Translations under genes and position numbers: made by a program | Notes under the pieces: model-generated | The model's input: the letters and a program-made list of their open reading frames with translations, nothing else | What the model was told of the DNA's origin: nothing | The model's database searches: none | Shown here: in pieces, positions 1 to 64,000 of the stretch | Numbering within the stretch: the stretch's first letter is position 1 | Layout of the letters: each line of letters begins with the position of its first letter | Origin: an uncultured SAR86 cluster bacterium | GTDB lineage: Bacteria; Pseudomonadota; Gammaproteobacteria; Magnimaribacterales; D2472 | Direction: 5' to 3' | DNA: 64,000 nucleotides | NCBI GenBank assembly: GCA_902583575.1 | Contig: CACHWY010000003.1 | Span: forward strand, 22,962-86,961

Positions 1-1104
1 TATGCATTAGCTAGAAAAGAAAGAAGCACTGGACCAGGACACACAGCCTTTAATTTTAGTTATAGTCCGAATGTCACTCTTGAAGAAGATTTGAGCAGAA
101 GAGACATTACAATTAATGCAATTGCTATGGATGATTCAGGAAATCTAATTGATCCTTTTAATGGCAAAGATGACTTAGATAATAAAATTATAAGGCATGT
201 TTCTGATGCTTTTATTGAAGACCCTCTAAGAGTTCTTAGAGTTGCAAGATTTTATGCAAAGCTAAGCGACTTTAAATTTGGTGTTTATGGAGAAACATAT
301 AAACTTTGTAAAAACTTAATAAATAGTCTTAAGCATTTACCAGGGGAGAGAATTTGGCAAGAAACTGAAAAGGCTTTAGAACTTAAAAATGGATTTGATT
401 ACTTTCACATACTTAATAATTTCTGGAGAGATAGTTCTGGCAAATCATGGAGTGATTTTGTATTAAATAAACAACAAAGTGGAGTGACACATCTCTGGGA
501 TTTTTACCCAAAAAAATATTATTATGATTTCTTGCAAAGGTTGACCGGAGAAGATAATAAAATCCGTTCTGCTGCCTATGTTGCATCTAATGCTGCTGGT
601 AAATACGGATGGAGTGATTCAATTGAAATTACTCCTGAGATTTTATGGTTTATAGTTTGTGATATCTTGAAATATGACTCTGATATTAAATACATAAATG
701 AAAGGCTTAAAGTCCCTAAAAAATTTAAAAAAACTCATTCTGATATTAGAAAATTTTGCATGTTGATGAGGGATAATAGCTCCCCACCTCGAATAAATCC
801 TGAGGAATTGTATGATGCTATAGAAAAAATTGGAGATAAAAATAATTACATCGATACATATAATAAATTTAGGATTGCATTAAGGGTTTATGCAGAATAT
901 CCAATTCTTCATAGGAATTATAATGATATTAAATATACAGAAAACGAACCTTCGGAGTTAGAAAATTTCTTTATAGACTACTATAAGATTACAATTGATA
1001 AAGATGACAATTCTCTTAAAGGTGAAGAGATAAAAGAAAAAATTAAAATGAAAAAAATTGAACTTATTGAGCAATATTATAGAAAAGTGAGTGGTTGGTT
1101 ATAG
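1..1104 (+). CDS. cca: CCA-adding tRNA nucleotidyltransferase, 5' end cut by the window edge
   Basis: Frame 1 is open from nt 1 (YALARKERSTGPGHTAFNF...) and is in frame with the track ORF 91-1104. Motifs RRDITINA and DPLRVLRVARFYAKL are typical of the poly(A) polymerase/CCA enzyme head and neck. Confidence 0.85.
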   Translation, partial: YALARKERSTGPGHTAFNFSYSPNVTLEEDLSRRDITINAIAMDDSGNLIDPFNGKDDLDNKIIRHVSDAFIEDPLRVLRVARFYAKLSDFKFGVYGETYKLCKNLINSLKHLPGERIWQETEKALELKNGFDYFHILNNFWRDSSGKSWSDFVLNKQQSGVTHLWDFYPKKYYYDFLQRLTGEDNKIRSAAYVASNAAGKYGWSDSIEITPEILWFIVCDILKYDSDIKYINERLKVPKKFKKTHSDIRKFCMLMRDNSSPPRINPEELYDAIEKIGDKNNYIDTYNKFRIALRVYAEYPILHRNYNDIKYTENEPSELENFFIDYYKITIDKDDNSLKGEEIKEKIKMKKIELIEQYYRKVSGWL

Positions 1105-1116
1105 ACGGCATAATTT

Positions 1117-1839
1117 ATGAAAACTATCTTTGTAACAGGCGGAGCTAAAAGAATAGGTAAAGCAATTGTTGAGCTTTTTGCTTCTGATGGTTGGAATGTA
1201 ATCATTCATTACAATAATTCTAAAGCTGATGCTGAAGCATTGGCAGATTCAATCAATTTAAAAAATGCAGATACCGCATTTATTGTGCAAGGTGATCTAG
1301 ATAAAGCTAATGAAGTTGATAATATAATTTCAAAAGTAGATGGTTTCACTGAGACTATCGACCTTTTAATAAATAATGCGTCCACCTTTTACCCTACTCC
1401 CATTGATGATATTTCTGAAGATCATTGGGAAAAATTAATTGGAAGTAATTTAAAAGGTCCACTTTTTTTAATTCAGGGTTTAAAAGAAAAATTGAAAGCT
1501 TCTAATGGGTCGATTATTAATATCACTGACACTAATTTAACAAAGGGAGTTGCTAATTACTCCATTTATTCTGCCGCCAAGGCAGGACTAGAGGCAATTA
1601 CAAAAGGATTGGCAAGAGAGTTAGCGCCTGAAATTAAGGTTAATGCAATTGCTCCAGGTGCAATGCTTGAGCCACCTGATGTAACTTGGACCGAAGATCA
1701 AAAAAATAAAATAATTGAAAGCATACCTCTAAATAGAATGGGTTCGGAACAAGATATTGCAGAAGCTGTAAAATTTCTTGCCCACTCTGAATATATTACT
1801 GGTCAAGTAATTAAAGTAGATGGAGGAAGGTCTTTATAA
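1117..1839 (+). CDS. Short-chain dehydrogenase/reductase, pteridine (FolM/PTR1-like) reductase candidate
   Basis: N-terminal VTGGAKRIGKAI Rossmann motif, NNAS, and the YSAAK catalytic Tyr-x3-Lys. Size is 240 aa. It lies in a folate/pterin gene neighbourhood. Confidence 0.7.
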   Translation: MKTIFVTGGAKRIGKAIVELFASDGWNVIIHYNNSKADAEALADSINLKNADTAFIVQGDLDKANEVDNIISKVDGFTETIDLLINNASTFYPTPIDDISEDHWEKLIGSNLKGPLFLIQGLKEKLKASNGSIINITDTNLTKGVANYSIYSAAKAGLEAITKGLARELAPEIKVNAIAPGAMLEPPDVTWTEDQKNKIIESIPLNRMGSEQDIAEAVKFLAHSEYITGQVIKVDGGRSL

Positions 1840-2894
1840 TGGAGCCGCTTGATGATGCAAAGTTCTCTGGCACAAAAGAAGTTGCTGAACATTTAACAAT
1901 TGAAGCAGCAAAATTGCAGCCATGGATTGATGAATTCGTCCCAGAGGCTGGAAAGATTAAGTCTATTGAGCAGTTCAAGGGTGGCCAATCTAATCCAACA
2001 TATAAAATTACCACCGACTCAAAAAGTCTTGTTTTAAGACGAAAACCTCCTGGGAAATTATTACCATCCGCACATGCTGTAGATAGAGAATATAAGGTCA
2101 TAACTGCGTTATATCAGACTGATGTTCCAGTTCCAAAAACCTATGGTCTTTGCGAAGATGATGATGTTGCTGGGACAGCATTTTTTGTTATGGACTTTCT
2201 TGATGGAGATCTTTTTTGGGATCCTATGATCCCATCAGTGACCAATAAAGATAGAACTGAAATATATAAAAATAAAAATAAAACTTTAGCTAAACTCCAT
2301 AGCGTTGATTACAAAAAAATAGGATTAGAGGACTATGGTAAGCCTGGAAATTATGTGGCTAGACAAGTTTCAAGATGGTCAAAACAATATAGAGCATCTG
2401 AAACTGATGATATTGAAGCTATGAATAATTTAATTGAATGGCTTCCTAAAAATATTCCTGATGATGATGAGACATCAATTGTGCATGGAGATTATCGATT
2501 AGATAATATGATATTAAAAGATAATCAGGTTATAGGTATCTTGGATTGGGAGCTTTCTACATTAGGTCACCCAATTGCAGACTTTAGTTACCATTGTCTT
2601 TCATGGAGAAATCAAGAAGCATTTTGGGATCAAGCTAAATTAAAGGAACTCGGAGTACCCACCGAGAAAGAATATATGGAAATGTATTCTGATAACACCG
2701 GCAAAGATCTCTCAAAAAATTGGGAATTCTATATGGCTTTTAATATGTTCAAGATTGCAGGAATATTACAAGGAATTCTTGGAAGAGTTAGAGATGGCAC
2801 TGCCGCAAGCAAGCATGCGGAAGATCGAGGAAAGATGGTCTATCCTCTGTCACAAGCAGCATGGTCTATAATTGAAGAAAATTTTTTAAAGTAA
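1839..2894 (+). CDS. Phosphotransferase (APH/choline-kinase fold), ACAD10/11-type kinase-domain family
   Basis: FKGGQSNPTYKI nucleotide-loop motif, the HGDYRLDNMIL catalytic loop and ILDWELS. The start overlaps the upstream stop (TAATG). Confidence 0.75.
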   Translation: MEPLDDAKFSGTKEVAEHLTIEAAKLQPWIDEFVPEAGKIKSIEQFKGGQSNPTYKITTDSKSLVLRRKPPGKLLPSAHAVDREYKVITALYQTDVPVPKTYGLCEDDDVAGTAFFVMDFLDGDLFWDPMIPSVTNKDRTEIYKNKNKTLAKLHSVDYKKIGLEDYGKPGNYVARQVSRWSKQYRASETDDIEAMNNLIEWLPKNIPDDDETSIVHGDYRLDNMILKDNQVIGILDWELSTLGHPIADFSYHCLSWRNQEAFWDQAKLKELGVPTEKEYMEMYSDNTGKDLSKNWEFYMAFNMFKIAGILQGILGRVRDGTAASKHAEDRGKMVYPLSQAAWSIIEENFLK

Positions 2895-3503
2895 CTACTT
2901 TTTAATAAAAAATAATACTATTCCAGAAATCGAAGTCATTAAAGCTAATATAGAAAGTATTTTTAAAAGAAGGTTGTTTATATTGTCCCTATCTTGATAA
3001 TCCATTATATGCAAAGCCCAGAAAAGATCCCATAACCGCCAAGAATCTGACCTAATAGCACTTATATCACCAGTTAAAGGATTTATATAAATATTAATAT
3101 TATCTTCTGTATCTGTCTGAACTTTAAATATTGGTAAATCTCTTCCTCTAAATTCTGCACCTTTATATGTTTCATTAATCAAGATTCCATCTATTGGATT
3201 TAAAGAAGTTTTTTTACTTGCAATTAATAAGGCCTCATCTTTAGTTAAAGGCTCGACCTTGGCACCATCAGGATATGTCTTATAAGTTTTATTACCATTA
3301 TCATTTTTTTCAATTATTGAAACACCTAATCTATCAAAAATTCTATATTCAACATCAACTGGTAAACGATATTGCTCTCCTCTGACGAGCTCAATCTTAT
3401 TATAGGCAAAGTAAATACCTGATATTGTCCATAATAATAATTGTATCGATACAAATATACTTAAATACCTATGGAAAGTTCTTATAAATTTTTTTGTTTT
3501 CAT
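2895..3503 (-). CDS. PepSY-associated TM-helix membrane protein
   Basis: N- and C-terminal TM helices flank a soluble region. The N-terminal FHRYLSIF and the C-terminal WALHIMDY motif fit PepSY_TM/PiuB-like proteins. It is the last gene of the overlapping tsaD-folB-folK string. Confidence 0.6.
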   Translation of the reverse strand: MKTKKFIRTFHRYLSIFVSIQLLLWTISGIYFAYNKIELVRGEQYRLPVDVEYRIFDRLGVSIIEKNDNGNKTYKTYPDGAKVEPLTKDEALLIASKKTSLNPIDGILINETYKGAEFRGRDLPIFKVQTDTEDNINIYINPLTGDISAIRSDSWRLWDLFWALHIMDYQDRDNINNLLLKILSILALMTSISGIVLFFIKK

Positions 3504-3880
3504 TAAATTAATTCTTTTAAAGGATCGGATACAAAATTATATTTTTGAATTTCATCGCTTTCAAATACAATTTCTTCATTTTCATCAATTTGTAAAATTA
3601 TATCGATATCTAAAGTTCTTGAGCTAAATTTAGGGGCATCCCTATCTCTTCCTGTAGCATCTTCTATTGACTTAAGTTTATTGTTAATTTCTTCAAAGGA
3701 ATCGTTAGACTCACCACTAATAACTAAGTTTGAAAAATCATCTCCTTCAAAACCCTCAGCTTTAGTTGTATGGATTGAAGATAATATTATATTGGTAAGA
3801 ATTTTTTTTAATTCCTTTTGGGCAAAATCTAAATTTATTTCAGCATTGATGTTGCTTCCAAGTGACAAGAAGTATTTCAT
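3503..3880 (-). CDS. folK: 6-hydroxymethyl-dihydropterin pyrophosphokinase-like protein (short, divergent)
   Basis: LSLGSNI N-terminal motif, GRDRD and the SRTLDIDI Mg-binding Asp pair. The start overlaps the folB stop. It is only 125 aa, and the third catalytic loop (PHY...R in E. coli HPPK, from memory) is not conserved. Confidence 0.6.
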   Translation of the reverse strand: MKYFLSLGSNINAEINLDFAQKELKKILTNIILSSIHTTKAEGFEGDDFSNLVISGESNDSFEEINNKLKSIEDATGRDRDAPKFSSRTLDIDIILQIDENEEIVFESDEIQKYNFVSDPLKELI

Positions 3881-4227
3881 TATCTATGAATGATTAAACC
3901 CACATCTTTGGCACCACGCAGTGCACCTGGTTTTGAAAGCCTCAACTTAACTGATTCAACATTGAATTCATCTTTAACAAGAGATGCTATCCCTTCAGCC
4001 AAAGACTCTTGAAGTTTAAATGAAGATTCTTCAACAAACTTTATAATAGCCTTACATATAGTTTTGTAATCAATAGTGTCCTCTATAGAATCTGTTGCTG
4101 CAGCGCTCTTGCAATCAAAAGGAAATTCAATATCTATACTCACTTCTTGTTTGGTCTTTCGTTCCCAATCAAATATTCCTATGATTGTTTTCACTCTTAA
4201 ATCTTTTATATAAATAATATCTTTCAT
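3880..4227 (-). CDS. folB: Dihydroneopterin aldolase
   Basis: IYIKDLRVKTIIGIFDWERKTKQEVSIDIEF matches the FolB N-terminal signature. Size is 115 aa. Confidence 0.85.
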   Translation of the reverse strand: MKDIIYIKDLRVKTIIGIFDWERKTKQEVSIDIEFPFDCKSAAATDSIEDTIDYKTICKAIIKFVEESSFKLQESLAEGIASLVKDEFNVESVKLRLSKPGALRGAKDVGLIIHR

Positions 4228-5228
4228 TCTTTTAACTCATTCAATGGCCATCTTGCTCTAACTTTTGATTTAATAATTTGTTCTTTAGGCGCTATCATCA
4301 TCGAGCCCACAAAAGCAATCATAGCTGCATTATCTCCACAATATTTTAAATCAGGATAATAAACTTTTATATCAAGTGAATCTTCAAGTTTCTTAAATTC
4401 ATTTCTTATAAATTTATTTGCAGCAACTCCTCCAGCTATAATCACATCTTTTCTATTTGTTTCTTCAACAGCTTTTTTTATTTTAACAACTAAAAGATCT
4501 GTAACTGCTTTTTGAAATGATGCTGCAATATCTGCTTTTTTAGATTGATCTAAGTCTTTAATCTTTTGTACAGTATATAAAACTGCAGTTTTTAATCCAC
4601 TCAAGCTGATATCAAGATTATCGCTATGAATCATAGGCCTTGGAAAATCATAGGCATTTGGATTCCCTTCTAAAGCTAATTTTTCTATATGCGGACCTCC
4701 TGGATAAGGAAGATCAAGTAATTTTGCTACCTTATCAAAAGCCTCTCCAACTGCATCATCTTGTGACTGCCCAATGATTTCATAGTTACCCTTCTCTTTT
4801 ACATCTACTATCATGCTGTGGCCACCAGAAACTAGTAAGCATATAAATGGCATTTTAATTTCTGGAAATTCCATCATAGGAGACATTAAATGTCCCTCGA
4901 GATGATTGATTGATATTAAAGGTATATCCAATGCAGTAGATAAGCCTTGTGCAAAACTTTCTCCTATTAATAAAGCTCCTAACAATCCAGGACCCGAGGT
5001 ATAAGCTACTTGATCTATGCCATCAATAGAATTATTTCCTAGGGCATCTTTTAAAACATTAACAATCTTTAAGCAATGATCTCTGGAGGCTAATTCTGGT
5101 ACTACTCCACCATATTCAGCATGCACTTCCATTTGACTATGTATAGATTCGCCTATGATTCCATCTTTAGAATCATAAATTGCTATCGCTGTCTCATCGC
5201 ACGAAGTTTCTATACCTAAAGTTTTCAT
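4224..5228 (-). CDS. tsaD: tRNA N6-adenosine threonylcarbamoyltransferase
   Basis: GIETSCDETA start, the HLEGH metal motif and SGGHS. It is 334 aa and divergent from rpsU, as in E. coli and Pseudomonas. Confidence 0.93.
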   Translation of the reverse strand: MKTLGIETSCDETAIAIYDSKDGIIGESIHSQMEVHAEYGGVVPELASRDHCLKIVNVLKDALGNNSIDGIDQVAYTSGPGLLGALLIGESFAQGLSTALDIPLISINHLEGHLMSPMMEFPEIKMPFICLLVSGGHSMIVDVKEKGNYEIIGQSQDDAVGEAFDKVAKLLDLPYPGGPHIEKLALEGNPNAYDFPRPMIHSDNLDISLSGLKTAVLYTVQKIKDLDQSKKADIAASFQKAVTDLLVVKIKKAVEETNRKDVIIAGGVAANKFIRNEFKKLEDSLDIKVYYPDLKYCGDNAAMIAFVGSMMIAPKEQIIKSKVRARWPLNELKE

Positions 5229-5236
5229 AAAAAGTT

Positions 5237-5265
5237 TTGCAAAAATGTTAATAAAAGCCTAAACT
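5237..5265 (+). promoter_or_regulatory. Candidate sigma70 promoter for rpsU
   Basis: TTGCAA (5237-5242), a 17-nt spacer, then TAAACT (5260-5265), about 12 nt upstream of the rpsU ATG. Confidence 0.35.
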
Positions 5266-5277
5266 ACGCGACACATT

Positions 5278-5493
5278 ATGCCTTCAATTATTATAAAAGA
5301 TACAGAACATTTTGATATTGGTTTGAGAAAATTCAAACGTGCATGCGAAAAAGCTGCAATAGTTCCAGAAATTAGAGCTAGGGAATTCTATGAAAAGCCA
5401 ACTGAAAAAAGGAAACGCCTAATGGCAGCAGCTGTCAAAAGAGCTAAGAAATCTAATAGAAAAATCTTTTTTCCAAGACAGCGATCTAGATAG
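5278..5493 (+). CDS. rpsU: 30S ribosomal protein S21
   Basis: MPSIIIKD...[32 protein letters not shown] is the S21 sequence pattern. Size is 71 aa. Confidence 0.95.
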
Positions 5494-5495
5494 TT

Positions 5496-5939
5496 TTGGC
5501 ACTATTATCTGATATCAAAAGCGATCTCAAACAAGCAATGCTTGATAAAAATGATTTAGTTAGAGACACCATACGAATGTTTTTAGCTGAAGTTCAGCGA
5601 TTTGAAATAGACAATAAAGAAGAAGTAGATGATGCAAAAGCTTTGCAAATTATTAATAAAATGATTAAGCAGAGAAAAGATTCAATCTCACAATTTAAAA
5701 GTGGTGGTCGAGAGGATCTAGCAGATAAAGAACAAGAAGAAGTAAATATTCTTTCTAAATATAAACCTGAACAATTAAGTGAAGAAGAGGTAACCACAAA
5801 AGTTAAAGATGCTATTCAAGATTCTGGAGCAAATTCTATGCAAGATATTGGCAAGGTAATGGGTGTTTTAAAATCTTCATTAGCAGGATCTGCTGATATG
5901 GGAATGGTTAGTAAAATTGTAAAGGATGAGCTTTCTTAA
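5496..5939 (+). CDS. GatB/YqeY domain protein
   Basis: TTG start. IKSDLKQAMLDKNDLVRDTIRMFLAEVQ and the C-terminal GKVMGVLK motifs match the YqeY family. Size is 147 aa. Confidence 0.8.
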   Translation: MALLSDIKSDLKQAMLDKNDLVRDTIRMFLAEVQRFEIDNKEEVDDAKALQIINKMIKQRKDSISQFKSGGREDLADKEQEEVNILSKYKPEQLSEEEVTTKVKDAIQDSGANSMQDIGKVMGVLKSSLAGSADMGMVSKIVKDELS

Positions 5940-5957
5940 AAAATAGCTTTAAAAAGC

Positions 5958-6662
5958 ATGAGTAGAAATCAAGATCGAAGCCATAATCAATTAAGAGAAG
6001 TTACAATTGAGCCTAATGTAAATATTCATTCAGAGGGTTCTGTCCTAGTCTCATTTGGAAATACAAAAGTAATCTGTAATGCTTCAATTGAAAATAATGT
6101 ACCACGTTGGATGAAAAATTCTGATGAGGGATGGGTGACAGGCGAATATGGTATGTTACCTAGGTCTACAAATGAAAGAATGAGTCGTGAAGCTGCAAGA
6201 GGAAAGCAAAGCGGTAGAACGCTTGAAATACAAAGATTAATCGGGAGATCTTTACGTCAAGCTGTAAATCTTAAATACCTTAAAGGTAAAACTATTAATG
6301 TGGATTGTGATGTTATTCAAGCAGATGGTGGAACAAGAACAGCCTCTATTACAGGCGGTTGTGTAGCTCTTTTTCTTGCGATTATGAATCATCATGATGA
6401 TCAAAGAGCTATTAATTCATTTATTGCAGCTGTATCACTTGGAATTAAGGATAATAAAATATTACTAGATTTAGATTATGAAGAAGATAGCACTGCTGAT
6501 ACCGATCTTAATATTGTTATGAATGAAGAACTTGATTTAATAGAGGTTCAAGGCACTGCAGAAGATAGTCCTTTTTCAAAAAATGAACTTAATGATATGC
6601 TTGAAATGGGTAGCTCAGCAATTGCTGAAATTATTAAAAAACAAAAAGCTTGTATTGAATAA
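5958..6662 (+). CDS. rph: Ribonuclease PH
   Basis: [44 protein letters not shown] and [18 protein letters not shown]. pyrE follows immediately, as in the rph-pyrE operon. Confidence 0.95.
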
Positions 6663-7301
6663 GTGAAAGATTATCAAAAATCATTCTTAAATTTAGCAAT
6701 AGAATCAAAATCACTTCAATTTGGTGAATTTACTCTTAAGTCTGGAAGAGAAAGTCCATACTTCTTTAATGCAGCCAATATGCTAGGCGGATGTAATTTA
6801 TATGAATTAGCTAAATGTTATGTCGATGCAATAAATTATAAAGAATTAAATTTTGATTGTATTTATGGTCCTGCATATAAAGGTATATTTCTTGGTTCAA
6901 TCGTCACAACTTTGTTTAGCAAGGAAGGTAAAGAATACCCATTGTCCTTTAATAGAAAAGAAGAAAAAAATCATGGCGAGGGTGGAAATATTATTGGCAA
7001 AAACCCACATGGCAATGTATTAATTATTGATGATGTTCTGTCAGCTGGGACAGCAGGCAGAGAATCTATTGAAGCTATATTAAAGCTTTCAGCAACTCCC
7101 TCCTCTTTTATAGTTGGTTTAGATAGACAAGAGAGGGGTTTGTCTGATATTTCTGCTAGCAAAGAATTAGAAAAAGACTTTAATATAAAAGTTGAATCTA
7201 TAGTTAATTTAGACTCATTAATAGATTTCGTTAAAGAGAATGGGGTATATACGGATCATCTTGATAGATTAAATGAGTATAGAGAAAACTGGGGAGCGTA
7301 A
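6663..7301 (+). CDS. pyrE: Orotate phosphoribosyltransferase
   Basis: GTG start. FGEFTLKSGRESPYFFN and the VLIIDDVLSAGTA PRPP-binding motif. Confidence 0.93.
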   Translation: MKDYQKSFLNLAIESKSLQFGEFTLKSGRESPYFFNAANMLGGCNLYELAKCYVDAINYKELNFDCIYGPAYKGIFLGSIVTTLFSKEGKEYPLSFNRKEEKNHGEGGNIIGKNPHGNVLIIDDVLSAGTAGRESIEAILKLSATPSSFIVGLDRQERGLSDISASKELEKDFNIKVESIVNLDSLIDFVKENGVYTDHLDRLNEYRENWGA

Positions 7302-7913
7302 ATGTTTTCTGGAATTGTTCAGGGCAAGGGTAAGGTTTTAAAAATAAGAACAAAAAAAGATCATCTTTCTTATGAAATATCTTTTCCAAAAGGCTTTAAT
7401 AAAAACCTAAAAAAAGGTGCTAGTATCTCAGTAAATGGGGTATGTCTAACCTCATTAGACGATGGTAAAAAAAATCTTAATTTTGATATTATTGATGAAA
7501 CTCTTTCAAGAACAAATCTAGGGTCCTTGAAAGAAGGTTCGGTTGTAAATTTAGAAAGATCCATAAGCGCTTCTTCAGAAATTGGTGGTCATCTAATTTC
7601 TGGTCATATTCATTTCACAGGTAAATTAAAATCAATCCTAGACAAGGAAAGTACTAAAGATGTAGCTATTTATTTTCCAAATAATTTTAAAAAATATATT
7701 TTTGAAAAAGGTTACATAGGCATTAATGGATGCAGTCTAACTATAGGTAAAGTATCAAAAAATTATTTTTTAATCCATTTAATACCTGAAACGCTTGCAG
7801 TAACGAATTTAAGTGATTTGATTTCGGAATCTCTAGTTAATGTAGAGATCGATCAAAATACTATAGCAATTGTTGAGACTGTAGAAAAAACTCTAGCTGC
7901 TCAAAAATCTTGA
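7302..7913 (+). CDS. ribE: Riboflavin synthase
   Basis: MFSGIVQGKGKV start, the duplicated lumazine-binding repeats (SVNGVCLT and GINGCSLT), 203 aa. Confidence 0.92.
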   Translation: MFSGIVQGKGKVLKIRTKKDHLSYEISFPKGFNKNLKKGASISVNGVCLTSLDDGKKNLNFDIIDETLSRTNLGSLKEGSVVNLERSISASSEIGGHLISGHIHFTGKLKSILDKESTKDVAIYFPNNFKKYIFEKGYIGINGCSLTIGKVSKNYFLIHLIPETLAVTNLSDLISESLVNVEIDQNTIAIVETVEKTLAAQKS

Positions 7914-8798
7914 TAAAACTGCCATCCTTATAGCAACCCCATTTGCTATTTGCTGCCTAATGACTGAATTTTCAGAATCATATACAGCTTCAGTAATTTC
8001 AACATAATTAACTGGACCTGGGTGCATAATGATTGCGTCTGCTTTAGCACAACCAAGCTTTGAAGTTGAGAGTTGATAAGAGTTCTTATAGGTTTCCAAG
8101 TCTAGATCAAGATCCTTTTCAAATCTCTCATATTGAATTCTAAGTGTCATAACAACATCTGCGTCTTGAAGTGCTTTTTCAAAATCTGGTTCATATTTAC
8201 CAAGTTCTGGATTTTGATACTTTGAACACATTTCAGGGTGGCCGCTAAAAATCAAAGAATCAACATCAAAATTTGAAATACCTTCTACAAAAGATGATGT
8301 AACCCTTGAATGGTCAAGATCACCCACTATTACAATTTTTAATCCATCTAATGAATTTTTATGATCAATAATGGTTTTAATATCTAAAAGAGCTTGAGTT
8401 GGATGTGATATGGCGCCCTCACCTGCATTTATAAAAACCATCTTTGGTAGAGATTCTGCTAATTCTCTTATAACAGACTTTGGATGACGTAATACACAAA
8501 GATCAACGCCCATTAAATTCAAAGCATCTACAGTTTCAAAAATAGACTCGCCTTTTTGGACTGAAGAGTTATCAATATTAAAATCAACTACAGAACAACC
8601 TAAATTTCCTGCAGCTATTGCAAAAGAAGACTTTGTTCTTGTGCTTGGTTCGCAAAAAACATTTGCGACTATTTTCTCCGGAAATAAATTTTCTTTTCTA
8701 AAATTACCTTCATCATCTATAAAATTATTTGAGAACTTAATAAGATCTAATATTTCTTCTTTAGTTAAATCTTTTATGGATAATAGGTTTTTAGCCAT
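7893..8798 (-). CDS. pyrB: Aspartate carbamoyltransferase catalytic subunit
   Basis: EPSTRTKSSF carbamoyl-phosphate motif, HPTQALLD and HPGP, 301 aa. The 3' end overlaps the ribE 3' end by 21 nt (convergent). Confidence 0.92.
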   Translation of the reverse strand: MAKNLLSIKDLTKEEILDLIKFSNNFIDDEGNFRKENLFPEKIVANVFCEPSTRTKSSFAIAAGNLGCSVVDFNIDNSSVQKGESIFETVDALNLMGVDLCVLRHPKSVIRELAESLPKMVFINAGEGAISHPTQALLDIKTIIDHKNSLDGLKIVIVGDLDHSRVTSSFVEGISNFDVDSLIFSGHPEMCSKYQNPELGKYEPDFEKALQDADVVMTLRIQYERFEKDLDLDLETYKNSYQLSTSKLGCAKADAIIMHPGPVNYVEITEAVYDSENSVIRQQIANGVAIRMAVLSRFLSS

Positions 8799-9177
8799 CG
8801 GTTGTTACTATTGCCTCAATTTCTACATCAACCCCAAGCGGTAAACCAGAAACTTCGATGGTTGCTCTGGCAGGATAAGGTTCAGAAAAATATTTTTTCA
8901 TTACTTCATTTACTATCGAAAAATTACCCAAATCAGTTAGAAAAATTGAAAGTTTGACTATATCCCCTAAGTCACGATCAGCTGCCTCACAAATATTCTT
9001 AATATTTTCTATCACTTGATTTGCTTGATCTTCAATTGACCCAGAAACCACATCTCCTGTTTCTGGATTTATAGGAACTTGGCCTGATATAAATATTAAA
9101 TTTCCAGTCTTAACCGCTTGTGAATAAGGTCCTATAGCTTGCGGTGCTTTGTTTGTTGAGATTATTTCTTTTGACAT
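8791..9177 (-). CDS. ridA: RidA/YjgF family reactive-intermediate deaminase
   Basis: APQAIGPYSQAV, ISGQVPINPETG and ARATIEVSGLPLGVDVEIEAI, 128 aa. It follows spoT, as I recall for Pseudomonas. Confidence 0.9.
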   Translation of the reverse strand: MSKEIISTNKAPQAIGPYSQAVKTGNLIFISGQVPINPETGDVVSGSIEDQANQVIENIKNICEAADRDLGDIVKLSIFLTDLGNFSIVNEVMKKYFSEPYPARATIEVSGLPLGVDVEIEAIVTTDG

Positions 9178-9251
9178 CTTATTAAGCTCCTGTGAAAAAA
9201 ATAAAATTTGATATTAAAGAGATTGTACATAAAAAAAGTATTACTTTTTTA

Positions 9252-11435
9252 CTATTTCTCATTAATATTTCTTTTGCAACTTGTAGTTGATTTCATTGAT
9301 CTTACTTTTTGCATTACATTTCTTAATTCCTCTTTATTTTCTACCTCAATTTGTATTTCAAAACCTGCAAATTTTTTATCAATAGTTTTTGTAATTACGG
9401 ATCCAATATTAATCCCAGCTCGGGCGAATACAGATCCTAAATCAGATAAAACTCCTACTTTATCTTCAGTATTTACATCTATATTTACCTTATATAAATG
9501 CACTTTCTTATTTTCTCCCCAGATTGCAGAAATATATCTAGAATCTTTATCTAGAAAAGGTTTTACTTGTTTACATCTTTTATGGTGAACAACTATTCCT
9601 TTTTCTGTATCTGAATGTGCTACAACGCTATCCCCATGAATCGGAAAACAACATTTTGCAAAACGAACTGAAACACCCTCAATTCTATTATCAATAATTA
9701 AAACTGGATTTGGTTTTTTAATACCTTCTCTAATTTGAAGGCCAGAATAAAATCTTTCAGCAATAATATTTCCGGTCCTTTTACCCAAACCAAGTTCAGT
9801 AAGAAGAGTGTTTAATGAAGTTACGCCAATAGAGTCCAAAATCTTCTTAAGTGAACTTCCTCTAAATTCAGAAAGGCTTGATCCAGCTCTTTTTAATTCA
9901 CTTTCTAACATTATTTTTCCAGCTTTACGTGCATCAGATGTTTTTTGTTTTCTTAATCTTGACCTAATAGCGGTCCTAGCTTTACTTGTTACTACATAAT
10001 TAAGCCAAGATGGATCTACTTCTGAATTTATCTTAGAGGTTATAATATCGACAGTTTGACCAGTTTCTAGTTCAATATTTAAAGGGACTTCACTTCTATT
10101 AACTTTACAACCAACTATGGTATCACCCAGATCAGTATGAACTTCATATGCAAAATCTATCGGGGTCGAGCCCTTTCTTAATGCATAAATATCACCTTTT
10201 GGTGAAAATAAAAATACCTCATCAGATTCTAAATCTGTTTTTATTGATTTTGCAAATTCAGATGGATTATTCGAATTCTTTTCTAAATCAACAAGCCCGC
10301 TTAGCCATTTCGTCGCTCGCAATTCTGTATTAACATCTTTATCTTGAGTTTTGTATTGCCAATGAGCTGCAATACCAAAGCTAGCTATTTCAGACATACT
10401 TCTTGTTTGAATTTGAACCTCTATTGGGAATGCATTTAGAGCAAGAAGACTTGTGTGCAATGCTTGATATCCATTACTTTTTGGGATTGCTATGTAATCT
10501 TTAAATTTATTTTCTATAGGAGAGAAATAATTATGAATCACTCCCAAAGATCTATAACATTCATCAACTGAATCAACTAGAATCCTAAAACCATAGACAT
10601 CAAGAATTTCTGAAAAAGGTTTATGCTTGGATTTAATCTTTCTATATATGCTATAAATATTTTTTTCTCTGCCTTTTACTCCTACAGTTTCAATCCCATT
10701 AGCTTTAAGGCGTCGCTTAAGCTCCTTTCTAATCTTTGCGACAATTCTCTTTCTTCCACCACTTGATTTTTTTATTGCGCTCTCAAGCATTGAGACTCTT
10801 AAAGGATAGATGCATCTAAATGCAAGATCTTCAAGTTCAGCTCTAATATCTTGCATACCTATCCTTAAGGCTAGAGGCCCATATAATTGAATGGTTTCTT
10901 TAGACTTCTCTAATTGTTTTGATCTAGGTAAATGCTCTATTGTTCTCATGTTATGCAAACGATCACAAATTTTTACCAAGACAACTCTTATATCTTTAGA
11001 TATCGCAAGCATCATTTTCTGTAAGTTATTAGCATCTCTTTCAGATCTATTGGTTATATCGAGATTACTCAATTTGCTTACTCCATCAACTATTTCTGCT
11101 ACATCATCTCCAAATAATTTAATTAAATCCTTTTTATTAACATCACAATCTTCCAATACATCGTGCATTAAAGCTGCACATATAGAATCTGAATCCATTT
11201 TTAGATCTAAAAGAATATTAGCAACAGCAATTGGATGAGTAATATACTTTGAACCATCCCTTCTTTCTTGCCCCTCATGTGCATAAAATGCAAGCGAATA
11301 GGCTTTTTGTATCCTCTTTATATCTTTTTTGCTTATATAAGACTTAAGGGATTTATAAAAATTTGGAGGTAACCTTAATAAGTCATCTTTAGAAAAATCA
11401 TTTGACAAAATGTTTGGGAGTGCATGGCTACTCAA
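9252..11435 (-). CDS. spoT: Bifunctional (p)ppGpp synthetase/hydrolase
   Basis: The HD hydrolase motif (HPIAVANIL...LMHDVLED), a RelA/SpoT synthetase core, and TGS and ACT-like C-terminal regions. It is 727 aa and lies downstream of rpoZ. Confidence 0.92.
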   Translation of the reverse strand: MSSHALPNILSNDFSKDDLLRLPPNFYKSLKSYISKKDIKRIQKAYSLAFYAHEGQERRDGSKYITHPIAVANILLDLKMDSDSICAALMHDVLEDCDVNKKDLIKLFGDDVAEIVDGVSKLSNLDITNRSERDANNLQKMMLAISKDIRVVLVKICDRLHNMRTIEHLPRSKQLEKSKETIQLYGPLALRIGMQDIRAELEDLAFRCIYPLRVSMLESAIKKSSGGRKRIVAKIRKELKRRLKANGIETVGVKGREKNIYSIYRKIKSKHKPFSEILDVYGFRILVDSVDECYRSLGVIHNYFSPIENKFKDYIAIPKSNGYQALHTSLLALNAFPIEVQIQTRSMSEIASFGIAAHWQYKTQDKDVNTELRATKWLSGLVDLEKNSNNPSEFAKSIKTDLESDEVFLFSPKGDIYALRKGSTPIDFAYEVHTDLGDTIVGCKVNRSEVPLNIELETGQTVDIITSKINSEVDPSWLNYVVTSKARTAIRSRLRKQKTSDARKAGKIMLESELKRAGSSLSEFRGSSLKKILDSIGVTSLNTLLTELGLGKRTGNIIAERFYSGLQIREGIKKPNPVLIIDNRIEGVSVRFAKCCFPIHGDSVVAHSDTEKGIVVHHKRCKQVKPFLDKDSRYISAIWGENKKVHLYKVNIDVNTEDKVGVLSDLGSVFARAGINIGSVITKTIDKKFAGFEIQIEVENKEELRNVMQKVRSMKSTTSCKRNINEK

Positions 11436-11454
11436 GAGAACCCCCTATAGTCAT

Positions 11455-11724
11455 TTATCCTTCGTTATTGTTTTCCGGGCTGCTGGGAACGGAAAACTCA
11501 TCTAAGAGAAGATCTTCTTCAAGAGTTCTTTCTAGAGTTTCTGGATCTAACAATCCCTCTTCAATTTCTCTTAATGCAACCAATGTAGGCTTATCATTAT
11601 CCCATTCGACTAATGGATCTCTGCTTGTTGTAGATAGCTGTCTAGCTCTTTTTGATGCCATAAGTATCAAATCAAATCTACTTGGAATCTTTTCTAAACA
11701 ATCTTCTACTGTAATTCTGGCCAT
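11455..11724 (-). CDS. rpoZ: RNA polymerase omega subunit
   Basis: [30 protein letters not shown] is the canonical omega N-terminus. Confidence 0.95.
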
Positions 11725-11763
11725 TTAAATTCTCCTGGGATGAGTATTCTAATTGCAATTAAG

Positions 11764-12390
11764 CTATTTATCCAATAAATCTTGTAATATATTTAAGTTA
11801 TCTTGTTTATTATATTCATGATTTATATTAAATATAATAGAGCTTAGTTCTTTAACTGTTTCATTAAAATTATCATTTAAAACTATATAATCAAATAATT
11901 CAGCAGATTCTAATTCTTTTTTGGCATTGACTAGCCTATTCTCAATAGCGTCATCTGAGTCAGATCCTCTTAAAACAAGTCTATTCTTTAACTCATCAAA
12001 TGATGGAGGGATTATAAAAATAGATAAGTTATCTACATTTAACTTTTTAATTTGATTAAACCCTTGCACATCTATATCTAAAATTATATTAATGCCGGCT
12101 TCTGTCTTTTCATCAATAAAAGATTTTAGAGTGCCATACTGGAAACCATGAACATTTGCATTCTCTATAAACGCATCTCTATCTTTAAGATCATTAAATT
12201 CTTCATCTGATATAAAGAAATATTCCTTACCATTAACTTCACCATCTCGAGCATCTCTGGTGGTTGCGGATATAGATAATTCTATTTTATTAGGACTTAA
12301 ATCTATAATTTTCTTAATCAAAGAAGATTTTCCTGCTCCTGAAGGAGCAGAAAAAATAATCAATCTACCCTTATTGCTTTTATTCGACAT
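11764..12390 (-). CDS. gmk: Guanylate kinase
   Basis: SAPSGAGKSS P-loop, then ATTRDARDGEVNGKEYFF. I prefer the start at the internal ATG (MSNKSNKGRLIIF), which matches the N-terminal spacing of E. coli Gmk. The track's longest ORF starts at 12417. Confidence 0.9.
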   Translation of the reverse strand: MSNKSNKGRLIIFSAPSGAGKSSLIKKIIDLSPNKIELSISATTRDARDGEVNGKEYFFISDEEFNDLKDRDAFIENANVHGFQYGTLKSFIDEKTEAGINIILDIDVQGFNQIKKLNVDNLSIFIIPPSFDELKNRLVLRGSDSDDAIENRLVNAKKELESAELFDYIVLNDNFNETVKELSSIIFNINHEYNKQDNLNILQDLLDK

Positions 12391-13228
12391 TTTGTATTTG
12401 TTCTCGCATCTCTTCAATAGATAGTTTTATATCAAGAGCATGATCCTTCATTTTAGAATCATCTAATTTTACAGTAAGAGTATTAGCTTCTCTAAAAAGT
12501 TCTTGCAATATAAAGTCTATCTTCTTTCCACTACTATCATTCTTAGCTATTTCTTTTTTCAATGATTTTGTATGAAATAAAATTCTATCAATCTCTTCTG
12601 AGACATCATGTTTTAATGCTAATAAAGCGACATCTTGATCAATCCTAGCTTCATCAAAATTATTTAAAATTTCTGAAACTTTTAATTTATAAGATTTTAT
12701 TCTTTCATTTAGATTTTTATTATTTGTCTTATGAATATTTGCTGTTATGGATTCAATTTTTAATGTTTTTTTTATTAAAACATTTTGTATCTTGAGACCC
12801 TCTTCATTTCTAGAGTCAATAAAATCATTTAAAGCATTATTAAAAGCACCTTTAACTAATTTTTTATTAATGTTCTGTGCTAAGTTCACTTTAAAAATAC
12901 CAGGCACATCTTTAATGTCTCTAAATTTTAAATCTTCTGATAAGGTTAAACTCTTGCTTAAAGACCTCTCTAACTTTTTTAAAAGCTTTGAATCTATTGA
13001 GTAAGTTGTCTTTGCAGAAGATTTCGATTTAATTCTAATATCGACCTTGCCCCTTTTAATCTTTTTAGATAATAAATTTCTAATAAATTTATCTAGATCA
13101 TTGTTTAAATCATTTGGTTTTATGGATATTTCTAAAAACCTATGGTTTACGCTCTTGACTTCAATATAAACTTCAGAATCATTTTCAATCGAAGTCCCTG
13201 CCCCAAATCCAGTCATGCTAATTAACAT
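12380..13228 (-). CDS. yicC: YicC family stress-induced protein
   Basis: MLISMTGFG start, VKSVNHRFLE, and the C-terminal LQELFREANT...REQIQNVE. Confidence 0.9.
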   Translation of the reverse strand: MLISMTGFGAGTSIENDSEVYIEVKSVNHRFLEISIKPNDLNNDLDKFIRNLLSKKIKRGKVDIRIKSKSSAKTTYSIDSKLLKKLERSLSKSLTLSEDLKFRDIKDVPGIFKVNLAQNINKKLVKGAFNNALNDFIDSRNEEGLKIQNVLIKKTLKIESITANIHKTNNKNLNERIKSYKLKVSEILNNFDEARIDQDVALLALKHDVSEEIDRILFHTKSLKKEIAKNDSSGKKIDFILQELFREANTLTVKLDDSKMKDHALDIKLSIEEMREQIQNVE

Positions 13229-13269
13229 TTAATTATTGTATTTTGCAATAGATTTTAGTTCTAGTGATA

Positions 13270-13926
13270 TTAATCAAAAATAAATCCTAATTCTTTTAGT
13301 TTTTCATTAGAGATATTACTTAAATTAGCAGAATCTTCAGAGCAATTAAATATTTCATAAGATGAATTATTAAAATTATTCTCTACGAAAAACTGAATAA
13401 TCTTAGCAGCATTGTTCCTATGTAGATGATTTTTAGGGATCTCAATTGAGTCTGAATCATAAAGTCCTGAGAATCTCAGAATTAATAACTTATCTTTATA
13501 GTTTTTAATTTGATTGGCCTCATATATAGAGATAATTCTTCCTCTGTAGTCACTGGGTTTGGGGTCATCTAATTCATTAAAAACCCTATCTTTATCTTTT
13601 CCATAAACTCTGGTTGATGAGATCGATATAAACTTGTTAAATGAAATAGTACTTAATAGTTTTTGAATATTTTTAATAGAATTTATAAAACCATCTTTAT
13701 ATCCTCTTTCACTTGACGAGCTTGGCTTTGGAATAAATACGATAGATTCAAAATCAATATTATTTAAATTTGGTAAATCTTCAGAAAGCCAGTCCCATTT
13801 TATAAAGTTTTTAATTTCTTTATTCTCTCTAGAAACTCCATATACGTTATAGATATCTTTATTTAAATTATGTGTTAATCTTTTTGCGATATCACCGAAA
13901 CCAATTATTAAAATATTTTTTTTCAT
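13270..13926 (-). CDS. NAD(P)-binding Rossmann-fold protein (atypical SDR/epimerase-like)
   Basis: N-terminal ILIIGFGDIAKRL dinucleotide-binding motif, 218 aa. No specific family recognised. Confidence 0.5.
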   Translation of the reverse strand: MKKNILIIGFGDIAKRLTHNLNKDIYNVYGVSRENKEIKNFIKWDWLSEDLPNLNNIDFESIVFIPKPSSSSERGYKDGFINSIKNIQKLLSTISFNKFISISSTRVYGKDKDRVFNELDDPKPSDYRGRIISIYEANQIKNYKDKLLILRFSGLYDSDSIEIPKNHLHRNNAAKIIQFFVENNFNNSSYEIFNCSEDSANLSNISNEKLKELGFIFD

Positions 13927-13941
13927 TAAGTTTATTTAGTC

Positions 13942-13970
13942 AAAAAAAATCCAGGGATGCAACCCTGGAT
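13942..13970 (-). terminator. Rho-independent terminator of hppA
   Basis: An 8-bp stem (ATCCAGGG / CCCTGGAT, 13949-13956 and 13963-13970) with a 6-nt loop. On the minus strand it is followed by a run of about 8 T (plus-strand A run 13942-13949). It sits about 20 nt after the hppA stop. Confidence 0.75.
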
Positions 13971-13989
13971 TTCAAATATATAAGATTTA

Positions 13990-15972
13990 TTAAATGCTTA
14001 AGAGTGGCGCAATAACCAAACTAACAATTGCCATTACATTAATCAAAATATTCATTGATGGTCCTGATGTATCCTTAAATGGATCTCCAACCGTATCTCC
14101 AACTACAGCAGCTGCATGAGTATCTGAACCCTTGCCCCCTAAATTACCTTTCTCAACATATTTTTTTGCATTATCCCAAGCTCCTCCAGCATTTGCCATC
14201 ATCAGCGCTAATGAAACACAACCAAGCAATCCACCAGCAAGCATTCCACCTAGAGCCTGTGCGCCTAGCCCAAAACCAACAATAGTTGGCATTGATACGG
14301 CTATTACTCCAGGCAACATCATTTTCTTAAGAGCTGCTGTTGTAGCAATTTCAACGCATTTTTCAGAGTCAGGCTCTGCTGTACCCTCCATTAAACCTGG
14401 TATCTCTTTAAACTGTCTTCTTATTTCATTAATCATTTCAAAAGCTGCGTCTCCGACTGCTGTCATGGTTATTGAAGAAACTAAGAAAGGTATGCATACT
14501 CCAATAAACATTCCAACTAAGACAATTGGCTCTGTAAGTGCTAATGAGAATTCTGGATTTGCATCTGCTACTACAGCTGAAAAAGCTGAAATTATTGCTA
14601 GAGCAGCTAATGCTGCAGCTCCAATTGCAAAACCTTTTCCAATTGCAGCAGTAGTATTTCCTAATTCATCAAGAGAATCAGTAATTTCTCTTACTTCTTC
14701 ACCCATGCCTGACATTTCAGCGATGCCACCAGCATTATCAGCAACTGGTCCATATGCATCTATTGCCATTGTTATTCCAACCGTTGCGAGCATACCAACA
14801 GCAGCAATTCCAACGCCATAAATGCCTGATAATTGAGTTGAGGTAAGAATAATTCCAGCCAAAATGCCAATAGGTATTACAACTGATTGCATTCCAACTG
14901 ATAATCCTGAAATCATTACTGTTGCAGATCCAGTTTCTCCTGACTCAGCAATTTTTTTAACTGGGCTACCGCCTGTGTAATATTCTGTAATAAGGCCAAT
15001 CAAGACTCCGCCTACTGCACCAGCAATAACACACCACCATACATTCATTCCAACTCCTTCAAAAGAGTCAATTATGAAATAGGCCATAGCCACAAATATT
15101 ACTGGTGCTAAAAGAGTTCCAGATCTTAATGCGCTCGCAGGTGCTTTTGCAGACTGAAGCTTAACTATAAATATTCCAATTATTGACGCTATTAAACCAG
15201 TAGATGCTAAAGCTAAAGGAAGCATCATCATATCTTTATTACCTAGGGTGTAAGCTATAGCTATAGATGCAATCATAGAACCACAATATGATTCAAATAT
15301 ATCTGAACCCATCCCAGCAACATCACCAACATTATCACCAACATTATCTGCTATAACACCTGGATTTCTTGGGTCATCTTCAGGGATGCCTGCTTCAATC
15401 TTACCAACAAGATCAGCTCCAACGTCTGCACTTTTTGTAAAAATTCCCCCGCCAACTCTGGAAAATAGGGCTACTACAGATGCCCCCATAGCAAAACCTT
15501 CAAGCTTATGAGGATCAATTTCAGCTGGTATATAGAAAAAATATAAGCCCCCTAAACCTATTAGACCCAATGACGCCACACAAAGACCCATTATTGAGCC
15601 GCCGTAAAAAGAGACTGTTAAAGCTGCAGCAGAGCCATCTTTTTGAGCTGCTGTCGCTGTTCTCACATTTGCTTTAGTAGCGGCGTACATTCCAATAAAT
15701 CCTGCAATTGATGAACATAAAGCACCTACAATAACCGCTATTGCAGTGTAAGGACCTAATGCATACCAAGCTAGACCAACAATTACAGCCATAAAAATAA
15801 ACAGATATTTATATTCTGTTTTCATAAAGGTTAATGCCCCTGTATGAATTTGGTCACCAATTTTTTTTACTTTATCTTCTCCATCAGGATATTTCATGAC
15901 AAGCATGTAAACTACAAATGCCATGACCATACCTAATAGACCTAATACTGGTGGAATGATTAAATTATCCAT
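13990..15972 (-). CDS. hppA: Membrane-bound ion-translocating pyrophosphatase (K+-dependent subtype by motif)
   Basis: 660 aa polytopic protein with [12 protein letters not shown] motifs ([22 protein letters not shown]) and [14 protein letters not shown], which carries Ala rather than Lys at the K+-dependence position. Confidence 0.92.
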
Positions 15973-16039
15973 ATAGAAACCCCTTGTTTTTTAATAAGGC
16001 ATTCTAGCAAATAATTTATGAGAAGACGTATATTTTATT

Positions 16040-17290
16040 CTATTTGTTGAATACTTCTTTATCTAAAAGATTTTCAGAGTTAGCAACCACACAAGCCACT
16101 GCAGCATCACCTGTTACATTTACTGAAGTTCTTATCATGTCTAAGATCCTATCTACAGCCAAGATAATACCTATAGCTTCTAAAGGAAGTCCAAATTGTT
16201 GGAGAATGATAACCAATGTAATTGTTCCAGCAGATGGAACAGCAGCTGTGCCAATAGATGTAACAACTGCGAGAATCACAACTTGCACATATTGAATTAA
16301 AGTTAGATCTATTCCTGACATTTGAGCAATAAAAACTGTTGCCATACCTTGCATAATTGCAGTGCCATCCATATTAATTGTTGCTCCAACTGGAACCACA
16401 AAAGAAGAAACATTCTTGTTAACTCCTAAATCATTTTGAACTGTTTTAAGCGTAACTGGAATTGTTGCAGCGCTTGAGGAGGTAGAGAATGCAAAAATAG
16501 CAACCTCTTTCATTTTTCTATAAAAAGTAGTGATGCTTAAATTTGTAAACACTTTTAGTATTAGTGAATACGTAATAAAGACATGTAAAAATAATACAGA
16601 GATTAATAAAACTACATACTTAAAAGCTTCTTGAAAGATATTTAATCCATCAGTTATTACAAATTTTCCAATCAAGCAAAATACGCCAATCGGAGCAAAA
16701 GAAATAATCATAATAACTAGTTGCATAAAAACAGTATTTAATTTTTCAAAAGCGCTGCTAAAGTTGCCTGTTAAATGATTGGTTTTGTTTAAAGCAATTC
16801 CAAATAAAATACTAAAAAATACAACAGCAAGCATTTGATTTTGTGCCATAGCCTCAAGAATATTTGAGGGGAATATCCCTAATATTGTTTCATATAGTCC
16901 CTGCCCCTCTGGGAGTTTATCTGGTGGTGCTATTTCAGATGAGTATCCCGCTCCTGGTTTAAAAATAGAAGCTATCATCAAAGATAGACTAACAGCTATA
17001 GCCGTAGTACCAAGATATAAACTAATGGTTTTAACTGTAATATTGCCAAGACTTTTCATACTTGTAAGAGAAGAAATACCAGAAACAAGAGAGAAAAATA
17101 CTAATGGAATAATTAACATTTTTAATAGGTTAATAAAAATTGAGCCGCCTAGATTAAAAATATATGTAGCAAAAAAATCATTAAGTACTTGAGGCAAAAA
17201 TTCGAGATAATAAAAGGAAGCTCCAACGATAAAGCCAAGAAACATACCTAAAAGAATATTCTTTGTTAAATTCTTTGGAGTTTCAATCAT
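16040..17290 (-). CDS. Dicarboxylate/amino acid:cation symporter (DAACS, GltP/DctA-like)
   Basis: 416 aa polytopic protein with SSSAATIPV and NMDGTA reentrant-loop motifs and [17 protein letters not shown]. The start ATG overlaps the stop of the upstream rubredoxin (ATGA). Confidence 0.85.
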
Positions 17291-17460
17291 GTTATCTCTA
17301 TCATATCAAAATCTTCTTTACCAACACCACATTCAGGACATAACCAATCTTCAGGTACATCCTCCCATGCAGTTCCAGGCTCAATTCCATCATCAGGCCA
17401 TCCAAGCTCTTCATCATATATCAGACCACATACGATACATTCCCACTTCTTATATTTCAT
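17287..17460 (-). CDS. rubA: Rubredoxin (57 aa, absent from the ORF track)
   Basis: Hand translation of the minus strand gives [57 protein letters not shown]. It has both CxxCG and CPxCG iron-binding knuckles and the conserved aromatic core. The track's plus-strand ORF 17289-17507 is its antisense shadow. Confidence 0.88.
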
Positions 17461-17531
17461 TTGATACTAAAAATTTACTTATTTCGTTTAAAGCAACGAG
17501 GCTATAATATCAGATTTAAGAATTTAAATTA

Positions 17532-18029
17532 ATGAAGCTTAAACAAATATCTCAATGGATCTCATATGAAGCTATGAATGCCCAGCTAAAAAGCAAGATT
17601 ATAAAATCATGGCTTTTAGAAGAAGGTCCAATAACTAAGAGGATCGAATCAAATGAAAAATTTGAACTTAAGTTGCTTAGGGATGATTTAGGTAATGTTA
17701 ATAAATTAGATAGGTCATTTCTTGGACATTTAAATGGAGATATGAAAATTAGAGAAGTAATCCTCTATGGCAATCAAAATCCAAGAGTTTATGCTCAATC
17801 TATCATTCCGGTTGAGACTATTAATAAAGGACTATCAAAACTTGGCAAACTTGGAACAAAGCCACTGGGTGATATTCTTTTTGAAAAGAATATTTTTAAA
17901 AAAGAAAACACCGTATTCGCTCAATTTAAAGACGAAAAAAATATATTTTGGGGAAGGAAAACGAAATACAATGTTAAATATAAGCCTTTTTCTGTAATGG
18001 AAGTTTTTCTTATTAATCAGGATGAATAA
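17532..18029 (+). CDS. ubiC: Chorismate pyruvate-lyase
   Basis: 165 aa, immediately upstream of ubiA and overlapping it by 8 nt. The REVILYGNQNPRVYAQSIIP and LGDILF segments fit UbiC. Confidence 0.75.
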   Translation: MKLKQISQWISYEAMNAQLKSKIIKSWLLEEGPITKRIESNEKFELKLLRDDLGNVNKLDRSFLGHLNGDMKIREVILYGNQNPRVYAQSIIPVETINKGLSKLGKLGTKPLGDILFEKNIFKKENTVFAQFKDEKNIFWGRKTKYNVKYKPFSVMEVFLINQDE

Positions 18030-18879
18030 AAATAAAATACAATCTCTCATTGAGCTGGCCCGTTTAGACAAACCAATAGGAATATATTTATTATTATGGC
18101 CTTCTTTGTTAGGACTTCTGCTAGCAGGAATTAATTCACAAATAAGCGTTAAAAGTATATTAATAGTTATCATTGGCTCTATTCTTGTAAGATCATGCGG
18201 ATGCGTTATTAATGATATAAGTGACTACAAATTAGATAAAATGGTATCGAGAACTGCTGGAAGACCTTTGGCTGTTGGTAATATAAGCATCATAGAAGCG
18301 TGGGTTTTGTTTATAGTTCTAGCTTTAATTTCTTTTGCTTTATTGTGGTTTACCAACGCCTTAACTATAAAACTATCCATTTTCTTTGGATTTTTAATAG
18401 TTTTATACCCGATTACCAAAAGATTTATAAGTGCTCCTCAGTTTATATTGGGAATAACATTTGGATCAGGCTCTTTAATAGCTTATTCACTTGAAACTAG
18501 TGTATTTTCCGCATCAATATTAACCCTATATATTGGAATAGTTGCCTGGATAATTAGTTTTGATACATATTATGCTCTTCAAGATAAAAATGATGACTTA
18601 GAGATAGGCATTAACTCAACTGCAATCTTGTGGGCTGAAAATGCGATTATATATTCTAAGCTATTACATCTAGCTTTTTATGCATCATTATTAACAATAG
18701 CTATAATTAATTCATTCTCTTATTTCTTCTTCTTTATATTCATAGGCTTGTTTTATTTATTTTTACATCAAAATAAACTTTTAAAAAATTCTGATTATTT
18801 AGGCGCCTTCAAAATAAATAATTGGATTGGAATAATTTCTGTGTCTGGTTTTGCTTTAGAAATTATTTTTTTAAACTGA
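18022..18879 (+). CDS. ubiA: 4-hydroxybenzoate polyprenyltransferase
   Basis: LARLDKPIGIYLLLWP start, the NDISDYKLDK Asp-rich motif, and a second Asp-rich motif YALQDKNDD. 285 aa polytopic. Confidence 0.92.
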   Translation: MNKNKIQSLIELARLDKPIGIYLLLWPSLLGLLLAGINSQISVKSILIVIIGSILVRSCGCVINDISDYKLDKMVSRTAGRPLAVGNISIIEAWVLFIVLALISFALLWFTNALTIKLSIFFGFLIVLYPITKRFISAPQFILGITFGSGSLIAYSLETSVFSASILTLYIGIVAWIISFDTYYALQDKNDDLEIGINSTAILWAENAIIYSKLLHLAFYASLLTIAIINSFSYFFFFIFIGLFYLFLHQNKLLKNSDYLGAFKINNWIGIISVSGFALEIIFLN

Positions 18880-18880
18880 T

Positions 18881-20020
18881 ATGAATAAACTAAAATTTAT
18901 TGAAGATATTTCTTCATTAAAAGAATCTGAATTTGATGACTTAAATAGTAAAGATGATTCCCCTTTTACTAAATATGGATTTTTAAATTCTTTGGAAGAG
19001 TCTAGATGTGTTTCAACAGTTAATGGATGGAAGCCAAATCATCTAGCAATATTTAATAAAAAAAAGTTGGGGGGCTTTATACCCTTGTATTTAAAAAATA
19101 ATAGTCACGGTGAGTTTGTATTTGATCACCAATGGTCTTATGCATTAAATAGGGCTGGAAGAAATTATTATCCAAAATTATTAACAGCTATTCCATTTAC
19201 TCCCTGTAAGACTAAAAAAATATTCAAAAGCGAAAAATTGGATTATGAAATCTTTATAGAAGAAATTAAAGATCTGATGATTAAAGACAATATAGAAACA
19301 TGGCATATGCTTTTTCCAGATGATGAAGTCCATAAGATACTCACTGATAGTAATTTTATAAAGAGAAGTGGTTATAAATTTATTTGGAATAATAAAAAAT
19401 ATAATTGTTTTGAAGATTATTTAGAAATTTTTACTTCTAGGCAAAGAAAGAATATTAAAAATGAAAGAGAGAAAGTTAAAAAAGCAGGAATTACTTTTAA
19501 GGTGAAAGACAAAAGTAATTTGACTGATGGGCATTGGGAAGATTTTTATAACTTTTATAAGAATACATATCTTGAAAGATTACAGGAACCATATCTAAAT
19601 TTAGATTTTTTTAAAGGGGTTCATGCAAATCGAATGCAACTGAACCCAATTATTATCTTTGCAGAGAAAAATAATAAGAAAATTGCAGCTGCACTATTTT
19701 ATAACGGTAAATCAGTACTTTATGGAAGACATTGGGGTGCTTCTGAATATGTAGACAATCTACATTTTGAATGCTGTTATTATCAAGGGATTGATTATTG
19801 TATAAAAAATAAAATAGCCCATTTTGATCCAGGTGTTCAAGGAGAACATAAGATGAGAAGAGGTTTTGAGGCAACAGAAACTTCCTCTTATCATTACATA
19901 ATGAAAGAAGATTTTAGAAATGCCATAAAAGATTTTTGTGCTAGAGAAGGAAAAGAAATTAAAAATTATTTAAAGGCCTGTGAAAGATATACACCCTTCA
20001 AGAAAGAATATAAAATTTAA
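18881..20020 (+). CDS. FemAB-like/GNAT-fold N-acyltransferase family protein (DUF482-type)
   Basis: 379 aa. The N-terminal SPFTKYGFLNSLEES, HGEFVFDHQW and YGRHWG segments match my memory of the PF04339-type family. Function unknown. Confidence 0.6.
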   Translation: MNKLKFIEDISSLKESEFDDLNSKDDSPFTKYGFLNSLEESRCVSTVNGWKPNHLAIFNKKKLGGFIPLYLKNNSHGEFVFDHQWSYALNRAGRNYYPKLLTAIPFTPCKTKKIFKSEKLDYEIFIEEIKDLMIKDNIETWHMLFPDDEVHKILTDSNFIKRSGYKFIWNNKKYNCFEDYLEIFTSRQRKNIKNEREKVKKAGITFKVKDKSNLTDGHWEDFYNFYKNTYLERLQEPYLNLDFFKGVHANRMQLNPIIIFAEKNNKKIAAALFYNGKSVLYGRHWGASEYVDNLHFECCYYQGIDYCIKNKIAHFDPGVQGEHKMRRGFEATETSSYHYIMKEDFRNAIKDFCAREGKEIKNYLKACERYTPFKKEYKI

Positions 20021-20202
20021 TCATGCTTAAAACTTTACCTAAAACATCTCACCAACTAAAACTTTGTGAGGGTAACTTTTTGCGTCCAAAAAAAATGTCT
20101 TCAAGAAAGAATATAAAATTTAATCATGCTTAAAACTTTACCTAAAACATCTCACCAACTTACAGTTTGTGAGGGTAACTTTTTGCGACTAAAAAGAATG
20201 CT
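19997..20202 (+). repeat. Tandem direct duplication, 2 x 103 bp, spanning the GNAT 3' end and the yqiB-like 5' end
   Basis: Hand alignment of 19997-20099 against 20100-20202. The first 61 nt are identical and the last 42 nt carry 8 mismatches (95/103 overall). Confidence 0.9.
20023..20133 (+). pseudogene. Duplicated 5' fragment of the yqiB-like gene (36-codon ORF)
   Basis: Encodes MLKTLPKTSHQLKLCEGNFLRPKKMSSRKNIKFNHA. The first 12 residues are identical to the start of the 140-aa protein at 20126. The ORF then runs through copy 2 of the repeat in a different frame. Confidence 0.4.
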
Positions 20203-20548
20203 TCAAAAGTTCTCAAAAGAAACATACTTTTTCCAAACTATTAATCCTGATGAATCATATAATGAAATATCATTCAGAATTATTCATAGGACAAAACATA
20301 CTCTAATTGTTGAAGCTAAACAAAATAAAAATAATGATCAAATAAATAGCTTTATTTTAAGAATACAGATTTGTCTTGACGCCAATTTAGCAGAAGTTAT
20401 TTCTTATCAAGGTGAGAAAGCAATCCCTGCTTTTATTAAAATTTCTAAGAGTCAGTCCAAGGATGAAAAACTTCAACAAAATAGATTCTTAACAGAGTGG
20501 CTAGAAAGTATTTTTATATCGGGTATTAATTCAGAAATAAAATTTTAA
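20126..20548 (+). CDS. yqiB: DUF1249 protein (YqiB-like)
   Basis: 140 aa, the same length I recall for E. coli YqiB. It lies directly upstream of yqiA and overlaps it by 1 nt, consistent with the E. coli nudF-yqiB-cpdA-yqiA neighbourhood. Confidence 0.6.
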   Translation: MLKTLPKTSHQLTVCEGNFLRLKRMLQKFSKETYFFQTINPDESYNEISFRIIHRTKHTLIVEAKQNKNNDQINSFILRIQICLDANLAEVISYQGEKAIPAFIKISKSQSKDEKLQQNRFLTEWLESIFISGINSEIKF

Positions 20549-21123
20549 TGGTCAAGACGATATTATACTTTCATGGTTTTGCCTCATCATCAGATTCTGA
20601 AAAAGCAGATATTTTAAAAAACTATATTTCATCTTTCGCTAAAAAAACAAAGCTGGTCGTTCCTGATCTAAATGATAATTTCCAAAAAGCTGTTAAAGAA
20701 ATAAAAGAACTAATTAAATCTAATGATGAACCGATTGCTTTTATGGGTAGTTCTTTAGGAGGATATTATGCAGCATATTTTGCAAGTATGTCTAACTCAA
20801 AAGCTATTTTAATTAATCCAGCTATACCTCCATTAAAAGATTTTGATATTCATCTTGGAGAGAATGAAAACTACTCGACTGGAAATAAATTTAAACTCAC
20901 AAAAGAAGATATGAAGTTTATTAGGTCGATTGCTTTTAAGAAATATGATAATTCTTCCAATACACTTATTTTGCTTGAGTCTAAAGATGAGATATTAAAT
21001 TACATTGAAACATCATCATATTTCAAAAGTTCTTTTATAGATATTGAGTTTGGCGGGAATCATTCATATACCTCTCTTAGCAAAAAACTCGAAAAAATTA
21101 GAAATTTCATAGATATTCAATAA
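20548..21123 (+). CDS. yqiA: Esterase YqiA (alpha/beta hydrolase)
   Basis: ILYFHGFASS, the MGSSLGGYYA nucleophile elbow, LINPA, GENENYSTG and GGNHSYT parallel E. coli YqiA as remembered. Confidence 0.85.
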   Translation: MVKTILYFHGFASSSDSEKADILKNYISSFAKKTKLVVPDLNDNFQKAVKEIKELIKSNDEPIAFMGSSLGGYYAAYFASMSNSKAILINPAIPPLKDFDIHLGENENYSTGNKFKLTKEDMKFIRSIAFKKYDNSSNTLILLESKDEILNYIETSSYFKSSFIDIEFGGNHSYTSLSKKLEKIRNFIDIQ

Positions 21124-21156
21124 ATTGAACTAAAATTGGGCAAAAAACTTTATTTT

Positions 21157-21193
21157 GCACAAAAATAAGGCATAATATTATCAATGTTTGTGC
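21157..21193. promoter_or_regulatory. Inverted repeat upstream of glnII (candidate operator)
   Basis: GCACAAA (21157-21163) and TTTGTGC (21187-21193) are perfect inverted 7-mers. They flank an internal ATAATATTAT palindrome, about 70-100 nt upstream of the glnII ATG. Confidence 0.3.
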
Positions 21194-21264
21194 ATTTGCT
21201 TGAAAAATACTAAAGCATATTAGATGTAACAAAATTTAAAAACTACTATTTTAAGGAGAAATTA

Positions 21265-22233
21265 ATGAAAACTTATGAATATATTTGGCTTGATGGATAT
21301 CAGCCCGAGCCATCAATGAGAAGCAAAGTTAAGGCAACAAAGGATGAAACACCGCCTGATTGGTCTTTTGATGGATCTTCAACAGAACAAGCAGAAGGAG
21401 GCAGTTCAGACTGTTTGCTTTTACCAGTTCAAACTTATGAAAATCCAAATGGACATGACCTAGTTATGACACAAGTTCAAAATGCAGATCATACCACTCA
21501 TCCATCTAATTTTAGAGCTGCTGCTGCAGAAGTCGTTTCTGATGAATGGTGGTTTGGATTTGAGCAAGAATACTTTTTTACAGATCCAGAAACGGGTGAA
21601 CCTTTGGGATGGGAAAATGGTGAGCCAGGACCTCAAGGCCCATATTATTGTGCAGTTGGTGCTGGAAATGTTTCTGGAAGAGAAATTTCTGATGCACACC
21701 TTTTAGCTTGCTTAGATTTGGGAATAGAGTTAACTGGAACTAATGCTGAGGTTGCTATCGGCCAATGGGAATATCAATGTTTTGGTAAAGGAATTAAAGC
21801 AGCAGATGATCTTTGGGTAAGCCGATATTTACTATATAAAATTGCTGAAGAATTTGGAGTTGGTGTAAACATACATCCGAAACCAAAAACTGGAGATTGG
21901 AATGGCTCAGGAATGCATACTAATTTTTCTAATGAGGCTATGCGAACAGCTGGAAGTGAAGAGTTGTTTACTTCAATGTGTGACAAATTAGGTAAAGTTC
22001 ATGAGGAAGGTATAGCTGCATATGGTTCTGATAATGATATGAGATTAACAGGCCTTCATGAAACGCAAAGCATTGACACATTCTCATATGGAGTTAGTGA
22101 TAGAGGTGCCAGTATACGTATACCAGTATATACAGTCGAACATGATTGGAATGGTTATCTAGAAGATAGAAGACCTGCATCAAATGCAGATCCATATAAA
22201 ATCCTATCTCACATAGTAGGTACTTTAAAGTAG
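21265..22233 (+). CDS. glnII: Glutamine synthetase type II (eukaryote-like GSII)
   Basis: YIWLDGY, FDGSSTEQAEGGSSDC, WFGFEQEYFF, PQGPYYCAVG, NAEVAIGQWEYQ, DWNGSGMHTNFS, RLTGLHETQSIDTFSYGVSDRGASIRIP and GYLEDRRPASNADPY all parallel rhizobial GlnII and eukaryotic GS as remembered. An AAGGAG RBS lies 7 nt upstream. Confidence 0.93.
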   Translation: MKTYEYIWLDGYQPEPSMRSKVKATKDETPPDWSFDGSSTEQAEGGSSDCLLLPVQTYENPNGHDLVMTQVQNADHTTHPSNFRAAAAEVVSDEWWFGFEQEYFFTDPETGEPLGWENGEPGPQGPYYCAVGAGNVSGREISDAHLLACLDLGIELTGTNAEVAIGQWEYQCFGKGIKAADDLWVSRYLLYKIAEEFGVGVNIHPKPKTGDWNGSGMHTNFSNEAMRTAGSEELFTSMCDKLGKVHEEGIAAYGSDNDMRLTGLHETQSIDTFSYGVSDRGASIRIPVYTVEHDWNGYLEDRRPASNADPYKILSHIVGTLK

Positions 22234-22249
22234 TTTTTAAATGTATAAA

Positions 22250-22281
22250 TCTGCCCTATTAATATAATGGGGCAGACTTTC
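22250..22281 (+). terminator. Candidate terminator/attenuator after glnII
   Basis: A 7-bp stem (TCTGCCC 22250-22256 / GGGCAGA 22270-22276) with a 13-nt loop, followed by CTTTCT. The T tract is weak, so read-through into ntrB is plausible. Confidence 0.45.
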
Positions 22282-22285
22282 TAAG

Positions 22286-23368
22286 ATGAAAGTAAATATA
22301 GAAAATATAAAATTTTTAAATCAATTAACCTCTGAAGTAATTCTATTAGATAAAGACTTATATATTATTTGGTTAAATGACTCAGCCTTGAATAAAGGGT
22401 GGGTTTTAAATTCAAATAATAAAAATAATATAATTACGGATCAATTCTCAGAAGAAACTAATGGAAAGCTTATAAGCTTGTTAAAAAATACTGTTGAAAA
22501 AGATGGCGCAACAACAAAAAGAGATTTTGAATTAACAACGTCTTCAAATAATAAAAGGGTTATTGATCTTACAGTCTCATGGAGTAATGATTTTAATTGC
22601 TTAATATTAGAAATTTTGTGTGTAGACAATCTTAATAAAATAATAGATTCTACAAAAACCTTTTCAACACAAAAAATTGCTGCGAATCTAGCCCGAACTT
22701 TAGCACATGAAGTAAAAAACCCATTATCTGGTATTAGGGGTAGCGCTCAAATCTTAAATAAAAAATTAAACGATAAATTTTCTTCAAAATTTTTAAAAAT
22801 AATTATTAATGAAACAGATAGATTAAATGAAATTGTGACTAAAATTTTAACTCCTCCTTCAAAGCCAAGCCTAAATTTATTTAATATACATTCAGCATTA
22901 GAAAAGGTTTATGCCCTGGTTGAGGTTGATAAAAATGAAAAATTAAATTTTATAAGGGACTACGATCCAAGCATTCCAGAAATATATGGAGATGAAAATC
23001 TATTTGTACAAGCAATCCTTAATATTGTTAAAAATGGTCAGCAAGCAATAGAAAATATTAAAGATCCAGCCATAGTTATTAAATCTAGAATTAAATATGG
23101 GGAACCAATAAATGGAGTAATTCAACAAACTTTATGCTCAATAGATATTTGCGATAATGGTAAAGGAATACCGGATGAACTTCATGATCAATTATTCTTT
23201 CCCATGGTTTCAATGAAAGAGAGCGGATCTGGATTAGGCCTTACTATTGCTCAAGACATAATTAGAGTTCATGGAGGAAATATAACATTCAAGTCAAAAC
23301 CTGGAAGAACAGTATTTTCTATTCATGTGCCTCTGGGAGATGAAAAAAGGGAGGCTAAAATTGCATAA
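22286..23368 (+). CDS. ntrB: Nitrogen regulation sensor histidine kinase NtrB
   Basis: H-box LAHEVKNPLSGIRGSAQIL, N-box AILNIVKNGQQA and the G-boxes DNGKGIP and GSGLGLTIA. It precedes ntrC and overlaps it. Confidence 0.9.
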   Translation: MKVNIENIKFLNQLTSEVILLDKDLYIIWLNDSALNKGWVLNSNNKNNIITDQFSEETNGKLISLLKNTVEKDGATTKRDFELTTSSNNKRVIDLTVSWSNDFNCLILEILCVDNLNKIIDSTKTFSTQKIAANLARTLAHEVKNPLSGIRGSAQILNKKLNDKFSSKFLKIIINETDRLNEIVTKILTPPSKPSLNLFNIHSALEKVYALVEVDKNEKLNFIRDYDPSIPEIYGDENLFVQAILNIVKNGQQAIENIKDPAIVIKSRIKYGEPINGVIQQTLCSIDICDNGKGIPDELHDQLFFPMVSMKESGSGLGLTIAQDIIRVHGGNITFKSKPGRTVFSIHVPLGDEKREAKIA

Positions 23369-24737
23369 AGTCTGGATCGCTGATGATGATGAAGCTATTA
23401 GGCTAGTTCTTGAAGAAAGTCTCTCAAGCTCTGGGTTTGAGACTATGACCTTCTCTTCAGGAGAAGAACTAATTAAAGAATTAGAAAATACAAAACCTGA
23501 CTTGGTTATAACTGATGTCCAAATGCCAGGAATGTTAGGTTACGACATACTTAAACATATCAATAATAACTTTGAAGATCTTCCAGTAATTGTAATGACT
23601 GCTTTTGCTGATATGCAGGCAGCAATAGAATCCTTTGGTGGAGGAGCATTTGAATATATTCCAAAACCATTTGATCTCGAAGCAGCAATTGAAATTATTA
23701 ATAGGGCTTTAGAAACAAAACCAAAAACAAAAGGACTAAAGAAAAATACTAAACTAGACATAATTGGTGAGTCTCCAGCAATGCAAGAAGTTTTTAGATC
23801 AATTGGAAAGCTATCCAATACAATTGCAACTGTTTTAATTCAAGGGGAGTCAGGAACAGGAAAAGAATTAATAGCAAATTCTCTTCATAAAAATAGTCCA
23901 AGACATGATATGCCATTTATTGCCCTGAATATGGCTGATATTCCCAAAGAACTTGTTGAGTCTGAGCTATTTGGACATGAAAAAGGCTCATTTACAGGCG
24001 CTGTTGACCAAAGAATTGGAAGATTTGAACAAGCTAATGGAGGTACTTTATTCCTAGACGAGATTGGAGATATGCCTTTAGACTCACAAACAAGACTATT
24101 GCGAGTATTATCAAATAAAGAATTCTATAGAGTTGGTGGAGATAAGCCCGTCAAGGTTGATGTAAGAATTATTGCTGCTACTCATCAGAATCTAAACAAC
24201 CTAGTCTCTCAAAAAATATTCAGAGAGGATCTTTTTTATAGACTGAATGTAATTAAAATTATTGTTCCGCCTCTCAAAGAAAGAAAAGAAGACATTGAAG
24301 ATTTATCAAAATACTTTCTCAAGAATTTTGCTAGCTCTCTTGATGAAGATCTTAGAGTCCTAGATGATGAAACAAAGGAGATAATGAATAAGTATGATTG
24401 GCCTGGAAATGTTAGACAACTTGAAAATGTATGTTATTGGTTAACATTAATGTCACCTTCCCAAAATGTAAAAGTAAAAGATTTGCCTAACGAGGTCAAA
24501 GAATTAGAGATAGCAGATATGCCCTCAACTTCTTGGGAAGATGGTTTGCAAAATTGGTTAAAAAATGTCTCTATGAATATAGATTCTGGGCTTTCAGAAA
24601 TTGCAATCACAAAGATTGAAAAGATGCTTATAAAAACAGCACTAGAAAGATCTAATGGCAAAAAAAATGACGCTGCTCAAATTTTAGGATGGGGAAGAAA
24701 TACTCTTTCAAAGAAGATGAAAGAACATGGTATCTAA
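23361..24737 (+). CDS. ntrC: Sigma54-dependent nitrogen response regulator NtrC
   Basis: Receiver domain ([11 protein letters not shown]...DVQMPGM), AAA+ sigma54-activator core (GESGTGKE and the GAFTGA-like GSFTGA) and a C-terminal Fis-type HTH. I prefer the TTG start at 23361, which sits 6 nt after GGGAGG (23349-23354) and matches the E. coli NtrC N-terminal length. The longest ORF starts at 23325. Confidence 0.9.
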
Positions 24738-25138
24738 ACTAAAGGTAGATTTTGCATTCTCCATTCATTAATGCCACCTTTTAAAATCAAAACATTTGGA
24801 AAGCCTTCTTTTTTAAGTATTTCACCTGCATTTGGTGAAACGCTTCCCATGTCACAAATTAAAATAATCGATTTATCATTCTGATTAATTTCATTAGTTC
24901 TATTGGCTAAATTATTAAAAGGAATATTTATAGAGTTTGTAATGTGTCCGTTTTGAAATGCTTCTGATTCTCTTAAGTCTATTAAAAAAGCATTATCCTG
25001 ATTTGATAGAGATATTAATGTTTGAGAAGATATTTTTTTGCCACCTTTTTTTGAATTTGAAATTAAGAAAAGGATTATCAGTATTAGAAGAGGTACTGAC
25101 AAAAAATAATGTTCAATTAGAAAATTAATTAGTTCCAT
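24734..25138 (-). CDS. Rhodanese-domain protein with N-terminal membrane anchor
   Basis: One N-terminal TM helix. The rhodanese fold segments are LIDLRESEAFQNGHITNSINIP and the active-site loop CDMGSVS. Confidence 0.75.
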   Translation of the reverse strand: MELINFLIEHYFLSVPLLILIILFLISNSKKGGKKISSQTLISLSNQDNAFLIDLRESEAFQNGHITNSINIPFNNLANRTNEINQNDKSIILICDMGSVSPNAGEILKKEGFPNVLILKGGINEWRMQNLPLV

Positions 25139-25181
25139 AGCTATATTATCTATTAAAATAAGACAGATTAATTAAAAATAT

Positions 25182-25805
25182 ATGAAAGAAAGAAATTTAT
25201 TACTAGTTCGACATGGGCAAAGCGAATGGAATGAGAAAAATCTTTTTACTGGCTGGGAAGACCCCGGTCTAACAAAAAAAGGTGAAGATGAGGCACAAAA
25301 TGCCGGACTGCTAATCAAAGAACTTGGAATAAATTTTGATCATCTATTTACTTCTGCATTAATAAGAGCTCAATTAACTGGTTCTATAATTCTTAATGAG
25401 ATTGGTCAAAATGAAATACCCGCCATTAAAAATCAAGCACTTAATGAAAGATTTTATGGAGATCTGCAAGGCCTAAACAAAGATGAATGTAGAGAAAAAT
25501 GGGGGGAAGAAAAAGTCCAAATGTGGAGAAGATCATATGAGATGGGCCCGCCAGGCGGAGAAACATTAAAAGAAACTGGAGAAAGAGTTATTCCATATTT
25601 TAAAGAAGAAATTAACCCCTTAATATTAAAAGGTAAAAATATATTGATAGCGGCTCATGGTAATTCTTTAAGATCATTAATAAAATTTTTAGATACTGTT
25701 TCCGATGAAGATATTGTAAAACTTGAAATTCCTACAGGCGCACCTATCCATTATATTTTTGATAAAGATGGTAACGTCATTAAAAAACAAAACCTAATAG
25801 ATTAA
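25182..25805 (+). CDS. gpmA: 2,3-bisphosphoglycerate-dependent phosphoglycerate mutase (short form)
   Basis: LLLVRHGQSEWNEKNLFTGW catalytic His motif and the AAHGNSLR second His motif, 207 aa. Confidence 0.88.
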   Translation: MKERNLLLVRHGQSEWNEKNLFTGWEDPGLTKKGEDEAQNAGLLIKELGINFDHLFTSALIRAQLTGSIILNEIGQNEIPAIKNQALNERFYGDLQGLNKDECREKWGEEKVQMWRRSYEMGPPGGETLKETGERVIPYFKEEINPLILKGKNILIAAHGNSLRSLIKFLDTVSDEDIVKLEIPTGAPIHYIFDKDGNVIKKQNLID

Positions 25806-25807
25806 AT

Positions 25808-26818
25808 TTGAACTTTAAAGTGGGCACATTCTCTTCCAACATAACAAAATGGTATATTCAAAACGGAAGAAAAAATCTACCTTGGCGGAAGGTTGTAACA
25901 CCTTATAGAATTTGGATTTCAGAAATAATGCTGCAACAAACTCAGGTTAAGACTGTTATACCTTTTTATAAAAAATTTATAAAAAAATACCCTAATCTAA
26001 AATCAATTTCATTAGCAACAGAGGATGATATCCTGGCTCTATGGACTGGATTAGGTTTCTATAAAAGAGCTAAGAATATCTATAGAACAAAAGAAATAAT
26101 AAAAAAAGAATACAAAAATAAATTCCCAAGTAAATATGAAGAATTGATTTCACTTCCTGGTATTGGGCAGTCTACTGCTGGTGCAATTATGTCAATTGCA
26201 TATAAAGAATCTTATCCAATATTGGATGCAAATGTAAAAAGAGTTATATCAAGATACAAGAAAATTAATACAGATGAGAAAGGTGTTGTGAAAACATTAT
26301 GGTCATTATCAAAAAACCTTACTCCTGAAAAAAATATATTTGAATATACTCAAGGAATAATGGATTTAGGTGCAACTATCTGCAATATAAGATCACCTAA
26401 TTGTTTAGATTGTCCTATAAATAAAACATGTAAAAGCGCATTTAAAAATTTTGAAATAGAATATAAAGCTAAAAAAGAGAGGCCTAAAAAAAAGATTTTC
26501 TTTACATTAGCGCATTCAAAAAAATCATTTTTATTATTCAAAAAAAATGAAAAAAGTTTTTGGGAAAGTCTTTGGATTCCGTACGATGGAGAAGATTTTA
26601 AAGAGGCTAATATTTTAAAAGAGCCAGCTAAAAGAAAAATTAGAACAATTAATCATGCTTTATCTCATATGGAATTAGATATCACGATTGAAATAGTGGA
26701 CTATAAGACTCCATTTAAAATTAGATCTAATCTTGAGCACCAATGGATAAATAAAAATCAAATAGATAATTATGGGTTACCGAAACCTATAAGGACTATA
26801 ATAGAGAATCATGACTAA
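25808..26818 (+). CDS. mutY: A/G-specific adenine DNA glycosylase
   Basis: LPWR, WISEIMLQQTQV, the HhH-GPD motif (LPGIGQSTAGAIMSIA), the 4Fe-4S cluster CxxxxxxCxxCxxxxxC (CNIRSPNCLDCPINKTC) and a NUDIX-like C-terminus. yggX follows. Confidence 0.9.
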   Translation: MNFKVGTFSSNITKWYIQNGRKNLPWRKVVTPYRIWISEIMLQQTQVKTVIPFYKKFIKKYPNLKSISLATEDDILALWTGLGFYKRAKNIYRTKEIIKKEYKNKFPSKYEELISLPGIGQSTAGAIMSIAYKESYPILDANVKRVISRYKKINTDEKGVVKTLWSLSKNLTPEKNIFEYTQGIMDLGATICNIRSPNCLDCPINKTCKSAFKNFEIEYKAKKERPKKKIFFTLAHSKKSFLLFKKNEKSFWESLWIPYDGEDFKEANILKEPAKRKIRTINHALSHMELDITIEIVDYKTPFKIRSNLEHQWINKNQIDNYGLPKPIRTIIENHD

Positions 26819-27080
26819 AAAAATATTGTGTAAAAAACTTAATAAAGAACTGCCCGCTCTATCAGTGCCTCCTATGCCTGGGCCAAAAGGCATTGAAATT
26901 ATGGATTCTATATCTGAGGAAGCCTGGGAGATGTGGAAATCACATCAAACCACATTAATAAATGAAAAACATTTAGATATGTCTAATTCTGAAAATAGGA
27001 AATGGCTTTTAGGACAAATGGACAAATTTTTTAATAATGAAGATTATGAAAAAGCGTCTGGTTTTAAAGCATTAGACTAA
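26811..27080 (+). CDS. yggX: Fe(II)-trafficking / oxidative damage protection protein YggX
   Basis: 89 aa with PMPGPKG and WEMWKSHQTTLINEKHL. The mutY-yggX linkage is conserved. Confidence 0.88.
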   Translation: MTKKILCKKLNKELPALSVPPMPGPKGIEIMDSISEEAWEMWKSHQTTLINEKHLDMSNSENRKWLLGQMDKFFNNEDYEKASGFKALD

Positions 27081-27204
27081 AATTTTATACACTTTTTTTA
27101 AGATCATTTTTGGTCTGTAGTTCACTAAAATTTTTCATATACAAAATAAAAAAAATAGAGTTTAATTAATTTACCAGAGTATTAAAAACTGAAGGAAAGA
27201 TGTT

Positions 27205-29808
27205 ATGACAGAGAATAAAAAATCTAAATTTCCATCTGAAGCAGACGTAGTTATCGTTGGAGTTGGTGGAATTGTTGGATCAATGCTCGCATATTGGCTT
27301 GCAGAAATGGGGCAAAAAAATATTATAGGATTAGAGAAATCTACAATCATTCCATCAGATATAGCATCTACTGCACACGCATCTGATTTTGTTTACAACA
27401 CTACTCATGACAAATTAGGTTGTTGGACAACTGCTTTTAGTAGAAAGTTTTATGAAGATAATGGTTTCTTTCTAAAAAAAGGAGGTCTAGAAATTTGTCG
27501 TAAAGACGATGATGAGCGCTGGGAAGAACTCAAAAGAAAAGTTGGATCAGGTAAAGCATTTGGAACTAATGTTAGATTGATATCGGCAGCAGAGGCTAAA
27601 GAAAAATTTCCTCTATTAGAAGAAAAATCAATACGTGGTGCAATGTGGGACCCAGATGCGGGGTTAGTAACTCCTCGTTCACAAGATGTTGTTAGTTTTG
27701 CAGTAGAAAGCGCAAAAGAAAAAGGCGCATTGACTACATTTACAGACACCCCTGCTTTAGATTTTGAAATTGAAAATGGTCATATAACTGCAGTTAAAAC
27801 AGATAAAGGAATAATTAAAACTAAAAAAGTTGTAATTGCATCTGGAATCTGGGGACCGTTATTGGGAGAGATGGCTGGTGTTCCAGTGCCACTTATGCCC
27901 GTGGAACATCCTTTATTATTTTTTGGACCACTTCCACAAGCACAGGGTGCAGAAGATTTTCTTGTATACCCGTTACTTCGTGACCAAGGGAACTCAGCGT
28001 ATGTCAGAGATACAGGTAGGCTCCATGGAGGAATGCTTGAATGGGGATATTATGAAGATAAAGAGCCTCGAATGGTTGACCCAGCAGACATTGGCAATCC
28101 TGAAAAAACTATGATTTCTGACTCTATGAGATATTTAGATCTTGAAGAAATTGCCGAACCATTAGAAAAAGCTTTTGAAACGACTCCTATACTTAATGAA
28201 TTGGGGTGGGATGAAAAAAGCTCATTTAATGGATTGCTTTCAGTAACTCCTGATGCAGGTTCACTAATTGGTGAAAGTCCTGAAGTTAGAGGCTTTTGGT
28301 TATGTGAAGCGGTTTGGGTTAAAGACGGGCCTGGTTGTGCGAGACTTTGTGCTGAAGCAATGGTCACAGGTAAAACTCAAGTAGATATGCATTCTTTCGA
28401 TATTTCAAGATTCTATCCACATCAAAAAGAAAAAGATTTTGTTAAAACAAGATCTTTTGAAAATGCACAAACTATTTATACGCCTGCCGTGCATCCTAGG
28501 GAGCCATATATTACACAAAGAGAAATGTTTGTAAGTCCTTTTTATGAAAGAGAAAAAGAACTTGGCGCGCATTTTGAGAATGAAGTAGCAGGTTGGGAAA
28601 GAGCTATTGCCTATATGAGTAATCGAGAAAAACTAGATAACTATATAAAAGAAGTGCCATCAAGAGAAAATGAATGGGATACTCGCCATGTGCCTTATGA
28701 TGTTGCTAATGCTGAACATCTTGCTATGAGTGATTCTGCCGGCATGATTAACTTGTCCCACTTCCCTATTATGGATATAAAAGGTCCAGATGCCGAGCGC
28801 ATGCTGGAATACCTATCAGTGGCAAAAGTTGGAAGTAATACACCCGAAGGTAAAGTGATTTATACCAACTTCTTAGACGAAGATGGTGGAGTTCATGCAG
28901 ACCTTACTATCTCTAGGCTTGGAGTTGATAGTTATCGAGTTGTCACTGGTGGAGCTGATGGAAATCGTGACTGGGTTACATTACGTAATTATAGAGATGA
29001 TAATGGATTAAATGCAGATATAAATATTAGGACTCATGATATTGCAACCTTGGGTTTGTGGGGGCCAAAAGCTGTAAGTGCTTTAGGTAATTTTATTGAC
29101 CCAAATGAAATAAGTATTGAAAATTTTCCTTTTGTGACTGCTAAAAACTTAACTCTTAATTTAACTGGTGGTAAAAAAGTTGATGTTTGGGCAGCGCGAA
29201 TTTCATATGTCGGAGAAAGTGGTTGGGAAATATACTTTAATAATGACAAAGAAGACGGATTAGCTCTTTATGACTCTCTACTTGAAGTTGGAGTTGTACC
29301 AGTTGGCATAGAAACTTATGCTAACAGTCGACGCCTTGAGAAGAGTTTTAGACTTCAGGGTGCGGATCTTGAGACTGAATATACTGCTATTGAGGCAGCT
29401 ATCCAAAGACCGTTGGTCAAAGAAGCAGATTTTCATGGAAAAGCAGCACATCTAGCACATAGAGAAGAAGATCCATGCGCAATCTTATGCACTATGACAT
29501 TAGATGATTTGAATGTCTCTGGTTCGCCTCGCTATCCAGTTGGTATTTCTCCAATTATTGATCCGGCTACAGGTGAAGTGCCAATTGATGGTAAAGGCAG
29601 AAGATCTTATACAACTGGTATGTCTTATTGCCCTTCAATTAAAAAATTTGTAGTTATGGGGTATCTTCCTAAAGATATTGCGGTACAAGGAAAATCCTTA
29701 TTAGTAGAATATATGAACGAAAATGGCGAGGGTTTATATCCAATGACCGTGCAGATAGTCGGCAAAGGATCTCTTTATGATCCAACCAATGAAAGAGTTC
29801 GCGCTTAA
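27205..29808 (+). CDS. Fused FAD-dependent oxidoreductase / GcvT-fold aminomethyltransferase (dimethylglycine/sarcosine dehydrogenase family)
   Basis: 867 aa. N-terminal DAO-type FAD motif VVIVGVGGIVGS. The C-terminal half has GcvT-like folate-binding segments (GPDAERMLEYL, RISYVGESGWEIY). GAAGGAAAG RBS upstream. Confidence 0.8.
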   Translation: MTENKKSKFPSEADVVIVGVGGIVGSMLAYWLAEMGQKNIIGLEKSTIIPSDIASTAHASDFVYNTTHDKLGCWTTAFSRKFYEDNGFFLKKGGLEICRKDDDERWEELKRKVGSGKAFGTNVRLISAAEAKEKFPLLEEKSIRGAMWDPDAGLVTPRSQDVVSFAVESAKEKGALTTFTDTPALDFEIENGHITAVKTDKGIIKTKKVVIASGIWGPLLGEMAGVPVPLMPVEHPLLFFGPLPQAQGAEDFLVYPLLRDQGNSAYVRDTGRLHGGMLEWGYYEDKEPRMVDPADIGNPEKTMISDSMRYLDLEEIAEPLEKAFETTPILNELGWDEKSSFNGLLSVTPDAGSLIGESPEVRGFWLCEAVWVKDGPGCARLCAEAMVTGKTQVDMHSFDISRFYPHQKEKDFVKTRSFENAQTIYTPAVHPREPYITQREMFVSPFYEREKELGAHFENEVAGWERAIAYMSNREKLDNYIKEVPSRENEWDTRHVPYDVANAEHLAMSDSAGMINLSHFPIMDIKGPDAERMLEYLSVAKVGSNTPEGKVIYTNFLDEDGGVHADLTISRLGVDSYRVVTGGADGNRDWVTLRNYRDDNGLNADINIRTHDIATLGLWGPKAVSALGNFIDPNEISIENFPFVTAKNLTLNLTGGKKVDVWAARISYVGESGWEIYFNNDKEDGLALYDSLLEVGVVPVGIETYANSRRLEKSFRLQGADLETEYTAIEAAIQRPLVKEADFHGKAAHLAHREEDPCAILCTMTLDDLNVSGSPRYPVGISPIIDPATGEVPIDGKGRRSYTTGMSYCPSIKKFVVMGYLPKDIAVQGKSLLVEYMNENGEGLYPMTVQIVGKGSLYDPTNERVRA

Positions 29809-29821
29809 CTAATTAGACTTA

Positions 29822-29850
29822 ATGACAACACTTGCAAACTTGCCTATAAT
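29822..29850 (+). promoter_or_regulatory. Candidate sigma70 promoter for tRNA-Phe
   Basis: ATGACA (29822-29827), a 17-nt spacer, then a perfect TATAAT (29845-29850), 16 nt before the tRNA 5' end. Confidence 0.55.
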
Positions 29851-29866
29851 CCAAAGTTCAATTTAA

Positions 29867-29942
29867 GGCCAGATAGCTCAGTTGGTAGAGCAAAGGACTG
29901 AAAATCCTTGTGTCGACAGTTCGATCCTGTCTCTGGCCACCA
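29867..29942 (+). tRNA. tRNA-Phe (anticodon GAA), CCA encoded
   Basis: Cloverleaf folded by hand. Acceptor GGCCAGA/TCTGGCC, D stem GCTC/GAGC, anticodon stem AAGGA/TCCTT with loop CTGAAAA, T stem GACAG/CTGTC with loop TTCGATC, then discriminator A and CCA. Confidence 0.95.
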
Positions 29943-29975
29943 TTACTTTTGATTGCTTATTATAAAAGTTACAAT

Positions 29976-30962
29976 ATGGCGATGATATCAGAATTACAAA
30001 AACCTTTAAGCTCAGGATTTAATGCAAAATCAGAATCTTCAGATGTTCTTAAAGAAATTGACCTTAATGGAAAGATAGCTGTTGTTACTGGTGGTTACTC
30101 TGGTATTGGCTTTGATACAACAAAAGGTTTGGTATCTGCAGGCGCAGAGGTAATAATTCCAGCCAAAAGAACTGAGATAGCAGCTCAAAATCTTGATGGG
30201 ATAGTTGCAAAAGAAAATATAATTAAAATGGATTTGGGTGACTTGAATTCTGTTAGTAAGTTTGTCGATTTATTTAAAGAAAATTATAAAAAGCTTGATT
30301 TATTGATTAATAATGCAGGAATAATGGCATGTCCAGAAACCAGAGTTGGTAATAACTGGGAAAGTCAATTTGCTATTAATCATATTGGACATTTTGTGCT
30401 TACTAGTGGGTTAATGGATGTTATGAAAGACGTTGATGGTGCTAGGTTTGTAAGCCTATCCTCATCTGCACATTCGTTAACAGGTATTCTTTGGGATGAT
30501 ATTCATTTTCAAGAGAATCAATATGATAAATGGATGGCTTACGGACAATCAAAAACTGCTTCATCTTTAATTGCAATAGAGTTCAATAGATTGATGAATG
30601 ATAAAGGTGTTTCAGGTTTTTCTGTACATCCAGGCGGAATCGTTACCCCACTTCAGCGCCATTTAGAAAATGAAGAGATGGTAGCTTTGGGCTGGATGAA
30701 TGAAGATGGCTCGTTATCCGATCTTGCAAAGAATTTTTTTAAATCAACCAGTCAAGGAGCTTCAACAACTTTATGGTGTGCCACTAGCCCAGACCTAGAT
30801 AAGATTGGTGGTGTTTTTTGTGAGGATTGTGATGTTGCAAAGAGAAAGTCTGAGGTTGATGAGTCACTTCAGAGATATTTTGGCGTCGCTGATTGGGCAA
30901 TTGATACAGAAGAAGCTAACAAGCTTTGGGAAACTACAGAAAAAATGCTTTTATCATCTTGA
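29976..30962 (+). CDS. Short-chain dehydrogenase/reductase (retinol-dehydrogenase/WWOX-like subgroup)
   Basis: VTGGYSGIGFDT, NNAG and the YGQSK catalytic motif. I moved the start to the ATG at 29976 because the track ORF start (29910) lies inside the tRNA gene. Confidence 0.8.
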   Translation: MAMISELQKPLSSGFNAKSESSDVLKEIDLNGKIAVVTGGYSGIGFDTTKGLVSAGAEVIIPAKRTEIAAQNLDGIVAKENIIKMDLGDLNSVSKFVDLFKENYKKLDLLINNAGIMACPETRVGNNWESQFAINHIGHFVLTSGLMDVMKDVDGARFVSLSSSAHSLTGILWDDIHFQENQYDKWMAYGQSKTASSLIAIEFNRLMNDKGVSGFSVHPGGIVTPLQRHLENEEMVALGWMNEDGSLSDLAKNFFKSTSQGASTTLWCATSPDLDKIGGVFCEDCDVAKRKSEVDESLQRYFGVADWAIDTEEANKLWETTEKMLLSS

Positions 30963-31921
30963 GCAATACTTTAAACCTTTATCCAAATATTGAACCCTAC
31001 TCTTCCGGGTACATAAATGCAGATGAGCATAAAATTTATTATGAGGAATGTGGCAATCCTGATGGCAAGCCAGCTGTCTTTCTTCATGGCGGGCCAGGTG
31101 GTGGAGGAAGTACTAAAGTTAGAAGATTCTTTGATCCAAAAATTTATAGGATAGTTGTATTTGACCAAAGGGGATGCGGCAGAAGCGAACCTCATGGAGG
31201 TTTAAATAATAATACTACTTGGGATCTTGTTGAGGATATAGAAAAACTTAAAATCAAACTCAATATTGAGAAATGGCTTGTCTTTGGAGGGTCTTGGGGA
31301 AGCACACTATCTTTAGCTTATGCACAAACATATCCAAATTCTGTTTCTGAGCTGGTACTAAGAGGAATCTTTATGCTTAGAAAGAAAGAGCTTGATTGGT
31401 TCTATCAATGCGGTGCTAGTAAAATTTTTCCTGAAGCGTGGGAAGAATTTTTAAAGCCAATAGATATTAATGATCAAGATAACTTAATCTCTGCATATCA
31501 TAAAATATTTACAGGTGATGATGAGAAAAAGAAATTAGAGGCAGCGGTTGCATGGTCAAAATGGGAGGGTTCAACAAGTGCTTTAAGTTATGCGCCAGAA
31601 ATGGTTTCATCATTTTCAGAACCTAGATTTGCACTAGCCTTTGCATTAATTGAAAATCATTATTTTATTAATAAAGGATTCCTTAAAAATGAAAATCAGC
31701 TCATCACATCAGAAAATATTGATAAAATTAGACATATACCAGCAAAGATTGTTCAAGGAAGATATGATATTGTTTGCCCTATGGAAACAGCATGGGAACT
31801 ATCAAAAAATTGGTCTGAGGCAGAATTAATTATTGCGCCCTCTTCTGGCCACAGTGCTTTTGAGAAAGAAATAACCCACCATCTTATAAATACAACAAAT
31901 GAGTATGGAAAAACTAAATAA
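30959..31921 (+). CDS. pip: Prolyl aminopeptidase (proline iminopeptidase)
   Basis: LYPNIEPY, GKPAVFLHGGPGGG, FDQRGCGRS and the GGSWGSTL nucleophile elbow. The start is uncertain. TTG 30959 gives the usual short N-terminus before LYP. The alternative TTG 30926 overlaps the upstream gene by 37 nt. Confidence 0.85.
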   Translation: MSNTLNLYPNIEPYSSGYINADEHKIYYEECGNPDGKPAVFLHGGPGGGGSTKVRRFFDPKIYRIVVFDQRGCGRSEPHGGLNNNTTWDLVEDIEKLKIKLNIEKWLVFGGSWGSTLSLAYAQTYPNSVSELVLRGIFMLRKKELDWFYQCGASKIFPEAWEEFLKPIDINDQDNLISAYHKIFTGDDEKKKLEAAVAWSKWEGSTSALSYAPEMVSSFSEPRFALAFALIENHYFINKGFLKNENQLITSENIDKIRHIPAKIVQGRYDIVCPMETAWELSKNWSEAELIIAPSSGHSAFEKEITHHLINTTNEYGKTK

Positions 31922-32405
31922 TATTTCTTTGATTGGAATGGCTGGTTGTGGGAAGTCTACTCTAGGCAAGGCCATCTCTGACGAACTGGATATAAATTTC
32001 ATTGATACAGACCTTCTTATCGAAAAAAAATATAAAGCAACTTTAGAAGAAATTAAAATTGATAATGGTTATGAATTTGTTAGAGCTGCAGAAGAAGAGG
32101 TGATTTTAAATCTAAATGAAATAACTAAAATTATTTCTACTGGTGGAAGTGCTGTTTATTCTAAAAAATCAATGGAGCATCTCAAAACATTCTCTTCAAT
32201 AATTTATATTAAAACTCCACTAGATATAATCATCAAAAGGATCGATATTGGTCAAGAAAGAGGTCTGGCTGTTCCAGCAGGCATGTCAATTCCTGATGTT
32301 TACTCTGAAAGAGAGCCTTTGTATCAAAAATATTATGACTTCATTTTGGATGGATCTAAAACAATTAAACAACTTGTTGATGAAGTAAAAAATATATTTG
32401 AATGA
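31899..32405 (+). CDS. aroK: Shikimate kinase
   Basis: ISLIGMAGCGKSTLGKAIS P-loop, FIDTDLLIE and STGGSAV, 168 aa. Confidence 0.75.
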   Translation: MSMEKLNNISLIGMAGCGKSTLGKAISDELDINFIDTDLLIEKKYKATLEEIKIDNGYEFVRAAEEEVILNLNEITKIISTGGSAVYSKKSMEHLKTFSSIIYIKTPLDIIIKRIDIGQERGLAVPAGMSIPDVYSEREPLYQKYYDFILDGSKTIKQLVDEVKNIFE

Positions 32406-33067
32406 GTAAAAAAATAAATTTACTAGTAGGATCAACAGGATTTTTAGGTAATGAAATTCTAAAAGAATTAGGCATTAAAAATATTTCTACTATTGCTCTT
32501 GCAAGAAGGCCAATACCAAATTTACCAGATAGTGCTAAAGAATTAATAATTGATTTTAACCATCTCAAATCAGTGGATTTTTCCAATATAGATCATGTAT
32601 ATCTATCTCTTGGATATCCCTTGTACTTTCATAATGTAATGGGTTTTATGAGCCCCTCTCTCAAAAAAAAATTTTTTCAAGTAGATTTTACCTATCAACT
32701 TGAGATAGCTAAAAAAACTAAAGAGTTAGGTGCTAAAAGCATCTCGCTTATTTCAGCGATAGGGGCTGATTCAAATTCTTGGAACTATTACTTAAAAACT
32801 AAAGGAATGCTTGAAGAGGAAATAATTAAACTTGAATTTAGTAGCACAAATATATTCCGGCCAGGACATCTTATGGGAAACAAGAAAAGGCTAGACATAG
32901 TTTTGGCTGATTTAATATCTCTCATTTTTGATCTGGTTTTACGCGGGCCATTAGAAAAATTTAGAAGCATTTCTGTAAAAAAACTTTCTAAATCGGTAGT
33001 AAGCAGGTCTATGGATTACAAAGCTGGAATATACGTCTACGAGTTTAAAGATTTTAAAAATTTCTAA
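32402..33067 (+). CDS. NAD(P)H-binding protein (HTATIP2/atypical SDR-like)
   Basis: LVGSTGFLGNEILKEL N-terminal motif and the RPGHLMG segment, 221 aa. Confidence 0.6.
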   Translation: MSKKINLLVGSTGFLGNEILKELGIKNISTIALARRPIPNLPDSAKELIIDFNHLKSVDFSNIDHVYLSLGYPLYFHNVMGFMSPSLKKKFFQVDFTYQLEIAKKTKELGAKSISLISAIGADSNSWNYYLKTKGMLEEEIIKLEFSSTNIFRPGHLMGNKKRLDIVLADLISLIFDLVLRGPLEKFRSISVKKLSKSVVSRSMDYKAGIYVYEFKDFKNF

Positions 33068-33327
33068 TTTCCTTTTTTTTTACCTCTAATTATTTTTTTT
33101 ATTCCATTGCATGCATTAAGAAGCCAAAATGCATTTGCAAAAACAAAATAATATAAACCTAAATATAATTGAACAATTATCGCAAAAAAACTTCCTGCAA
33201 TAACAGCAAATAGTCCCATCATTCTCTTTTTAGCTTTTTTTGAGACAATAAGAGGCGCGGCTATCAATGTACCGAAAAAAACACTTAATAATTGAATTAT
33301 CTCTAGCATACCCATACTAATAAACAT
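33064..33327 (-). CDS. Small three-TM membrane protein, unknown function
   Basis: 87 aa with three hydrophobic segments and a Lys-rich C-terminal tail (RGKKKGN). No motif recognised. Confidence 0.45.
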   Translation of the reverse strand: MFISMGMLEIIQLLSVFFGTLIAAPLIVSKKAKKRMMGLFAVIAGSFFAIIVQLYLGLYYFVFANAFWLLNACNGIKKIIRGKKKGN

Positions 33328-33455
33328 TCAGAACATGCGTATTAGTATGAATATCGGCGCATTATGAATACTTAAAATTAAAAGTAAAGATATTTTTTGA
33401 ACTTTTATTAAAAAGGTATACTCTAAAGCATAAGAACTAAATTTTAGGAAAAAAT

Positions 33456-33845
33456 ATGAGACATTTATTATTAACTTTATCGTTATTTTTATCTTTAGGC
33501 ATGCTCGCCGATCATCATAAAAAATCAGATGAAAATGCAAAGAGTAGCCCTAAAAACCCAAATCATTTAATGACCTTTAAACAATGCAAAGAGACTAAAG
33601 ATGGAGTTAACGGACTTCTTTCTCTTGCCGATAAAACCTGGAAAGAAATTGAAGAAGATCCAGAAGATGAAGATAAGTGGCTAGAGGCAGCACTACTTGC
33701 TGATTTAGCAGCTAATTATTCAACTGTTTATGATGTATGGTGTAAGGACATGATTGCTCAAAGAATGAAAATGAGAAAAATGGCTGGCAAAAAGAAAAAT
33801 ATGAAAGACCACCACCATAAAGAAAAAGGAAAAAAGGATAATTAA
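33456..33845 (+). CDS. Secreted His/Met/Lys-rich small protein, unknown function
   Basis: Signal peptide MRHLLLTLSLFLSLGMLA. The mature protein starts DHHKK and ends MKMRKMAGKKKNMKDHHHKEKGKKDN. It has two Cys and a predicted helical acidic core. Confidence 0.55.
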   Translation: MRHLLLTLSLFLSLGMLADHHKKSDENAKSSPKNPNHLMTFKQCKETKDGVNGLLSLADKTWKEIEEDPEDEDKWLEAALLADLAANYSTVYDVWCKDMIAQRMKMRKMAGKKKNMKDHHHKEKGKKDN

Positions 33846-34066
33846 AATTTACCTCTTTGAAATCTCATTCTAATTACATAAACACGTAGCAAAGCTACAA
33901 CAGTAATAATTAATTGAATAAATACTGATATTTTTATTGGGTCTGACCATTGCCATGAGTCAATGGTTAACCATAGAAGATATGTCTGTAATGGGAAATT
34001 TATAGCAGCTCCCATAAATACAACTATCATAGCCTCTCTCAAAGCAATTTTTTCTGTTTTATTCAT
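33842..34066 (-). CDS. Small two-TM membrane protein, unknown function
   Basis: 74 aa with two hydrophobic helices. The start lies 2 nt after the ybjQ stop on the same strand. Confidence 0.45.
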   Translation of the reverse strand: MNKTEKIALREAMIVVFMGAAINFPLQTYLLWLTIDSWQWSDPIKISVFIQLIITVVALLRVYVIRMRFQRGKF

Positions 34067-34068
34067 AT

Positions 34069-34401
34069 TTACCCCTGTTTAATTTTTACTGCAGTGCCAT
34101 ATGCCAAAATTTCAGCCGCACCTTGTGCAACAGTAGAAGTTTGAAACCGAAAGCCTAGAATTGCATCCGCGCCTTTAGATTTTGCATCTTCAATCATTCT
34201 TGCATAAGCCTGCTCTCTTGAAGTCTTTAAAAGTTTTGAATAGCCGACCAACTCTCCTCCAACCACATTTTTAAGGCCTGCAAGAAGATCTGATCCAAAA
34301 TTTCTAGCCCTTACAGTACTTCCTTGAACAAGTCCTAAATGTTCTTCAATGTCAGCATTTGCGATATCATATGTTGTAAGTACAATAAAATTTTCATTCA
34401 T
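34069..34401 (-). CDS. ybjQ: YbjQ/UPF0145 family protein
   Basis: LGLVQGSTVRARNFGSDLLAGLKNVVGGE and GADAILGFRFQTS are YbjQ family signatures. Size is 110 aa. Confidence 0.85.
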   Translation of the reverse strand: MNENFIVLTTYDIANADIEEHLGLVQGSTVRARNFGSDLLAGLKNVVGGELVGYSKLLKTSREQAYARMIEDAKSKGADAILGFRFQTSTVAQGAAEILAYGTAVKIKQG

Positions 34402-34436
34402 ATTTTTTCCATTTAATGATTTGAGTTATAAATATA

Positions 34437-34769
34437 ATGCAAGAACTAATAGAAGCAAAGTTTTCAATAGGAAATATTGTTAAGCATAAATTTCTAAATT
34501 TTAGAGGGGTTATATTCGATTTAGACCCTAGCTTTAATAATACTGAAGAATGGTATAAAGCAATCCCTAAAAATTTAAGGCCAAGAAAAGATCAGCCCTT
34601 TTATCATATATTTGCAGAGAATGAAGAAATTTTTTATATAGCATATGTTTCGGAACAAAATTTACTTATAGATAAGGAAAATGGTCCTGCTAATCATCCA
34701 GATATTAAGAAGATATTTTCTCATTTTGATGGAGAATGCTACATTCCCCATGAAAGAGCAAAAAATTAA
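34437..34769 (+). CDS. hspQ: Heat shock protein HspQ (YccV, hemimethylated-DNA-binding domain)
   Basis: AKFSIGNIVKHKFLNFRGVIFDLDP and PFYHIFAENEE...YVSEQNL, 110 aa. Confidence 0.85.
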   Translation: MQELIEAKFSIGNIVKHKFLNFRGVIFDLDPSFNNTEEWYKAIPKNLRPRKDQPFYHIFAENEEIFYIAYVSEQNLLIDKENGPANHPDIKKIFSHFDGECYIPHERAKN

Positions 34770-35989
34770 ATACTTATATCAAAATGCGCTAATTCAACAG
34801 CAGTTGTAAAAACTTCCATTGCGCTATTGAGATCTTCTTTTGATACATATGTTGGAGCTAATCTAATAGCACTATCATCAGGATCATGCCTATTTGGATA
34901 CATAGAGCCTGCTGGAGTTATTAGAACTCCCATTTCTTTACAAAAATTTACAACCTTTTTAGCAATCGGCTTGGAGGTGAAATAAGTAATAAAATATCCT
35001 CCTGTTGGTTTTGAAAAGGTGCCACACTCTGATGGTAGTTTCTCAAGATGTGAATATGCGAGTTCAAATTTAGGTCTAATTAATTTGGCATGTTCTTTCA
35101 TATGGGATTTGACTGTTTCAATATCTTTAAAAAACTCAATATGTCTTTTTTGATTAATTTTATCTGGGCATATAATCATTGTTGTTCTTACTTTCTTGAT
35201 TAAGTCTAATGAATGCCCAGCAGTTGCCATAAATGAAATACTACCTCCTCCAAATGTAACTTTTGAAAAGGAGGTTGTTATAACAGTTTGATCTTGAACT
35301 TTTTCTTGAAGTGCTATTTCCCATAATGGTTTTTGTTCAGGAGTGGGAAGGAAATCATGAATCAAATACGCATGATCAAATAGAAAAAGAAATTTATTAG
35401 AAAAATCTTTACCTATTTTAAATAGCTCTTCTAAATTTTTATCAGAATATATCTCTCCTGATGGGTTAGAATGTTTTGGCACGCACAACATTCCAACAAC
35501 GTCTTTGTTTTGCTTTAAAGCCTCTTTAAATGCTTCTAAATTTATCCCATCATTTTTGAGAGGAACTGGAATAGCTTCAATACCGAAATCATGCAGCATC
35601 ATAAAATGCCTATCAAACCCTGGAACAGGACATATAAACTTTGGACTATCTAAATCCTTCCAGGGTGCTGGCTCAGCAAAGAGAAAATTTGAAAGAACTG
35701 TTTGATAGCATAAAAGTAAGCTTGATTGTTCACCCGCAAGAATATTCTCAAGTGGAGCATCTAATAAATCAGCTCCCAGCTCTCTAGCCTCTTTGATTCC
35801 AAAAGGCTCACCATAATTTCTTAAATCAATTCCATCCTCAGAAGTCGTTGGGACAGAAATATCTAGCAGTGCATTCGAAAGGTCTAATTGATCTTTATCA
35901 GGCTTGCCTCTTGTTATATCAATTGATAATTGCTTTTCTTTAAGCGAGTTAAATCTTGTTATAATTTCTTGGTGCATAATAAGTGTCAT
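34766..35989 (-). CDS. PLP-dependent aminotransferase, Corynebacterium AspT-type aspartate aminotransferase family
   Basis: ITRGKPDKDQLDLS, RNYG, ICPVPGFDRHF, SFSKVTFGGG, GGYFI and IRLAPT parallel C. glutamicum AspT as I remember it. An alternative start at 35977 (MHQEI) is possible. Confidence 0.75.
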   Translation of the reverse strand: MTLIMHQEIITRFNSLKEKQLSIDITRGKPDKDQLDLSNALLDISVPTTSEDGIDLRNYGEPFGIKEARELGADLLDAPLENILAGEQSSLLLCYQTVLSNFLFAEPAPWKDLDSPKFICPVPGFDRHFMMLHDFGIEAIPVPLKNDGINLEAFKEALKQNKDVVGMLCVPKHSNPSGEIYSDKNLEELFKIGKDFSNKFLFLFDHAYLIHDFLPTPEQKPLWEIALQEKVQDQTVITTSFSKVTFGGGSISFMATAGHSLDLIKKVRTTMIICPDKINQKRHIEFFKDIETVKSHMKEHAKLIRPKFELAYSHLEKLPSECGTFSKPTGGYFITYFTSKPIAKKVVNFCKEMGVLITPAGSMYPNRHDPDDSAIRLAPTYVSKEDLNSAMEVFTTAVELAHFDISI

Positions 35990-36003
35990 TTTATACTAAC
36001 ATC

Positions 36004-36891
36004 ATGATTAATTATCTAATATTGCTATCTTTAATCTCTATCCTAGTAATCCTAATTTACCTATTATTTAGTATAAAAAATAAAGAGACCTCTGATAAAG
36101 GAGGAAATAATAATATCCAAAATAAACTTAATGAAGTTTCTAACGATATTAATAAAATTGAAAATGATTTAGCCTCGGTTACAACACCAATAAATGAATT
36201 AAACAGATTCCTTGGTGGAAATGTAACAACAGGGAGACTAGGAGAATGGAGCATGGAATCCATAGTTCAAGATATTATGCCTGATGACAGTTATAAATTT
36301 CAGGCCCAGATCAATCCCGATTCTTCTGACAGAGCTGATTGCTCAATTACTACTGCAGAAGGCTTTATTGTTCCGATAGATTCAAAATTTTATGCTGGTC
36401 AATATCAAAGCTATCAATCAGCTGGAAGTGATGCTGAAAGAAAAAAAGTATTAAGAGATCTAAGAACTGCTGTCTTAAGAGATGCTGATGACATATCAAA
36501 GAAATATATATTACAAAACACCACATCAAATTATGTAATCCTATACATAGCTTCTGAAAAACTTATTGATTTAGTAGACAAGATAGATGATTTACGACAG
36601 GAATGTCTTGCAGAAAAAAGCACTCTCATACTTGGGCCTAATACTCTAGCAGCTTTCTTAGATACTATTAGAGTTGGGCATCATTACCTAAAACTAAATG
36701 AGACTGCCTCAAAAGTCGCTAAGGTTGTTAGGGGTATTCAAAAAGAATTTTCAAATTTTGATTCAAGCACAGAAAATGTTGTTAAAAGATTAGATGGGGC
36801 TTTAAAAGATGTTCAAAAACTTCAAACAAGAGTGAATGTCTTGGGTAATAAACTTGAAAAAGGCGCAGAAAGTTTAGAAGAAGAGAATTAA
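36004..36891 (+). CDS. rmuC: DNA recombination protein RmuC (short form)
   Basis: N-terminal TM helix, a short coiled coil, and an RmuC nuclease-like core (PIDSKF...YILQNTTSNYVILYIASE). I prefer the ATG start at 36004. The track's GTG at 35983 would overlap the divergent aminotransferase start. Confidence 0.7.
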   Translation: MINYLILLSLISILVILIYLLFSIKNKETSDKGGNNNIQNKLNEVSNDINKIENDLASVTTPINELNRFLGGNVTTGRLGEWSMESIVQDIMPDDSYKFQAQINPDSSDRADCSITTAEGFIVPIDSKFYAGQYQSYQSAGSDAERKKVLRDLRTAVLRDADDISKKYILQNTTSNYVILYIASEKLIDLVDKIDDLRQECLAEKSTLILGPNTLAAFLDTIRVGHHYLKLNETASKVAKVVRGIQKEFSNFDSSTENVVKRLDGALKDVQKLQTRVNVLGNKLEKGAESLEEEN

Positions 36892-36925
36892 TAATAAAAT
36901 ATAAGTAATCTGTAGATATTAAATA

Positions 36926-38476
36926 ATGCAAAACTTAAAGATTTGGAATTACCTTTCATTGCCTTGGGTGGGCTTCACCCTAGCCTTCTTTATAGTCTTC
37001 TTCTTTTTAGCTTTTTCTAGTGAAATTGATAACTCATTTTTATCAAATAATTATTTGGCAAACCTATTTTTTAACACTGTTTTACTTTCATTTAGTTCAG
37101 CAACTTTATCCGCATTAATAGCTGTACCACTTGCCATATTGGTAACATTTTATAAATTCCCGGGTCATAAATTTTTTAGTTGGGGCCTTAGCCTTTCGAT
37201 TGCATTTCCAGCATATGTTTATGCTTTTATTTTTGTGGGTATCTTTGAATACGCAAGTCCAATATCAGAATATTTAAGAACTTTAAATATTACACTGCCC
37301 TCAATAAAAAATATCTTTGGAGCATCGGTGATAATGTCTATGGCTTTATTCCCATATATATTCCTCATTACAAAAGCTCAACTTTCATCTGTTGGAGTAG
37401 GAATCTTTAAAGCAGCTAAATCTCTTGGTAATAATAATCTAACAGCTATAAGGAAAATTATTATCCCATCATTAAAACCTACCATTATTACTGGTATGGC
37501 TCTAGTCGTATTTGAAACAATTGCAGACTTTGGTGGAGTTTCAACTCTTAGAGTAGAGACATTTACTGTAGGCATTTATGATGCATGGTTTGGGTATCAA
37601 AATTATTTCTCTGCAGCAAGATTAGCCGGATACTTATTAATCTTTGTTTTCTTTATTATGTTTATTTCAAAATATTTTGGTAAAGAAAAAGGGATAGCGT
37701 CAAAGACTGCCGAAGTATTTCAAAAAATAGAACTTAGTAATACTAAGCAACTTATTCTAAGTTTAATTTGTTTAATAGTATTTTGTATTGTTTTCTGTAT
37801 ACCTCTTGCACAATTAATAATATGGCATCTGTCTGATTCAAATTTAAATCTTTTAGATAATAGATATTTGTTACTAAACTCTATAATAATTGGAGTATGC
37901 GCATCATTATTTACAATATTGTTTGCAATAGCTTTGTCTCTCAGCTATAGAAATTTTAGAAAATTAAGGTTATTTATATCAATTTCTTCATCAGGATATG
38001 CAATACCAGGTTCTGTAATATCTGCAGCTCTTTTAATTGGTTTTTATACCCTATTTGGTACCTCTATTACTTTGTATGGAATTTATGGACTGATATTGTG
38101 TTTAAGCTTAAGGTTTATGACACCAGCCTTTAACTATGTTTCATCATCTCTATCAAATATTTCTCAGTCGGCAGAAAATGCATTAGCTACACAACCCAAA
38201 AATCCATATAAAGCTTTTAGTTCATTTTATCTACCCCAGATGAGACCAGCAATATTTCTAAGCATAATGGTTGTTTTTATTGAATGCATTAAAGAACAGC
38301 CCGCAACCCTACTATTACGTCCTGTCGGCTTTGATACTCTTTCAACAAAAATTTATAACTACACCAGTGAAGGTCAATGGGAAATGGCTGCAAGTCCAAG
38401 CCTGTTATTAATAATGATAAGTCTTATCTTTGTATATTTAATTAATAAAAATATAGATCTAAATAAGAATTTATAA
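36926..38476 (+). CDS. Two-domain ABC transporter permease (FbpB/ferric-iron or thiamine-type)
   Basis: 516 aa with about 12 TM segments. The EAA-like loops are duplicated (KAAKSLGNNNLTAIRKIIIPSLKP, and a second region near LPQMRPA). Confidence 0.7.
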   Translation: MQNLKIWNYLSLPWVGFTLAFFIVFFFLAFSSEIDNSFLSNNYLANLFFNTVLLSFSSATLSALIAVPLAILVTFYKFPGHKFFSWGLSLSIAFPAYVYAFIFVGIFEYASPISEYLRTLNITLPSIKNIFGASVIMSMALFPYIFLITKAQLSSVGVGIFKAAKSLGNNNLTAIRKIIIPSLKPTIITGMALVVFETIADFGGVSTLRVETFTVGIYDAWFGYQNYFSAARLAGYLLIFVFFIMFISKYFGKEKGIASKTAEVFQKIELSNTKQLILSLICLIVFCIVFCIPLAQLIIWHLSDSNLNLLDNRYLLLNSIIIGVCASLFTILFAIALSLSYRNFRKLRLFISISSSGYAIPGSVISAALLIGFYTLFGTSITLYGIYGLILCLSLRFMTPAFNYVSSSLSNISQSAENALATQPKNPYKAFSSFYLPQMRPAIFLSIMVVFIECIKEQPATLLLRPVGFDTLSTKIYNYTSEGQWEMAASPSLLLIMISLIFVYLINKNIDLNKNL

Positions 38477-38480
38477 ATAT

Positions 38481-38966
38481 ATGAAAGAATCTGGTTATAG
38501 GCTAAATGTAGGATTGGTTATCGCAAATAAAAAAGGTCAGCTATTGCTATGCAAAAAAACGGGTATGAATAGTTGGCAATTTCCTCAAGGAGGAATTGAC
38601 TATGCAGAAGAACCTCTGAAAGCTGCAAAAAGAGAACTTTATGAAGAAGTAGGTATTAAATCTAATTCAGTAAAATTAATTCATTCATTAGAAGATTGGC
38701 TTAAATATGATGTGCCTAAGAAAAGTCGAAGAAGAAAACTAATTAATAAGAATTTTAAAGGTCAAAAACAAAAGTGGTTCCTATTTAAATTAAAAGAGAA
38801 TGTCGAGATCTCTTTTGCAAATGATCCAGATAATGAATTTGATGACTTTAAATGGGTTTCATACTGGTATCCTTTAACTGTAATCATCTCATTCAAAGAA
38901 AAAGTCTATCGAGAGGCCTTAAATAAACTAAAATATTCTTTCTGCAGAGAGTTTAATGATGTTTGA
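38481..38966 (+). CDS. rppH: RNA pyrophosphohydrolase
   Basis: GYRLNVGLVI start and the Nudix box GGIDYAEEPLKAAKRELYEEVGI. WQFPQGG is typical of RppH. Confidence 0.9.
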   Translation: MKESGYRLNVGLVIANKKGQLLLCKKTGMNSWQFPQGGIDYAEEPLKAAKRELYEEVGIKSNSVKLIHSLEDWLKYDVPKKSRRRKLINKNFKGQKQKWFLFKLKENVEISFANDPDNEFDDFKWVSYWYPLTVIISFKEKVYREALNKLKYSFCREFNDV

Positions 38967-39750
38967 TGAAATATTTATTTTTGGTGCACTGGGAATACTG
39001 GCTGGTCTCTTAGCCGGAATGTTTGGAATTGGTGGAGGTTTAATAATGGTTCCTGTTTTAATTGGAACATTTATTAATTTAGGCTTTGCTGATGAGATCA
39101 TTATCCAGCTTGCAATAGGAACAGCTATATCTTGTATTATTTTTACTGGTCTATCTTCTGCAAATGCTCATAGAAAAAAAAATTCTATAGATTTTAATCA
39201 ATTTAAACCTGTGGCTACAGGTATTATATTTGGGGCATTTGCTGGAGCATTATTTGCCGTCCAAATTAAAGGTGTAATCCTAAAATTATCAATTGCAGTG
39301 TTTGTTTTACTAGTAGGTTTGCAAATTCTATTTGACATAAATATTACTTCTAAGAAAATTAATCCAAATAAACCTAAATCAATTTTTGCAGGTTCTATAA
39401 TTGGATTCCTTTCATCCATTCTTGGTATAGGCGGCGGTACATTTTCAGTGCCTTACTTTAAAGCATCTGGGTCAAGTTTAACTACTGCAATTGGTACTTC
39501 GGCAGCTTGCGGTGTTCCAATAGCAATTTTTGGAACGCTTGGATATATCATTGCTGGAATAAATGTCGATATACTACCCAATATGAGTTTTGGTTATATT
39601 TATATTCCTGCTGTGCTTGGAGTTTCAATAACTAGTATCTTCGCCGCAAAGTATGGAGCAGATCTTGCTCATTATTTATCACAAACTGCTCTTAAAAGAC
39701 TAATGGCATCTTGGTTTTTTATAGTGTCAATATATATGTTTATCGTATGA
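38956..39750 (+). CDS. TauE/SafE family anion exporter membrane protein
   Basis: 264 aa polytopic protein with duplicated GIGGG motifs (GMFGIGGGLIMVP and GIGGGTFSVP). Confidence 0.8.
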   Translation: MMFDEIFIFGALGILAGLLAGMFGIGGGLIMVPVLIGTFINLGFADEIIIQLAIGTAISCIIFTGLSSANAHRKKNSIDFNQFKPVATGIIFGAFAGALFAVQIKGVILKLSIAVFVLLVGLQILFDINITSKKINPNKPKSIFAGSIIGFLSSILGIGGGTFSVPYFKASGSSLTTAIGTSAACGVPIAIFGTLGYIIAGINVDILPNMSFGYIYIPAVLGVSITSIFAAKYGADLAHYLSQTALKRLMASWFFIVSIYMFIV

Positions 39751-40544
39751 TTATTGAGCTATCAGATTTTTTTAATAACCCCAGCCTAATTGAATTAGGG
39801 CCGCTAAAAATTCAATATTATGCAGTTACATGGCTTATATCTGCTGTCCTAATCTATATCTTTTTAAAAAATAATAATGTAATTAAAGAAATAGGTTTAA
39901 ATGAAGATGCTGTTAACGATATGGTTTTTTTGTATGGACTATTTTTTGGGGCTATTTGTGGGGGAAGGATAGGTTATATGCTATTTTATGGGATGAACCA
40001 ACTAGCAAATGACCCTTTCTCATTATTCTATATTTGGCAAGGTGGATTAAGCTTTCATGGCGGTTTGTTAGGTGTAATTGTTAGTTTAATTATATTTTGT
40101 AAAAAGAAAGGTATTGAATTCCTTAGATTAATGGATGGAGTTGCATTAGCAATGCCCATAGGATTAGGACTGGTAAGGATTGGAAATTTCTTAAACGGAG
40201 AGTTGTACGGAAAGGCAACTAATGGAGAATGGGGTTTTATATTTCCTACCGACCCTTTTGGGATTCTGCGACACCCTTCTCAAATCTATGAAAGTATTGG
40301 CGAAGGATTAATCTTGTTTGTTATATTATTTCTGATAAATAAGAACACTAATATTAAGGGTATAGTTTCTTCATCATTTCTTATTTTTTATGGATTAATA
40401 AGATTTATAATTGAATTCTTTAGGCAGCCTGATGCGCATATTGGTTATGTTGCTTTTGATTCAATTAGTATGGGACAAATATTATGTATACCTATGATAA
40501 TAATAGGATTTTTGATATTAATGTATTCTAGGAAGAACGCATGA
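39747..40544 (+). CDS. lgt: Prolipoprotein diacylglyceryl transferase
   Basis: GGRIGYMLFY, WQGGLSFHGGLLG, RIGNFLNGELYG and HPSQIYE. I prefer the start at ATG 39747 (an ATGA overlap with the TauE stop). The longest ORF starts at 39711. Confidence 0.92.
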   Translation: MIIELSDFFNNPSLIELGPLKIQYYAVTWLISAVLIYIFLKNNNVIKEIGLNEDAVNDMVFLYGLFFGAICGGRIGYMLFYGMNQLANDPFSLFYIWQGGLSFHGGLLGVIVSLIIFCKKKGIEFLRLMDGVALAMPIGLGLVRIGNFLNGELYGKATNGEWGFIFPTDPFGILRHPSQIYESIGEGLILFVILFLINKNTNIKGIVSSSFLIFYGLIRFIIEFFRQPDAHIGYVAFDSISMGQILCIPMIIIGFLILMYSRKNA

Positions 40545-41404
40545 AAATATATTTAGATCTTCTACGTCACATATTAGAAAATGGCGAAGAAAAAGATGAT
40601 AGAACTAACACAGGAACAATATCTTCATTCGGACATCAATTAGAGTTTGATTTAGAGCAAGGATTCCCAGCAGTTACTACAAAGTCACTAGCATGGAAAG
40701 GAGTTGTTTCAGAGCTTTTATGGTTTCTTGAAGGGTCTGATGATGAACGAAGGCTAGCAGAAATAAGATTTAATAAAGATAGGTCTGAAATTACTGATCT
40801 AGAAAAATATTCTACTATTTGGACAGATAATGCAGATAGCCAAGGAAAAGAGCTAGGTTATGAGAATTCTGAAATAAAAAAAATTCTTGGTCCTGTCTAT
40901 GGAGTGCAATGGCGAAACTGGAATGGCAATGATCAAGTCAAAAATTTATTAGATGGTCTTAAAAATAATCCAGACGGGAGAAGACATATCCTTTCTGCTT
41001 GGAATGTAGGTGAAATAAATAAAATGGCATTGCCTCCTTGCCATGTAATGTCTCAGTTTTATATACATAAAGATTCAATAAGCTGCCATATGTATCAAAG
41101 AAGTGCTGATATGTTCTTAGGGGTACCATTTAATATAGCTAGCTATGCGCTACTTTTATCAATTTTCGCTGAAATATTAGGACTTAAGCCAAAAAGATTT
41201 ATACATTCTTTTGGTGATGCTCATATATATAAGAACTCTATTGAACAAGTTAAAGAACAAATCTCTAGAACGCCAAGATCGCTACCCAAACTTATTGTTC
41301 CTGAGCTTAATTCAATCGATGATTTAAAAAAATATAGCATTGATGATTTTATTCTAGAAGATTACGACCCACATCCTCAAATTAAAGCAGAAATGGCAGT
41401 CTAA
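40541..41404 (+). CDS. thyA: Thymidylate synthase (ThyA)
   Basis: YLDLLRHILENG, DRTNTGT, LPPCH with the catalytic Cys, and SADMFLGVPFNIASYALL. It follows lgt, as in E. coli. Confidence 0.95.
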   Translation: MKIYLDLLRHILENGEEKDDRTNTGTISSFGHQLEFDLEQGFPAVTTKSLAWKGVVSELLWFLEGSDDERRLAEIRFNKDRSEITDLEKYSTIWTDNADSQGKELGYENSEIKKILGPVYGVQWRNWNGNDQVKNLLDGLKNNPDGRRHILSAWNVGEINKMALPPCHVMSQFYIHKDSISCHMYQRSADMFLGVPFNIASYALLLSIFAEILGLKPKRFIHSFGDAHIYKNSIEQVKEQISRTPRSLPKLIVPELNSIDDLKKYSIDDFILEDYDPHPQIKAEMAV

Positions 41405-41911
41405 ATGGTAACAATTTCTCATGTAGTTGCGCTTTCAAATAATAATGTAATTGGGGTTAATAATAGCCTACCTTGGAATCTTAAAACTGATCTCGCACAT
41501 TTTAAAAATTACACGTCTAATAAAATTATCGTAATGGGAAGAAAAACTTACGAATCTATTGGTCGCCCTCTTCCAAATAGGATAAATCTAATAGTTTCTA
41601 ACACGATCAAAGAAATCAATGGTGCTGAATTATTTAAAAATACAGAAGATGCAATTAATAAAGCCAAAGAACTTTGTATTAATAAGAATCTTGATGAGAT
41701 TATAATTATTGGTGGTGGATATCTTTTTAGAGATACGCTATCTATTACAAATAAATTAGTTCTAACTAAAGTTGATTGTAATATTGAAGGAGATGTTTTT
41801 TATCCAGATATTGATCTTAATGAATGGGAAAAGTTAAGTTCTGAACATTTTACAAAGGATTCAGATAATGATTATGACTTCACAGTCATTACATATGAAA
41901 AATCTATGTAG
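41405..41911 (+). CDS. folA: Dihydrofolate reductase
   Basis: NNVIGVNNSLPWNLKTDLAHFK, IVMGRKTYESIGRPLPNR and IIGGG, 168 aa. Confidence 0.92.
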   Translation: MVTISHVVALSNNNVIGVNNSLPWNLKTDLAHFKNYTSNKIIVMGRKTYESIGRPLPNRINLIVSNTIKEINGAELFKNTEDAINKAKELCINKNLDEIIIIGGGYLFRDTLSITNKLVLTKVDCNIEGDVFYPDIDLNEWEKLSSEHFTKDSDNDYDFTVITYEKSM

Positions 41912-43316
41912 AGTTTTGTTGGATATAGTCTCTTCTTAAAGCTAAATTTGCGACCCTGATTTCTTCATTTTCAGTATATTTAATCCAATTATTAGCCTGA
42001 GTCTTAATCTTTTTCTTTTTATCTCTCGCGGCTATTCTAAAATTTTTCTTTGCTTCCTCAAATTCTTGAAGCTCAAAATAAGCTTGGCCAAGTGTTAAAT
42101 ATACTTGAGAAAGATTTTTTATTTTCCCCTTTTCTAGTCCTTTCTTTATTGAAGCAACGGCTTCGTTGACCCTGTCTTCAGATAAATATAAATTACCTAA
42201 AAGAACATAAGACTCGCCGTCTTTTGACATAGAGGCAGATTTTTCTAAAACTGGAATTGCTCTATCTATTTCTTGCGCCATTCTTAACGAATCCGCTAAA
42301 AGTTTAAGATTTTTTTCTGTATCTTTAACTACTGGAACAATTTTTTCTTCTTCAGTTTCTTCGTCAACAATAGTGATCATCTTCTTTTGGCCTGATATTA
42401 GAACTTCCGCAGCCCAATAAGGATTTTTATTCAATAAGAGTAGTTGAGCTAATGCTTTATATTCAGATTCTTTATCTAAAAAATCTTTTGCATGAGCTGC
42501 CTTTAATGTAATCATGTAATCCCTTTCCCTTCCAAGCTGACCATAAACGCCACCAAGTTGGATAAAGTATAATTTTTTAGGATAAAGATTTACTAAAATT
42601 TCATAAATCGGGAGCTGTCTTCTAAGAGATTCTTTTTCACCGATTTCACTTTTCATTTCACTTATGTTGGCTGCCATAATCACATACCAATTTTCTCTTG
42701 GTTTATATCCCTCTTCTTCTGCTAATTTAATAGCTGTTTCTATAGAAGATAATGATTTTTTGTAATCTTCTAATGAAAAATATGCTTGTCCAAGCAGAGC
42801 ATATGATTGAGCAGTTACTTTTTCGATCTCTTTTTGCCACTGAAGAACATATTGAATTCCTCTTTTATAATCTTCTTGAACCATATAGAGTTGTCCTAAA
42901 GACAAAAGAGCTCCTGTTCTTAATGGGATAGTTACTTCAGGCTCAGCAATTAATTTTCGATATGCATCCATTGCTTGTGTATATTTTTCACTACTGAAAT
43001 ATACATATGCCCACGCGTTCCACATAACCGATCGGTCATAACTCTTTAATTCATCTTTATCATTTCTTAATTCAGTTAAGATTCTTGTCACAGTCTCCAT
43101 GTCCGGCGCTGGCTCACCTTTATCATCAACCACTTCAAGTGCTTCATATACTTTAGCCATTTTTTTAGCTGTTGATGCTTGAAGAGCTCTTGCTTTTTTA
43201 TATTTAACTGGTTGTTTTTTTAATGCTTCATCTTCTTGAGCTCTAATATGTAAAGAAGAAAAAGAAAAACTAATTACAAGTATTGAAAAAAGGAAAAATG
43301 AAATTTTTTTTCTCAT
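41904..43316 (-). CDS. Secreted TPR-repeat protein, TonB2-system accessory (TtpD-like by position)
   Basis: Signal peptide, then repeated TPR-like units (LGQAYFSLEDYKKS, LGQAYFELQEFEEA). It is the last gene of the TonB cluster. Confidence 0.65.
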   Translation of the reverse strand: MRKKISFFLFSILVISFSFSSLHIRAQEDEALKKQPVKYKKARALQASTAKKMAKVYEALEVVDDKGEPAPDMETVTRILTELRNDKDELKSYDRSVMWNAWAYVYFSSEKYTQAMDAYRKLIAEPEVTIPLRTGALLSLGQLYMVQEDYKRGIQYVLQWQKEIEKVTAQSYALLGQAYFSLEDYKKSLSSIETAIKLAEEEGYKPRENWYVIMAANISEMKSEIGEKESLRRQLPIYEILVNLYPKKLYFIQLGGVYGQLGRERDYMITLKAAHAKDFLDKESEYKALAQLLLLNKNPYWAAEVLISGQKKMITIVDEETEEEKIVPVVKDTEKNLKLLADSLRMAQEIDRAIPVLEKSASMSKDGESYVLLGNLYLSEDRVNEAVASIKKGLEKGKIKNLSQVYLTLGQAYFELQEFEEAKKNFRIAARDKKKKIKTQANNWIKYTENEEIRVANLALRRDYIQQNST

Positions 43317-43325
43317 AATATTAAA

Positions 43326-44027
43326 TTAGCCCTCATCAAGTATATATGTAAACCTATGCAATACATCATCTACCGGAACTGCCTTACCATCAACAATTTT
43401 AGGTTTATATTTTAACTTTAATGCTGCTCTTGCTGATGCGCTATTAAACATAGAGCATGGCCTAAATTCAACAGTAGGATCTTCAGGGCTTTTGCTGGAA
43501 CAATATCCTTCAACTGGAACAGCATTTTCGACACTACCTGTTTCAGTAATTGTAAATGATACTAACGCATAACCCATTGTCCCTCTTTCTTGAGCTCTCC
43601 TAGGATAAATAGGTACAACTTTAAATAATGGAATATATTCACCGTCTCTAAAAAATGATCCGCCTGCTTTAAAATTTGGTTTTGGTTTTGCTATGCTGAC
43701 ATCTAGACCAGTGAGCGGCTGAAGATCAAGCTCTGGTTGAGCTATATCTTCTGGTTGTTCGTCTGGCTTATCTGGTTTATCAAGCTCACTCATAAAGGTA
43801 TCAATTTCTCTTTCTGGCATAACAATATCTGTAAGTTTTACCGAAGTATCTTCCTTAATGCCACTATCCCCTAAAGCAATTAAAATAACCATTATAAAAA
43901 ATAATGCGACAGTTATGAGAGAAGAGAATCCTATTCCAGCTGCATATTTATTTGCATTAAAAGCCCTAACATACATTTCATGTATTGGCTTCGTTACAGA
44001 ATTTAAAGCAGAAAGAACTTGATCCAT
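43326..44027 (-). CDS. tonB: Energy transducer TonB
   Basis: N-terminal anchor helix, a Pro/Glu/Asp-rich spacer (KPDKPDEQPEDIAQPELD) and a C-terminal TonB domain (YPRRAQERGTMGYALVSFTITETGSV). Confidence 0.88.
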   Translation of the reverse strand: MDQVLSALNSVTKPIHEMYVRAFNANKYAAGIGFSSLITVALFFIMVILIALGDSGIKEDTSVKLTDIVMPEREIDTFMSELDKPDKPDEQPEDIAQPELDLQPLTGLDVSIAKPKPNFKAGGSFFRDGEYIPLFKVVPIYPRRAQERGTMGYALVSFTITETGSVENAVPVEGYCSSKSPEDPTVEFRPCSMFNSASARAALKLKYKPKIVDGKAVPVDDVLHRFTYILDEG

Positions 44028-44030
44028 AAT

Positions 44031-44441
44031 TTATTTTGGTTCTGATGCTAATGAAATTGCGTTTACACCTGCTTCTCTAGCACCATCCATAACCTTTATA
44101 ATTGTGTCTGCGATTGCTTGCTCATCAGCCTGAATTACAACTGATCCTTGAGGGTTATCAGCAAGCATTTTTACAACGTTTGCTTTCACCTGTCTAACAT
44201 CAATTCTTCTTCCATCCATCCAAACCTCATCATTAGCTCCAACCGCAATTAATATAGCAGCATTCTCTTGGGTTTCTGCTGTCTCAGAATCCGGTCTATT
44301 AATTTCAAGTCCTGGTTCTTTTATAAAATTTGCAGTAACAATAAAGAAGATAAGCATGATGAAAACAACATCAAGCATAGGAGTTAAATTAATTTCACTT
44401 TCTTCGTCTTTTACTGCTGTAGTTATTGCATTTCTTCTCAT
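44031..44441 (-). CDS. exbD: Biopolymer transport protein ExbD/TolR
   Basis: EINLTPMLDVVFIMLIFFIV, then a periplasmic domain. Size is 136 aa. Confidence 0.9.
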   Translation of the reverse strand: MRRNAITTAVKDEESEINLTPMLDVVFIMLIFFIVTANFIKEPGLEINRPDSETAETQENAAILIAVGANDEVWMDGRRIDVRQVKANVVKMLADNPQGSVVIQADEQAIADTIIKVMDGAREAGVNAISLASEPK

Positions 44442-44450
44442 CTCAATCTC

Positions 44451-44981
44451 CTATAATTCTCTCTTAATTAATTCATTTAAGTCATTTGTATGTCTCTCTG
44501 ATGCGCTATTTAAATATATGCTCGCAAATACTCCGGAAAGAGCCACAACCATACCTGCCATAGTTGGTAAAGTAGCCTTTGAAACTCCTCCTGCCATTGC
44601 TCTGGCATCGCCCCCACCATTAAATGCCATTACTTGGAATACTTCTATCATCCCCGTAACTGTGCCTAACAATCCAAATAATGGAGCAAGCACTACACAA
44701 GTCTGAATTATTGACAGATTTTTACTAATCTCTACTTTTGCTTGTGAAATCATCTTTTCGCGAATTTGTAGTGCATGCCATGAGGTTTTATCTGATCTAT
44801 TTTTCCATTTGCTGGATAGATCTTGAATATAAAAATCGTGGCTATGAGAAAAATACCAAATTCTTTCAAAAATCAATGCCCACATAAAGAAGACTAAAAT
44901 TGCAATTAACCATAAAACAGTGCCACCCGCTTCCATAAAATCTCTTATGGATGAAAAAGCTTCTGTTATAGCAAAAAACAT
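44451..44981 (-). CDS. exbB: MotA/TolQ/ExbB proton-channel protein (short ExbB)
   Basis: APLFGLLGTVTGMIEVF and ALSGVFAS, 176 aa with three TM segments. Confidence 0.88.
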   Translation of the reverse strand: MFFAITEAFSSIRDFMEAGGTVLWLIAILVFFMWALIFERIWYFSHSHDFYIQDLSSKWKNRSDKTSWHALQIREKMISQAKVEISKNLSIIQTCVVLAPLFGLLGTVTGMIEVFQVMAFNGGGDARAMAGGVSKATLPTMAGMVVALSGVFASIYLNSASERHTNDLNELIKREL

Positions 44982-44990
44982 AATTAGCTA

Positions 44991-46376
44991 CTATTTCTCT
45001 GCTCGTTCTGCAAGAATTCCTGTGCTTTGCTCTTCTAAAACACTAATAATACCTTTAGCAGAAGATGCTGCAAAAGAATGTAATAGAGTTGTAGGAATTG
45101 CAACTAAGAGACCTAGAACCGTTGTAACAAGGGCTTGAGAAATACCGCCAGCCATTAATTTTGGATCTCCAGTACCGTATAAAGTAATCATCTGGAAAGT
45201 TACAATCATACCTGTAACTGTTCCTAGCAAACCTGCCAGAGGTGCTACTACTGATATTATTCTAACAGCACCAATACCCCTCTCAATTTCAGGTCTTTCA
45301 GCCATAATTGCTTCAGCAAGTTTTAATTCTAATGTATCAATATCTTTCTTAAAGTTATCTTCTCCAACTTTAAGAACTCTTCCTAATGGATTTCTTACAT
45401 CAACAGCTTTAGATTTCGACTGTTTTTTAACTGCTAAACCTAACATATATAAGCTATAGAGTTTCCAGAAAGCTAGACCAATACCAATCAAACCAACAAA
45501 TATGATTGCATATCCAACTTCTCTACCTTGTTGAGCTCTCTCAAGCAATGATGGAGTTTGAATCAAGTTTGCTAAGAGACTTCCACCTTGTGGTCCTGTT
45601 GGGTCAACTCCAAACTTAACTATTTCGCCCACATCAGCATTACCCACTTTTTTAGCAGTCTTGGTATATCTACCCTCAGGCTGCCTAGGCAAAAATGCAT
45701 AATCGCCGGTTGATGAAATATATTCTAAATATTTACCATCACACACAGCATTAAATAATCCAACCCTAGTTACATTACATGCAGATGACTCTCCATCAGG
45801 ATCAATAACATTTGTATCAAACGATACGACCTGGCCACTGGCTATCATTTCTCTTTGTAATTCGAACCATAAACCTTCAATTTCTCTTATAGTTGGAAGT
45901 TCGGTTGTTTCTGACATTTTAGAAGTAAGATCATTTAAAAAAGCAACTCTCTCTACTCCGTATTGCGGGCCAGTTAAAGAGCCTGAGAATTGAACAGCAG
46001 CCTCACCTGCAGAACTCTGCAAATGACCAAAAAGCTCTACCAATGAACCAAGTTCTTTTTGATAAGCCTCTTCTTTTACTACTAGTATTGCCTCATTCTT
46101 TTTATATTCAGCCTCTAATTGATCTGCAATTTTTTCTTGACGAGCTAGCTCTCTTTTTTCGGCTGCAAGTATTGAAGCTTGTTTATTCTTATCAGCCATA
46201 AATTTAGCTTCTCTATCTGAATTAGCAGCTTGTTCTTTTGTTTTACCTTCTTTCACAAGCATCAAAAGAGCTTCAACTGTTGAAACTTCATTTGTCTCTT
46301 CTTCAGAATCTTGTGCAAATACAAAAGTATTAAATGAAAGCACAAGAACAAATAATATTGATAAAAACTTATTCAT
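44991..46376 (-). CDS. Large MotA/TolQ/ExbB-family protein with long periplasmic N-terminal domain (TtpC-like)
   Basis: 461 aa. Signal peptide, a coiled-coil-rich N-terminal half, then a C-terminal ExbB core (APLAGLLGTVTGMIVTFQ). Confidence 0.8.
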   Translation of the reverse strand: MNKFLSILFVLVLSFNTFVFAQDSEEETNEVSTVEALLMLVKEGKTKEQAANSDREAKFMADKNKQASILAAEKRELARQEKIADQLEAEYKKNEAILVVKEEAYQKELGSLVELFGHLQSSAGEAAVQFSGSLTGPQYGVERVAFLNDLTSKMSETTELPTIREIEGLWFELQREMIASGQVVSFDTNVIDPDGESSACNVTRVGLFNAVCDGKYLEYISSTGDYAFLPRQPEGRYTKTAKKVGNADVGEIVKFGVDPTGPQGGSLLANLIQTPSLLERAQQGREVGYAIIFVGLIGIGLAFWKLYSLYMLGLAVKKQSKSKAVDVRNPLGRVLKVGEDNFKKDIDTLELKLAEAIMAERPEIERGIGAVRIISVVAPLAGLLGTVTGMIVTFQMITLYGTGDPKLMAGGISQALVTTVLGLLVAIPTTLLHSFAASSAKGIISVLEEQSTGILAERAEK

Positions 46377-47140
46377 TATACTTCTCCCTTAATAACTGGC
46401 ATTAGTAGCATATCGACTGGAGCTAACTTCTTAGCCATTCTTATGCCATCTCTAATTGGCTTCCTATAACTTCCTGGTAGCTCAACCCATTCACCAACTT
46501 CGTTATCCCATCTTCCGCTAGTTCTTTCGTCTTTCGTTTGATAGAACATGCCTATTCTTCCAATAACTAGTATGTTTACAACAGTGCCGTCAGCCAATTT
46601 GTCTTCATAGGTATCTATTTTTCTTCCATACTCAGCCTCAATATTGTAAGCCTCTAGAACTTGCCTTACTTGCTCTGAAGCAGTAACTTTAGGTTTAGAC
46701 ATTGAAGATCTTACAAGATCAACTCTAGCTCTTCTCTCTTCAGCTCTGAAAGGGGTATCTAATTTAATAAACGTTTCCAGACTATCAAGCATTTTCCCAG
46801 CCAAAGGAGGTATTTGTCTTTGCATAACAACAACTTGAACTAGCTGTTCATCTAGCTTATCCATTAAATCAAGTTGAGCTTGAATTTGTATTCTTTTCTG
46901 TGCGTTATAAAGTTTCAAGCCTTCTACTTGTTTTGAAACAACTTTATATTCATTTACTATCTTGTCTGTTTGTCTTTCTGTTGCATCAATCTTATCTTGC
47001 GATGTTGCAGAAAGTTGTTGATTGTCTCTACCAACCTCTAAAACACTCTCCATATTAACCTCAACGACTTCATTGGCAAATGAAGTAAAGCTAAAGCCAA
47101 TAAGAACAGGTAAAGATATATTCTTTATAAATTTATACAT
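46376..47140 (-). CDS. DUF3450-type periplasmic coiled-coil protein (TtpB-like)
   Basis: First gene of the cluster. Signal peptide MYKFIKNISLPVLIGFSFTSFA. I prefer the start at the second ATG of ATGATG, 6 nt after GGGAG. The longest ORF extends to 47188. Confidence 0.7.
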   Translation of the reverse strand: MYKFIKNISLPVLIGFSFTSFANEVVEVNMESVLEVGRDNQQLSATSQDKIDATERQTDKIVNEYKVVSKQVEGLKLYNAQKRIQIQAQLDLMDKLDEQLVQVVVMQRQIPPLAGKMLDSLETFIKLDTPFRAEERRARVDLVRSSMSKPKVTASEQVRQVLEAYNIEAEYGRKIDTYEDKLADGTVVNILVIGRIGMFYQTKDERTSGRWDNEVGEWVELPGSYRKPIRDGIRMAKKLAPVDMLLMPVIKGEV

Positions 47141-47295
47141 CATTTTCTCCCTTTCCCTAAAGTCAGATAATATTAACAGGCTATACAAAATAAATAAATT
47201 ATTTATTTATAGCTTGTTTAATCTAAAATTGCCTATAAAGCAAACAATATTATATAAGTTTTTTACGAATATAGCGTAAATTTCCGCATTCTGCT

Positions 47296-48141
47296 CTAAA
47301 ATTTTGGAATGATTCTAGGAGTCTTATCCTTATAATTCTTATATTCTTCAAGATGTCCCCATTTTTTATTACCCATATCTTCAAGCATTCTTACCCCGCT
47401 AATATGAACCAAAAGAATATATGTAAAAACAGGAGATATTAATGTTAAATACTGGGCACCGCCCAAAGAAGGAAGAGCGATTAAAGCTATTGCGGTCCAA
47501 AGCATAATTTCTCCAAAATAATTAGGATGTCTTGATTTTGCCCATAAGCCAGTGGTAATAAATTTATCTTTATTTTCTTCAAAGGATCTAAAAGTATTTT
47601 TTTGATTGTCTGCAATAATTTCGATACTTAAACCTATTAAGAATAGCGCAAATCCAATATAGAAATATATGTTGGTAATCACGCCAATTTCACTTGAAAT
47701 TGCAGTTAAGGCGCACATAGAACAAATAGAAACCCAGAATCCTTGGAGCGTCCAAGTCATAAAAAATTGAGAAGCGGATGGCTTTATCTTTCTAAATCTT
47801 TTATCTTCTCCAGCTTTATGAATTCTTAAAAATAAAAAACTTCCTAGTCGAACTGCCCAGATCGAAATTAGCAATGCCAATATAAGATTTCCTATTTTTA
47901 GTTCTCCGGCTGGATTAGAAAGCATATATGTAAACCAAACAACTGATAAATAAGTCAAGGTTCCAGTTAAATCATAAAATTTTTCAGTCTGAAATGTGTA
48001 TGCAGGAATATAAGCAACCCATTGGATTAAAAATGCCAATATAACCGCATTTAAAACTATATAACTTCCAGTTAAATAAGCTATTCCAGTTCCAACAAAA
48101 AATACAATTATTGATATTAATAAATTAACATACCACTTCAT
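47296..48141 (-). CDS. DUF1295/ICMT-fold polytopic membrane protein (steroid-reductase/methyltransferase-like)
   Basis: GLWAKSRHPNYFGEIMLW C-terminal motif and about 8 TM segments. I prefer the start at MKWYVNLL (48141), 2 nt after the upstream stop. Confidence 0.7.
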   Translation of the reverse strand: MKWYVNLLISIIVFFVGTGIAYLTGSYIVLNAVILAFLIQWVAYIPAYTFQTEKFYDLTGTLTYLSVVWFTYMLSNPAGELKIGNLILALLISIWAVRLGSFLFLRIHKAGEDKRFRKIKPSASQFFMTWTLQGFWVSICSMCALTAISSEIGVITNIYFYIGFALFLIGLSIEIIADNQKNTFRSFEENKDKFITTGLWAKSRHPNYFGEIMLWTAIALIALPSLGGAQYLTLISPVFTYILLVHISGVRMLEDMGNKKWGHLEEYKNYKDKTPRIIPKF

Positions 48142-48143
48142 AA

Positions 48144-49958
48144 TTAATTCCACCCACAAGTTCTTTGTTTATTTTGATCATCAAGCCAATCTTTTAGTGG
48201 CGCATAATAATTTAATATCGATTTACCGCTAAGCTGTCTAGACCCTGTTAAATTTTCAAAAGTATCTTGCCATGGCTGACTCTCACCCAGCGCCATGGTT
48301 GATATTATTTTCTCTCCGGCAGTCTTGCTTCCATAGATAGAGCATTCATGAAGCGGGCCATCAAAGCCCATTTCTTTGCATAAAGCTTCATGAAATTGAT
48401 ATTGCATTATCCTTGCTAAATAATATCTTGTATAAGGAGTATTTCCTGGAATATGGTATTTTGCTCCTGGATCAAAGTATTCCTCAGATCTTTCATCGCT
48501 TGTACTAATCCCTTGATATTGTTCTCTTAAGTCCCACCATGATGAATTTAAATTACTCTCATCTATTTCACCATTAAATACTCCAGACCTCCATTTATCT
48601 AACATTAATGCCCAAGGAATAACAACAACCCCCTCTAAGGCTTGTTTCATTAATAAACCTATCGGGTCTTCTTTTGCGATATTTGCTTCATCCTCAGATA
48701 TAAAGCCAATATTCATAAGATAATCTGGTGTAATAGACAAGGTTAAAAGGTCTCCAAACGCTTCATGAAAACCATCATTCGCCCCTCCTTGAAAAAGGTA
48801 AGGTAAGTGATTGTATGCTTGATAATAAAAAATATGCCCTAATTCATGATGAATTGTAATGAAGTCCTCTTCATTTTTTTCTATACACATTTTAATTCTA
48901 AGATCATTATTAGCAGGATCTAAATTCCATGCAGAAGCATGGCAAACTACCGACCTGTCATTCGGCTTAACAAATAAAGATCTCTCCCAAAAAGTATCTG
49001 GTAAAGGCTTGAAACCTATAGACAAAAAGAAATCTTCAGCATATTCAACCATTTCTATTTCACTTAATGATTTTTCTTCAATTATCCTAGTAACATTTAC
49101 AGAATTTGATTGTGAGCCTTCTGTATAAATTATGTCATATATATTTGACCAAGTTTGTCCCCACATATTTCCTAAAAGATGCACTGGCAATGCTCCTGAA
49201 TTTGACACAATGTCGTCTCCATAATAATCATTTAATTTGGCTCTAGCATGACAATGTAAAGCATCATAAAGTGGTTTAACTTCTTCCCACACTCTATCAG
49301 TCTCATTAAGAAAATCTTCTGCGGGCATATCATATTTGCTAAACCATAAATCGCTTAATCCTTTATAACCCAAATCTTTTGATCCTTGATTTCCAATTTC
49401 CACCATACGCATATACATTGGTTTCATAGGCTTCCCAATTTCATGCCAGCCTTTCCAGGCACTTAATAGTTCTTCTGGATTTCTTGATTTATCAATAATT
49501 GCTTCAAAGGCCTCTAAATCAAAACAACTACCATTTTCATAGCAATATTCTCCATTTCCATACATAGCTTCTAGACTAGTAGTTATTTTTGATAGTTCTT
49601 TTGCTAAGTTATTATCAAATGGAGGCGGCATTACAAAAGAGCTTTTAAGAATATTTAACATTCTTTTCTTATCAGACGTGGTATCAACATTATTAAAATC
49701 AGATGCTCTTCTAGAAGTTTCTAAAGATTTAAGTGTATATCTAGTCCCATAATCAGCTATTACTTTTTGTGAATCATAAGTAATAAAGTTTGAACTTATC
49801 CAAGAAGCAGAATTTATAATTGGACCTTCTTCTTTATATTCTTGCTCAACTTCTAATAAAAACTTATCTAAATCTTCACTTGTATTACTTTTTTCGCTAC
49901 CTGGAGCACAAGAAGTTACAATTATAATTATGAATATGATACTTAAAAAGTTTTTCAT
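48144..49958 (-). CDS. Peptidyl-dipeptidase A (angiotensin-converting-enzyme-like, peptidase family M2), lipoprotein
   Basis: HHELGHIFYYQAY...GGANDGFHEAFGD mirrors the ACE zinc signature HHEMGH...GANPGFHEAIGD. I prefer the start at MKNFLSIIFIIIIVTSC, which carries a lipobox VTSC. The longest ORF starts at 50018 and would overlap efp. Confidence 0.88.
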   Translation of the reverse strand: MKNFLSIIFIIIIVTSCAPGSEKSNTSEDLDKFLLEVEQEYKEEGPIINSASWISSNFITYDSQKVIADYGTRYTLKSLETSRRASDFNNVDTTSDKKRMLNILKSSFVMPPPFDNNLAKELSKITTSLEAMYGNGEYCYENGSCFDLEAFEAIIDKSRNPEELLSAWKGWHEIGKPMKPMYMRMVEIGNQGSKDLGYKGLSDLWFSKYDMPAEDFLNETDRVWEEVKPLYDALHCHARAKLNDYYGDDIVSNSGALPVHLLGNMWGQTWSNIYDIIYTEGSQSNSVNVTRIIEEKSLSEIEMVEYAEDFFLSIGFKPLPDTFWERSLFVKPNDRSVVCHASAWNLDPANNDLRIKMCIEKNEEDFITIHHELGHIFYYQAYNHLPYLFQGGANDGFHEAFGDLLTLSITPDYLMNIGFISEDEANIAKEDPIGLLMKQALEGVVVIPWALMLDKWRSGVFNGEIDESNLNSSWWDLREQYQGISTSDERSEEYFDPGAKYHIPGNTPYTRYYLARIMQYQFHEALCKEMGFDGPLHECSIYGSKTAGEKIISTMALGESQPWQDTFENLTGSRQLSGKSILNYYAPLKDWLDDQNKQRTCGWN

Positions 49959-50001
49959 TTTTGTTCCCTCACCATTAAAATAACATAAAAGTGAGTATGT
50001 T

Positions 50002-50568
50002 ATGAAGATTTCAACCAATCAATTTAAAAATGGAACTAAGCTAATAATTGATAACGCCCCATGCACAATAGTGGAACATGAATTTCACAAGCCAGGCAAA
50101 GGACAGGCAGTTATGAGAATCAAATATAAAAACCTTTTGACTGGTAATACTAATGATAAAACTTACAAATCAGGCGAAAGTGTTGAGTCTGCTGATGTTA
50201 ATCATAAGGAAATGGAATTTCTATACCATGATAAAGAATCTTGGCATTTTATGGATAAGGATACTTACGAACAAATAGAAATAAACTCTTCACAAATGGG
50301 AGATGCAACAAAATGGCTTACAGGACAAGAAATATGTGAGGTTGTTCTATGGAATAATCAACCAATACTGGTTAGTCCGCCTGCAATTGTTGAATTGAAA
50401 ATTATTAAGTCCGAACCGGGTGTAAAAGGTGATACAGTTTCTGGAGCTACAAAAAATGCAACACTTGAAACTGGTATAGATGTTCAAGTTCCTTTATTTG
50501 TAAATGAAAATGAAGTTATTAAAGTTGATACTAGGGATATAACTTATGTCGGGAGAGCAAAGTCTTGA
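50002..50568 (+). CDS. efp: Elongation factor P
   Basis: STNQFKNGTKLIIDNAPCTIVEHEFHKPGKGQAVMRIKYKNL with the conserved KPGKG loop lysine, 188 aa. Confidence 0.95.
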   Translation: MKISTNQFKNGTKLIIDNAPCTIVEHEFHKPGKGQAVMRIKYKNLLTGNTNDKTYKSGESVESADVNHKEMEFLYHDKESWHFMDKDTYEQIEINSSQMGDATKWLTGQEICEVVLWNNQPILVSPPAIVELKIIKSEPGVKGDTVSGATKNATLETGIDVQVPLFVNENEVIKVDTRDITYVGRAKS

Positions 50569-52307
50569 TAGATATAGTCGATAAAGAAATCAAATCATTT
50601 TTATCATCAATTAATGGAATGGATGAAAATGTTTTATCAATAATCAATGAAAAATATTCTACTACCATTTCTGACGATCTAAAAAATGGTCATCTGACTA
50701 GTAATGTATGTATGGTTGCTGCAAGTATATTAAATCTTAATCCAAAAGATTTAGCTAAAGAATTAGAAGAAAAGCTTAAAAAATTAAATAAATTCCAAGA
50801 AATTAAAGTAGCTGGGCCTGGATTTGTAAATATATCTCTTAATAGAAAAGATTTTGTTTCAATTTTAGATGAAATAAATAATAACAAAGAGAAATTCGGT
50901 GAGTCTAACCTGGGCAATGGAAATAAAATACAAATTGAGTTTGTGTCTGCAAACCCTACTGGACCTTTGCATGTTGGTCATGGAAGAGGAGCTGCATATG
51001 GTGACGCCTTAGCAAGAATACTTACAAAGACAGGGTCCATAGTAGAAAAAGAATATTATATTAATGATGCTGGGAGACAAATTGATATTTTGACAGCTAG
51101 TGTAATTACCAAGCTAATTCAAAAAGATCTTGGCAATTTTTCTGCTCAAAATACTTATAAAGGAAAATATATAGAAGAAATTGGTATTGCCTTTAGTAAA
51201 GAAAAAGTTGTTACTTATAAAGAACCTAAATTAATAATTAACAATCTTCCGGGAGATGCTGAAGAAGAAATTGATCAACTAATATCTAATCTAAAAGAGA
51301 TGGATAAAAAAATTTGGAATGAAGTTAAGAATTTCTCACTAAAAAATATTCTAAATCTAATTAAACAAGATCTAGAAAACTTTAATGTAAATTTTGACAA
51401 CTGGTTTCAAGAATCTTCTCTTGGCGATTTAGAAGATCCGAATTCACAAATTTCTACTTTAGTAAATAAATTAAAAGAGGATGATAATGCATATGAAAAA
51501 GATGGAGCTCTTTGGTTAAATACTGATGTAAGTGGTGACGATAAGCATAGAGTATTGATTAGAGATGATGGAAGAGCAACCTATTTTGCATCTGATGTCG
51601 CATATCATAAAAATAAAGTAGATAGAGAGTTTGATACATTAATTAATATCTGGGGTGCCGATCATCATGGTTACATAAAAAGAATTGAAGCCTCGATAGA
51701 GGCATTGGGATCAAAGAAAGAAAAGCTAGTTGTTAAATTGGTGCAGTTTGCAAATCTATTTAAAAACGGTAAAAAGGTAAAAATGTCTACAAGGTCGGGC
51801 GAATTTTTTACATTAAAAGATCTAATCAAAGATATTGGAGCTGATGCAGCTAGATTCTATTATTTATCAAAACAGGCTGATCAGCATTTGGATTTTGATA
51901 TAGATCTAGCAAAATCAGACAGCAAAGAAAACATCTTTTATTATATTCAGTATGCGCATGCAAGAATCTTTTCATTAGAGAAAAAATTTAATGAGAACAA
52001 TCAAGGTAAAAAGATTAGCTCTATAACTGCAGAAAGTATTTCATACGATAAATACGATAAATTAATTCATGAAATATCAAAATATCCAAATATCGTTAAG
52101 AAGTCTGCGCAAACTCTTCAACCGCACTTAATTATTTTTTATCTAAGAGATTTGTCTCAACTATTTCATAGCTACTATAACGACAATCATGTGCTCTCCG
52201 AATCAGAAAAAAATATGGAATCAATTATTTTTTGCTTATCCGCCGTTAGACAAACTATTGCAAATGGGCTCACTCTATTAGGCATTAGCCCAATGCAAAA
52301 AATGTAA
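50565..52307 (+). CDS. argS: Arginine--tRNA ligase
   Basis: TTG start 7 nt after GGGAGAG. SANPTGPLHVGHGR (HIGH motif) and the KMSTRSG KMSK-type motif, 580 aa. Confidence 0.95.
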   Translation: MIDIVDKEIKSFLSSINGMDENVLSIINEKYSTTISDDLKNGHLTSNVCMVAASILNLNPKDLAKELEEKLKKLNKFQEIKVAGPGFVNISLNRKDFVSILDEINNNKEKFGESNLGNGNKIQIEFVSANPTGPLHVGHGRGAAYGDALARILTKTGSIVEKEYYINDAGRQIDILTASVITKLIQKDLGNFSAQNTYKGKYIEEIGIAFSKEKVVTYKEPKLIINNLPGDAEEEIDQLISNLKEMDKKIWNEVKNFSLKNILNLIKQDLENFNVNFDNWFQESSLGDLEDPNSQISTLVNKLKEDDNAYEKDGALWLNTDVSGDDKHRVLIRDDGRATYFASDVAYHKNKVDREFDTLINIWGADHHGYIKRIEASIEALGSKKEKLVVKLVQFANLFKNGKKVKMSTRSGEFFTLKDLIKDIGADAARFYYLSKQADQHLDFDIDLAKSDSKENIFYYIQYAHARIFSLEKKFNENNQGKKISSITAESISYDKYDKLIHEISKYPNIVKKSAQTLQPHLIIFYLRDLSQLFHSYYNDNHVLSESEKNMESIIFCLSAVRQTIANGLTLLGISPMQKM

Positions 52308-52311
52308 TGAG

Positions 52312-52845
52312 ATGAAAGATTTTGCAAATAGAAGTAATAAAAGAAATAGTAATGTTAAAAATAAGCGTGTATTTAGATCAAAAAAACCAAGCGCCCAAAC
52401 CATTTCAAGTAATACAATCTTATTCTTATTAATTATTTGTATTGGACTAGGTTCAATTTCTTTTCTTTATTTTAAGACTGATGTAATCTCGATCAAACCT
52501 GATGATTCAATAAATTCAGTAACAATTGATTTCCCAACATCATTAAAAGAAGATTCCATTTTAATAGAATCAAGTGAGAATATTTCTAAGCTGGAATGTG
52601 AGTATTTTGTTCAAATAGGTGCCTATGGAAATAAAAAGTATGCGCTGGAAGCAAAAAATATGCTTCAAGCAGAAATCCAAAGAATTTCGATTAATGAAAT
52701 TTATAGCACTCTTCAATCAGGTAAATTACTTCATAGCGTAATTTCTGGTCCGTATCAAAATAAGTCTTCAGCAAATAATGCAAAAGAAAAAATTACAAAA
52801 ACAGGTTTTGAACCCCGACTTAGAACACTATGCAAAAAGAAATAG
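52312..52845 (+). CDS. SPOR-domain membrane-anchored protein
   Basis: Basic N-terminus, one TM helix and a C-terminal SPOR-like domain (YFVQIGAYGNKKYALEAKNML...GPYQNKSSANNAKEKI). A SPOR gene after argS is also seen in Pseudomonas, from memory. Confidence 0.7.
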   Translation: MKDFANRSNKRNSNVKNKRVFRSKKPSAQTISSNTILFLLIICIGLGSISFLYFKTDVISIKPDDSINSVTIDFPTSLKEDSILIESSENISKLECEYFVQIGAYGNKKYALEAKNMLQAEIQRISINEIYSTLQSGKLLHSVISGPYQNKSSANNAKEKITKTGFEPRLRTLCKKK

Positions 52846-53516
52846 TTAAAAATATTAACGAACTTAGAAAAAAAATTGATGCAACTTGTATGTTGGGAAA
52901 TATTGATCCAAATAATCTAACCCTGATAGCAGTTTCAAAGAAAAAGAGTCATGAATTAATTAATATCGCTTTAGAAAATGGGGTTTATGATTTTGGTGAA
53001 AATTATGTGCAAGAATTGATAGAAAAATCTAAACTTATAAAATCAAATAAAATCATTTGGCATTACATTGGACCCATCCAATCAAATAAGATAAAAGGTA
53101 TCGCTGCTTGCGCTAATTGGGTGCATACCCTCCACAGAGAAAAAGTAATTACAAAATTAAATACTGAGTGTAAAAAAATTAATAAAGTCATTAATGCGTG
53201 TATCCAGGTGAATATATCATCTGAAGCATCAAAAAGTGGTTGCAAGGCAACTGAGCTTATGAATATTGCAAAAATAATTAAATCTATGAAAAATATTAAT
53301 TTAAGAGGCATAATGGCTCTTCCAAAATTAACTACTAACAAAATTGAACGAGCAGAAATAATGGAATCGGTAAAAAATCTTAGTTTAGAGCTTCAAGCTT
53401 CGTATCCTGATGCGACCTCTATCTCATTAGGAACTTCATCAGATTTTCAGGATGCAATAATTCATGGATCCACAATGATAAGGATTGGTGAGACTATCTT
53501 TGGAAAAAGGTTATGA
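52830..53516 (+). CDS. yggS: YggS family pyridoxal-phosphate homeostasis protein
   Basis: LIAVSKKKS with the PLP lysine, FGENYVQE, WHYIGPIQSNK and RIGETIFG. Confidence 0.92.
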   Translation: MQKEIVKNINELRKKIDATCMLGNIDPNNLTLIAVSKKKSHELINIALENGVYDFGENYVQELIEKSKLIKSNKIIWHYIGPIQSNKIKGIAACANWVHTLHREKVITKLNTECKKINKVINACIQVNISSEASKSGCKATELMNIAKIIKSMKNINLRGIMALPKLTTNKIERAEIMESVKNLSLELQASYPDATSISLGTSSDFQDAIIHGSTMIRIGETIFGKRL

Positions 53517-54301
53517 ATATTGTCTTTTATGGTGGTGGGAATATAGCCCAAGCATTTATAGAAGGGCTAATAAATTCTGGTTATAAAAAAAATAATATCT
53601 TTTATATAGATAGAAATCTTAAAAATAAAAATAAGCTTAAGAAACTAAAAATAAAGAGCCTTAATAGCAAAGAATCACTACAAATAGATTTATTTATACT
53701 TGCTGTTAAGCCTAAAGATGCTATTCATGCATACAAAGACATATTAAAAAATTATAAAAATCCTAAAATTGTTAGTTTTGTAGCTGGGATAAAAACTAAT
53801 AAATATAAAAATATAAATAAAAAGATTGAGTTTCTTCGAGCAATGCCAAATACATCATCAAAATTCAATTTAGGCATTACTGCAATCTATAATTCAAGTT
53901 TTAAAAAAAGCAATCTTTTAAAAGTTATTAATATTTTTAAAAGGGTTGGGATTGTGATGCAGCTTGAAAAAGAATCTAAAATTGACACATTTACCGGGAT
54001 TATTGGGAGCGGTCCTGCCTACTTCTTTTATCTTTTAAAAATATATGAGAAAAAATTATTAACTTTATGTAATGGGGATAGAAAAGAGGTAAATGCAATT
54101 ATTGTAAATCTTATGAAAGGTGTGGGACTATCAATAAAAGATGGTAAAGATTTGGATGAGCTAATTATGAAGGTAGCTTCTAAAAAAGGCACAACAGAAG
54201 CAGGCTTAAAATCTTTTAAATCTAACTCAATTAATAAAATCTTTGAAGAAGGTCTAAATGATGCGATAAAACGTTCTAAAGAAATCTCTAATGAATACTA
54301 A
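53513..54301 (+). CDS. proC: Pyrroline-5-carboxylate reductase
   Basis: FYGGGNIAQA N-terminal motif, LAVKP, RAMPNT, and SKKGTTEAG near the C-terminus. Confidence 0.88.
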   Translation: MNIVFYGGGNIAQAFIEGLINSGYKKNNIFYIDRNLKNKNKLKKLKIKSLNSKESLQIDLFILAVKPKDAIHAYKDILKNYKNPKIVSFVAGIKTNKYKNINKKIEFLRAMPNTSSKFNLGITAIYNSSFKKSNLLKVINIFKRVGIVMQLEKESKIDTFTGIIGSGPAYFFYLLKIYEKKLLTLCNGDRKEVNAIIVNLMKGVGLSIKDGKDLDELIMKVASKKGTTEAGLKSFKSNSINKIFEEGLNDAIKRSKEISNEY

Positions 54302-54815
54302 TTACCAAATTCTTGGACTGTTTTTAAATGTTATAAATTATATGTTTATATTTCTATTAATTTTTAATATTCTTAAAGTTAATTATTTCAACCCTATTGT
54401 TGCTGTTTTGGTGAGAATATATAAACCAATATCCAAAATCTTTTTTATTTTTCCAAATCAAATTATAAATATTTTAATTCTTGCCATTATTTTTAAACTT
54501 CTATCTTTAATAATCTACTTCGGCAATCAATATGAAACAATTGCACTTTTAGGCGTAGCAATAATCCAAACTTTAATGGCGATATTGCGAATAATTTTCT
54601 TTGCTGTCATTGGTGGAGTCATTCTCAGCTGGGTTTCATCAGAAAATTCAAATGCATTTCTACAATTGATTGAAGAAATATCATATAAAGCTCTTGCGCC
54701 GATAAGAAAATATATACCATCAGCTGGTGGGCTAGACTTATCACCTTTATTTGTTTTAATAATGATAAATTTACTTGAAAGTTTCCTAACTGATATTCTT
54801 AGGGCAATAGTATGA
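54291..54815 (+). CDS. yggT: YggT family membrane protein
   Basis: 174 aa with 4-5 TM segments. It holds the conserved position between proC and the met genes. The LAPIRKYIPSAGGLDLSP motif is present. Confidence 0.85.
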   Translation: MNTNYQILGLFLNVINYMFIFLLIFNILKVNYFNPIVAVLVRIYKPISKIFFIFPNQIINILILAIIFKLLSLIIYFGNQYETIALLGVAIIQTLMAILRIIFFAVIGGVILSWVSSENSNAFLQLIEEISYKALAPIRKYIPSAGGLDLSPLFVLIMINLLESFLTDILRAIV

Positions 54816-55900
54816 AATCAATAACAAAGCTTATTAATTTTAGTGAAGGCATAGCTTTAGAGTCAGGCAGAAGACTAGATTCATTTGATTTAATGGTGGA
54901 AACCTATGGGGAGCTTAATGAATCTAAAACTAATGCTATTCTCTTATGTCATGCCTTTTCTGGCGATCATCATGCCGCTGGCAAAAATGAAGATCAGAGT
55001 ATTGGTTGGTGGGACCAAATTGTTGGACCAAGCAAAGCAATAGATACAGACGAATATTATGTTGTTTGTTGCAATAATATTGGCGGATGCTCTGGGTCCT
55101 CTGGTCCAACAAGCATCAATCCTAACACTAAAAAAGCATATGGAAGTGACTTCCCAATAGTCAGTGTTAGTGATTGGGTAAATACTCAAAAAATGCTTAT
55201 GAATAAATTAAATATTCCACATTGGCATTTTGTTGCCGGAGGAAGTTTGGGTGGGATGCAAGCTCTTCAATGGTCTATTGCTTATCCAGACAGAATAAAA
55301 AAAGCAGGAATTTTTGCTGCTGCAGCTAAATCAAGCACACAAAATATTGCAATGAACGAAGTAGCAAGAGAATCAATAAGAAAGGATAAAAATTTCCACA
55401 ATGGAAACTATATTGAGCAAAATGTTATCCCAAAAAATGGAATTAAAACTGCAAGGATGCTAGGCCATATAACATATCTTTCGGAAAAGCATATGGATCT
55501 GAGGTTTGGTAGAAAATTTCAAGACGATGCTTCAAAGATAGATAAAGAAGTGGATTTTGAAGTTGAGAATTATCTGCAATATAAAGGTGAAAAATTTTCA
55601 GAATCATTTGATGCTAACTCTTATATCATCATGACAAAAGCCATGGATGGATATGATGCTGCTGGTAAAAAAGATAGTCTTGATGAAGCTTTGAAGGAGA
55701 TAAAAGCTGAGCTACTAATTGTTGGTTTTTATTCTGATTGGTTGTACCCCCCAGAAAGAGGAAAAGAAATTCAAATAGCAGCAATAAATAACAATATAAA
55801 ATCTTCATATATGGTTTTAGATGGAGAGCATGGGCATGATAGTTTCTTATTTCATTCAGAGCAGTATTCAAAAATAATTAAAAAATTTATTCAATCATAA
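54812..55900 (+). CDS. metX: Homoserine O-acyltransferase (MetX family)
   Basis: NAILLCHAFSGDHHAAG, GGSLGGMQALQW with the nucleophile Ser, and HGHDSFL. metW follows. Confidence 0.92.
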   Translation: MKSITKLINFSEGIALESGRRLDSFDLMVETYGELNESKTNAILLCHAFSGDHHAAGKNEDQSIGWWDQIVGPSKAIDTDEYYVVCCNNIGGCSGSSGPTSINPNTKKAYGSDFPIVSVSDWVNTQKMLMNKLNIPHWHFVAGGSLGGMQALQWSIAYPDRIKKAGIFAAAAKSSTQNIAMNEVARESIRKDKNFHNGNYIEQNVIPKNGIKTARMLGHITYLSEKHMDLRFGRKFQDDASKIDKEVDFEVENYLQYKGEKFSESFDANSYIIMTKAMDGYDAAGKKDSLDEALKEIKAELLIVGFYSDWLYPPERGKEIQIAAINNNIKSSYMVLDGEHGHDSFLFHSEQYSKIIKKFIQS

Positions 55901-56490
55901 TGGCTAGAGAACTTTCAAAAATAATAAATAATTGGGTCCCTAAAGAAAGTAAAGTTATAGACTTCGGTTGTGGAGATGGATCTTTGTTACAAAAGCTAAT
56001 CCAGACAAAAAATGTTCTAGGTTATGGAGTGGAAATTAATAATTCAAAAATTGAAGAATGTATTGCAAAAGGAGTCCCTGTAATAAAACAGGATATTGAC
56101 AAGGGTATTAATGAATTTGAGTCTTCAAACTTTGATTTATCAATAATGGCAAGATCGATTCAATGCTTGAAAAGCCCGAATCTAGCTTTAGAAAGAATGC
56201 TAAATCTTTCAAAAAGATGTGTGGTTACTCTTCCAAATCTTGGTTATTGGAGATGTCGACTGAATCTAGCCTCTGGAAAGATGCCTGTCACTCCTGAACT
56301 TCCATCTAGTTGGTATGAAACAAAAAATATTCATCTTTGTACTATCAAAGACTTCGAACAGCTTTGTATAGATCAAAATATTAAAATTAAAGATAAAGTT
56401 TTCTTAAATTCAAATGGTGATTCTGGGATCCTAGCTTCGATAAATCCAAATTTATTTGCAATTGAAGGGGTTTATTTACTTGAAAAATAA
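55900..56490 (+). CDS. metW: Methionine biosynthesis protein MetW
   Basis: VIDFGCGDGSLL SAM-type motif and TLPNLGYWRCR. Size is 196 aa. It is coupled to metX by a 1-nt overlap. Confidence 0.9.
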   Translation: MARELSKIINNWVPKESKVIDFGCGDGSLLQKLIQTKNVLGYGVEINNSKIEECIAKGVPVIKQDIDKGINEFESSNFDLSIMARSIQCLKSPNLALERMLNLSKRCVVTLPNLGYWRCRLNLASGKMPVTPELPSSWYETKNIHLCTIKDFEQLCIDQNIKIKDKVFLNSNGDSGILASINPNLFAIEGVYLLEK

Positions 56491-57073
56491 TAAAGAAATA
56501 TTAATAGCAACATCTAACCCCGGAAAAGTAAAAGAGTTTGAAAAACTATTTAAGCATCATAGATTATTTTCTTTAACAGACTTAAATATTGAGGATGCTA
56601 TAGAAGATGGGAGCTCTTTTCTTGAAAACGCTCTAATCAAAGCAAAACATGGCTCATTAAGTTCAAGTAAATATACTATTGCTGATGATTCTGGGCTTGT
56701 AGTGCCCGCATTAAATTTTGAACCAGGAATATTTTCTGCAAGGTACGCAGGCAAGGAAGCTTCAGATAAAGAAAATAGAGAAAAAATAATAAACAAATTA
56801 AATAAGCTAAAAGTTACAGACCTTGATGCTTACTATGTTTGTGTTCTTGTGGGAGTAAGAAGTCATGATGATCCTATGCCAATAATTTCTGAAGGTAGAA
56901 TTTTTGGAAAGGTATCTATTAAAAGTTCTGGTGATGGAGGTTTTGGATATGACAAAATTTTCTACCCAGATAATTATTCTTGCTCAATGGCATCTATCGA
57001 TTTAGAAATTAAAAACAGAATTAGCCATAGGGCTATTGCATCGGAAAAGTTTTTAAAGATCTATGAAAATTAG
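56480..57073 (+). CDS. rdgB: dITP/XTP pyrophosphatase (RdgB/HAM1)
   Basis: ILIATSNPGKVKEF, ADDSGL, FGYDKIFYP and ISHRA. The start is uncertain. TTG 56480 sits about 9 nt after GAAGGGG. The longest ORF (TTG 56456) overlaps metW by 35 nt. Confidence 0.88.
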   Translation: MKNNKEILIATSNPGKVKEFEKLFKHHRLFSLTDLNIEDAIEDGSSFLENALIKAKHGSLSSSKYTIADDSGLVVPALNFEPGIFSARYAGKEASDKENREKIINKLNKLKVTDLDAYYVCVLVGVRSHDDPMPIISEGRIFGKVSIKSSGDGGFGYDKIFYPDNYSCSMASIDLEIKNRISHRAIASEKFLKIYEN

Positions 57074-57717
57074 TTTATTTTTTGATAATTAAATTTAAAA
57101 ATATGTCTACCATGGTCTTCACCTCTTTTCTCAAATTTTGAAAGGCGCTCTTTTTCTAAAAATTTTTTCGTAGAAGATTTAAAGAATTTACTATTATTTA
57201 ATATCTCGGCAATGCTTTCAGCATAATTTTCCCAATCAGTTGAGATATATAAATAAGCATTTGTTTTCATTGAATTATTAAGCATTTTTAGAAAATCATT
57301 ATTAATCAATCTTCTTTTATGGTGTCTTTCTTTTGGCCATGGGTCAGGACATATTATTTTAATGGCATCAAAAATTTCTATGGGATTTTTATCTAATAAA
57401 ATTCTAATATCATTAGGAAATATTCTTACATTCTTAATATTGCTCTCTTTTATATTTCCTAATAAAGTTCCTATTCCTGGCATATATACCTCTGATCCTA
57501 TAAATAGCACTTCTGGGTTACTAAGAGCTTGTTGAGAAATGTTTTCTGCATTACCAAAACCAATTTCTAAACAACATGATGAAAATTTAGTGCATTCTTC
57601 CTGGAGATCATTCATATCTTCTAGGGTAAAAATTGATAAATTTTTTAGATTTTCTTCTTGCTTTTTCGTTATGCGTCCCCTTCTTTTAACAAAAGAAGGT
57701 AAAAACTTTAATCGCAT
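57070..57717 (-). CDS. trmB: tRNA (guanine46-N7)-methyltransferase
   Basis: CLEIGFGNAENI, FIGSEVYMPG, CPDPWPKERHHKRR. Size is 215 aa. Confidence 0.9.
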   Translation of the reverse strand: MRLKFLPSFVKRRGRITKKQEENLKNLSIFTLEDMNDLQEECTKFSSCCLEIGFGNAENISQQALSNPEVLFIGSEVYMPGIGTLLGNIKESNIKNVRIFPNDIRILLDKNPIEIFDAIKIICPDPWPKERHHKRRLINNDFLKMLNNSMKTNAYLYISTDWENYAESIAEILNNSKFFKSSTKKFLEKERLSKFEKRGEDHGRHIFKFNYQKIN

Positions 57718-57732
57718 TCAAGGTAATTTGCG

Positions 57733-58593
57733 TTAAGCAAAATCTACCATCAAGGATTTTAATTTTTTTAGTGCACTATTTTCTATTTGTCTTATTCTTT
57801 CAGCTGAAACTTTATATTCATCAGCTAAATCATGAAGTGTAGCTTTTTGGTCTGCTAGATACCTTCGCTGAAGAATGTCTTTGCTTCTATCATCTAACAT
57901 CTTCATCGCCTGAATTAATTCTTCCTTATTTAAATCATCGGCTTGTTCAGTTGCAACAATAACTTCCGGATCATATCTTTTATCTTCAAGATATTGTGAT
58001 GGAGACATAATCTCATCATCATCTCCAGTCGGTACAGGTGAATCAAATGAAGAATCATTAGATGAAAGTCTATTTTCCATATGCAATACATCTTTAACTT
58101 CAACATTTAAATCAGCTGCTATTTTCTCTGCTTCTTCTTTGGTTAGCCAGTCTAGACTTTTCTTTTTGCTTCTCAGGTTAAAAAATAATTTTCTTTGGGC
58201 TTTTGTTGTTGCAATCTTAACAAGCCTCCAATTTCTTAAAATATATTCATGTATTTCGGCTTTAATCCAATGAACAGCAAATGAAACTAATTTAACACCT
58301 CTATGGGGATCATATTTATCAACTGCCTTCATAAGGCCAACATTCCCCTCTTGGATAATGTCGCCTAATGGCAATCCATAGCCCTGATATGACCTTGCTA
58401 TATGCACAACAAATCTTAGATGATGAATGACTAGCATCCTTGCTGCATCTAAATCATCTTCTTCATATAATTTAAGCGCAAGCTCTTGCTCTTCTTCTTT
58501 GGAAAGAATAGGTATTGCATGAACTGACGAAAGATATGATTCAATATCTTTACCTGGACTATTTAGCTGTGAAGGTTGAAGTTGTGTGCCCAT
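57733..58593 (-). CDS. rpoH: RNA polymerase sigma-32 heat-shock factor
   Basis: LVIHHLRFVVHIARSY, the RpoB-box-like QRKLFFNLRSKK motif specific to sigma-32, and a region 4 HTL segment, 286 aa. Confidence 0.95.
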   Translation of the reverse strand: MGTQLQPSQLNSPGKDIESYLSSVHAIPILSKEEEQELALKLYEEDDLDAARMLVIHHLRFVVHIARSYQGYGLPLGDIIQEGNVGLMKAVDKYDPHRGVKLVSFAVHWIKAEIHEYILRNWRLVKIATTKAQRKLFFNLRSKKKSLDWLTKEEAEKIAADLNVEVKDVLHMENRLSSNDSSFDSPVPTGDDDEIMSPSQYLEDKRYDPEVIVATEQADDLNKEELIQAMKMLDDRSKDILQRRYLADQKATLHDLADEYKVSAERIRQIENSALKKLKSLMVDFA

Positions 58594-58647
58594 TTTATAT
58601 AAAAATTTTATAATTAATTATATCAATTAATTATGATTAATTAGAAA

Positions 58648-59463
58648 TTATACCAATTTTTGAAAAAAATCTCTTAAAACAGGTAAAAATTCGTCTTTTA
58701 TTGCATTATTCCTAAAAGCAATGAAATAAGGATTGAGTATAGAATTGGTTTTTGCATAACTTAATTCTCTTTCATCCTCAACACTGATAATACTTCCGCC
58801 AAAGCTTGCAAGAACAGCATGAGCAGCAGCTATATCCCATTCTGAAGTAGGTCCAAATCTAGGATAAATGTCTGCATCACCATCAGCCAAACTGCAAAGC
58901 TTTAATGAACTACCCTTTTCAATTATCTTATATTTTATACTTTGGCCATCTAAAAATTCTAAAAAAGCTTTGTCATTATCACTTTTATGACTTTTACTCA
59001 TAACAATTGTTAATTCATTTGAATTTTTAGAAATTGGATTAGATTCATAAAAAATAGACCCATGCCAAATCTTATTTTTAACTGGGGCGCCAACTATTCC
59101 AAAAACTGACTTTCTGCTCTCAATTAGAGCTATATTCACTGTAAATTCATCTGTTTTATTAACAAATTCCTTAGTCCCGTCTAGTGGATCTACTAACCAG
59201 TAAACATTTTCTAAATTTAAAAGAGACTCTTTATTAAAAGTTTCTTCTGATATTATTGGTATCGATGGGGATATAGATTTGAGTCTATCTATAATAATTT
59301 GATTTGCTCTTTCATCAGCCAATGTGAGTGGGGAGCCATCAGACTTATTTATTTCACCAAAATCATCACTTAAATACACATCCATAATTTCTTTTGATGC
59401 ATCAATAACACAATCTTTAAGGGGTGCTAAATGTTGGACAATAAATTCTGTATCAATTGCCAT
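58648..59463 (-). CDS. cysQ: 3'(2'),5'-bisphosphate nucleotidase
   Basis: SEE metal site, WLVDPLDGTKEF and WDIAAAHAV. Size is 271 aa. Confidence 0.88.
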   Translation of the reverse strand: MAIDTEFIVQHLAPLKDCVIDASKEIMDVYLSDDFGEINKSDGSPLTLADERANQIIIDRLKSISPSIPIISEETFNKESLLNLENVYWLVDPLDGTKEFVNKTDEFTVNIALIESRKSVFGIVGAPVKNKIWHGSIFYESNPISKNSNELTIVMSKSHKSDNDKAFLEFLDGQSIKYKIIEKGSSLKLCSLADGDADIYPRFGPTSEWDIAAAHAVLASFGGSIISVEDERELSYAKTNSILNPYFIAFRNNAIKDEFLPVLRDFFQKLV

Positions 59464-59468
59464 AAGAT

Positions 59469-60305
59469 CTATTCAAGTGCTTTTAATCTTTGATTTACTC
59501 TATCGCTCTGTTCAGGAAAACAATCCCAACAATGCTCATATAACGCCTCTTCCCACTCACCATACATCGGATTAATTAACATATACCATTTTTCTCCCCA
59601 CATGCTTGCATACTTATCAATAAGGGCCTTTCTGTTATTTATAGTTGTTGCAGTTTCCTTCAAAGGTATAAAGTCATCTAATTGGTCTCCAAAAATTTGA
59701 ATAACGCGATAATCTTTCTTTATTAAATCTCTTCGACTTGTCTTGTCTGAGGCCCAACCATTCTCATTCTTCATAAGAAGTACATCTCTATCATTATCAA
59801 AGGGAAGTCCTAGAGTTATTAGGTTGTTTTTTGTATATGCTTCTAAATCATGGGTCCTATTTGTAACATAGAATATTTTTATACCCTTAGAGTCAGCGTA
59901 ACTAAGAAATTCTTTGACTCCGGGTAAAGCATTTGCAGACTCTTCAGACACCCATTCTTTCCATCCAATTGGATAACTTGTTCCATTTAAAATACTTCTT
60001 ACCTGATGCTCTGAATTATCAAGAACAGTTTCATCGATATCTAAAATAATTGCTGGCGGAAGGTTTTGGTAATCTTTTTTTTGATTTATAAGAGCTGTCC
60101 AAGATTTATCTTCTAGCGCCTTATCAATATTACTTTTAGCAGACGTATAAATTTGATAGGTATTCGCCTTATATTCTGCAGATGTTCTCTTAAACAAAAC
60201 TGCAAGCAGTGATTGTTTTTGATATGAATTATCAATTTCACTTGCAAGCGGAGCATTATTAAAAAAAATTATGCAGTATAAAAAAATGTGTCTTAGTGAT
60301 TTCAT
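59469..60305 (-). CDS. Class C acid phosphatase / 5'-nucleotidase, lipoprotein e(P4) family (HAD)
   Basis: Signal peptide, ILDIDETVLDNS (DDDD-type HAD motif I), YVTNR and GDQLDDF. Confidence 0.85.
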   Translation of the reverse strand: MKSLRHIFLYCIIFFNNAPLASEIDNSYQKQSLLAVLFKRTSAEYKANTYQIYTSAKSNIDKALEDKSWTALINQKKDYQNLPPAIILDIDETVLDNSEHQVRSILNGTSYPIGWKEWVSEESANALPGVKEFLSYADSKGIKIFYVTNRTHDLEAYTKNNLITLGLPFDNDRDVLLMKNENGWASDKTSRRDLIKKDYRVIQIFGDQLDDFIPLKETATTINNRKALIDKYASMWGEKWYMLINPMYGEWEEALYEHCWDCFPEQSDRVNQRLKALE

Positions 60306-60356
60306 TATTTAAGAGCATTATAATGCTTAATTAAATTAAGTCACAAAAAGCATATT

Positions 60357-60515
60357 ATGGATAATAAAATAATAGAGAATTTAGAAAAATTAAAAAAAAT
60401 GTTGGTTCTTCTTAGTGAAGAAAGAAAAGTGGTATTATCTCATCATAAGACATTTGAACATGTTGAAAAAATGAGATCAATCGTAAACGAATCAATAGAT
60501 ATAGCGAGAAAATAA
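60357..60515 (+). CDS. Possible 52-aa helical small protein (not in ORF track)
   Basis: Hand translation gives MDNKIIENLEKLKKMLVLLSEERKVVLSHHKTFEHVEKMRSIVNESIDIARK. Its TAA overlaps the ATG of the downstream isomerase gene (TAATG). No SD and no recognisable motif, so it could be chance in AT-rich DNA. Confidence 0.3.
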   Translation: MDNKIIENLEKLKKMLVLLSEERKVVLSHHKTFEHVEKMRSIVNESIDIARK

Positions 60516-61381
60516 TGGCGGATAAAAAATATAAATGTTTTCAAGTAAGTGTCAATAATCATGTAGCTAATCTAGTTTTATCTCGGTCAGATGAACTCAA
60601 TACTATGTCCAGGGATTTTTGGGTTGAGCTTGGAGATGTGCTAGAGGAAATAAATCGAAATTCAGACATAAGAGTGGTTGTAATGTCATCAACTGGTAAA
60701 CATTTTTGTGCAGGAATGGATTTAAATGCTTTTGCTAATGGTGTAGATAATATTCCAGACGATAAAAAACCAGATGATGCACGTATTGGCGAAGCTGTAT
60801 ATAGAGTAGCTAAGGAACTTCAAGAATATATCAGCACTTTAGAAAAAATAAGAGTGCCTGTCATTGCTGCTATTCAAGGGGGTTGTATTGGCGGTGCTGT
60901 TGACTTGGTTACAGCTTGTGATATTAGACTTGCTTCTAACGACGCATTTTTCTGTATCCAAGAAATTAATATTGGTATGGCTGCCGATGTTGGAACTCTT
61001 CAAAGACTTCCTAGAATTATCCCAGATTCTAAGATGCGTGAAATGGCATATACCGGAAGAAGAATGTATGCAGAAGAAGCAAAAGATACAGGATTAGTAA
61101 GTGATACCTTTGAATCACAAGAAAAACTCCTTGAGGCTGCAAACAAATTAGCTAATGAAATTGCTTCAAAGTCTCCGGTTGCTATATATGGCCTTAAAGC
61201 AGTTATGAACTATTCAAGAGACCATACTGTAAGTGAGAGTTTGGAATATAACGCCTTATGGAGTGGAGCTATGTTAAGTCAAAAAGATATGACTGAAGCA
61301 ATGACCGCTAACATGGAAAAAAGAGAAGCATCATTTAATAAATTAGTTGATGTAAAGAAATTTAACGAATCAGATTCTTAG
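60515..61381 (+). CDS. Crotonase-fold enzyme, delta3,5-delta2,4-dienoyl-CoA isomerase (ECH1)-like
   Basis: FCAGMDL, GGCIGGAVDLVTACDIRLAS, AADVGTLQRLPRI and SKSPVAIYGLKAVMNYSRDH closely parallel the ECH1 sequence as remembered. Confidence 0.8.
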   Translation: MADKKYKCFQVSVNNHVANLVLSRSDELNTMSRDFWVELGDVLEEINRNSDIRVVVMSSTGKHFCAGMDLNAFANGVDNIPDDKKPDDARIGEAVYRVAKELQEYISTLEKIRVPVIAAIQGGCIGGAVDLVTACDIRLASNDAFFCIQEINIGMAADVGTLQRLPRIIPDSKMREMAYTGRRMYAEEAKDTGLVSDTFESQEKLLEAANKLANEIASKSPVAIYGLKAVMNYSRDHTVSESLEYNALWSGAMLSQKDMTEAMTANMEKREASFNKLVDVKKFNESDS

Positions 61382-62148
61382 GCTTTTCTTAAAAAAACAG
61401 GGACGGTACTTGTTGATTCAGATTTTGAATACTTATATCCATCTGAATTGAAGTTAACTAAATCCTCATGATCAGTTACTTTATTTTGAATAATCCACCT
61501 AGTCATTAAGCCTCTAGCTTTTTTTGCATAAAAACTAATAATTTTATAATTTCCATTTTTATAATCTTTGAAACATGGTGAAATTACATTTAACTCTTCA
61601 GGCATCTTTCCTAGAGCAGTAAAATATTCTTTTGAAGCAAGATTAATTAAAAGACCAGATTTTTGTTCTTTAAGATCATCTAGGACATTTTGTTGTATTT
61701 TATTCCCCCAAAATTCATATAAATTTTTCCCTTTTGGAGTTTCTAACTTTGTTCCCATTTCTAACCTATAGGGCTTCATGACATCTAATGGTTTTAAAAT
61801 CCCATATAAGCCTGACAATATCCTTATATGTTTTTGAGCAAATTTCATATCTGTTTCAGATAAATCTTCTGCCTGAAGGCCTTGATATACATCTCCTTTA
61901 AAGACAAGCATAGATTGCTTTGAGTCAGTTGAAATATTTTTTGAAGCCGCCCATGACTGATATCTATCATAATTCAAAGCAGCTAATTTATCGCTAAGCC
62001 CCATTAAGGAGGCAATATCTTTTGGTTCTTTCTTTTTTAGTTGGCCAATAAGCTGAGTGGATTGACTAAGAAATACTGGAACAGAATGATTGCTGTTAGT
62101 TTCAAATTCGTAATCAAGTGTTTTTGCTGGAGAAAGTACTATAATCAT
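61378..62148 (-). CDS. yaaA: Peroxide stress protein YaaA (UPF0246)
   Basis: MIIVLSPAKTLD start, GDVYQGL and RILSGLYGILKPLD. Size is 256 aa. Confidence 0.92.
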   Translation of the reverse strand: MIIVLSPAKTLDYEFETNSNHSVPVFLSQSTQLIGQLKKKEPKDIASLMGLSDKLAALNYDRYQSWAASKNISTDSKQSMLVFKGDVYQGLQAEDLSETDMKFAQKHIRILSGLYGILKPLDVMKPYRLEMGTKLETPKGKNLYEFWGNKIQQNVLDDLKEQKSGLLINLASKEYFTALGKMPEELNVISPCFKDYKNGNYKIISFYAKKARGLMTRWIIQNKVTDHEDLVNFNSDGYKYSKSESTSTVPVFLRKA

Positions 62149-62183
62149 GGCTGTATTTTAACGAAAACTATAAAGCTTATCCA

Positions 62184-62648
62184 ATGATGTGCCTAGAAAA
62201 AACTATAAATTATTTGGGGCGATTTATATCATTAATGATACCTATCATGGTAATTCTAATGATAGTGATAATTGTTGCCAGGTATTTTCTTGGAATTGGT
62301 CTAACTGGTATTCAAGAGTTAGTTATGTACATCCATGCATTAGTATTCCTTGGTTATGCTGGATATGTGCAATATAAAGATGAGCATGTCAGAGTAGATA
62401 TTTTTTATAGGGATGCAGCTAATAAATATAAAAATAAGGTAAATCTAATATTTGGGATCCTATTCTTAATGCCAATGATGTTTGTTATTGGATATTTTTC
62501 CATAGACCTTATTGAGATGTCCTGGAAAATTAAAGAAACTTCTACTGAAGCTGGTGGGCTGAATTATGTCTATATACAAAAAACTCTTATTTTATTATTT
62601 CCGCTAAGCTTGCTGTTAACAATTATTTACCAACTAAGAGAAAAGTAA
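62184..62648 (+). CDS. TRAP transporter small permease (DctQ family)
   Basis: 154 aa with four TM segments and an HVRVDIFY motif. It sits immediately upstream of the large permease and overlaps it by 1 nt. Confidence 0.8.
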   Translation: MMCLEKTINYLGRFISLMIPIMVILMIVIIVARYFLGIGLTGIQELVMYIHALVFLGYAGYVQYKDEHVRVDIFYRDAANKYKNKVNLIFGILFLMPMMFVIGYFSIDLIEMSWKIKETSTEAGGLNYVYIQKTLILLFPLSLLLTIIYQLREK

Positions 62649-63988
62649 TGGAAATAATACCTCTTCTGCTTTTGATAATTATTTGTGTTGCTTTGTTAAT
62701 AGGTTTTCCGGTAGCTTTTACTTTGGCAGGAATATCAATCTTATTTGCCTTAATATGCATTCCTTTTGGGATATTTGATCCCACTATATTTAAAAGTATT
62801 CCAATAAGAATTTTTGGAATTATGAATAACATAACATTGCTTGCAGTGCCTTTGTTTATTTTTATGGGGACCGTTTTAGAGAAATCAGGTATTGCAGCAA
62901 AAATGTTAGAAAACATGGCTGCTGCTTTTAAAAAAACTAAAGGTGGATTATCAATATCAATTATTGTCGTTGGAGCTCTACTGGCTGCAAGCACCGGTAT
63001 TGTTGGCGCAACCGTAGTTACTATGGGTTTGATGTCTTTACCTATCTTAATTAATCAAGGATATGAAAAAAGTTTTTCAGCGGGATTGGTTGCATCAACA
63101 GGCACCCTAGGGCAAATCATACCCCCTTCCATTGCATTGGTTTTACTTGGTGATGTTATGTCAAATGCTTATCAAAGAGCTCAAAATGATATGGGTATAT
63201 TTTCTCAACAGACGGTTACAGTGGGAGATCTTTTTATAGGCGCAGTAATCCCAGGAATAATGATATGTCTTGGATATCTTATTTATACGATTTATAAAAA
63301 TGGTAAAAATACAGACTTGAAAGATTATTCTAATGAAGTCCCAATTCAAAGGATTGAGATACTAAAAACTCTTGCCCTTCCAATAGTCTTAATCTTTCTT
63401 GTGCTTGGTTCTATATTTACTGGCATTGCAACGCCTACGGAAGCAGCAGCAATTGGAGCTTTTGGAGCGATGCTAATTGCATTTGTAAACGGCAAGATTA
63501 ATTTTCAATTTATAAGGGAAACTTCAGAGAAGACAGCAATAGTATCTACTATGATTTTTACTATACTTATTGGAGCTTCAATTTTTTCATTAATCTTTAG
63601 GGGTGTAGGTGGAGATGAATTAATCGATCTGATTTTTAGCTCTCTTCCAGGTGGACCCCTCACAGCACTAATTTTTGTTTTAATGGTGATTTTCTTATTA
63701 GGATTTATTTTGGATTTTATAGAAATCTGTTATGTAATAGTTCCTTTAATAGCGCCACCTCTTTTAATGATGGGTTTTAATCCAGTTTGGCTGGCAATCC
63801 TCTTTGCAATAAATCTTCAAACTTCATTCTTAACTCCACCTTTTGGATTTTCATTATTTTATCTAAGAGGAGTTGCTGATGAGAGCATTCAGACTTCAGA
63901 AATATATAAAGGTGTATTACCTTTTATCTTTATACAATTAATAATCTTAACTCTTGTATTGGTGTTCCCTAATTTAATAATTTATTGA
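62648..63988 (+). CDS. TRAP transporter large permease (DctM family)
   Basis: 446 aa polytopic protein with LLAVPLFIFMG, GGLSISIIVVGALLAASTG and LTPPFGFSLFYLRG motifs. Confidence 0.88.
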   Translation: MEIIPLLLLIIICVALLIGFPVAFTLAGISILFALICIPFGIFDPTIFKSIPIRIFGIMNNITLLAVPLFIFMGTVLEKSGIAAKMLENMAAAFKKTKGGLSISIIVVGALLAASTGIVGATVVTMGLMSLPILINQGYEKSFSAGLVASTGTLGQIIPPSIALVLLGDVMSNAYQRAQNDMGIFSQQTVTVGDLFIGAVIPGIMICLGYLIYTIYKNGKNTDLKDYSNEVPIQRIEILKTLALPIVLIFLVLGSIFTGIATPTEAAAIGAFGAMLIAFVNGKINFQFIRETSEKTAIVSTMIFTILIGASIFSLIFRGVGGDELIDLIFSSLPGGPLTALIFVLMVIFLLGFILDFIEICYVIVPLIAPPLLMMGFNPVWLAILFAINLQTSFLTPPFGFSLFYLRGVADESIQTSEIYKGVLPFIFIQLIILTLVLVFPNLIIY

Positions 63989-64000
63989 GATATCTAGTAT

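Follow-up and report, generated by a model that had tools for sequence, protein, structure and literature searches.

A 103-bp tandem duplication across the FemAB_like/yqiB junction appears to segregate within one marine SAR86 species

In the 64,000-nucleotide stretch of DNA from an uncultured SAR86 cluster bacterium that was analysed here (the window), a 103-bp segment covering the end of a FemAB-like gene and the start of a yqiB-like gene is present twice in tandem. Taken as a whole, the observations probably reflect a lineage-specific tandem duplication that segregates as a presence/absence variant within one species, is reshaped by decay, conversion and deletion, and is tolerated as a near-neutral change. 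The two copies lie head to tail with no spacer (Table 1), and direct comparison finds 95 of the 103 positions identical. Unit positions 1-61 show zero differences between the window copies, and the eight mismatches fall at unit positions 62, 64, 66, 89, 91, 97, 102 and 103, all within the last 42; the chance of such an arrangement under a uniform distribution is approximately 5e-4 to 8e-4, a figure calculated post hoc. TRF reports the array at 19996-20206, with a period of 103, 2.1 copies, 93% matches and a score of 371; the runner-up score in the window is 59. An earlier note on this DNA had described two head-to-tail segments of 103 nt, which TRF and direct comparison both recover, and a division into 61 identical nucleotides followed by 42 with eight mismatches, which direct comparison reproduces. 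In addition, this is the sole direct repeat of at least 40 nt in the 64-kb window, and its 41-nt core has two exact matches there versus none in 100 shuffles. A dispersed repeat family or mobile element was considered and rejected, since there are just two copies, they are adjacent, and no lookalike occurs elsewhere in the 64 kb.

Table 1. Positions of the repeat copies, their boundary signatures and the surrounding reading frames in the window
Feature	Position	Strand	Description
FemAB_like (predicted N-acyltransferase)	18881..20020	+	Pfam PF04339, E 7.5e-126
CTTCAA microhomology	19996..20001	+	left boundary; direct reading
Repeat copy 1	19997..20099	+	real FemAB_like 3' end, 2-nt spacer, redundant decaying first 77 nt of yqiB
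36-codon chimeric upstream ORF	20023..20133	+	25 yqiB-start codons + 11 out-of-frame codons
Extra T	20098..20098	+	junction reads ATG-T-CTTCAA
Repeat copy 2	20100..20202	+	now non-coding FemAB_like tail copy (positions 1-26), then functional yqiB start
yqiB-like DUF1249, functional copy	20126..20548	+	Pfam PF06853, E 4e-12; NCBIfam PRK11039
yqiA-like esterase (UPF0227)	20548..21123	+	start overlaps yqiB stop by 1 nt (TAATG)

The last 24 nt of the FemAB_like gene, TAA included, form the beginning of copy 1. The NCBIfam DUF1249 model (PRK11039) covers residues 9-135 of the 140-residue yqiB product, and the ATG in copy 2 is therefore taken as the true yqiB start; YqiB homologues open with ML(K/R)TLPKTSHQL. 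The gene layout given in the earlier note, with the FemAB-like TAA, a 2-nt spacer, a 36-codon ORF and copy 2 as the yqiB start, is thus the one found here. Programmed frameshifting that would extend the YqiB N terminus was rejected because a TAA lies in the yqiB frame 12 nt upstream of the ATG. The gene order UbiA-FemAB_like-DUF1249-YqiA-GlnA is kept in the SAR86 relatives L011-L029. By crude ORF-based gene calls, the median same-strand intergenic gap in the window is 4 nt, and the 105-nt gap between FemAB_like and yqiB is within the 10 largest of 53 such gaps, so that the previous description of this junction as unusually wide is roughly right.

A further 17 contigs, which stem from independent marine assemblies, contain the same duplication with the same junction, making 18 with the window. 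These come from Tara, from other ENA metagenomes and from both MEGAHIT and SPAdes-style assemblies, and they include L004 and L005, two pilon-polished contigs of ~1 Mb (probably long-read), and L002, the NCBI SAR86 genome GCA_902562025.1. The population sample was gathered via DUF1249, GlnA, NtrB and cluster representatives; exact-protein look-ups with the FemAB_like, YqiA and UbiA of the window matched no record, and a single metagenome pattern scan returned six loci. Judged by the recurrence of one junction in separately assembled sequences, the 103-bp duplication is genuine and not an assembly chimera. Consequently, an apparent assembly problem is removed, and the redundant 103 nt may be treated as real.

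By contrast with the duplicated contigs, the single-copy state (FemAB-like stop, 0-3 nt, yqiB ATG) is present in all sister SAR86 lineages examined, namely L011-L029, L091-L093 and L095; L108-L112, which represent the two nearest FemAB clusters (73% and 71% identical); and L113 and L114, a lineage with 91% identical YqiB. This implies a derived duplication that is specific to one species. Among the contigs of that species, nine are single-copy versus 18 that are duplicated (window counted). Comparison of this junction in related genomes, which the earlier note had recommended, therefore yields single-copy relatives and a mixture among conspecific contigs. Separate clades for duplicated and single-copy strains can be rejected, because the two classes are interspersed in flanking-sequence clustering and, for both flanks, within-class distances equal between-class distances. 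Five of the nine single-copy contigs are MEGAHIT k141 assemblies, whose k exceeds the unit length. All nine are short (2.8-5.4 kb), every long or high-quality assembly is duplicated, and some single-copy calls, notably SPAdes-type k=55 scaffolds given the 61-nt shared block, could be collapses. Two of the nine, L098 and L099, carry alleles that fit deletion between the copies. From the contigs compared, the duplication is best read as a structural variant that some members of one SAR86 species carry and others lack. It does not behave as a phase-variable contingency repeat, as only one or two copies occur and the yqiB and FemAB_like frames are intact in both states.

The two copies differ in how they vary. 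At positions 62-103 of copy 1, 11 of the 42 sites segregate (pi 0.10, 12 strains), and direct codon reading of these changes gives nine nonsynonymous and two synonymous, including L22P at a residue that is conserved in all homologues. The corresponding part of copy 2 segregates at one of 42 sites, and its leader (positions 1-26), which is free to vary, at three of 26. In the 12 strains, positions 27-61 of copy 1 show 0 of 35 segregating sites versus 11 of 42 just downstream (Fisher p 0.0007); this invariance is explained by conversion, although selection may also have contributed, and it fails in L118, L119 and L101. A rare synonymous change, T53C, is carried by both copies in L118 and by copy 2 only in L002, and the copies of L001 and L007 show no difference before the junction. 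Copy-1 haplotypes show four-gamete violations at unit positions 62/91, 64/91, 66/91 and 91/97; copy-1-type alleles are carried by the functional genes of L099 and of P0252; and the window pattern of 61 perfect and 42 diverged positions is one of at least eight copy-1 haplotypes. As these alleles indicate, the copies evolve in concert. Among the explanations offered at first sight of the repeat, a real duplication with patchy gene conversion is the one supported, by the 17 other contigs, by the doubled T53C and by the mosaic haplotypes. Between copy 2 and the oldest copy-1 alleles, 15-22% of sites differ. For comparison, four-fold sites in the flanks have a diversity of 1.5-5%, and at such sites the species and the single-copy 91% lineage have diverged from each other by ~0.18. 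These values imply a long persistence; tandem repeats of ~100 bp are known to be unstable, and strict neutrality of the duplication is difficult to reconcile with both.

Short tandem duplications form and revert by slipped misalignment or unequal exchange. In the present case, the duplication would most likely have arisen once, by either route, at the CTTCAA microhomology and with an extra T at the join. Besides the left boundary, the CTTCAA hexamer is found at 20099-20104 (the copy 1/copy 2 junction) and at 20201-20206 (right after copy 2). A clean join at this hexamer would yield a 102-nt unit; the observed unit is 103 nt, with one extra T, and the extra base is at the junction in all 13 haplotypes with 103-nt spacing. 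Each unit position would then be under coding constraint in one copy only, positions 1-24 in copy 1 (the FemAB_like tail) and positions 27-103 in copy 2 (the yqiB start). Since the constraint on the latter part rests on copy 2, the spare yqiB fragment in copy 1 would decay. Gene conversion between the copies, or recombination with other strains, would interrupt this decay, and the window, with its perfect 61-nt block and the diverged 42 nt after it, may show the result. Finally, occasional deletion between the copies would regenerate single-copy alleles, some of them chimeric. In the single copy of L099, the copy-1 allele CTAAAACTT is followed by the distal part of copy 2, and in L098 the copy-2-leader allele GAATTT sits in the FemAB_like tail.

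The duplication also creates a short reading frame between the two genes. This upstream ORF shares its first 12 residues with the real yqiB product; its ATG lies 2 nt past the FemAB_like TAA, it ends at its own TAA (20131-20133), and its end overlaps the yqiB ATG by 8 nt (ATGCTTAA). The chain of FemAB_like, upstream ORF, yqiB and yqiA is accordingly linked by a 2-nt gap, an 8-nt overlap and a 1-nt overlap, with no Shine-Dalgarno core at these starts, that of yqiB included. All 15 complete duplicated haplotypes keep the upstream ORF open; where the spacing is 104 nt, as in two strains, the ORF spans 33 codons and stops 2 nt short of the yqiB ATG. Translational coupling has reportedly almost disappeared by a gap of ~20 nt (PMC10666635). 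The ancestral arrangement of stop, 2 nt and ATG would have been replaced by a relay, in which the short ORF begins 2 nt past the FemAB_like stop and ends near the yqiB ATG. By this geometry, the upstream ORF could relay translational coupling from FemAB_like into yqiB. Because the relay ORF ends within a few nucleotides of the yqiB ATG, coupling into yqiB-yqiA might survive, and the duplication would for this reason be tolerated and nearly neutral rather than a dedicated regulator. It is probably an ordinary structural variant of near-neutral effect.

A different reading is that selection keeps the duplication as an expression device, with the upstream ORF acting as a relay or attenuator that sets the yqiB-yqiA level against that of FemAB_like, and with the two states forming a long-lived balanced polymorphism or a reversible switch. 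We regard this as rather unlikely. The repeat has persisted until its spare fragment diverged by the amount given above although reversion evidently occurs, and in every duplicated haplotype that is complete, including two variants with independent +1 indels, the ORF stops no more than 8 nt from the yqiB ATG. Moreover, the tight junction is kept in every relative examined, which suggests that coupling matters, and the ORF shows no variation over its first 35 nt among 12 haplotypes. However, an open frame is what chance would give (P about 0.3-0.5); 5.1% of substitutions would create a stop, the probability of no stop is 0.26-0.48 for 14-26 substitutions, and the test is without power. All three frames reach a stop within ~16 nt of the yqiB ATG, owing simply to the AT-richness of the sequence, the decayed haplotype L117 has a stop at codon 13, the invariance of positions 27-61 is broken in the three contigs already named, and nine contigs are without the duplication while their flanks are undifferentiated. 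An RNA-level signal is likewise lacking in the places searched. There is no stable fold (z +0.35), the region has zero terminator-like sites, no Rfam match falls in or near the repeat, and promoter-like matches (12) are fewer than the shuffle mean (15.3); RNA-based explanations were rejected on these grounds. Thus, of the earlier suggestion that a duplicated initiation region serves as an upstream ORF, the geometry stands, and its regulatory part is countered by the chance-level openness, the premature stop in L117 and the many strains without the duplication. It is also unlikely that this is an old polymorphism under selection in which the duplication-born relay ORF tunes yqiB-yqiA coupling and divergence of the spare half-copy was favoured as stabilising the repeat against collapse.

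Concerning origin only, copy 1 may have been born diverged, through uptake of DNA from a diverged strain with the left join made by FemAB_like homology and the right join by microhomology. The contig L101 supports this, since its copy 1, together with the FemAB_like tail next to it, is similar to the 91% lineage (L113), and its two copies differ at 10 sites, six of them synonymous, which implies that its copy 1 evolved as real coding sequence; the non-templated base at the junction points the same way. On the other hand, the common copy-1 alleles (window, L004, L005) are unlike any functional yqiB start in the sample and contain disabling changes, and L101 is a single short contig that starts 47 nt upstream of the repeat, for which later recombination into copy 1 suffices. 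An origin by uptake is accordingly improbable, and a duplication within the lineage is preferred. That the 36-residue product works as a small protein in its own right, such as an N-terminal YqiB fragment in competition with YqiB or modulating it, is highly improbable: the most conserved N-terminal motif of the family (LPKTSHQL..CEGNFLRL) is retained in some strains, but the substitutions are neutral-like and affect conserved residues, the 103-nt and 104-nt variants have different C-terminal tails, and the peptide is missing from many strains. Effectively refuted by the recurrence among contigs is the notion, also raised at the outset, that an assembler laid two strain alleles of one locus end to end; a perfect segment beside a diverged one might be a linearised bubble, and the Tara scaffold L010 has a 100-N gap within the repeat, but the junction ATG-T-CTTCAAG is shared across differing samples and assemblers and occurs in no single-copy allele, and the copy-1 distal alleles are non-functional variants whose disabling changes, such as L22P, show that they are not alternative functional alleles, none occurring as a single-copy gene except in the recombinant L099.

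The near-neutral duplication favoured here reveals no new molecular system. It offers a natural example of a short tandem duplication in a wild, highly recombining, streamlined bacterium, in which a probably single origin was followed by decay of the unconstrained half-copy, conversion between the copies and deletion. Both alleles are common and their flanks do not otherwise differ, so the locus can serve as a natural experiment on whether coupling survives the insertion of a relay ORF and on the lifetime of a ~100-bp repeat outside the laboratory.

Among known systems, the classic model of short tandem duplications is the set of E. coli assays in which Lovett and colleagues used ~100-bp tetA duplications. 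The SAR86 case resembles them in its adjacent ~100-bp copies, its apparent boundary microhomology, its reversion to one copy at varied crossover points, and the apparently greater persistence of diverged than of identical copies. It differs in that it belongs to a wild, uncultured population instead of a laboratory construct, and in that the repeat straddles a gene junction with neither gene broken and one half-copy decayed by 15-22%. As in leader-peptide attenuators of the trpL/ermCL type, a short ORF lies immediately upstream of the start of the putatively regulated gene and overlaps it; unlike them, the SAR86 ORF shows neither an alternative-hairpin nor a terminator signal and lacks evident sensor codons, has not become fixed in the species, and encodes a peptide whose sequence drifts. 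Termination-reinitiation coupling (Huber et al., PMC6728339, PMC10666635) likewise involves abutting or overlapping stop-start pairs and no Shine-Dalgarno core, with the difference that coupling in SAR86 is deduced from geometry and that the middle ORF is a by-product of duplication, not a gene. According to the passages searched of a long-read survey (PMC12379486), marine SAR86 commonly carries small structural variants, at 1-31 per Mb, and duplications are much rarer than insertions and deletions; the same passages do not describe the FemAB_like/yqiB locus. To the extent that those passages permit comparison, the duplication shares with the variants of that survey both presence/absence within one SAR86 species and poor handling by short reads, as seen in the N-gap of L010 and in the mix of one-copy and two-copy contigs.

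The repeat at the junction of FemAB_like and yqiB is a real tandem microduplication segregating in one SAR86 species, with copies that evolve in concert, a redundant half that decays and signs of repeated loss. Tandem Repeats Finder reports positions 19996-20206 with a period of 103, 2.1 copies, 93% matches and a score of 371, and the next-best tandem array in the window scores 59. Direct comparison likewise bears out the description in the earlier note of two head-to-tail copies: unit positions 1-61 are identical, and the 8 mismatches fall at unit positions 62, 64, 66, 89, 91, 97, 102 and 103. The window holds exactly two matches to a 41-nt repeat core and 100 shuffles hold none, and direct repeats of at least 40 nt were found nowhere else in the 64 kb. 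The gene calls around the repeat also held, by Pfam match, family model and reading of the ORFs. The remark that about 100 nt of redundant junction DNA stands out agrees with the 105-nt gap between FemAB_like and yqiB, one of the ten largest of 53 same-strand gaps (median 4 nt). Since the family model matches yqiB from residue 9, the ATG in copy 2 is the real start; past residue 12 the short ORF created by copy 1 diverges, continues into copy 2 in a different frame and terminates at the TAA within ATGCTTAA.

Features at and beside the repeat (window coordinates)
Feature	Position	Remarks
FemAB_like	18881-20020	Pfam E 7.5e-126
Copy 1	19997-20099	
Short ORF, 36 codons	20023-20133	first 12 residues common with YqiB
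Copy 2	20100-20202	
DUF1249/yqiB	20126-20548	family-model match from residue 9
UPF0227/yqiA	20548-21123	
GlnA-like, 322 aa	21265-22233	short; Gln-synt_N and partial Gln-synt_C match

In the centroid fold, each copy contains a small CTCAC...GTGAG hairpin (20048-20073 and 20151-20176), whose loop holds the variable unit positions 62, 64 and 66. The repeat region folds no better than shuffles, and no RNA structure, terminator or Rfam family was associated with it.

Within its cluster, the exact 140-aa YqiB of the window is the most frequent variant, with 265 contigs counted and 315 blocks of the collection listed by the index. At each of the ten places with the longest flanks, both the 105-nt gap and the junction are those of the window; these places lie in Tara and other ENA metagenomes, the NCBI SAR86 assembly GCA_902562025.1 and two contigs of ~1 Mb polished with pilon, which we infer to be long-read assemblies from their size, names and residual frameshifts. 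Look-ups through GlnA, NtrB and a cluster representative added further duplicated contigs (L101, L106, L115-L119), and altogether 18 contigs, window included, carry the duplication. The assembler-made chimera of two strains, one option of the earlier note, is rejected, because this junction (ATG-T-CTTCAAG) recurs across these sources and is absent from every single-copy allele, so that joining two strain alleles cannot yield it. Tara/OMD-style scaffolds contain 100-N gaps (L010 2043-2142, L001 3727-3826, L003 1262-1361, L009 4472-4571); that of L010 lies precisely within copy 1's variable half, a position that fits the coexistence of several copy-1 alleles in that sample.

A single copy is present in nine contigs of this species (L094, L096, L098, L099, L100, L102, L103, L104 and L107). 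They form no clade and are mixed among the duplicated ones over 900 nt downstream, where duplicated L004 and single-copy L098 differ by 0.0%; over 1000 nt upstream, the mean distance is 0.022 among duplicated contigs, 0.022 among single-copy contigs and 0.022 between the classes. Of these nine, five come from MEGAHIT at k141, where k exceeds the unit length. A collapsed path at such k would require k-mers that no two-copy genome supplies, and on this assembler behaviour the five are taken as real; SPAdes-type single-copy scaffolds could in principle have collapsed across the 61-nt shared block. Marks of duplicated ancestry are present in two of the nine: L099 joins the copy-1 allele CTAAAACTT (Lys-Leu) to the distal part of copy 2, and the FemAB_like tail of L098 is GAATTT, the copy-2-leader allele. 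Copy-1-type residues are also present in P0252, a rare YqiB variant.

The nearest genome records are all SAR86 cluster bacteria. Comparison of the junction in related genomes, as the earlier note proposed, found single copies in all relatives examined: where FemAB_like is 49-62% identical, the order UbiA, FemAB_like, DUF1249, YqiA, GlnA is preserved, with the FemAB_like stop, 0-3 nt and the yqiB ATG, and the junction is also single-copy in the closest two FemAB clusters (identity 73% and 71%) and in a sister lineage with 91% identical YqiB (P0122; L113, L114). The duplication is thus a derived state restricted to a single species-level population, with FemAB_like identity of at least 96%. Elsewhere in this neighbourhood, the GlnA-like protein is 83-97% identical across SAR86 species (L011-L029), the adjacent FemAB_like, YqiB and YqiA only 37-64%. 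In more distant SAR86 (L031-L040, locus coordinates ~4135-5200), ~650-1050 nt separate FemAB_like from DUF1249/YqiA, an interval that probably holds an extra gene; in sister species (L023-L026, L028; ~4467-4600), the DUF1249-YqiA gap is ~130-150 nt, compared with a 1-nt overlap in the window species.

Diversity of the two copies in 12 complete haplotypes, all with 103-nt spacing
Unit positions	Segregating sites	pi
Copy 1, 1-26	0/26	0.000
Copy 1, 27-61	0/35	0.000
Copy 1, 62-103	11/42	0.10
Copy 2, leader (1-26)	3/26	0.053
Copy 2, 27-61	2/35	0.016
Copy 2, 62-103	1/42	0.004

Within one genome the copies differ at 2 positions (L001 and L007, at the junction only) up to 14 (L005 type), and the window, with its 8, is an intermediate allele; four-fold diversity in the flanking genes is 0.015-0.053. 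The distal substitutions of copy 1 comprise 9 nonsynonymous and 2 synonymous changes, including L22P at a residue invariant in homologues, which amounts to relaxed constraint on this part. Within copy 1, positions 27-61 and 62-103 differ in segregating sites (Fisher p 0.0007), a contrast softened by variation in positions 27-61 in L118, L119 and L101. The rare synonymous T53C occurs in both copies of L118 and only in copy 2 of its relative L002, which is direct evidence of conversion between the copies; with mosaic haplotypes that violate the four-gamete test, it supports the real duplication with patchy gene conversion that had been proposed. The 61 perfect and 42 diverged nt would be best explained by repeated overwriting of the block on the left-flank side, from copy 2 or from single-copy DNA entering the genome, and by divergence of the distal block far enough to evade it. 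Window positions ~19956-20057 (unit positions 1-61 and the ~41 nt that lead into the repeat) show zero variation in the 12 haplotypes; DNA directly upstream is variable, as are single-copy haplotypes inside the block. This ~100-nt invariance could reflect conversion, a recent local sweep or unrecognised constraint.

Crude calling gave 70 genes in the window, of which only 15 have a 4-nt Shine-Dalgarno core at -20 to -4; the GlnA-like gene has one of the few strong sites (AAGGAG). With its short same-strand gaps and ~93% coding sequence, the window fits a streamlined genome dependent on coupling or on Shine-Dalgarno-independent initiation. For yqiB, which has no such core, the tight junction with FemAB_like in every relative examined suggests termination-reinitiation coupling. 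Such coupling is reported to fail at gaps of ~20 nt (PMC10666635). In the duplicated allele, the short ORF begins 2 nt past the FemAB_like stop and ends 8 nt inside yqiB in 13 haplotypes; in L101 and L119, which are independent and have 104-nt spacing, its stop is the duplicated FemAB-type TAA, which leaves 2 nt to the ATG. A two-step relay through the short ORF could therefore keep coupling into yqiB, and preserved coupling into yqiB-yqiA is probably why the duplication is tolerated. The relay geometry is largely built in, since all reading frames hit a stop within ~16 nt of the yqiB ATG.

It is unlikely that selection keeps the duplication as an expression relay: long persistence would speak for this, but only 5.1% of possible substitutions in the short ORF create a stop, so that chance predicts an open ORF. 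An in-frame TAA stands at codon 13 in L117, a fragment at a contig end in which copy 1 is badly decayed. As to persistence, divergence from copy 2 reaches 6-9 of 40 sites in the oldest copy-1 alleles and is one-lineage divergence, since only copy 1 is free to change, and the window and the single-copy 91% lineage differ by 0.18 at four-fold sites, both lineages summed; the duplication thus seems old relative to present diversity, on small counts. Tandem repeats of ~100 bp are readily lost in E. coli assays and become more stable once their copies diverge by a few per cent. Hence only the long persistence hints at selection, or at the preferential survival of alleles made more stable by divergence.

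The hexamer CTTCAA is found at three places, the left boundary, the copy junction and directly past copy 2, a distribution that would fit slipped misalignment, although an extra T at the junction gives a 103-nt unit rather than a clean 102 nt. This extra base is common to all 103-nt-spacing haplotypes, which argues for a single origin. Copy 1 of L101, one short contig, resembles the 91% lineage (10 differences, 6 synonymous) and may reflect later recombination into copy 1 or an origin from foreign DNA. Compared with L113 1400-1700, L101 1-150 places copy 1 and the adjacent FemAB_like tail in a 91%-like lineage, and from copy 2 onward the contig is window-like (1.1% different); it is recombinant or chimeric, with its breakpoint at the repeat junction.

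The duplication belongs to an already known kind of variation, the small structural variant, which is common in marine SAR86 (PMC12379486).
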